The translations under genes were made by a program, and so were the position numbers. Positions 1 through 22,465 of a stretch of 22,465 nucleotides of DNA are shown piece by piece. Origin of the DNA: a virus (lineage: Duplodnaviria; Heunggongvirae; Uroviricota; Caudoviricetes); IMG/VR virus record IMGVR_UViG_3300020049_005532, positions 1 to 22,465 of that record. One strand, given 5' to 3'. Position 1 is the first letter of the stretch; the number at the start of each line of letters is the position of its first letter. The notes below the pieces were generated by a model that was given only the letters and a program-made list of their open reading frames with translations, was not told where the DNA came from and did not search any database.

Positions 1-675
1 ACATGTTACTACATACGTCACTAGAGAAGAAGTATAAAGTAGTAAGCTATAAACCTCAGATAAACCTATCCAAGAAAAGTTTATAGTCATGTGTCAATTA
101 GTTGTACAGCTGGGGGTAGGGTACTCTGGAGAGTGGGATAGACACTTGTATAGCTGACAAAAGATATGGTTAAAATAATAGCTATAAACAATTACCCTAT
201 ACAATAAGTTGTTAATTTTACTGGTGTTTTTGGCATTAAAAATAGGTTATTTTCCTATAAACAAATAGTTATTCCCACTATTGATTAAATAAACAAAAAG
301 TAGTATTACTAGTATTCCCGAGGTATTTTATCTGGGGTATATTATATTGGCATATCCAAGAGTTTTATCTGGATAGTGCTAGTTGTTCGTATTAGCCTTG
401 CTATTGAATTTAATTGTTCCCGAGGTATCTTTTGTCACGGTATAATGTATTAGGCTATTATAGCAAGACTGGCAAACCGGACATTGTTTATATCAGATTC
501 TTTACCAAGTATCATGGACAAAAGAAGCTTGGCTATGATGACTTTGTTGTTGTAGAGACGTTGCCAAGTGATTGGAAACCATGTGTAATCTATAAACACA
601 TGTTACTACATACGTCACTAGAGAAGAAGTATAAAGTAGTAAGCTATAAACCTCAGATAAACCTATCCAAGAAAA
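1..675 (+). repeat. 78-bp perfect direct repeat (1-78 = 598-675); left copy cut by window edge
   Basis: ACATGTTACTAC...CCAAGAAAA is identical at 1-78 and 598-675; the copies diverge at 79 (G) versus 676 (T). Confidence 0.95.
205..215 (-). promoter_or_regulatory. TTAACAACTTA motif (candidate phage late promoter), pointing out of the window
   Basis: Plus strand reads TAAGTTGTTAA, the exact reverse complement of the motif at 3296, 5956, 12903 and 21562. Confidence 0.55.
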
Positions 676-782
676 TCATTCCCCTTCCAAATTCAAACAA
701 GATTGCTGTTTATGTAAGAACTGGAAGTTCCGATCATGAATATGGTATTTTTACTTTAAATGATGTTGATGCTATAAACTGC

Positions 783-811
783 TTGACATTTGAAGAAATG
801 CTTGTTAATAT
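783..811 (+). promoter_or_regulatory. sigma70-type early promoter for the microgene array
   Basis: TTGACA (783-788), 17-bp spacer ending TGT, TAATAT (806-811); first array ATG at 818. Confidence 0.7.
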
Positions 812-817
812 GTCCTT

Positions 818-988
818 ATGGAAGAATCAACTCTAGGTGTCTTAATAAGATCAAAAGATAGCGGTTGGTACAGATTCTTTATAACAGAGTCTGAGTATAT
901 TATTCTTGCTTTAAATACATCTAATAAATTAGTTCCAATAGGAACATACAATTCCCGCGTTTATGGTCCTCAAAAGAGGATATTGTAA
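818..988 (+). CDS. 56 aa microprotein, 'YRFWIT' paralog family
   Basis: MEESTLGVLIRSKDSGWYRFFITESEYII...QKRIL*; TAATG overlap with the next gene. Confidence 0.75.
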   Translation: MEESTLGVLIRSKDSGWYRFFITESEYIILALNTSNKLVPIGTYNSRVYGPQKRIL

Positions 989-1154
989 TGTCCAATCTTG
1001 GTGCTCTAAGAGTTCTTGATGGCGATGGATGGTATAGGTTCTGGATAACAGAAACTAGATATCTCATCATGGACCCAAAGGTCCGATAACCAACCTTAGA
1101 AATATTGGATCAGATACTTTCTATAGCCCTAGTATAGGAAAGAAGATACTGTAA
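988..1154 (+). pseudogene. Frameshifted (or -1 recoded) 'YRFWIT' paralog
   Basis: Frame 0 gives MSNLGAL...WYRFWITETRYLIMDPKVR* (stop 1087-1089). The -1 frame continues GPITNLRNIGSDTFYSPSIGKKIL* to 1154, matching the paralog tail TDTFYKPKDGTRVL. Confidence 0.65.
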
Positions 1155-1309
1155 TGTCCAACATCGGAAACCTATACTTAAACATAGATGCTCTATATCG
1201 ACTTTGGATATCGGAGTCTAGATATGTAATCTTTGACCCCGAAGGTAAGACAATCCACGGATCATATACTGATTTTACGCCAGGTAGTGCAGGAAAGAGA
1301 GTACTCTAA
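1154..1309 (+). CDS. 51 aa microprotein, 'YRFWIT' paralog family
   Basis: MSNIGNLYLNIDALYRLWISESRYVIFDPEG...GKRVL*; TAATG coupling on both sides. Confidence 0.8.
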   Translation: MSNIGNLYLNIDALYRLWISESRYVIFDPEGKTIHGSYTDFTPGSAGKRVL

Positions 1310-1473
1310 TGTCTAATCTTGGTGTCATGACAGTTGACCGTCTAGACTGGTATCGCTTCTGGATAACTCCGTCCAGGTATATCATTATACATACCCACAG
1401 TTTGATCCATTTAAAATCAAATTTTGCAACAGATACTTTCTATAAACCTAAAGACGGGACGAGAGTTCTATGA
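1309..1473 (+). CDS. 54 aa microprotein, 'YRFWIT' paralog family
   Basis: MSNLGVMTVDRLDWYRFWITPSRYIII...GTRVL*. Confidence 0.8.
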   Translation: MSNLGVMTVDRLDWYRFWITPSRYIIIHTHSLIHLKSNFATDTFYKPKDGTRVL

Positions 1474-1622
1474 ATCCCATTGGCCACATGAAACTCTTCT
1501 CAGGCAGATATAGGTTTTGGATTACTGACAAAGAGTATATCATTTGGAATGAAGACCGTAACGGACAGCTTGTTACCCGTGGGAACATTATGGATTTTAA
1601 CCGAGGTAAATTAGTTGTATGA
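1470..1622 (+). CDS. 50 aa microprotein, 'YRFWIT' paralog family
   Basis: MNPIGHMKLFSGRYRFWITDKEYIIW...GKLVV*; ATGA overlaps on both sides. Confidence 0.75.
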   Translation: MNPIGHMKLFSGRYRFWITDKEYIIWNEDRNGQLVTRGNIMDFNRGKLVV

Positions 1623-3237
1623 TTTTAATAAAGGTTGATGATTTTGAAATTAAAGGCGTCGCGGCATACAGACTAATTATTGGTCGGATGAGCATTGATA
1701 TTGTAAATTTGGGAATTTCTTATTTTAATTCTGAGTCAGATCTTAAAATGCGCTGGGAATCTAATGACTGGGAGAAGGTGCCGTGGGAATAAAGATATTT
1801 CGCTTCCCAAAAACTAATGATTACCGATTTATCTTTGATGAATTTGTTTTAGGCATGAACACTAAGTTTGAAAGCATTGGATACTGGTCAGAATTTTCTA
1901 GAGGCGATAAGGCATGGAAAGCCGCAGGATGGAAAGAGATATCATGGTAGGCTTAATTTTTCGTAGTCCCTTATATTATCGAATGTGTATTGCACCTGAT
2001 CAAACAATTATATTTAGGCCGGAGGAAAGAGGATATTCCTACATTGAGCTAGGGAAAGAAGTTCCTATTCATAGTCGTTTGAAAACTGGAGATTGGAAGA
2101 TTATATGAAAACTGGCGATCTATGTTTACGACCACTTGAACTATATATTAGCGAGGATGCAGTCATAACTTGGTACTATGATAAGCTATGGCTTAGGATT
2201 GATCGGTGGGAAGAATGAACTTGTATAAACATGAAGATAGTGTGATTACTCGTTACAGATTTGAAGTAGCAAGTCTTGTTTTTTATCTGGCTTACAATGG
2301 AGACATTTTTTATAGTGAAAAAGCTCGTCCAAAAAAAGAAGGCTGGAAAGAAGTGAGATGGAATTCTTAAAAAACCCTAATCCATATGAGCTTGAGACTT
2401 ACTTTGATATTTGGTCTAGTGAATCAGTGAATCCGATTGACGTTTACCTTGCATGGGACTATGAAAATGTATCTGTATAAAACCAAGAGAAACAAGTATT
2501 ACTCTTTAATTATAAGTAAAGGGGTTGTTTTAGATTTTGAAGTGAATTCTCAGATTTGTGGTTGTAGCGAATTCGTTGGCTATAATATAAAAGAGATAGC
2601 AAAAGATTTTCGTGATGCAAGATGGATAAAAGTATGGTAGGAGATCTAGTATCGTTCAATGATAACCAAGCGGGTAATTATTGGGATTTTTTAATAGCGC
2701 CAGAACACTTCATATCTTTTAGTGTTGATCAGGGAGATATTATTTTTCTTCATATTAGTGCAGTATTAAATAGTTGGAGTTAGTATGAAACTTTATCGTG
2801 ATACCTCTGGCAACGGCATTTATCGACTAGTTTTAACTGACAACCTAACAATTGGATTTACTTTTCGTGGCATAAATAAGGTTTGGACAACAAACAACTC
2901 TAACCTATCTTGGGACGAAAGCTATTGGAAAAAACATGATTGGTGATATTAAAACTATTAAAGTTGGCGGAGTGATGTTTTGGGATTTTTGTATTTCAAA
3001 AGACATGTTCCTAACTTTTGCTGAAGGAGATAGGGGAGGAAGCATAGCTTTGTTTCCCATGTCATTTAAAAATGCCTTTAGTGGCGGTTACAAATGATCG
3101 GCGAACTTACATATAAGAAGTTTTATACCTTTAGATCTTGGGATCTTTGTATTTCAAATGAAACTAACCTATGCTTTGTTGAGCACGGTATGATTACTGG
3201 ACAATTTATTTATTTGCTCGCCAGAGGTCGCGAATAA
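1619..3237 (+). CDS. Cluster of 11 further coupled micro-ORFs (1619-1792, 1783-1950, 1944-2108, 2105-2218, 2215-2370, 2358-2480, 2461-2640, 2634-2783, 2785-2946, 2936-3097, 3094-3237), hypothetical
   Basis: Hand translation gives near-gapless, overlapping 37-59 aa ORFs. Several share YR(F/L) or WD(F/L)(C/L)I(S/A) cores and Trp-rich C-termini. Confidence 0.65.
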
Positions 3238-3295
3238 GCATTCGCTCCCTGTTCTATAGCTTTATTGAAAATAAAGCGTTGCGAGACGAGATCCG

Positions 3296-3306
3296 TTAAC
3301 AACTTA
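3296..3306 (+). promoter_or_regulatory. TTAACAACTTA motif (candidate late promoter)
   Basis: Exact 11-mer in the intergenic gap upstream of 3335. Confidence 0.6.
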
Positions 3307-3334
3307 TATAAACAAGTGAACGGAGCGTCGCAGC

Positions 3335-3529
3335 GTGATAGAACTACTCTTAATCATATTTGGTGCTTATGTTGCCAGTAAGCTCATAACGTCTATATTC
3401 GATTACAGCAATAGTACGACTAAACCTAGCGAGTCATCTCCTATAGTCTGCGAAATCCATTCATGGCAATATAACGAAGAAGGATGCCTACAGTGTGTCC
3501 TATGTAAAAAGAAACCAGGAGAAGCCTAA
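3335..3529 (+). CDS. Membrane-anchored small protein with Cys/His-rich C-terminus
   Basis: N-terminal hydrophobic helix, then CEIH...CLQCVLC; GTG start; TAATG overlap with the next gene. Confidence 0.65.
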   Translation: MIELLLIIFGAYVASKLITSIFDYSNSTTKPSESSPIVCEIHSWQYNEEGCLQCVLCKKKPGEA

Positions 3530-3765
3530 TGTCAGAGTTTAAGCCGGAAGAGAACACATCTAACTGTAAGGTATGCGGTGCCGTTGGTAAGCGCATAACG
3601 GTCCATAAGTACGACGCAAAGAACTATAAGTACATTGACGAGGATGGCAAGGCTTGGTGCGGCAAGAAGTGTCCTAAGTGCCATAGAGAGCAAATGCGTC
3701 TCCGTATGCAAGAGAAGCGTAAACGCAAGAAGGAAGACGATGAACTGGCAAAAGCTAAGACGTAG
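3529..3765 (+). CDS. Basic Zn-finger-like protein
   Basis: CKVC...CGKKCPKC followed by an Arg/Lys-rich helix. Confidence 0.7.
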   Translation: MSEFKPEENTSNCKVCGAVGKRITVHKYDAKNYKYIDEDGKAWCGKKCPKCHREQMRLRMQEKRKRKKEDDELAKAKT

Positions 3766-4210
3766 TAGTGAATATAATATTTTCATGGGCACGATCCTAT
3801 TTGGTCTTACTTTTGTATTTACTTTTATTTTTGCTGTACCCAGTCATTATGTAGACCCTGAGCTTAAACCATATGTAGACGATTATATGGCATTACTAGA
3901 CCAGACTTGTCCAGGCAAGGTTAGATATAATAATCAGTTTATTGTAGTTAAAACGAAGCTAGACGAGAAGTACATTGGTATGTGTACGAATCTATTAGAC
4001 TATCGTAAAATAGAAGTAGACACGGCTTTCTGGAACCAGGCAGATGAATATGAGCGAAGACAGCTGATGTACCACGAACTGGCACATTGTGTCCTAAATA
4101 AGAAACATGTCGAAGGATTTGACAATTATATGTACTATCGCAAAAATGATGTTTTACCTTATCTATTAGAAAGCCAAGTCGTATTGGACATGAAGGAATG
4201 GTGTAAATAG
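3740..4210 (+). CDS. Membrane-anchored zincin-type (HExxH) metallopeptidase-like protein
   Basis: Likely start is ATG 3740 after AAGGAAGA; one TM segment; motif MYHELAHCVLNKKH. Confidence 0.75.
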   Translation: MNWQKLRRSSEYNIFMGTILFGLTFVFTFIFAVPSHYVDPELKPYVDDYMALLDQTCPGKVRYNNQFIVVKTKLDEKYIGMCTNLLDYRKIEVDTAFWNQADEYERRQLMYHELAHCVLNKKHVEGFDNYMYYRKNDVLPYLLESQVVLDMKEWCK

Positions 4211-4213
4211 TCC

Positions 4214-4243
4214 TTGACAAAGTAATAGACTTCTTGTTATAAT
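4214..4243 (+). promoter_or_regulatory. Consensus sigma70 promoter
   Basis: TTGACA (4214-4219), 18 bp ending TGT, TATAAT (4238-4243). Confidence 0.8.
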
Positions 4244-4249
4244 GGACTG

Positions 4250-4513
4250 ATGCTAGAAGTCATAATCATAGCAGCTTGCTTAGAAACGTCGGAAGGGTGT
4301 AATTACCTTTCCGATTTTTATTTTAAGCATAAAGGCTATGATCAGATCTATGATGCTTTTTCTAAGAAATATAAACGAGAAATTGAATTAGCTGGTCCAG
4401 GCATTACACTGGTTTCTGTGGCGGTTGAAAGAACAGTTAAGTTTAAATATCGACCGTTTACTTTCGCAATTAAAGAGCAGGAAGCAAGGATAGGATTTAA
4501 CTATGATTTTTAA
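4250..4513 (+). CDS. 87 aa envelope-targeted hypothetical protein
   Basis: Hydrophobic N-terminus ending IIAAC; C-terminal alternating beta-strand pattern ending RIGFNYDF. Confidence 0.7.
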   Translation: MLEVIIIAACLETSEGCNYLSDFYFKHKGYDQIYDAFSKKYKREIELAGPGITLVSVAVERTVKFKYRPFTFAIKEQEARIGFNYDF

Positions 4514-5190
4514 ATGGCATGGACCAAGTAAACATAGTGACAATAGTTCTATTATAATTGCATTTACCGAATGTTTTATATGTTTTACTTATGGCGGAGC
4601 CGTCGATTACGAGATCGGAGCGTATCTAGACTGGCTTAAAACTCATGAATTATACGAGGAAATGTAAATGTTTTTAATTTGGGAAGGCGAGATTCGGATT
4701 GGGTTTGTTTGTATCCAGATGGGTCTTGGAGAAGAATGTCGTTTAGATTTTCTTTATAATGGCAACATTGAACTTGTTCAAATGGCCATACTTCCAGGAG
4801 GCTCTACGGCAGGAAGTTGGAGAACATGGAACTAATTATTAGAAATGATGGAAAAAGACATTTTACATTCTTTATTGTCTTTCGCGATCAAGACCTAGCC
4901 ATTAGACTTTATTCTCGTGCTAGACCGGCAGTCTCTGGCATTGAAGCATTAGAACTGATGTTATGTAATAAATCGCATTATAAATACGACTGGAATAGCT
5001 GATGTTTATGCTTTGGAAACATTACCGGTATTTAAATAAAGCAAATAATTGTTTTGCTTTAGTTCTTGCTACTGGAGAGCAAGGTCTTGTATTTTATTAT
5101 GACGGACATATTAGATATGAAAGACTTGGAGTTCCTGTGCTTTTTTTCGAACCTACTAAAGAACAATGGGAAGAATACATAAATTCTTAG
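4503..5190 (+). CDS. Four coupled small hypothetical ORFs (4503-4667, 4668-4835, 4826-5002, 5002-5190)
   Basis: Hand translation gives 54-62 aa ORFs with abutting or overlapping start and stop codons. Confidence 0.6.
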
Positions 5191-5376
5191 GGGACTATGG
5201 AACTACTTATTCGTTTTGATGATCATACTCGTATTAAAAAAAACATATTTTCTATTTTTTGGAAACACGACAGTTTTTTGGTACGATGATTTTTTAAGCC
5301 ATCCAAAATTAATGATTACCAGTCAGGAAGAACTTAAGAGAGTGAATTCTCTTTCCGTAATGAATAACTTTAACTT

Positions 5377-5787
5377 TTAAGGCAGAAATATACGTTTTCC
5401 TGATTTAGTCTTAGTGGTCTGGAGATGGGTCCAGTTGGACCATTTACCCTTTGTTGCACTGCTGTCTTCTTTATATAAATCGTGCTTCTCTAATAGCTCT
5501 TTGGTGACCTTCTTACAAAGAGTTTGATCTTTATCGTCCATAATGTCTAGGGCTGCCCCGATCATGTGCGAGGACTTCTTGGCTCCTCCGGCAGCTTTAT
5601 TAGCCGTGCTAGGACGAAACCCGCTGCTAATCTTTACCTTACCCCAGTTAAGCTCCGCTAATAGCGCATTAACGCGCTTAAGCAGTTCCTCTGCATTAGC
5701 CTTAACTTCGTCTGTTAGTTCTGGCGACTTAGCTCGTTCAGGGTACGATCCACTTGACGTTATCCAGTCATTTAATGTAATTTTCAT
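5377..5787 (-). CDS. Peptidase M15-family (Zn D-Ala-D-Ala peptidase fold) protein, probable endolysin
   Basis: ISSGFRP...SSHMIGAALDI...WTHLQ (SxHxxGxAxD and downstream His). ATG 5787 is preceded by GGAG. Confidence 0.8.
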   Translation of the reverse strand: MKITLNDWITSSGSYPERAKSPELTDEVKANAEELLKRVNALLAELNWGKVKISSGFRPSTANKAAGGAKKSSHMIGAALDIMDDKDQTLCKKVTKELLEKHDLYKEDSSATKGKWSNWTHLQTTKTKSGKRIFLP

Positions 5788-5858
5788 GGGTTCTCCGCTT
5801 GCTAGGCTCGTATGAGCACAGGTTGGACAGCGCAAATAATGGTTCAAACGCCAAGGAT

Positions 5859-5882
5859 TGCCTGGGTCTGCCTGGGTCTGCC
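5859..5882 (+). repeat. 10-bp tandem duplication (CCTGGGTCTG x2)
   Basis: 5861-5870 equals 5871-5880; period-10 match spans 5859-5882. Confidence 0.95.
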
Positions 5883-5932
5883 ATGTGTTGTTTATAGCTT
5901 CCGCATATGGGACATCGCTGTTTCATTAATTA

Positions 5933-5966
5933 AAGTTGTTAATAAACTAAATATTTTAACAACTTA
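5933..5966. promoter_or_regulatory. Back-to-back pair of TTAACAACTT motifs (5933-5942 minus; 5956-5966 plus)
   Basis: Divergent copies lie between the lysis gene (minus) and the packaging operon (plus). Confidence 0.65.
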
Positions 5967-6072
5967 TTATGACAATTAAAGCAACGCTGAATGTCTGTGT
6001 GACGCTAGGGTGTATCCCGTTTATAGCAGCTTACGCAATTACATTGTCGAGTTTTTAAAATAAAGGAACCAA

Positions 6073-6345
6073 ATGGATAAGTTAAAAGTATTGCCTTTAG
6101 CTCTGGGCGCTCTTTACTTTTTAAAACTAATGGTAATTGAGCCAGTTTTTGCTGACTCGGTAGTGTTTGCTACGCTGGCGGCGTGGTCAATGTTTATAGT
6201 TTATAAAGAAAAAGCGAAAGAACTCGTTGAAGTTGAGGCTAAAATTGTAGCTCGCGATGTTCGTATTAATGAAATTCAAGAAGAAATCGACAAGCTTAAG
6301 GTCAAAGTATCTGGCGTCACTATGAGCCAGTCAATGAGAAAGTAA
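6073..6345 (+). CDS. Two-TM membrane protein with C-terminal coiled coil
   Basis: AAGGAA RBS; two hydrophobic segments followed by a charged heptad-like tail. Confidence 0.7.
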   Translation: MDKLKVLPLALGALYFLKLMVIEPVFADSVVFATLAAWSMFIVYKEKAKELVEVEAKIVARDVRINEIQEEIDKLKVKVSGVTMSQSMRK

Positions 6346-6346
6346 T

Positions 6347-6748
6347 ATGTCTAATATCTTTCTTGAAAAATACAAAAACTACGAAGAACTTATGAATTTT
6401 TGCGTGGCGCAGAACACAAGCATGATTGCCCAGGCCAAGAAAATCGTAGAATTGCAAGAAGAACTAGCACATGTTAAGTCTTTATTGGTAGACTCTGTGC
6501 CAATTTTTGAACCAGACTCGTCAAAATTGGACAAAGACTCAAAAGACGAAGAAGTTATTGCGAGAATTGAGATACAAAAGCTTCGATATGAGGCAATGAA
6601 TCGACCTTTAACTTTTGAAGAGAGCAGAAAGTTAGAAATATACACTAAAATACTATCAAATATTGCTTCCAGGAAAAAGCCCCCAATAATAGATGTGTCA
6701 AATTTAAGTAATGACGATTTATTAGAACAATTAACGGATAAAAAATAA
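6347..6748 (+). CDS. Helical protein, candidate terminase small subunit (by position only)
   Basis: 133 aa coiled-coil-rich ORF upstream of TerL, separated from it only by an endonuclease gene. Confidence 0.45.
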   Translation: MSNIFLEKYKNYEELMNFCVAQNTSMIAQAKKIVELQEELAHVKSLLVDSVPIFEPDSSKLDKDSKDEEVIARIEIQKLRYEAMNRPLTFEESRKLEIYTKILSNIASRKKPPIIDVSNLSNDDLLEQLTDKK

Positions 6749-6749
6749 G

Positions 6750-7502
6750 ATGGCCGCCATTTACGGGTTAATAGATCCTATTACTCAAGAATTAAAGTAC
6801 ATAGGTCAAACAATAAAATCTCCAGAAGTAAGACTAGAAGGTCATTTGCGTGATGCTAGGTATGCAAAATATGGAACTAAAAATATAAGATGGATCAAGT
6901 CTTTACAAGAAAAAGGAATTAATCCCGTTTTAGTGGTTTTGGAAAGCAATTTAGATATCAATCAATTAAATGAACTGGAAATTTTCTATATAGCGTATTT
7001 TAAATTTATTGGTTGCACTTTAAACAACATGACTCCTGGCGGATTAGGACATTTAAACCATGCCCCAAGTCTAGAAACCAGAAAAAAATTAAGCGATTCT
7101 CATAAAAAGAAAAAATGTATAGATTTAGAAACAGGAAAAATATATCCGTCTATGATGTCTGTGCATAGAGAATTTAATTTTCATCAAGGACATTTAAGTT
7201 ACTGTTTGGCAGGTAAAACAGCGTCAATTCATGGCAAATATTTTAGTTACTTACCTAAAAATGTTGAAGATTTATCTAAATGGAAAGCTGATGAGCTTTT
7301 AAAAAGACAATCAATAACACTAAAAGCTAACAATAAATCGTATTTACATAAAAAAATTCAATGTATTGAAACGGGTGAAATTTTTGATAGCCTAAAAGGT
7401 GCGTCAAAAAAACTAAAAGTAAAATCTAGTAGCATTTGTATGGTATTAAAGGGGAGTAGGTCTCGCGTTGGCGGATTTACTTTTAAGTATGTCCGAAATT
7501 AA
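6750..7502 (+). CDS. Free-standing GIY-YIG homing endonuclease with NUMOD3-like and two NUMOD1/IENR1-like DNA-binding repeats
   Basis: IYGLIDP...KYIGQT...RLEGH...LEIFYIA...LNNMTPGG; SLETRKKLSDSH; KKCIDLETGKIYPS and KKIQCIETGEIFDS repeats. Confidence 0.88.
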   Translation: MAAIYGLIDPITQELKYIGQTIKSPEVRLEGHLRDARYAKYGTKNIRWIKSLQEKGINPVLVVLESNLDINQLNELEIFYIAYFKFIGCTLNNMTPGGLGHLNHAPSLETRKKLSDSHKKKKCIDLETGKIYPSMMSVHREFNFHQGHLSYCLAGKTASIHGKYFSYLPKNVEDLSKWKADELLKRQSITLKANNKSYLHKKIQCIETGEIFDSLKGASKKLKVKSSSICMVLKGSRSRVGGFTFKYVRN

Positions 7503-8940
7503 ACCAAGTAAGAAGATGATTCAGGACGAGTTGTGGAGAAGGGGAGAACTTTCCTTTCTCTGTCATCCCGTTCAGAAGGAAATGAGAAACATTTTCTATT
7601 CTTCTGAGAAACATAGCATCTTGGTTTGGCTTTTGTCTCGTCAGTCAGGAAAATCTTCTCTACTTACGATACTTTCTCTGGAAGCAGCACTAAGAACTCC
7701 AAATAGTATCATAAAAATTATTACAGATACTAAGGTTCACGCAAAAACAATCTTTATTCCTATCTTTAACATGTTCCTTGAGTCATGTCCAGAAGAAATA
7801 AAGCCAAAATATCAAGTTAGTGAATACTGTTATGTATTTTCTAACGGAAGTCAGATCCAGCTTGCTGGCTCGGACGGTCAGCACTACGAACGTTTGCGAG
7901 GTCAGCGGTCTCATTTGGTTCTTGTTGACGAAGCTGGGTTCTGTGATGACTTAGATATCATGGTTAACTCGGTATTGTTACCAACCACCACACATACTGG
8001 CGGTAAATTAGTATTAGCCTCTACTCCTCCGAAAGAGTTTACTCATCCCTTCTTGGTTTTTTTAGAACAAGCAGAGCTGAATAATCTTTTAACGAAAAAA
8101 ACTATCTTTGATAACCCAATGCTTGGTCCAGAACAGATTGCTATCATCGAAAAGCAAATGGGCGGACGAACAAGCGAGCAGTTTCGTCGAGAATATCTCT
8201 GTGAGATCATTAAACTCTCAACTGACTCAGCATTGCCTGAAGTAACTGACGAGCTATTAGCAAAGATTGTAAAAGATCATCCAAAACCAGCACACTATGA
8301 CGGATATGTTGCGATGGATCTTGGATATCAGGATTTAACTGCGGTTATATTTGCATATTATGACTTTAGGCGCGACAAGATTGTAATTGAAGACGAACTT
8401 CCTTTTGATTTTAAAGAAAAAGGCAATACGATTCGTCAACTTGTGACAAGCATCTGTGCCAAGGAAGAAGAGATCTGGAATAATCCGTTAACAAACGAAA
8501 TGCGTGAGCCGCACATGCGAGTAAGCGACATTAATCATATTGTTACAAGCGAAATTAGATCTTACTCCAACGGTCGCCTTAACTTTCTTGTTCCCCGTAA
8601 GGATGATAAGAAGGCTGCCGTAAACAACCTTCGCGTTATGTTGATTAACGAGAAGATTATTATAAACCCTAAATGTCAAACTCTTATCCGCCACTTAAGA
8701 AACGTTAAGTGGAATAAAAAAGGCGATGAGTTTGCAAGAAGCGTTGACGACAGTCACTATGACTTTGTTGATGCTCTGATTTATTTGACTAGAAGTATTA
8801 ACTTTAAGAAAAACCCATACCCGCTTGGCTATGGAATGGATCTGAGAGAAGAAGACATGTTTCTTTCTAATCCAAAATCGTATTATAACCAGGATTCCAA
8901 GGCCGCATTCAGAGCCATCATGGGAATTAAGAAAAGGTAA
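7489..8940 (+). CDS. terL: Terminase large subunit
   Basis: Walker A SRQSGKS, Walker B LVLVDEAG, ASTPP coupling motif, nuclease motifs AMDLG and HYDFVDAL. Likely start ATG 7489. Confidence 0.93.
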   Translation: MSEIKPSKKMIQDELWRRGELSFLCHPVQKEMRNIFYSSEKHSILVWLLSRQSGKSSLLTILSLEAALRTPNSIIKIITDTKVHAKTIFIPIFNMFLESCPEEIKPKYQVSEYCYVFSNGSQIQLAGSDGQHYERLRGQRSHLVLVDEAGFCDDLDIMVNSVLLPTTTHTGGKLVLASTPPKEFTHPFLVFLEQAELNNLLTKKTIFDNPMLGPEQIAIIEKQMGGRTSEQFRREYLCEIIKLSTDSALPEVTDELLAKIVKDHPKPAHYDGYVAMDLGYQDLTAVIFAYYDFRRDKIVIEDELPFDFKEKGNTIRQLVTSICAKEEEIWNNPLTNEMREPHMRVSDINHIVTSEIRSYSNGRLNFLVPRKDDKKAAVNNLRVMLINEKIIINPKCQTLIRHLRNVKWNKKGDEFARSVDDSHYDFVDALIYLTRSINFKKNPYPLGYGMDLREEDMFLSNPKSYYNQDSKAAFRAIMGIKKR

Positions 8941-8942
8941 CT

Positions 8943-10988
8943 ATGGCTAACGAAGATATTTATTTTGCAGCGAAAGATGGACCAGAGTGTGCTCGTATCT
9001 TGCTAGATAAAGCGTCTACATTCTATGATAAGCTTAGTACCAATTCTTATTTGGATACAATGGCTAAGATGTGGCAAGCATATCACGGTATTTACGGTGA
9101 AGACGGCGGAAACCAACACGAAATTAAGTTTGGCGGAGAACAAGGCGAGCTAGTTAAGCTTCATGTTAACCATTTCCGTAACCTTGCCCAGCACATGCTT
9201 GTAATGATTACGTCTAATCGACCAATCATGCAAGCTCGAGCTATTAACACTGACTATAAATCGCTAGCACAGACATATCTTGCTAACGGCATCCTAGATT
9301 ATTACATGCGCGAAAAGCATTTAGAAGATGCTCTACGAAAAGCGGTGGAGATGTCCATCGTTCTTGGTGCAGCGTTCGTAAAAATGGAATGGAACGCTAC
9401 GGCAGGGGAACTTTATGACGCAGATCCAGAAACTGGAGAAATGCAGTATGAAGGCGAGATTGAATTCTCGAATCTCTCACCGTTTGACGTAGTTTTTGAT
9501 GGAACTAAGGAAACTTGGAACCAGGACTGGGTTCTTTGTCGTTCTTCACAGAACCGATATGATCTAGTTGCAAAATATCCTGAATATAAAGATAAGATCT
9601 TGGCTATTCCAAAGAAAGACCAGGTTCTTGGCTTTAATAAGTCATTGTTTAGCAACGATGACACAGATGATATCTTTATCTATGAATTCTTTCACAAAAG
9701 AACCGAAGCTGTTCCGGAAGGACGCTATATGTTGTTTGTAGCAAGCGATGTTGTGTTGCTTGAGACAAGACTTCCATATAGAACTCTCCCAGTCTTCCGT
9801 ATTTCTCCTTCAGACATCATGGGAACGCCTTACGGCTACAGTCCAATGTTCGATATCTTCCCAATTCAAGAAGGCATCAACGCATTGTATAGCACTATCA
9901 TGACAAACCAGAATGCTAATGGCGTTCAGAATCTTTGGATTGCTCCAGGATCTGATATTAACGTTGAGCAACTTGCTGGCGGACTAAACATTATTGAAAG
10001 TAACACAAAGCCTGAGCCACTTCAGCTTACTGCTACGCCAAAAGAAGTATTTGATTTCTTGCAGATGCTTATTCAGTCATCTGAGACAATCTCTGGCGTA
10101 AACTCTGTTTCACGAGGAAACCCAGAAGCATCTCTTAAGTCTGGCACAGCACTGGCGCTTGTTCAGTCGATGTCTTTGCAGTTTATCTCTGGGCTTCAAC
10201 AGTCTTATGTTCGTTTGATTGAAGACGTTGGCACTTCGCTAATTTCTATTCTAAAAGACTTTGCAATGACACCAAAAGTCGTTGCGCTTGTTGGTAAGAA
10301 CAATCGTCCGCTGTTAAAAGAATTTACTGGCGAGAACATCTCGGCAATTAACCGTGTCGTTGTTGACGTAGGCAATCCGCTTTCGCAATCGACAGCTGGT
10401 AAAGTTCAGATGGCAGAACAAATGCTTCAGATGGGTCTCATTAAGAACCCGCAACAGTATTTCCAGATTATGAACACAGGAAGACTTGATGTAGCATACG
10501 AAGATGAAATGGATGAGTTGCTCTTGATCAAACGAGAGAACGAAAGACTTATGGAAGGAGCACAAACTATTGTCTCCCCACTTGATGCTCACTCTCAACA
10601 CATCATGGAACATCGTGCAGTTCTTGCTGATCCAGATCTTCGTACAGATCCAGAATTAGTTCGTAATGTTCTTGATCATATTCAAGGGCACATTGATGCA
10701 CTTCGTAATACTGATCCATCGTTGTTACAGATGATTGGTCAACAGCCGCTCCCTCCAGCTGGAACGCCAGTTCCGCCTCCAGGACAAGAAGGCGCTCCGC
10801 CACAAGGCGAAGGTCCTCCTCCTGGTCAAGAAGGACAGGGCATGGCTCCTCCTCCTTCAGGATTTCCTCAAGTAGGCGAAACCGTTGTAGGACCAAATGC
10901 CGAAGGCGTGAGTCTTCCGCAAGTTCCGCAGCCGCCTCCTCCGTTTGAAAATCTTCCGGTAAGTGCCACAGAATTAATGCCTCAGTAA
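8943..10988 (+). CDS. Portal protein with Pro-rich C-terminal tail
   Basis: 681 aa ORF directly after terL, with portal-like helical composition and segments such as GEIEFSNLSPFDV and SETISGVNSVSRG. Confidence 0.85.
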   Translation: MANEDIYFAAKDGPECARILLDKASTFYDKLSTNSYLDTMAKMWQAYHGIYGEDGGNQHEIKFGGEQGELVKLHVNHFRNLAQHMLVMITSNRPIMQARAINTDYKSLAQTYLANGILDYYMREKHLEDALRKAVEMSIVLGAAFVKMEWNATAGELYDADPETGEMQYEGEIEFSNLSPFDVVFDGTKETWNQDWVLCRSSQNRYDLVAKYPEYKDKILAIPKKDQVLGFNKSLFSNDDTDDIFIYEFFHKRTEAVPEGRYMLFVASDVVLLETRLPYRTLPVFRISPSDIMGTPYGYSPMFDIFPIQEGINALYSTIMTNQNANGVQNLWIAPGSDINVEQLAGGLNIIESNTKPEPLQLTATPKEVFDFLQMLIQSSETISGVNSVSRGNPEASLKSGTALALVQSMSLQFISGLQQSYVRLIEDVGTSLISILKDFAMTPKVVALVGKNNRPLLKEFTGENISAINRVVVDVGNPLSQSTAGKVQMAEQMLQMGLIKNPQQYFQIMNTGRLDVAYEDEMDELLLIKRENERLMEGAQTIVSPLDAHSQHIMEHRAVLADPDLRTDPELVRNVLDHIQGHIDALRNTDPSLLQMIGQQPLPPAGTPVPPPGQEGAPPQGEGPPPGQEGQGMAPPPSGFPQVGETVVGPNAEGVSLPQVPQPPPPFENLPVSATELMPQ

Positions 10989-11001
10989 TAGGAGATTAGG
11001 G

Positions 11002-12867
11002 ATGGGAAAAGAACAAGCCGGTAAAGGTATAGTTAAAGGATTTAATTCTTTACGGAAAGCTTTAGGGCTTGCCGATAATCTACCTTTAGAGCGTGCAGCA
11101 GAGGCAGCTGATCCAGCAGTATTAAACAAAGTAGATCAATTGCTGATGGGACAAGGAATTGATCCCCAATCTATTGGTACATATGAAGACAAGATTAAAA
11201 CTCTTATTACAAAACCCGACGCTTATGCTGAATACCGTAAAACTTTAAATGAAGTTTATGGTGCTGGAGATAACAGAGCGGAAGCTGCTAAATGGGGCAA
11301 TAAAGATTGGTTTCATGGAACTACTGTCCCAATTGATGAATTTAAAAAGGACGCGCTAGGTTTATCAACTAACGCAAAATCAGCAGAAAAAGGATTCTTT
11401 TTTACTGATCACGCTCCTACTGCCGGAGATTATTCTGACCTGGCAGCTAACTCCGGAATAATTAGAGAAGGCGATACAGTTACGACAAGAATGTTATCAG
11501 AAACCGCGCCGCTTTTAGATGATTTAGATGTTTCTTTAAGAGATGCAAATATGGAAAAACAATTTGCAATTGACAGTTTTCGCCGACAAGTAGACAGAAA
11601 TGATAATACTCAAAAGTTAATTGAGGCAATTAAAAATAGAGGCGAAAAAGATGAAATTGCGGAAAGATTACCAAAGTTACAAGCTGATTTAGCTCGTGGA
11701 GAAAAATTTATAATAGATCAACAATCTAAAATAAAAACTTTTGATGACCAAATTAAGAATTTAGATGACAAAATAAAATCTCAAGGCCAAAATGTTATAC
11801 CCGTTAAATTGAGAGCCAAAGATGGCAAAATACATGTAAAAGATTACAAAGGTCAAGGTTACAGAGATACAACATATGCCGATGAAATGACAAAGGCGCA
11901 AGAAAAAGGTAATAGTGGCGTATTGTTTAAAAATACATACGACCCAGCCGACCCTAATAATAGAGTTCAGCAAAACATTGCGGCGGTATTTGAACCAGAA
12001 CAAATTCGTTCTAAATTTGCAGCATTTGATCCAGCATTAAACAAAAGTAAATGGATTATGGCAGGCGCAGCTGGCGCAGCAATAAACATGTTACCAGAAG
12101 AATCAGAAGGAAGCATGGCAAATCCAAAAAGTTTTAAACAATTAGCAGAAATAGCAAAATTTAAACAAGGTTATGTTGTACCAAAACCGCACAACATGGG
12201 TACACCAAAGATTACCGATATGGGTAATGTTAAATTTGAAACAGCTGAAGATGGCATGAAAACAATCATTCGACTTCCTGATGGCAAAACATTTAATGTT
12301 ACAAGCGATAAGGGCGATAGCCTTAATATGGCACAAGAGATGATCTATGGTCGTTCACCTAGCCAACCTGGCACTGGTAGCATGGGCGAGCCTGGTAAGA
12401 TCTCTGGCGATGTAGCTGGCACAATGGAGCGTTCACTAGATGAAACACAAGTGATTGAGCCTAAGTTCTCCGGTGATATTCCAGTTAAGAAGTCTGGTGG
12501 TTTTGTTGGAGCAGGGCTTGCTGGACAAGACGGTTTTGGTATGATGAAGGATTCTGCCAAAGACATGCTCTCCGGACTTAAACAAGGGTTTGATAAGTAT
12601 AGAGAAGTTGCCGTAAAGCCGGTTTCTGATAAACTTAAAAAGACGCTTACTCCAGATATTAATGTAGGAAAAGAGTCTTACCCGACTTCAAGCGTTGCTT
12701 CAGATTTTATTCTTGAAAATGCACCAGATGCAACAAATTATGTTGCTGGCGGAGTGGGAGCAGCAGTCGGAGCTTCAGATCTAGCGTCTAGTTTTGTGGA
12801 CGACGAGGAAGCTAAGAAGCGCGAATTAAACTTTGGCGGACTAAGAAGCATTTTAAACAAGAAATAG
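11002..12867 (+). CDS. Multidomain protein with an ADP-ribosyltransferase-like (ART-PolyVal type) domain; probable virion-associated protein
   Basis: WFHGT, KGFFFT..A..Y, VIPVKL, GNSGVLFKNTYD and AVFEPEQIRSKFAAFDP motifs; located between portal and scaffold. Confidence 0.7.
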   Translation: MGKEQAGKGIVKGFNSLRKALGLADNLPLERAAEAADPAVLNKVDQLLMGQGIDPQSIGTYEDKIKTLITKPDAYAEYRKTLNEVYGAGDNRAEAAKWGNKDWFHGTTVPIDEFKKDALGLSTNAKSAEKGFFFTDHAPTAGDYSDLAANSGIIREGDTVTTRMLSETAPLLDDLDVSLRDANMEKQFAIDSFRRQVDRNDNTQKLIEAIKNRGEKDEIAERLPKLQADLARGEKFIIDQQSKIKTFDDQIKNLDDKIKSQGQNVIPVKLRAKDGKIHVKDYKGQGYRDTTYADEMTKAQEKGNSGVLFKNTYDPADPNNRVQQNIAAVFEPEQIRSKFAAFDPALNKSKWIMAGAAGAAINMLPEESEGSMANPKSFKQLAEIAKFKQGYVVPKPHNMGTPKITDMGNVKFETAEDGMKTIIRLPDGKTFNVTSDKGDSLNMAQEMIYGRSPSQPGTGSMGEPGKISGDVAGTMERSLDETQVIEPKFSGDIPVKKSGGFVGAGLAGQDGFGMMKDSAKDMLSGLKQGFDKYREVAVKPVSDKLKKTLTPDINVGKESYPTSSVASDFILENAPDATNYVAGGVGAAVGASDLASSFVDDEEAKKRELNFGGLRSILNKK

Positions 12868-12902
12868 TTTATAGATAATTATTTTTAGTTATTATAAATA
12901 TT

Positions 12903-12913
12903 TTAACAACTTA
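12903..12913 (+). promoter_or_regulatory. TTAACAACTTA motif (candidate late promoter of the capsid operon)
   Basis: Exact 11-mer in the gap before the scaffold gene. Confidence 0.65.
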
Positions 12914-12978
12914 TATTATAAACAATCGGTTCTACCCATCGGCGAACCGCCTAAATCTACCCTATATCAGGGCGAAAC

Positions 12979-13905
12979 ATGGAGAATACAATGTCAGAAG
13001 CACAAGAGTCTTCAGCGCCAGTCGTTGAAGAAAGTCCTATTGAAGAAGCACTAGATGCTGCACCAGAACAAGAAGTTGCTCCGGTAACGCAAGCAGAGGT
13101 CAAAGCTAAAGCCAAGCTTAAGCAGTTAAAGCTTAAGATTTATGGTCAGGAAGTATCAGAAGACCTCCCGTTTGAAATTGATGATGATCCCAAAGTAGTT
13201 GAATACATGACGAAACAGCTGCAACTGGCTAAAGCGTCACAGCGTTCAATGCAGGAAAAGTCACAATTAGAAAAAGAAGTTGGAGCTTTCATTGAAGAAC
13301 TTAAGAAAAATCCTCGCAAAATTCTCTCCGATCCGCGTGTTTCGGTTGATCTTAAAAAGATGGCCGCTGAAATTATTGAAGAAGAAATTGAGCAATCTCG
13401 TAAATCCCCCGAGCAAATTGAAAAAGAAAAACTTGAGTCTCGTCTTCGTGAACTCGAAGAAGAACGTAAAAAAGAAAAAGAAGAACTCAAAGCGCGGGAA
13501 TTAGAACGTCATACTGAACAACAAATGTTGCAATATGACCAGATGATGACTAAAGCTCTTGAGAAGAGTGATCTACCAAAGTCTCCTTACATTGTTAAGA
13601 AGATGGCAGATTATATGCTTCTTGGACTTAATAATGATCTTAACTTAACACCAGACGACGTTGTTCCACTTGTCCGTGAAGAACTGCAAAATGATCTTAA
13701 AGAGATGTTTGCTGTAATGCCGGATGAAGTTATCGAAGCTGTTGTCGGTAAAGAAGTCTTTAATCGTGTTCGTAAAAAGAACGTGGCTAAAGCTAAAGTT
13801 GCTCCTACACCACTTAAAGCACAGATCAAAGATACTGGCATTAAGGGTGATGAGAAACCTAAAGCTATCGAAAAGAAATCAATGAAAGATTTCTTCGGTA
13901 TTTAA
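12979..13905 (+). CDS. Capsid scaffolding protein (putative)
   Basis: Acidic flexible N-terminus, long E/K coiled coil, short C-terminal helix KSMKDFFGI; lies between portal and capsid genes. Confidence 0.75.
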   Translation: MENTMSEAQESSAPVVEESPIEEALDAAPEQEVAPVTQAEVKAKAKLKQLKLKIYGQEVSEDLPFEIDDDPKVVEYMTKQLQLAKASQRSMQEKSQLEKEVGAFIEELKKNPRKILSDPRVSVDLKKMAAEIIEEEIEQSRKSPEQIEKEKLESRLRELEEERKKEKEELKARELERHTEQQMLQYDQMMTKALEKSDLPKSPYIVKKMADYMLLGLNNDLNLTPDDVVPLVREELQNDLKEMFAVMPDEVIEAVVGKEVFNRVRKKNVAKAKVAPTPLKAQIKDTGIKGDEKPKAIEKKSMKDFFGI

Positions 13906-14037
13906 TTATAAATTTGAACTAATGGCGAGTAGTTTGTAGTGACGCCGCTTACCCTTAATCGGATAGTGGACTATCTAAGCAGATAAAAGATATTAGCTAG
14001 AAGAGAAACAATAACAATTAACATTTGGAGACTAATA

Positions 14038-14505
14038 ATGTCTTACGAAGCAAAACTGCCCTTGGTAAAAAACCGTCAGGACAAAGTCCAGCGGCTTTCT
14101 ATCCCTTTGGCAATTACGGGAAACGCAACACCTGCGAATAAAGTAATTGCTGCCGATGAACCAACTATTTTGTTTGTTAAAACAGAAGGCTTGAATCAGA
14201 TCACTACTGCTTCTGGCGCTCTTGAAACAGGCGAAACTCTACCAACTCTTGCGACAGCAACTGATGCGACAGGCGTGTTCAACATGCTTATCAAAATCGG
14301 TGAGCCACTCGCTAAAGTTTGTTCAGTAAAACTGGTTCCTCGTGGAACGCAAAACGGCGCTATCGTCGCTTGCGAAATCCTAGCCTTCACAACTGGATCG
14401 GACAATTCTGGTCAATCTATCGTTGCTGAAGTAACATCTGGTGTAAACTTTTCTACACCAGCTAACCTCGACGCGACTATCGAAGTCGAATACGTCGTAT
14501 CATAA
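14038..14505 (+). CDS. Capsid-associated (decoration/cement-like) virion protein, putative
   Basis: 155 aa Ala/Thr/Val-rich beta-type ORF with GGAG RBS, immediately before the MCP. Confidence 0.55.
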   Translation: MSYEAKLPLVKNRQDKVQRLSIPLAITGNATPANKVIAADEPTILFVKTEGLNQITTASGALETGETLPTLATATDATGVFNMLIKIGEPLAKVCSVKLVPRGTQNGAIVACEILAFTTGSDNSGQSIVAEVTSGVNFSTPANLDATIEVEYVVS

Positions 14506-14522
14506 TTTTAAGGAGTTAATGT

Positions 14523-14693
14523 ATGGCTACTACTAACGCATTTAGTACCCCAGATAATACCGTAGGTAATCTGAATGGTATGTTCAAGGAAGTTTACGCG
14601 GATAAACTACAAGATCTTCTTCCGGACGGAGTAATCCTTTTGAAGGAAATCAAGTTTAACGGTAAAGACAAGCAACCAGGAAATCTTTTCCAT
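14523..14693 (+). CDS. MCP exon 1 (57 codons)
   Basis: MATTNAFSTPDNTVGNLNGMFKEVYADKL...PGNLFH, then an in-frame TAA that is the first three bases of intron 1. Confidence 0.85.
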
Positions 14694-17009
14694 TAATAGC
14701 TGGTGGAATTAAAATTTTCTCTAATTGACTCGAACATCCAGAAGTGGACAACGAGGCGGAAGCGAAAGCACCGTGAGAGACTAAGCGAGAAGACTGTAGA
14801 AATACAGATGCAATAGTCCGATCTACCGCATAACCCAAGAAACGGTAGAGATAAGCAGAAATGACTTATCCCTTTTGACCAAAGGTAACAAACACCGCAG
14901 CCGGTAATTTTAGGTCACGAGCATAAACAAAATTAAACTGTGCTCATTAAATTTTCTCTAATTGACTTGGAACTCCAGAAGTGGACAACAAGGGCGAAGA
15001 CTTAGGTCACGCTGAGAGACTAAACGAGAAAACACTTGACAAACATTAAAAATGATGTTAATATAGTGATGCGATAGTCCGAACACTGATATAACCCAGG
15101 AAGTCAGTGAGATAGACAGAAATGTTCTATCCGGTTTTTAGGAAGAAAACTAGTAACAAATTGGGTGTAACTTTTGCAGGACCGGAAGATGACGGGTTCA
15201 ATTTGAACGCGCCCATCGCCAGTTCGATCAAAGACGCACAGGTAAACTAAGTGCCTGTCCCTACAGTGATGTAGGTGAAAAAACTGAGGAAATTGCTGGA
15301 AAGCTAAAGTTTTTATGAGACGCGGCGTCATTTACAGAATTACAAATTTACTTAACGGTAAGGAATATTATGGCCAAACCGTTAATGCTGATCCGATTCA
15401 GAGATGGTACGCACATTGTTCTAAATGTAGAACAAGCGCAGTAAATCTCGCGATTCAAAAGTACGGAAAAGCTAATTTTAAGTTTGAAATAATCTGTAGT
15501 GCCAAGTCAATTGAAGATTTAAACTATTTAGAACAATACTTCATTGCTAAATATCAAACTCTTGCTCCAACCGGATATAATCTGGACATAGGAGGAAGAA
15601 ATTGTTTAAAAAGTAAAGAAAGTATTGAAAAAGGTAACATAAAACGTAGACTTAAGATTTTTAAAGATCGGCGTCGAGGAATTATTGCTACCCATTCAGA
15701 AAATGGTCACATTATTGAGACCGAAATAGTTAAAGACTTTCTTAACTTTGGATTTACTAAAAACGACCTATCAAATATTCGATGGGTGTTAACTGGTAAA
15801 GGTTCTAAAAAAAGAGTTAAGAAATACTTCTTCAAATATAGAGACCAAGTCAATCAGAGCCTAATCGTAGAAGATAACATGTCTACGGCGGCGCAACGAC
15901 TCGACAGTGAAACCGAGTAATCGGAATATAATCTGTCCAAGAGACCTCAGCCCTTCAAATAGAAGGTGAAGATATAGTCTGAACTTATAGGAAACTATAA
16001 GAAGTAGGGGATAAAAAGCCTTTACGATAACAACCCTTGACGAGGGTGCCCAGCAGTTCTTCGTTCGCTTCTCGGCTACAACGCTGCGTCGCGAGCACAA
16101 GGTTCGCAAGCTGCTTTCATGGATGCAACAAAATATGTTGTATCGAACATGCTGCGCTCTATGTCTAAGAAACTCGAAATCGAGCTTCTCTACGGACAAA
16201 TGGGTTATGCTACAGTTAACGCAGGTACTACTGCTTCTACTCAGTTTGTTGTAAAACTTGCTGAATGGGCACCAGGTATCTGGGCTGGAGCAGAGGGTCT
16301 TCCAATCGAAGTACGTTCGTCTGACGGCGCGACATCGCGTGGTGAGAACATCGTAACTGCGGTTGACATGGACACTCGCACGATCACTATGCAATCGGCA
16401 ATGACGCTGACTGCTGACGACGTTGTATGGCACAAAGGTGCTTACGGTAAAGAATTCGCAGGTATCCATAAGATCCTGTCGCAAACTTCCGGCACACTTT
16501 TCAACATCAACGTTGGTAACTACGGTATCTTCCGTGGTAACTCGTACAACGTTTCAGGCGCTTTGACACAAGCAAAACTTGGTCTTGCTCTGACTCGTGC
16601 AGTAGAAAAAGGTCTTGATTCAAAAGTTCTCGCTTTGGTTAACCCAAAAGCATGGACTAACATGATGAACGACCAAGCAGCATTGCGCAAGTATGATTCG
16701 TCATACTCGTCAGCAAAAGCTGAAAACGGAACACAGAAGCTTGTCTTCTTCTCGCAGAATGGCGAAATCGAAGTTCGTCCATCTACTTTCATTAAAGAAG
16801 GTTATGGATTCGTTCTCGATATGTCGGCATGGCTCCGAGTTGGTTCGCAAGAGATCTCTTTCAAAATGCCAGGATCAGGTGACGAGTATGTACTCCACCG
16901 CCCAGATCAAGCTGGTTACGAGATGCGTCTCTTCACTGACCAAGCTATCTTCACACATAAGCCTGGCACATCGGTCATCTTGACTGGTATTGTCAACGCT
17001 ACATCGTAA
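14523..17009 (+). CDS. Major capsid protein, spliced: join(14523..14693,14898..14924,15164..15243,16040..17009), 415 aa
   Basis: AAGGAG RBS before ATG 14523. Removing three U|...G| introns gives 1248 nt in one open frame: ...KQPGNLFH|QPVILGHEH|GVTFAGPEDDGFNLNAPIASSIKDAQV|RGCPAVLRSLLGYNAASRAQGSQAAFMDATKYVVSNMLR... Confidence 0.9.
14694..14897 (+). ncRNA. Group I intron 1 (204 nt, no ORF)
   Basis: P1: exon UUCCAU pairs with GUGGAA (14703-14708) with a U.G splice pair. P10: GCUG pairs with exon CAGC. P7: GACU/AGUC (GAGAGACTAA...ATAGTCCGA). P5 TCCA-GAAG-TGGA; P8 CTGTA-GAAA-TACAG; terminal G14897. Confidence 0.9.
14898..14924 (+). other. MCP exon 2, 27-nt micro-exon (QPVILGHEH)
   Basis: Bounded by the terminal G of intron 1 and the U of the intron 2 P1 helix; preserves the frame. 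Confidence 0.85.
14925..15163 (+). ncRNA. Group I intron 2 (239 nt, no ORF), sibling of intron 1
   Basis: P1: exon GAGCAU pairs with GUGCUC (14940-14945). Core blocks are shared with intron 1; P7 GACU/AGUC; ends GTAACAAATTG. Confidence 0.9.
15036..15064 (+). promoter_or_regulatory. sigma70-like promoter inside the P8 extension of intron 2
   Basis: TTGACA (15036-15041), 17 bp ending TGT, TAATAT (15059-15064); same hexamers and spacing as the promoter at 783-811. Confidence 0.55.
15244..16039 (+). mobile_element. Group I intron 3 (796 nt) carrying a GIY-YIG homing endonuclease
   Basis: P1: exon ACAGGU pairs with GCCUGU (15253-15258). P2 CCTACA/TGTAGG; P3 CTGAGG (15284-89)/CCTCAG (15945-50); AATTGCTGGAAA; P7 GACT (15898-901)/AGTC in GAAGATATAGTC; P9 CTTATAG-GAAA-CTATAAG; terminal G16039. 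Confidence 0.9.
15315..15920 (+). CDS. Intron-encoded GIY-YIG homing endonuclease
   Basis: GVIYRITNLLNGKEYYGQT...QRWYAH...KYG...F.FEII...LEQYFIAKY...GYNLDIGG. Confidence 0.88.
   Translation: MRRGVIYRITNLLNGKEYYGQTVNADPIQRWYAHCSKCRTSAVNLAIQKYGKANFKFEIICSAKSIEDLNYLEQYFIAKYQTLAPTGYNLDIGGRNCLKSKESIEKGNIKRRLKIFKDRRRGIIATHSENGHIIETEIVKDFLNFGFTKNDLSNIRWVLTGKGSKKRVKKYFFKYRDQVNQSLIVEDNMSTAAQRLDSETE
16040..17009 (+). CDS. MCP exon 4 (contains the track ORF 16119-17009)
   Basis: The frame is open from 16041 (RGCPAVLRSLLGY) through MDATK... to TAA 17007-17009. Confidence 0.88.
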
Positions 17010-17021
17010 TTGATGTAACTT

Positions 17022-17052
17022 AAAGGGGGCCCTTCGGGGCTCCTTTTTTTTT
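17022..17052 (+). terminator. Rho-independent terminator after the MCP (possibly bidirectional)
   Basis: AAAGGGGGCCC-TTCG-GGGCTCCTTT stem with a C(UUCG)G tetraloop and a long T tract; the convergent accessory block ends at 17055. Confidence 0.9.
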
Positions 17053-17054
17053 AT

Positions 17055-18582
17055 TTAATACTCCGTCCAATTTATACGTTTATAATGCAACATTGGTAAA
17101 TTTTCATCTATATCAATGAGATCATCATTGGTAAGACCTAAATATAAATTGTCTGCAAGAAAAAAGACATAATATCTATCAAATGTCCAGCCTTTAGAAT
17201 AGAAATAAATGTAATTATCCCCAATCATTTATATATCCATACATAATTCTTCATAACTACATGTTTTAATGAACCAATCTCGTTCGCTTTATTATCTCGA
17301 AAAACTAAAAATAGCTCTCCATGACTTATTTTAAAGTTATAAAATTTATGATTATCAAAAGTATGTATGATAAATTGTCCTGCTTCCATGTCTTTCGCAT
17401 CAATTGGTTTCATATTTTAACTTCTTTAAAAGAAAGTGGTATTACTCTATTTTCGCTAATATAAAAATCCCGATAACCTCTTATGCAAACGGTTAAAGAC
17501 ATGTAATCATATTCAAGCCTTTCCCAATCTTGACCAAATGTAGCAATCTTCTTTTGTTTTTTTAGAGCTTAATTTGGCTCCTAACAAGCCTAATACAGTA
17601 GCTATCGCTGATATAAAATTGCTGATGAATGATACTAAAGATGTCCCCATTAATGTAAGCATACTGCTGTTCCTTTTCTCCAAAAGTTCCAATAAGCATA
17701 TTAAAAGTTTTCCCAATAAATATCATCTGACCGACCAATGCTAATGTTCCAAGTACGGATGTAAAGGGCCTCTCTGTTATTTAATTTTATTTGAAAATAG
17801 CCATCGTTTTCTGATGTAGTCGGATTATAACTAATTAGTGATCTATTTTTATGTAAAAAGAAAGCTAAATATCCCTTAAAGAAATCCCTAGGGCGATCTC
17901 TAGCAAAAAACAAAAACATAAATGGCGTGACAACTAAAACAAAAATTCTAAAAGTTAATGTATTTAGCAAATTCATCATACCTTAAACTCTCCAACAAAC
18001 AGAGTTATTGAAGTCGTTTCGCTAATCCAATACCTTTTATAAAGTAACACATAGTAACCATCCGATTTTAGCTGATAGACATTTTCATTTAAACTTAACG
18101 TTCCAATTAAGCTATAAGACATTTATCTACATCATCCATCTTATAAGACTTGCCTTCATGCCAGAAGTAACCAAGATCAAAAGCTGATTCAATTGCTCGC
18201 ATTGCATGTTCTTTTGACTCAGATTCTGGTAAAATAATTACCTTTTTACTAAATAAAATAAATACTGGCCTCATTTATTGTCCTTTTAAAGCTTAGAAAT
18301 ATACGGAGTTTTTTTATAACCTTCGCCAGAAGCATATTTATTCAAAAAATCACTAGTTACGGTTAGTGCATTTGAGCCATAATCTGTAACAGTTTCCAAA
18401 GTAAACACTTTAATTCCGGACATTAGTCCTTTAGTAGCGTGATCATTTTCCCAAAATGAAACCACATTATTTAAATTAATATGAGTATCAATGCCAGACT
18501 TATACTGACTAGTTTTGATATCATAATAAATTCTGTTTACTTTAAAAATCATTTTATCCTCCAGCAACGTAATATTTATCAA
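17055..18582 (-). CDS. Cluster of small AT-rich hypothetical ORFs (17055-17228, 17225-17413, 17513-17716, 17701-17979, 17976-18122, 18286-18582 and others)
   Basis: ORF track plus hand translation; overlapping start/stop junctions. 17976-18122 contains RYWISET, resembling the 818-1622 family. Confidence 0.6.
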
Positions 18583-19099
18583 CTCTTTTATACGAAGTAT
18601 CTAGTGACTTTGTAAAATACCTGTCCTTAAACAAACAATGGTTATTTGGCACGGCCACTAGTCTACCGCATTCCAATACAATAACATTGTGACTCTTATG
18701 CTGCACCGGATCTTCACTAAGCCCTGGTCCGGCTACATCGACAGTAAACAGATAATATCCTGTTTCAAGCTTATTGTCAACCTTTATTTCAACTTCATAG
18801 TTTTTTAAATGATTATATTCAATAACGTTGATGTCGCCTTCCAAGCAACTAAAAGGCTGTGCAATTTCAAGCTCTAATGGCTCCATAGTAAGCTTTGCAT
18901 CAAATCTCTCACAAGATATAGCGTTAATTGGAAGTCTTTGCCACAAGGCTCCTGATTCCAAATGAACAGTAAAGAATAAAGGTCTAGAAGAAATAGATGT
19001 AACAGCAACTAGATATCCTTCTTCTAAGGTTCCAGCTGGTTTTCCTAGAAATTCTGAATAAACTTTTACTCGAATTACTGGAGTATTTGCGATAAACAT
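18554..19099 (-). CDS. Phage hypothetical protein (recalled similarity to a widespread uncharacterised family; unverified)
   Basis: Motifs VYSEFL, SISSRPLFFTVHLESGALWQRLPINA and HKSHNVIVLECGRLVAVPNN. Confidence 0.65.
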   Translation of the reverse strand: MFIANTPVIRVKVYSEFLGKPAGTLEEGYLVAVTSISSRPLFFTVHLESGALWQRLPINAISCERFDAKLTMEPLELEIAQPFSCLEGDINVIEYNHLKNYEVEIKVDNKLETGYYLFTVDVAGPGLSEDPVQHKSHNVIVLECGRLVAVPNNHCLFKDRYFTKSLDTSYKRVDKYYVAGG

Positions 19100-19236
19100 T
19101 ATTTGCCTTTCAACGCTTCTCGTGCAATTTTTCCACTATCAATAGTACGATAGTTTTCTGCTTCGTACCAACCAAGTGCCGCTTCCAATTTCTCCACCTT
19201 GCGGCGCTCGCGCTTTGATTTCGGCTAGCTTGGTGG

Positions 19237-19773
19237 TTAGAGGTGAGTCCATAAATGTCCTTTCACGACGTGATAAATATGTGTTCTTGAAACGCCAAAC
19301 TTTTTAGCTAATTCCAAAGCATTTGAATTATTTTTTGTTTTCCTAAAATTATTTCGAATATACATTACGTCGGTTTCGGATAACTTACTTCGACCATTAT
19401 TCTCGCCAACAACGTCATCGCCATGATTAATTCGGTCTTTCCAATTTCCTTCTGGGGTGTCGTAGCGAAGATTGTTCACTAAATTATTTAATTTATTTCC
19501 ATCATTATGGCAAACATACATCTTGTCAGGCCTTGGACCAATAAACGCTTCGGCTACTGCGATATGAACCTTTTTGATTTTTCTCTCACCAAGGTCAGAC
19601 GTTGCACCAAAATATAAATATCCGCATTTATTTTTTTGCAAAATAATTTCGCGACCATAAATTAAAGTTACAATTCTACCATCGTTTGATACGGCATATC
19701 GACTAAATCCTGAAATCAATCGAAAGCCAGGAAACTCAGACAAGGAATGTTTTGCTGGCCGTGGACCAATCAT
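19237..19773 (-). CDS. Free-standing NUMOD4-HNH endonuclease
   Basis: YAVSNDGRI (NUMOD4-like); KVHIAVAEAFIG...VCHNDGNKLNNLVNNLRYDT..N (HNH); C-terminal HTH-like segment. Confidence 0.88.
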   Translation of the reverse strand: MIGPRPAKHSLSEFPGFRLISGFSRYAVSNDGRIVTLIYGREIILQKNKCGYLYFGATSDLGERKIKKVHIAVAEAFIGPRPDKMYVCHNDGNKLNNLVNNLRYDTPEGNWKDRINHGDDVVGENNGRSKLSETDVMYIRNNFRKTKNNSNALELAKKFGVSRTHIYHVVKGHLWTHL

Positions 19774-20051
19774 AATTGCTCCACAAACTCGACGATGCGC
19801 TCGCCGATTGATACATATTCACTGGCCTCTTCGTGACTCGGGTAATATCCGTTGATTTCTTCTTTCTTGTTTATCGTTGCATAAACCCGCCGTGGCTCTT
19901 TCTTCTCTCGCCACTCGCCGAAGACTACTTCATTGTCCCACATAAATAATTGGTTTGTTGATGGAAAATTACCCGCCGTATATTCAACTCCAATCGGGCT
20001 AATCACAGTCTTTCCCTGCATCGCTAATTTTTTGGCTTCGATAATTGTCAC
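19770..20051 (-). CDS. Hypothetical protein
   Basis: 93 aa ORF with GTG start and AAGGAG upstream; ATGA overlap with the HNH gene. Confidence 0.7.
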   Translation of the reverse strand: MTIIEAKKLAMQGKTVISPIGVEYTAGNFPSTNQLFMWDNEVVFGEWREKKEPRRVYATINKKEEINGYYPSHEEASEYVSIGERIVEFVEQL

Positions 20052-20339
20052 TTTTCTATCTCCTTAGTTAATCCAACTGCGGCCATTACTAGTCCAACTG
20101 ACAAAAGAACAACCATTGGTAATACGTCCGCACTAAACGCTCCTAGAGTAAGCAGAAATATACCAGAAAGGATCGCACTGTTCACGACTCCTCCTTTAAA
20201 CAAATATAAGCACAAAATAGATTAAGACATAAAGCAAACATGTCGAAGGTATTATTTTCTGGTTGAGCCAAACAAGCAAATAAAAGTCCGGCAGCAAATA
20301 AATTACCATAGCCAAAATATTTCATTTTTTATCCTTTTT

Positions 20340-20582
20340 TTATTCGTTTGACCATTTAGTAATTTCCTCTTGTGTAAAACCGGCATGTTTAGCAAACACT
20401 ATACATCTCCATTCAGGATACTGATCTAGCCTACAGTCTTGGATAAACTTTTCAACCATTCTTACTCTTTTAAGAAACATTGGATCTTGGGTAAGCTTTT
20501 TTGTACTACTCGGCGGATACATAAAATAGATAGTAACCGATAAAACTGCTAATGTCAAGAATAAAACTATAAACTTTGCCAT
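20340..20582 (-). CDS. Membrane-anchored hypothetical protein
   Basis: MAKFIVLFLTLAVLSVTIYFMYP N-terminal TM helix. Confidence 0.65.
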   Translation of the reverse strand: MAKFIVLFLTLAVLSVTIYFMYPPSSTKKLTQDPMFLKRVRMVEKFIQDCRLDQYPEWRCIVFAKHAGFTQEEITKWSNE

Positions 20583-21531
20583 AATTCCCATCCTCTGTCT
20601 TCCGGAGTATTATCTATACTAAAAACTATTAATTGAACTTCTTCTCTGGTAAAAAATCCTAGTTTTGAATTAAAACGGATGGCATGAGATGGCGAAATCA
20701 TTATGATGAAATCATCAGGCCCATAAATATTACCAATTATTTCCATAATTCCCATCCATACTCTTCTGGAGTTTCATTAAAAAACATATTCTCCTGTAAC
20801 ATAGGGAGTTCCAATTCATTGTCAAATCTAATAACTGCTGTATTAGTTATAAACAAGATAAAATCGCCGCCTCCGTATATTTTACCAGTTCTCATATTTT
20901 TATCCACCAAGATCTATTAAAATCGTTTGTTTCGTATAGACCATGTCCTATTTGGTTAGGCGTAAAATCTAAACATATGTTATCTGATATACAAATAAAA
21001 TATATAGTTGGTTCCTCGTAGGCATAGATATTGCCAATCATTTCCATAACTTCCATCCAAGGTCAGTTATTTTATCGTATTTAGAATACGACCGTAATAT
21101 AATCTTATCGTCTTTGTCGAACCCTATTGAATAAAATCTTATGGCTAACTTTGGACTTATAAACAATAAAAAGTCAGCAGGTCCATATAAATCGCCTGTT
21201 CTCATGTTTTTATCCACCAGCTATGATTAAAATCACCCAGATCATAAAGTCCAAAACCGCATACAAAAGAAGCCGATATTGTTAGACGCATTTTATCTGA
21301 GATGCAAAGAAAGTAAAGACCGCCATTGTCGTAGGCATAGATATTACCAATCATAGTCTTTTCCACTGGTCTTTTCTACTGGTCTTTTCTAAGAAGATCA
21401 AATTGGTTATATTTGCCATAAACAATTCTATTATTTATAATACCCAGGGCGTATTCATTGCTTAAAGTATATACCCAATAATCTCCATAAGTAAGCGAGC
21501 ATAAGTTACCTAGTTTGCTATAAACGGCCAT
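20567..21531 (-). CDS. Second microgene array: six ORFs (21376-21531, 21202-21354, 21038-21205, 20892-21041, 20737-20895, 20567-20746)
   Basis: Type A MIGNIYAY...F(L/I)CISD...DFN.SWWIK (x2); type B (MRT)G.(L/I)YG..DF...I...(A/V)IRF...GW(K/E)LW (x3); ATGA-type coupling. Confidence 0.75.
21365..21390 (+). repeat. 13-bp tandem duplication (ACTGGTCTTTTCT x2)
   Basis: 21365-21377 equals 21378-21390. Confidence 0.95.
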
Positions 21532-21561
21532 CGAAATATTTTCCTTTAAGTGTCTATTAAT

Positions 21562-21572
21562 TTAACAACTTA
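21562..21572 (+). promoter_or_regulatory. TTAACAACTTA motif (candidate late promoter for downstream virion genes)
   Basis: Exact 11-mer upstream of 21644. Confidence 0.62.
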
Positions 21573-21605
21573 CTGTATGCGAGTCTGTTTCTACCTCTTA
21601 GGGAC

Positions 21606-21634
21606 ACTATAGCATACTTTTTCTATAAACGCAA
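21606..21634 (-). promoter_or_regulatory. sigma70-type promoter for the inverted accessory block
   Basis: Minus strand reads TTGCGT (21634-21629), 17 bp ending TGC, TATAGT (21611-21606). Confidence 0.6.
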
Positions 21635-21643
21635 GGAAAAATA

Positions 21644-22129
21644 ATGCCAAGAATAACAATTCAAGGGACAACCATCAATTTTCCCAATACTGGTTCATCC
21701 CCCGTTTGGAGCGAATCTGTAATTGACTTTGCTGAAGCCGTAGAAGCTGCTTTAGCCGGTATTACAGGCACTTACGACGTTCCTCCCCAAGTATTTGACC
21801 TAACTAATGAAGTAAATACCGATATAAGCCTTCCAAGGCTAACCTTCCCTACGACTGAAGTCCGTGGTGTAATTGTAACATATGCCATTTACCGTAAATC
21901 TACTACAGTTAATGAGGTAGAAGCCGGAACATTGGAGTTTGTTTACGATACAGCAGCTGGTTCTTGGTTAGTTTCTCGTGAAGGAACCGGATCTGATGTA
22001 GTAAATGTGACATTTTCTGTCACAAATCCTGGACAAGTGACTTTTTCCACGACAGCAATGGCTAGTGGTACATACGAAGAAGGAGCAATCTCGTATCAAG
22101 CTAAAGCCGTGCTCCAATCGGAGGTCTAA
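21644..22129 (+). CDS. Putative virion structural protein
   Basis: 161 aa Thr/Val-rich beta-type ORF with AAGGA RBS; TAATG overlap with the next gene. Confidence 0.65.
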   Translation: MPRITIQGTTINFPNTGSSPVWSESVIDFAEAVEAALAGITGTYDVPPQVFDLTNEVNTDISLPRLTFPTTEVRGVIVTYAIYRKSTTVNEVEAGTLEFVYDTAAGSWLVSREGTGSDVVNVTFSVTNPGQVTFSTTAMASGTYEEGAISYQAKAVLQSEV

Positions 22130-22465
22130 TGGCGTTTCGTAAGATATATGACGGTCTTAGACTTCTTGCTAAAACAGTTTCTTCCGGTTCAACACTCGGA
22201 AGCATCCAAGCTCTTGATCCAAATAGTGATGGCATTGGGACCGTGCAAGTTCATAACGGAACTAGCTACTCAGATGTTGTTACAGCGGCACATGCTGCAA
22301 CATTAACGAATAAATCTATTGACGGGTTTAATAATACTGTCACAAACCTTCTTGATTCTGCCATTGCGCCAAATGCCGAAATAGAAGTTACAAAACTTGA
22401 AACATTTCCAGACGGCCATGTTCTAATTGGTGTAAGCGGAACAAATACAATTCAAGCACCAAGCT
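22129..22465 (+). CDS. 5' part of a putative tail-fibre-like virion protein (truncated by window end)
   Basis: MAFRKIYDGLRLLAK...AATLTNKSIDGFNNTVTN...; open to the window edge; TLTNKS/T-type motif typical of phage fibre proteins. Confidence 0.6.
   Translation, partial: MAFRKIYDGLRLLAKTVSSGSTLGSIQALDPNSDGIGTVQVHNGTSYSDVVTAAHAATLTNKSIDGFNNTVTNLLDSAIAPNAEIEVTKLETFPDGHVLIGVSGTNTIQAPS

Follow-up and report, generated by a model that had tools for sequence, protein, structure and literature searches.

Three predicted group I introns in the major capsid gene of an uncultured 86-kb phage

Layout of the capsid gene and its homologs

The source record of this phage DNA comprises 86,465 bp and is rated complete. 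The window, meaning the whole stretch of 22,465 nt that was analysed, covers its first 22.5 kb. The gene order was terL, portal, ART-PolyVal protein, scaffold-like acidic open reading frame (ORF) and capsid gene, followed by a strong terminator. The features of the capsid locus are given below, the division into exons and introns being the predicted one.

14510..14515, + strand: ribosome-binding site AAGGAG, 7 nt before the ATG at 14523, read from sequence
14523..14693, + strand: predicted exon 1, codons 1-57, the last being the His codon CAU; collinear with the homologs P0004 and P0005
14694..14897, + strand: predicted intron 1, 204 nt, phase 0, no ORF, compact 'type A' group I ribozyme
14898..14924, + strand: predicted exon 2, a 27-nt micro-exon encoding QPVILGHEH, last codon CAU
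14925..15163, + strand: predicted intron 2, 239 nt, phase 0, no ORF, sibling of intron 1
15036..15064, + strand: predicted sigma-70-like promoter (TTGACA, 17 nt, TG-TAATAT), 10/12 matches, the best in the region
15164..15243, + strand: predicted exon 3, 80 nt, ending GU (phase 2)
15244..16039, + strand: predicted intron 3, 'type B' group I ribozyme of 796 nt, tentatively IA2-like
15315..15920, + strand: gene for a GIY-YIG homing endonuclease of 201 aa, within a loop at the periphery of intron 3
16040..17009, + strand: predicted exon 4, codon 93 (third base) to codon 415, then the stop codon
17022..17047, + strand: intrinsic terminator 3' of the capsid gene, 11-bp stem followed by a T run

The product was identified as an HK97-fold major capsid protein by a profile match, a fold match and its position in the head module. 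The capsid family matched PHROG 14242 (phrog_14242), 'major head protein', with an E-value of 5.5e-10, while the match to Pfam SU10_MCP was weak and under the cutoff. The AlphaFold model of P0004 was of modest quality (pLDDT 62.7). A Foldseek search of the PDB with this model ranked the capsids of phages VP1 (E 2.6e-7), SU10 and Pa223 best, along with encapsulins, all at low TM-scores. The capsid-family profile gave no meaningful match among PDB sequences. Searches with terL, portal and capsid returned no match to crAss-like records, and the phage is thus not detectably crAss-like. The nearest record was a Silvanigrella phage, at 25-30% identity.

Read without splicing, the frame that opens at ATG 14523 terminates after 57 codons, and the sole long ORF downstream encodes 296 aa (16119-17009). 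The translation of exon 4, used as a query, retrieved 2196 homologs, many of which were uninterrupted proteins of 405-420 aa. Among the uninterrupted ones were P0004, with 416 aa and 92% identity, and P0005, with 415 aa and 89%. The insertion points lay after codon 57 for intron 1, after codon 66 for intron 2 and within codon 93 for intron 3. When the inserts were removed, the joined exons formed a 1248-nt frame encoding 415 aa, confirming the original prediction that four exons fuse into one frame behind the AAGGAG motif. The alignment of this product with the 415-416-aa homologs contained zero gaps, at the junctions or elsewhere, and the residues over all three junctions were those of P0004. 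P0004 and P0005 are encoded by the intronless alleles L001 and L002, whose DNA also aligned gap-free over the junctions, with 81-83% identity.

Intron boundaries were called by a purpose-written protein-to-DNA spliced aligner, which placed the introns at 14694-14897, 14925-15163 and 15244-16039, with a T before each and G as its last base. When the aligner was run without the T/G bonus, several boundaries shifted by 1-3 nt to synonymous alternatives. A slid boundary of intron 3, with Lys for Arg at codon 94, was dropped: it puts an A at the splice site, loses the P1 helix and disagrees with the closest homologs. No core-less mini-introns were found in the window, where the exons aligned to the homologs without extra gaps.

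Standard annotation misses the split gene. The expectation that gene callers would report a truncated capsid protein was borne out: the database call for the window, P0006, is a fragment of 282 aa. That callers give the 3' fragment only could be taken to mean that the inserts stay in the RNA, the locus being read by translational bypassing or as separate polypeptides, or representing a pseudogene or an assembly artefact. We regard this as extremely improbable. The inserts are stop-rich and, at 204-796 nt, far beyond known bypassing; neither a start codon nor a ribosome-binding site is present in the exons of 9 and 27 codons; independent samples contain homologous inserts whose ribozyme helices covary; and features of inteins or group II introns were not found. 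The exon collinearity, together with the covarying helices, the match to a covariance model of foreign introns and the intron-encoded GIY-YIG endonuclease, instead indicated that this uncultured 86-kb phage has a single major capsid gene, very probably split into four exons by three group I introns, in agreement with what had been predicted from the DNA alone.

Splice-site marks and ribozyme structures

The three inserts had been proposed to start after a U paired to a G in a 6-bp P1 helix, to end in G and to contain a GACU/AGUC P7. All of these marks were seen, and the coordinates proved exact. The P1 pairings, 6 bp each with U.G at the cut, were UUCCAU:GUGGAA in intron 1, GAGCAU:GUGCUC in intron 2 and ACAGGU:GCCUGU in intron 3. 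The terminal (omega) G was located at 14897, 15163 and 16039, and a GACU...AGUC P7 was present in all three introns. The conserved P3-P9 core, with its P3/P7 pseudoknot and guanosine-binding P7, was recognised in each and supported by covariation, P4-P5 of intron 3 being uncertain.

Comparison with homologous inserts showed that the P1 pairing exceeded chance: 30 of 40 inserts (75%) had a P1 with U.G and 6 bp or more, while the rate among control exon words was 4.7%. Codon 57, which was CAT in all seven intron-bearing alleles and CAC in 41 of the 44 intronless ones, gave independent evidence that U at the splice site is required and under selection. The guide sequences also followed the wobble-base changes of the exons across the 40 inserts, for example at site 57.

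The remaining structural elements were assigned as follows.

Intron 1, + strand, guide (IGS): GUGGAA 14703-14708; P10 GCUG 14699-14702
Intron 1, + strand, helices: P3 14715-21/14787-93; P4 14729-32/14752-55; P5 14737-40/14745-48; P6 14756-59/14771-74; P7 14779-83/14814-18; P8 14794-98/14803-07; P9 14823-28/14843-48; P9.1 14850-55/14865-70
Intron 2, + strand: IGS GUGCUC 14940-45; P3 14952-58/15026-32; P7 15018-22/15075-79; enlarged P8 15033-36/15065-68; P9 15084-89/15104-09
Intron 3, + strand, 5' part: IGS GCCUGU 15253-58; P2 15260-65/15270-75; P3 15284-89/15945-50; P6 and P6a 15859-15892
Intron 3, + strand, 3' part: P7 15898-901/15976-79; P7.1-like hairpin 15903-15937; P8 15952-56/15962-66; P9 15984-90/15995-16001; P9.1 16004-10/16019-25

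Introns 1 and 2 shared an 80%-identical core but had different guides, each matching the end of its own upstream exon, and both lacked P2. The P10 of intron 1 comprised 4 bp, formed by GCUG with CAGC; in relatives with a 3' exon beginning CAAC, P10 was GUUG. Unconstrained minimum-energy folds of the two introns recovered P4, P5, P6, P7, P8, P9 and P9.1 (z about -3). RNAalifold analysis of ten type-A introns gave P1, P3, P4, P5, P6, P8, P9 and P9.1, with double compensatory changes at 34 of 43 pairs, and P7 (GACUA:UAGUC) was invariant among the ten. Other phages carried homologous ORF-less introns in their capsid gene, at codons 24, 57, 59 and 63.

The covariance-model check of the prediction had a mixed outcome. 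A model built from eight introns of other phages only (R1) matched intron 1 with 179.1 bits (E 1e-50) and intron 2 with 147.7 bits (E 1e-41), with no non-standard pair flagged, but the gathering score of Rfam RF00028 (50 bits) was reached by none of the three introns, and a search of the phage's genome with RF00028 returned no hit at E 0.01. The sub-threshold RF00028 scores were 42.1 bits for intron 3 (E 1e-8) and 20.7 bits for intron 2 (E 0.028), and intron 1 had none. Low RF00028 scores were also seen in related ORF-less introns (28.5 bits), and this single Rfam model is broad. The sequence profile of the eight foreign introns found no other match in the 86-kb genome. A blastn search with intron 2 against cultured-phage records returned one short match, and on that basis type A appears to be without a characterised relative.

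The promoter-like site falls in the P8 loop of intron 2 and is oriented toward the endonuclease gene. The homologous loop in L003, a related locus with 89% capsid identity, matched the promoter consensus at 12 of 12 positions.

Intron 3 belongs to a different structural type, and nhmmer with foreign type-B introns matched it with an E-value of 9.4e-40. L003 carried an ORF-less 280-nt homolog at the same site, with a GCAA-capped hairpin where the window carries the ORF. The position of this hairpin showed that the last ~65 nt of the endonuclease ORF, which overlap the region from P4' to P7.1, are part of the ribozyme core. Comparison with twelve related introns at 8 sites revealed a conserved J6/7-P7 block, the J8/7-P7' block, P9 and P9.1, and a P8 that varied with compensation. 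The hairpin between the P7 5' strand and the P3 3' strand (15903-15937), with its inner GNRA-capped stem, covaried and may be an IA2-like feature, as this is where extra P7.1/P7.2 hairpins mark that subgroup. Covariation was seen in P3, P7, P7.1, P9 and P9.1: from the window to L003, for instance, P3 changed from CUGAGG:CCUCAG to CUAGGA:UCCUAG, and P7 from GACUA:UAGUC to GCAUA:UAUGC.

The endonuclease domain was recognized by Pfam PF01541 with 38.2 bits against a cutoff of 22.6, and the protein matched PHROG homing endonuclease families (314, 7168) with E-values down to 6.6e-25. The 3' core of intron 3 matched 358-378 cultured-phage records. Within this genome, the profiles of type A and type B introns gave matches in the capsid gene only.

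Some features of intron 3 might be attributed to decay. Its P4-P5 region is weak, with an uncertain pairing of just 4 bp, and P7 has 4 pairs instead of 5, the GACUA consensus being broken by a C.U mismatch. Part of the core is overlapped by the endonuclease ORF, as described above, and truncated endonuclease genes in the related loci L028 and L075 reveal that decay occurs in the family. At least one of the group I introns, most likely intron 3, may accordingly have decayed, in which case self-splicing would be inefficient and the genome would either be defective or need a helper protein or a neighbouring ribozyme. We consider this unlikely. The capsid gene is essential and single-copy in a record rated complete, the core of intron 3 closely matches its 12 homologs at 8 sites, and the endonuclease ORF is intact.

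From the essential role of the capsid gene and the conservation of the ribozyme cores, we infer that all three introns are spliced. Each ribozyme would act in the late pre-mRNA, where P1 would form between its guide and the six bases at the end of the exon, with U.G at the cut. Free guanosine would make the first cleavage, and the terminal G would then serve exon ligation. The product of the three splicing reactions would be the 1248-nt frame and, from it, the 415-aa capsid protein. The most heavily made virion protein would thus depend here on three RNA-catalysed reactions in series, and these might, as the original prediction proposed, slow or limit capsid synthesis.

Introns at related loci and their possible spread

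The family survey covered 80 related IMG/VR loci, from which 40 inserts were retained. Introns reported by the aligner in the variable first ~16 codons and in the truncated loci L017, L030, L042 and L055 were discarded as spurious. The capsid gene was interrupted in about 25 of the 80 loci, with 1-4 introns each. About 17 insertion sites were used, all between codons 21 and 93, and none of the 40 inserts lay past codon 93. L003 had four introns, with 13, 62 and 39 nt of exon between them, and other micro-exons were as short as 12-14 nt. The arrangement is well supported and already known in kind, and it recurs at many sites in the capsid gene of related phages.

A homing endonuclease was encoded in each of the 20 long inserts tested. 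The type varied with the site: LAGLIDADG at 21, 34 and 49, HNH at 59 and 63, and GIY-YIG elsewhere. The ORF-less introns (15, in 10 loci) always occurred with an endonuclease-bearing intron in the same gene, and all seven single-intron loci carried an endonuclease intron.

The three sites at which the gene is interrupted in the window lie no more than 107 nt apart in an intronless allele. Introns 1 and 2 were probably carried by co-conversion, since their sites lie just 107 and 80 nt, respectively, from that of intron 3. The intron 3 endonuclease would drive homing into intronless alleles at co-infection, and the ORF-less introns 1 and 2 would be co-converted when intron 3 homes.

A broader interpretation can be offered tentatively. 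Codons 1-93 of the capsid gene might be a shared arena of cooperating selfish elements, with at least two ribozyme lineages, three endonuclease families and about 17 sites. The ORF-less introns might reach nearby sites by guide change alone, as in reverse splicing, and persist by means of a neighbour's endonuclease. The predicted P8-loop promoter, seen in two cases, may serve to express the endonuclease encoded by the following intron, a possible division of labour between separate introns. We consider this picture less likely than not.

With about 40 introns distributed over about 17 sites, the related loci form a compact natural data set. It includes retargeted sibling guides as well as micro-exons of 12-27 nt, and it should help in studies of the way group I introns reach new sites and coexist. 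For this phage clade, capsid genes called from metagenomes require annotation that allows for splicing.

Comparison with known phage introns

The background given with the original prediction, that phage group I introns are mostly single inserts in DNA-metabolism genes and that Twort is the three-intron case, was incomplete, as capsid introns, multi-intron cases included, have been published (PMC3706429, PMC7886860). Staphylococcus phage Twort orf142 is reported to contain three group I introns, experimentally proven (Landthaler and Shub 1999, PMC22036). It has the same intron number in one phage gene, and we liken it to the present locus by description, not by sequence.

Pope et al. 2013 (PMC3706429) describe, in the capsid gene of mycobacteriophage LittleE, a group I-type intron with a homing endonuclease and demonstrate its splicing by N-terminal sequencing and RT-PCR, and Tuc2009 is cited in that paper for an intron in its capsid gene. 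LittleE and Tuc2009 each have one capsid intron, whereas three are predicted here, together with a 27-nt micro-exon.

Yutin et al. 2021 (PMC7886860) describe delta-group crAss-like phages with group I introns in their capsid genes, and in the zeta-group genome OLRF01000054 the capsid gene is in five fragments, with up to four inserts (PMC7886860). These metagenome-derived genes are likewise split by several group I introns. The present phage is of another lineage; its ribozymes are defined, two of them are ORF-less siblings, and the sites of this family are in codons 21-93. Jug jumbo gut phages have about 18 small (~206 nt) group I introns per genome in essential genes, with metatranscriptome support (PMC12880540). 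Jug introns are distributed genome-wide, in contrast to the single gene matched by the intron-lineage profiles here.

The P7'-P9-P9.1 core of intron 3 resembles two known sequences, with 85-90% identity over 41-70 nt, a similarity confined to the 3' core. One is the annotated lysin intron of Staphylococcus phage K (ORF30/ORF32 with ORF31), and the other separates the two pieces of the split terL gene of S. thermophilus phage 2972. In all of these the homing endonuclease lies inside or adjoining the intron, whereas host gene, site and endonuclease differ. Intron 3 is accordingly assigned to the ribozyme lineage that occurs in the lysin gene of phage K and in S. thermophilus phage terminase genes.

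Confinement of the introns to the start of the capsid gene

The introns of the related capsid-gene loci from IMG/VR (L003-L082) are unevenly distributed along the gene. The roughly 40 introns occupy about 17 sites, all of them within capsid codons 21-93, and no intron was found in codons 94-415 in the 80 loci. The later capsid regions, although just as conserved in protein sequence, are intron-free. The capsid of one relative, L003, is 89% identical to that of the window, and its locus was as follows:

L003 2011-4126: capsid locus with four introns, all in the first 93 codons

These introns follow codons 54.2, 59, 79.2 and 92.2, leaving a 13-nt micro-exon between introns, and two of them have the target word AACCU|U in common.

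Promoter-like sequence in P8 loops

The top-scoring sigma-70-like candidate promoter of the region (15036-15064; TTGACA, 17 nt, TG-TAATAT) lies within the enlarged P8 loop of the ORF-less intron 2. The homologous P8 loop of L003 (2586-2614) matches the consensus perfectly (12/12), and belongs to an ORF-less intron inserted at a different site from that of intron 2. In both the window and L003, a GIY-YIG gene is found in the next downstream intron, about 220-250 nt away.

Shortened and probable free-standing endonuclease genes

Two related loci carry a shortened endonuclease gene inside the intron at site 67:

L028 3493-3810: truncated GIY-YIG ORF, about 100 aa
L075 3153-3458: truncated GIY-YIG ORF, about 100 aa

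These truncated ORFs suggest endonuclease decay following fixation. In the window, a 250-aa ORF (6750-7502) with an I-HmuI NUMOD-like domain and matches to homing-endonuclease PHROGs overlaps the TTG start of terL (7468). terL appears complete, so the ORF probably codes for a free-standing homing endonuclease and does not belong to an intron.

Other features of the window

A gene flanked by the portal gene and the scaffold-like gene encodes a 621-aa protein (11002-12867) with an ART-PolyVal domain (ADP-ribosyltransferase of polyvalent proteins); this protein may be an effector packaged in the virion. Several weak matches to sRNA families of Rfam (TarB, sraA, Atu_C8 and others; 16953-17103) all fall at the capsid-gene terminator hairpin, and are most likely terminator look-alikes.

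Follow-up and report, generated by a model that had tools for sequence, protein, structure and literature searches.

Mosaic group I introns around a 27-nt exon in a phage capsid gene and a candidate promoter that may serve the endonuclease of a neighboring intron

Introduction

The closest described counterpart of the locus analyzed here is orf142 of the Staphylococcus phage Twort, originally reported by Landthaler and Shub in 1999 and summarized in PMC10136302 and PMC3073962. According to these summaries, orf142 is interrupted by three introns of group I, of which introns 2 and 3 form a similar pair around a 23-nt exon; the two are highly similar IA2 introns, and skipping of the exon between them has been observed. 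The window, a 22,465-nt stretch that is part of an 86-kb virus record, holds a comparable pair around a 27-nt exon in its capsid gene. Compared to the Twort introns, however, the window pair has a core identity of about 71%, is without P2 and P7.1/P7.2, and is known here from sequence alone.

In crAss-like phages, group I introns typically lie in the major capsid protein (MCP) gene, and one MCP is divided into five fragments (PMC7886860). These phages belong to another group, however, and micro-exons, ORF-less cores, and promoters were not resolved in that work. In phage T4, intron-encoded GIY-YIG genes (I-TevI/II/III) possess dedicated promoters within the intron (PMC2988022). Whereas the T4 promoters are of the phage middle or late type and are located immediately upstream in the same intron, the candidate promoter in the window is of a host type and is placed about 250 nt upstream, in another intron that has no ORF.

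In collaborative or trans homing, as described for F-CphI of S-PM2 and mobE of T4, an intron without an endonuclease spreads by means of a neighboring one (PMC2988022, PMC3984707, PMC2790892). In these cases a free-standing gene encodes the endonuclease, which gains nothing from the intron, while the endonuclease gene of the window is part of another intron and its transcription would rely on the passenger. Gene conversion within the omega introns of yeast mitochondria results in chimeric cores and confounded trees (PMC4059233), but the omega introns are alleles at one site, whereas the patches in the window introns appear to move between different insertion sites.

Both tandem introns around a micro-exon and capsid genes rich in introns have been described before (PMC10136302, PMC3073962, PMC7886860), and promoter sharing is the more novel point. 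A literature search covering few subscription journals returned no description of a promoter lent to the endonuclease of the next intron. If true, such sharing would offer a reason for the persistence of introns without an endonuclease in phage genes, and would extend collaborative homing to selfish elements that depend on each other.

The capsid gene and its introns

The gene order at the locus is terminase, portal, ART-like gene, probable scaffold, small gene, and capsid. Removal of the three introns (Table 1) leaves an open capsid frame of 416 aa, and the junctions of the spliced gene are the same as in the intronless homologues P0001 and P0002; splicing of introns 1 to 3 was inferred because the reading frame is restored. 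A model of P0001 (92% identical, pTM 0.78) matched SU10, HK97, and other capsids with E values down to 6e-10, and on the strength of this predicted fold the gene is that of an HK97-fold major capsid protein. Among GenBank phages, short matches and one distant capsid, from a Silvanigrella phage, were all that was found. Gene callers truncate capsid genes of this type (282 of 416 aa in the window genome), which is of practical relevance. An assembly artefact was considered and rejected, as introns 1 and 2 have diverged from each other and independent samples have introns at the same sites.

Three other features were observed in the window. Positions 1-78 and 598-675 form an exact 78-nt direct repeat at the start of the contig, representing a terminal repeat or an assembly effect. 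A free-standing endonuclease-like ORF with a NUMOD-like domain (6750-7502) overlaps the start of the terminase gene, and the protein encoded at 11002-12867, between the portal and the probable scaffold gene, contains an ART-PolyVal domain.

Table 1. Positions of the capsid exons, introns, and associated elements in the window
Feature	Position	Strand	Description
Capsid exon 1	14523..14693	+	57 codons, the last one His CAU
Intron 1	14694..14897	+	ORF-less group I intron, 204 nt, after codon 57
Intron 1 P10 strand	14699-14702		GCUG
Intron 1 guide	14703-14708		GUGGAA
Exon 2	14898..14924	+	27 nt, QPVILGHEH, residues 58-66
Intron 2	14925..15163	+	ORF-less group I intron, 239 nt, after codon 66
Intron 2 guide	14940-14945		GUGCUC
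Intron 2 extended P8 hairpin	15033..15068	+	Holds the sigma70-type promoter consensus
Exon 3	15164..15243	+	80 nt
Intron 3	15244..16039	+	796-nt group I intron from a different subfamily, inserted after codon 92 in phase 2
GIY-YIG endonuclease ORF	15315..15920	+	201 aa, within intron 3
Capsid exon 4	16040..17009	+	
Intrinsic terminator	17022..17054	+	Would bound any transcript begun in intron 2

The first-pass annotation had described introns 1 and 2 as endonuclease-free siblings with identical blocks and separately retargeted guide sequences, and its anatomical claims were borne out. The shared blocks include a 19-mer (14712-30/14949-67) and a 16-mer (14737-52/14974-89), followed by blocks at 14774/15013 (TGAGAGACTAA), 14813/15074 (ATAGTCCGA), 14856/15117 (CAGAAATG), and 14885/15153 (GTAACAAA). 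Each guide pairs with the end of its own exon, with U.G at the splice site of a 6-7 bp P1. Exons 1 and 2 both end in CAU, and both introns are in phase 0 and end in the terminal omega G. The longest stop-free stretches, 38 aa in intron 1 and 27 aa in intron 2, leave no ORF.

The global alignment of introns 1 and 2 scored 121, compared to a mean of -37 and a maximum of -3 for shuffled sequences. Across 104 subfamily members, in a sequence-profile alignment that is not structure-fitted, P3, P4, P5, P6, P8, P9, and P9.1 covary, and P7 shows an invariant G-C together with one covarying pair. None of the three introns reached the gathering cut-off of the Rfam model RF00028 (50 bits): intron 3 scored 42.1 bits, intron 2 scored 20.7 bits, and intron 1 gave no match. 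This model is known to miss phage variants (PMC11878797). P7.1 and P7.2, which characterize subgroup IA2, are absent from introns 1 and 2, where P3' follows P7 after 3-4 nt. Judged from their sequences, introns 1 and 2 are independent group I introns of one widespread phage subfamily, and both are predicted to be self-splicing.

The P9.1 loop of intron 2 contains an ATG whose reading frame is that of exon 3 and extends to a stop in the P1 loop of intron 3 (window 15122-15250). The equivalent ATG is also in frame in the codon-66 intron of locus L412. Since this arrangement is found in only 3 of 28 subfamily introns and is not general, the in-frame AUG was dropped as evidence. In addition, a 25-nt inverted match (84% complementary) that may be due to chance was noted between the core of intron 2 (14955-14979) and the GIY-YIG coding sequence (15493-15517).

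An intron hot spot in the capsid gene

Related loci were surveyed by spliced alignment and by Logan/ENA look-ups. Forty-three distinct intron-bearing capsid loci were found, with 22 insertion sites, 20 of which lie between codons 20 and 92. The subfamily of introns 1 and 2 sits at codons 24, 57, 59, 63, 66, and 389 and is widespread in other phage genes, with at least 118 matches. Every state of occupancy was encountered at the two sites of the window: neither is filled in L085 and most relatives, the codon-57 site only is filled in 15 loci, the codon-66 site is filled without the codon-57 site in L412, and both are filled in the window only. Codon 57 is thus occupied in 16 loci and codon 66 in two. 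When codon-66 introns were sought with a pattern scan, the loci returned did not contain this capsid.

Among 39 internal exons in these loci, 16 are at most 30 nt long and 11 are shorter than 27 nt, with a minimum of 12 nt. Because 16 of 39 internal exons across the 43 loci fall within 30 nt, the 27-nt micro-exon is ordinary for this phage family. With zero to five introns and exons of 12-30 nt, these loci form a natural series in which the avoidance of exon skipping by tandem ribozymes could be tested. A similar arrangement was observed in another gene, in which two subfamily introns surround a 17-nt exon (L111 850-1290; also L120, L129, and L148); the first intron of this pair occurs on its own in L086 and the second in L102 and L139.

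A mosaic core in intron 1 and a possible one in intron 2

The blocks shared by introns 1 and 2 are mostly consensus. Four of the six are found exactly in 16-26 of the 34 other subfamily capsid introns, while the 16-mer is exact in four and the 19-mer in one. On this distribution, these four "identical blocks" are the conserved core of a widespread phage intron subfamily. The core identity of the pair, about 71%, compares with a background median of 64-66%. When the 35 capsid introns are ranked by core identity, intron 2 is 21st for intron 1 and intron 1 is fourth for intron 2, and no segment of either intron finds its best match in its partner. The proposal that one lineage colonized a second site 27 nt away is upheld as far as the common subfamily, the site-specific guides, and the colonization of many sites in the gene are concerned, but not in making the two introns each other's closest kin.

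Individual segments of the introns instead match introns at other sites. From P3 to P9, intron 1 is identical at 133 of 143 nt (93%) to the codon-59 phase-2 intron of L412 but beyond this stretch the two differ, and the 3' end of intron 1 is similar to that of other codon-57 introns; a max-chi test supported the breakpoint (p about 0.0003). The P9 of intron 1 is 97% identical to that of a codon-63 intron from a distant phage. The P8 of intron 2 has 48 of 52 nt in common with the P8 of the L410 codon-59 intron and also matches the L082 codon-57 intron, and its 3' end is best matched by the other codon-66 intron, that of L412. No significant recombination breakpoint was detected in intron 2 (p 0.3-0.6).

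Three free maximum-likelihood trees, built from a short and mosaic alignment, separate introns 1 and 2. In AU tests on the same kind of alignment, a sister constraint was not rejected (p 0.61, 0.25, and 0.55), and the constrained tree beat the free search twice. The case against a sister pairing accordingly rests on the segment identities. Collectively, these results suggest that intron ends follow the insertion site and that cores have been exchanged in patches, a pattern clear for intron 1 and suggested by the P8 of intron 2, with recombination as the inferred cause of the mosaic cores. Introns 1 and 2 are members of one subfamily with no demonstrable recent duplication. Core exchange among non-allelic introns warns against reading intron trees as histories of transposition.

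A candidate promoter in the P8 hairpin of intron 2

The extended P8 of intron 2 contains a sigma70-type consensus, TTGACA-17-TAATAT with a TG extension, at positions 15036-15064. The hexamers match at 10 of 12 positions, plus the TG, and the score is 12.4 of 15.5 possible with a weight matrix that approximates E. coli and may not be the host's. This is the top match between 12800 and 17200 and about the sixth best on the plus strand of the 86-kb genome, whose best promoter matches share the TTGACA-17-TAnnnT type; one of 400 shuffled sequences reached its score. Located in a separate, ORF-less intron, the candidate promoter faces the GIY-YIG gene about 250 nt downstream. Intron 3 itself lacks a promoter in front of its ORF (score 1.1), and no clear ribosome-binding site precedes the GIY-YIG start. 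A transcript initiated in P8 would stop at the intrinsic terminator and could code only for the GIY-YIG protein of intron 3 or a truncated capsid protein.

In L082, L004, and L044, the same P8 module precedes the endonuclease gene of the intron in which it lies. Of 16 introns with a GIY-YIG gene in the P5 loop, 12 have their own promoter (scores of 7.9-13.3) and four do not (1.1-6.3), and each of these four follows an ORF-less intron scoring 12.4-14.5. The four high scorers, the only ones among 34 ORF-less capsid introns to score 12 or more, are the codon-66 intron of the window, the codon-59 introns of L002 and L410, and the codon-63 intron of L074. The other 86 of the 90 ORF-less introns, 30 in capsid genes and 56 elsewhere, score below 11, the latter never exceeding 9.3. 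The codon-66 intron of L412 has a short P8 with no promoter and no endonuclease downstream, and in L007, L041, and L407 long but decayed P8 modules are followed by an endonuclease gene with its own promoter.

The correlation between neighboring introns gave Fisher p values of 0.0014 (13 pairs) and 0.008 (10 independent pairs) with thresholds set post hoc, and Spearman p values of 0.026 and 0.12, respectively; it is a post-hoc correlation involving three lineages only. The L074 case is weaker, as its endonuclease is truncated at 102 aa and its -35 box lies where the P9.1 loop favors it. Thirteen other endonuclease introns have no scored promoter at all, and 12 of these are the first intron in the gene; such endonuclease genes are thus probably readable from the capsid mRNA. 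Out-of-sample scans for the correlation returned known loci or chance matches only, so that the capsid set supplies all of its positive cases. None of the relatives of the intron 3 GIY-YIG gene lies in this capsid gene.

Two further promoter arrangements were observed. In introns after codons 67-90 of L007, L015, L027, L028, L044, and L407, the GIY-YIG genes appear to be leaderless: the conserved P4 strand forms the -35 box, and 6-7 nt separate the end of the -10 box from the ATG. In the codon-77 intron of L016, L122, and L165, a strong promoter begins on the last exon base and spans the exon-intron junction.

Competing explanations

The explanation that we favor, with chances that seem a little better than even, is that independent introns occupy a hot spot, that their cores are mosaic, and that the promoter in P8 of intron 2 serves the GIY-YIG gene of intron 3. 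Intron ends would be specific to their sites, and cores would be exchanged in patches with subfamily introns that occupy neighboring sites in related phages. Intron 2 would have lost, or never had, an endonuclease of its own, yet it carries the P8 promoter module. From its position and the comparative correlation, this promoter most likely transcribes the promoterless GIY-YIG gene. Cleavage by the GIY-YIG enzyme near codon 92 would co-convert nearby ORF-less introns, and the promoter may have been kept for this reason; in T4 introns, flanks are known to be co-converted (PMC2988022). The wider proposition, that the hot-spot introns form a cooperating cluster in which an ORF-less intron lends a hairpin promoter and rides on homing, while modules including P8 recombine between sites, could equally well be right or wrong. 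Under the same mosaic history, the P8 promoter could also be a neutral relic from an endonuclease that intron 2 once had, or the passenger of a recent transfer of a P8 patch, with the GIY-YIG gene read from capsid mRNA. This P8 module is characteristic of endonuclease-encoding subfamily introns, and it is nearly unchanged in L410 and L082, so that the transfer may be recent; the 13 endonuclease introns with no scored promoter and the lack of a significant rank correlation on independent pairs point in the same direction. We consider a relic or passenger rather unlikely, however, since the hexamers and the 17-nt spacing persist in L002 and L408 compared to the window despite a differing spacer sequence, and intact copies in ORF-less introns are found only ahead of promoterless endonuclease genes (four of four, and none in the other 86 ORF-less introns).

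The first-pass reading of how the pair arose, in which the lineage of intron 1 transposed 27 nt downstream by reverse splicing aided by the shared CAU and the guide was then retargeted, appears improbable. The two introns do belong to the same subfamily, their 19-mer occurs exactly in only one other capsid intron, the fourth rank of intron 1 for intron 2 and the unrejected pairing in the AU tests are compatible with it, and an old duplication could have been obscured by subsequent exchange of patches. However, the core identity is near the background median, every segment has closer relatives at other sites and in other phages, L412 has the codon-66 intron without the codon-57 intron, subfamily introns also follow exon ends other than CAU, and the RNA route is without direct experimental evidence according to PMC3984707. 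Patchwise recombination between introns at neighboring sites would explain the cores better than this duplication.

Exon skipping and the nine residues

The first-pass annotation had also pointed out that splicing from the 5' site of intron 1 to the 3' site of intron 2 would give an in-frame capsid isoform lacking nine residues. Both introns being in phase 0, such a product is possible as an in-frame by-product, but a working isoform is unlikely. An alternative-splicing device yielding a functional capsid protein without residues 58-66 would draw on this common phase, on the P3 and P7 strands of the two introns, which can cross-pair and make a chimeric single ribozyme feasible, and on Twort orf142, where the 23-nt exon between similar introns is skipped according to the summary in PMC10136302. 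The same source gives Coxiella 23S rRNA as a further precedent for exon skipping.

The pairing energies and the protein itself make such a device highly improbable. The guide of intron 2 pairs with the end of exon 1 at +0.4 kcal/mol compared to -8.3 on its own exon end, and the P10 of intron 1 is worth -4.5 on exon 2 compared to -0.7 on exon 3; such P1/P10 differences suppress skipping in engineered tandem introns. Residues P59, L62, G63, E65, and H66 are invariant in 98 full-length homologues, none of which is without the segment, and the exon 2 residues lie mostly within a strand predicted by the model at 55-64. Furthermore, the length of neighboring exons in relatives is frequently not divisible by three (13, 14, 19, and 29 nt). 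Each intron would be removed via its own P1 and P10, and the 27-nt exon would normally be kept. Low-level skipping may occur, but a functional isoform is unlikely because P1 and P10 differ and the nine residues form a near-invariant strand.

Related arrangements were noted in other capsid loci. In L404 (3160-3597), introns after codons 57 and 63 share 33 identical nt around a 19-nt exon, and L406 (1039-1240) has a single fused intron without the 19-nt exon, which reflects either a real recombination deletion or, more probably, a collapse of the repeat during assembly. The close relatives L002 (2011-5222) and L408 carry five capsid introns, one of them close to the 3' end, as well as a 13-nt exon.
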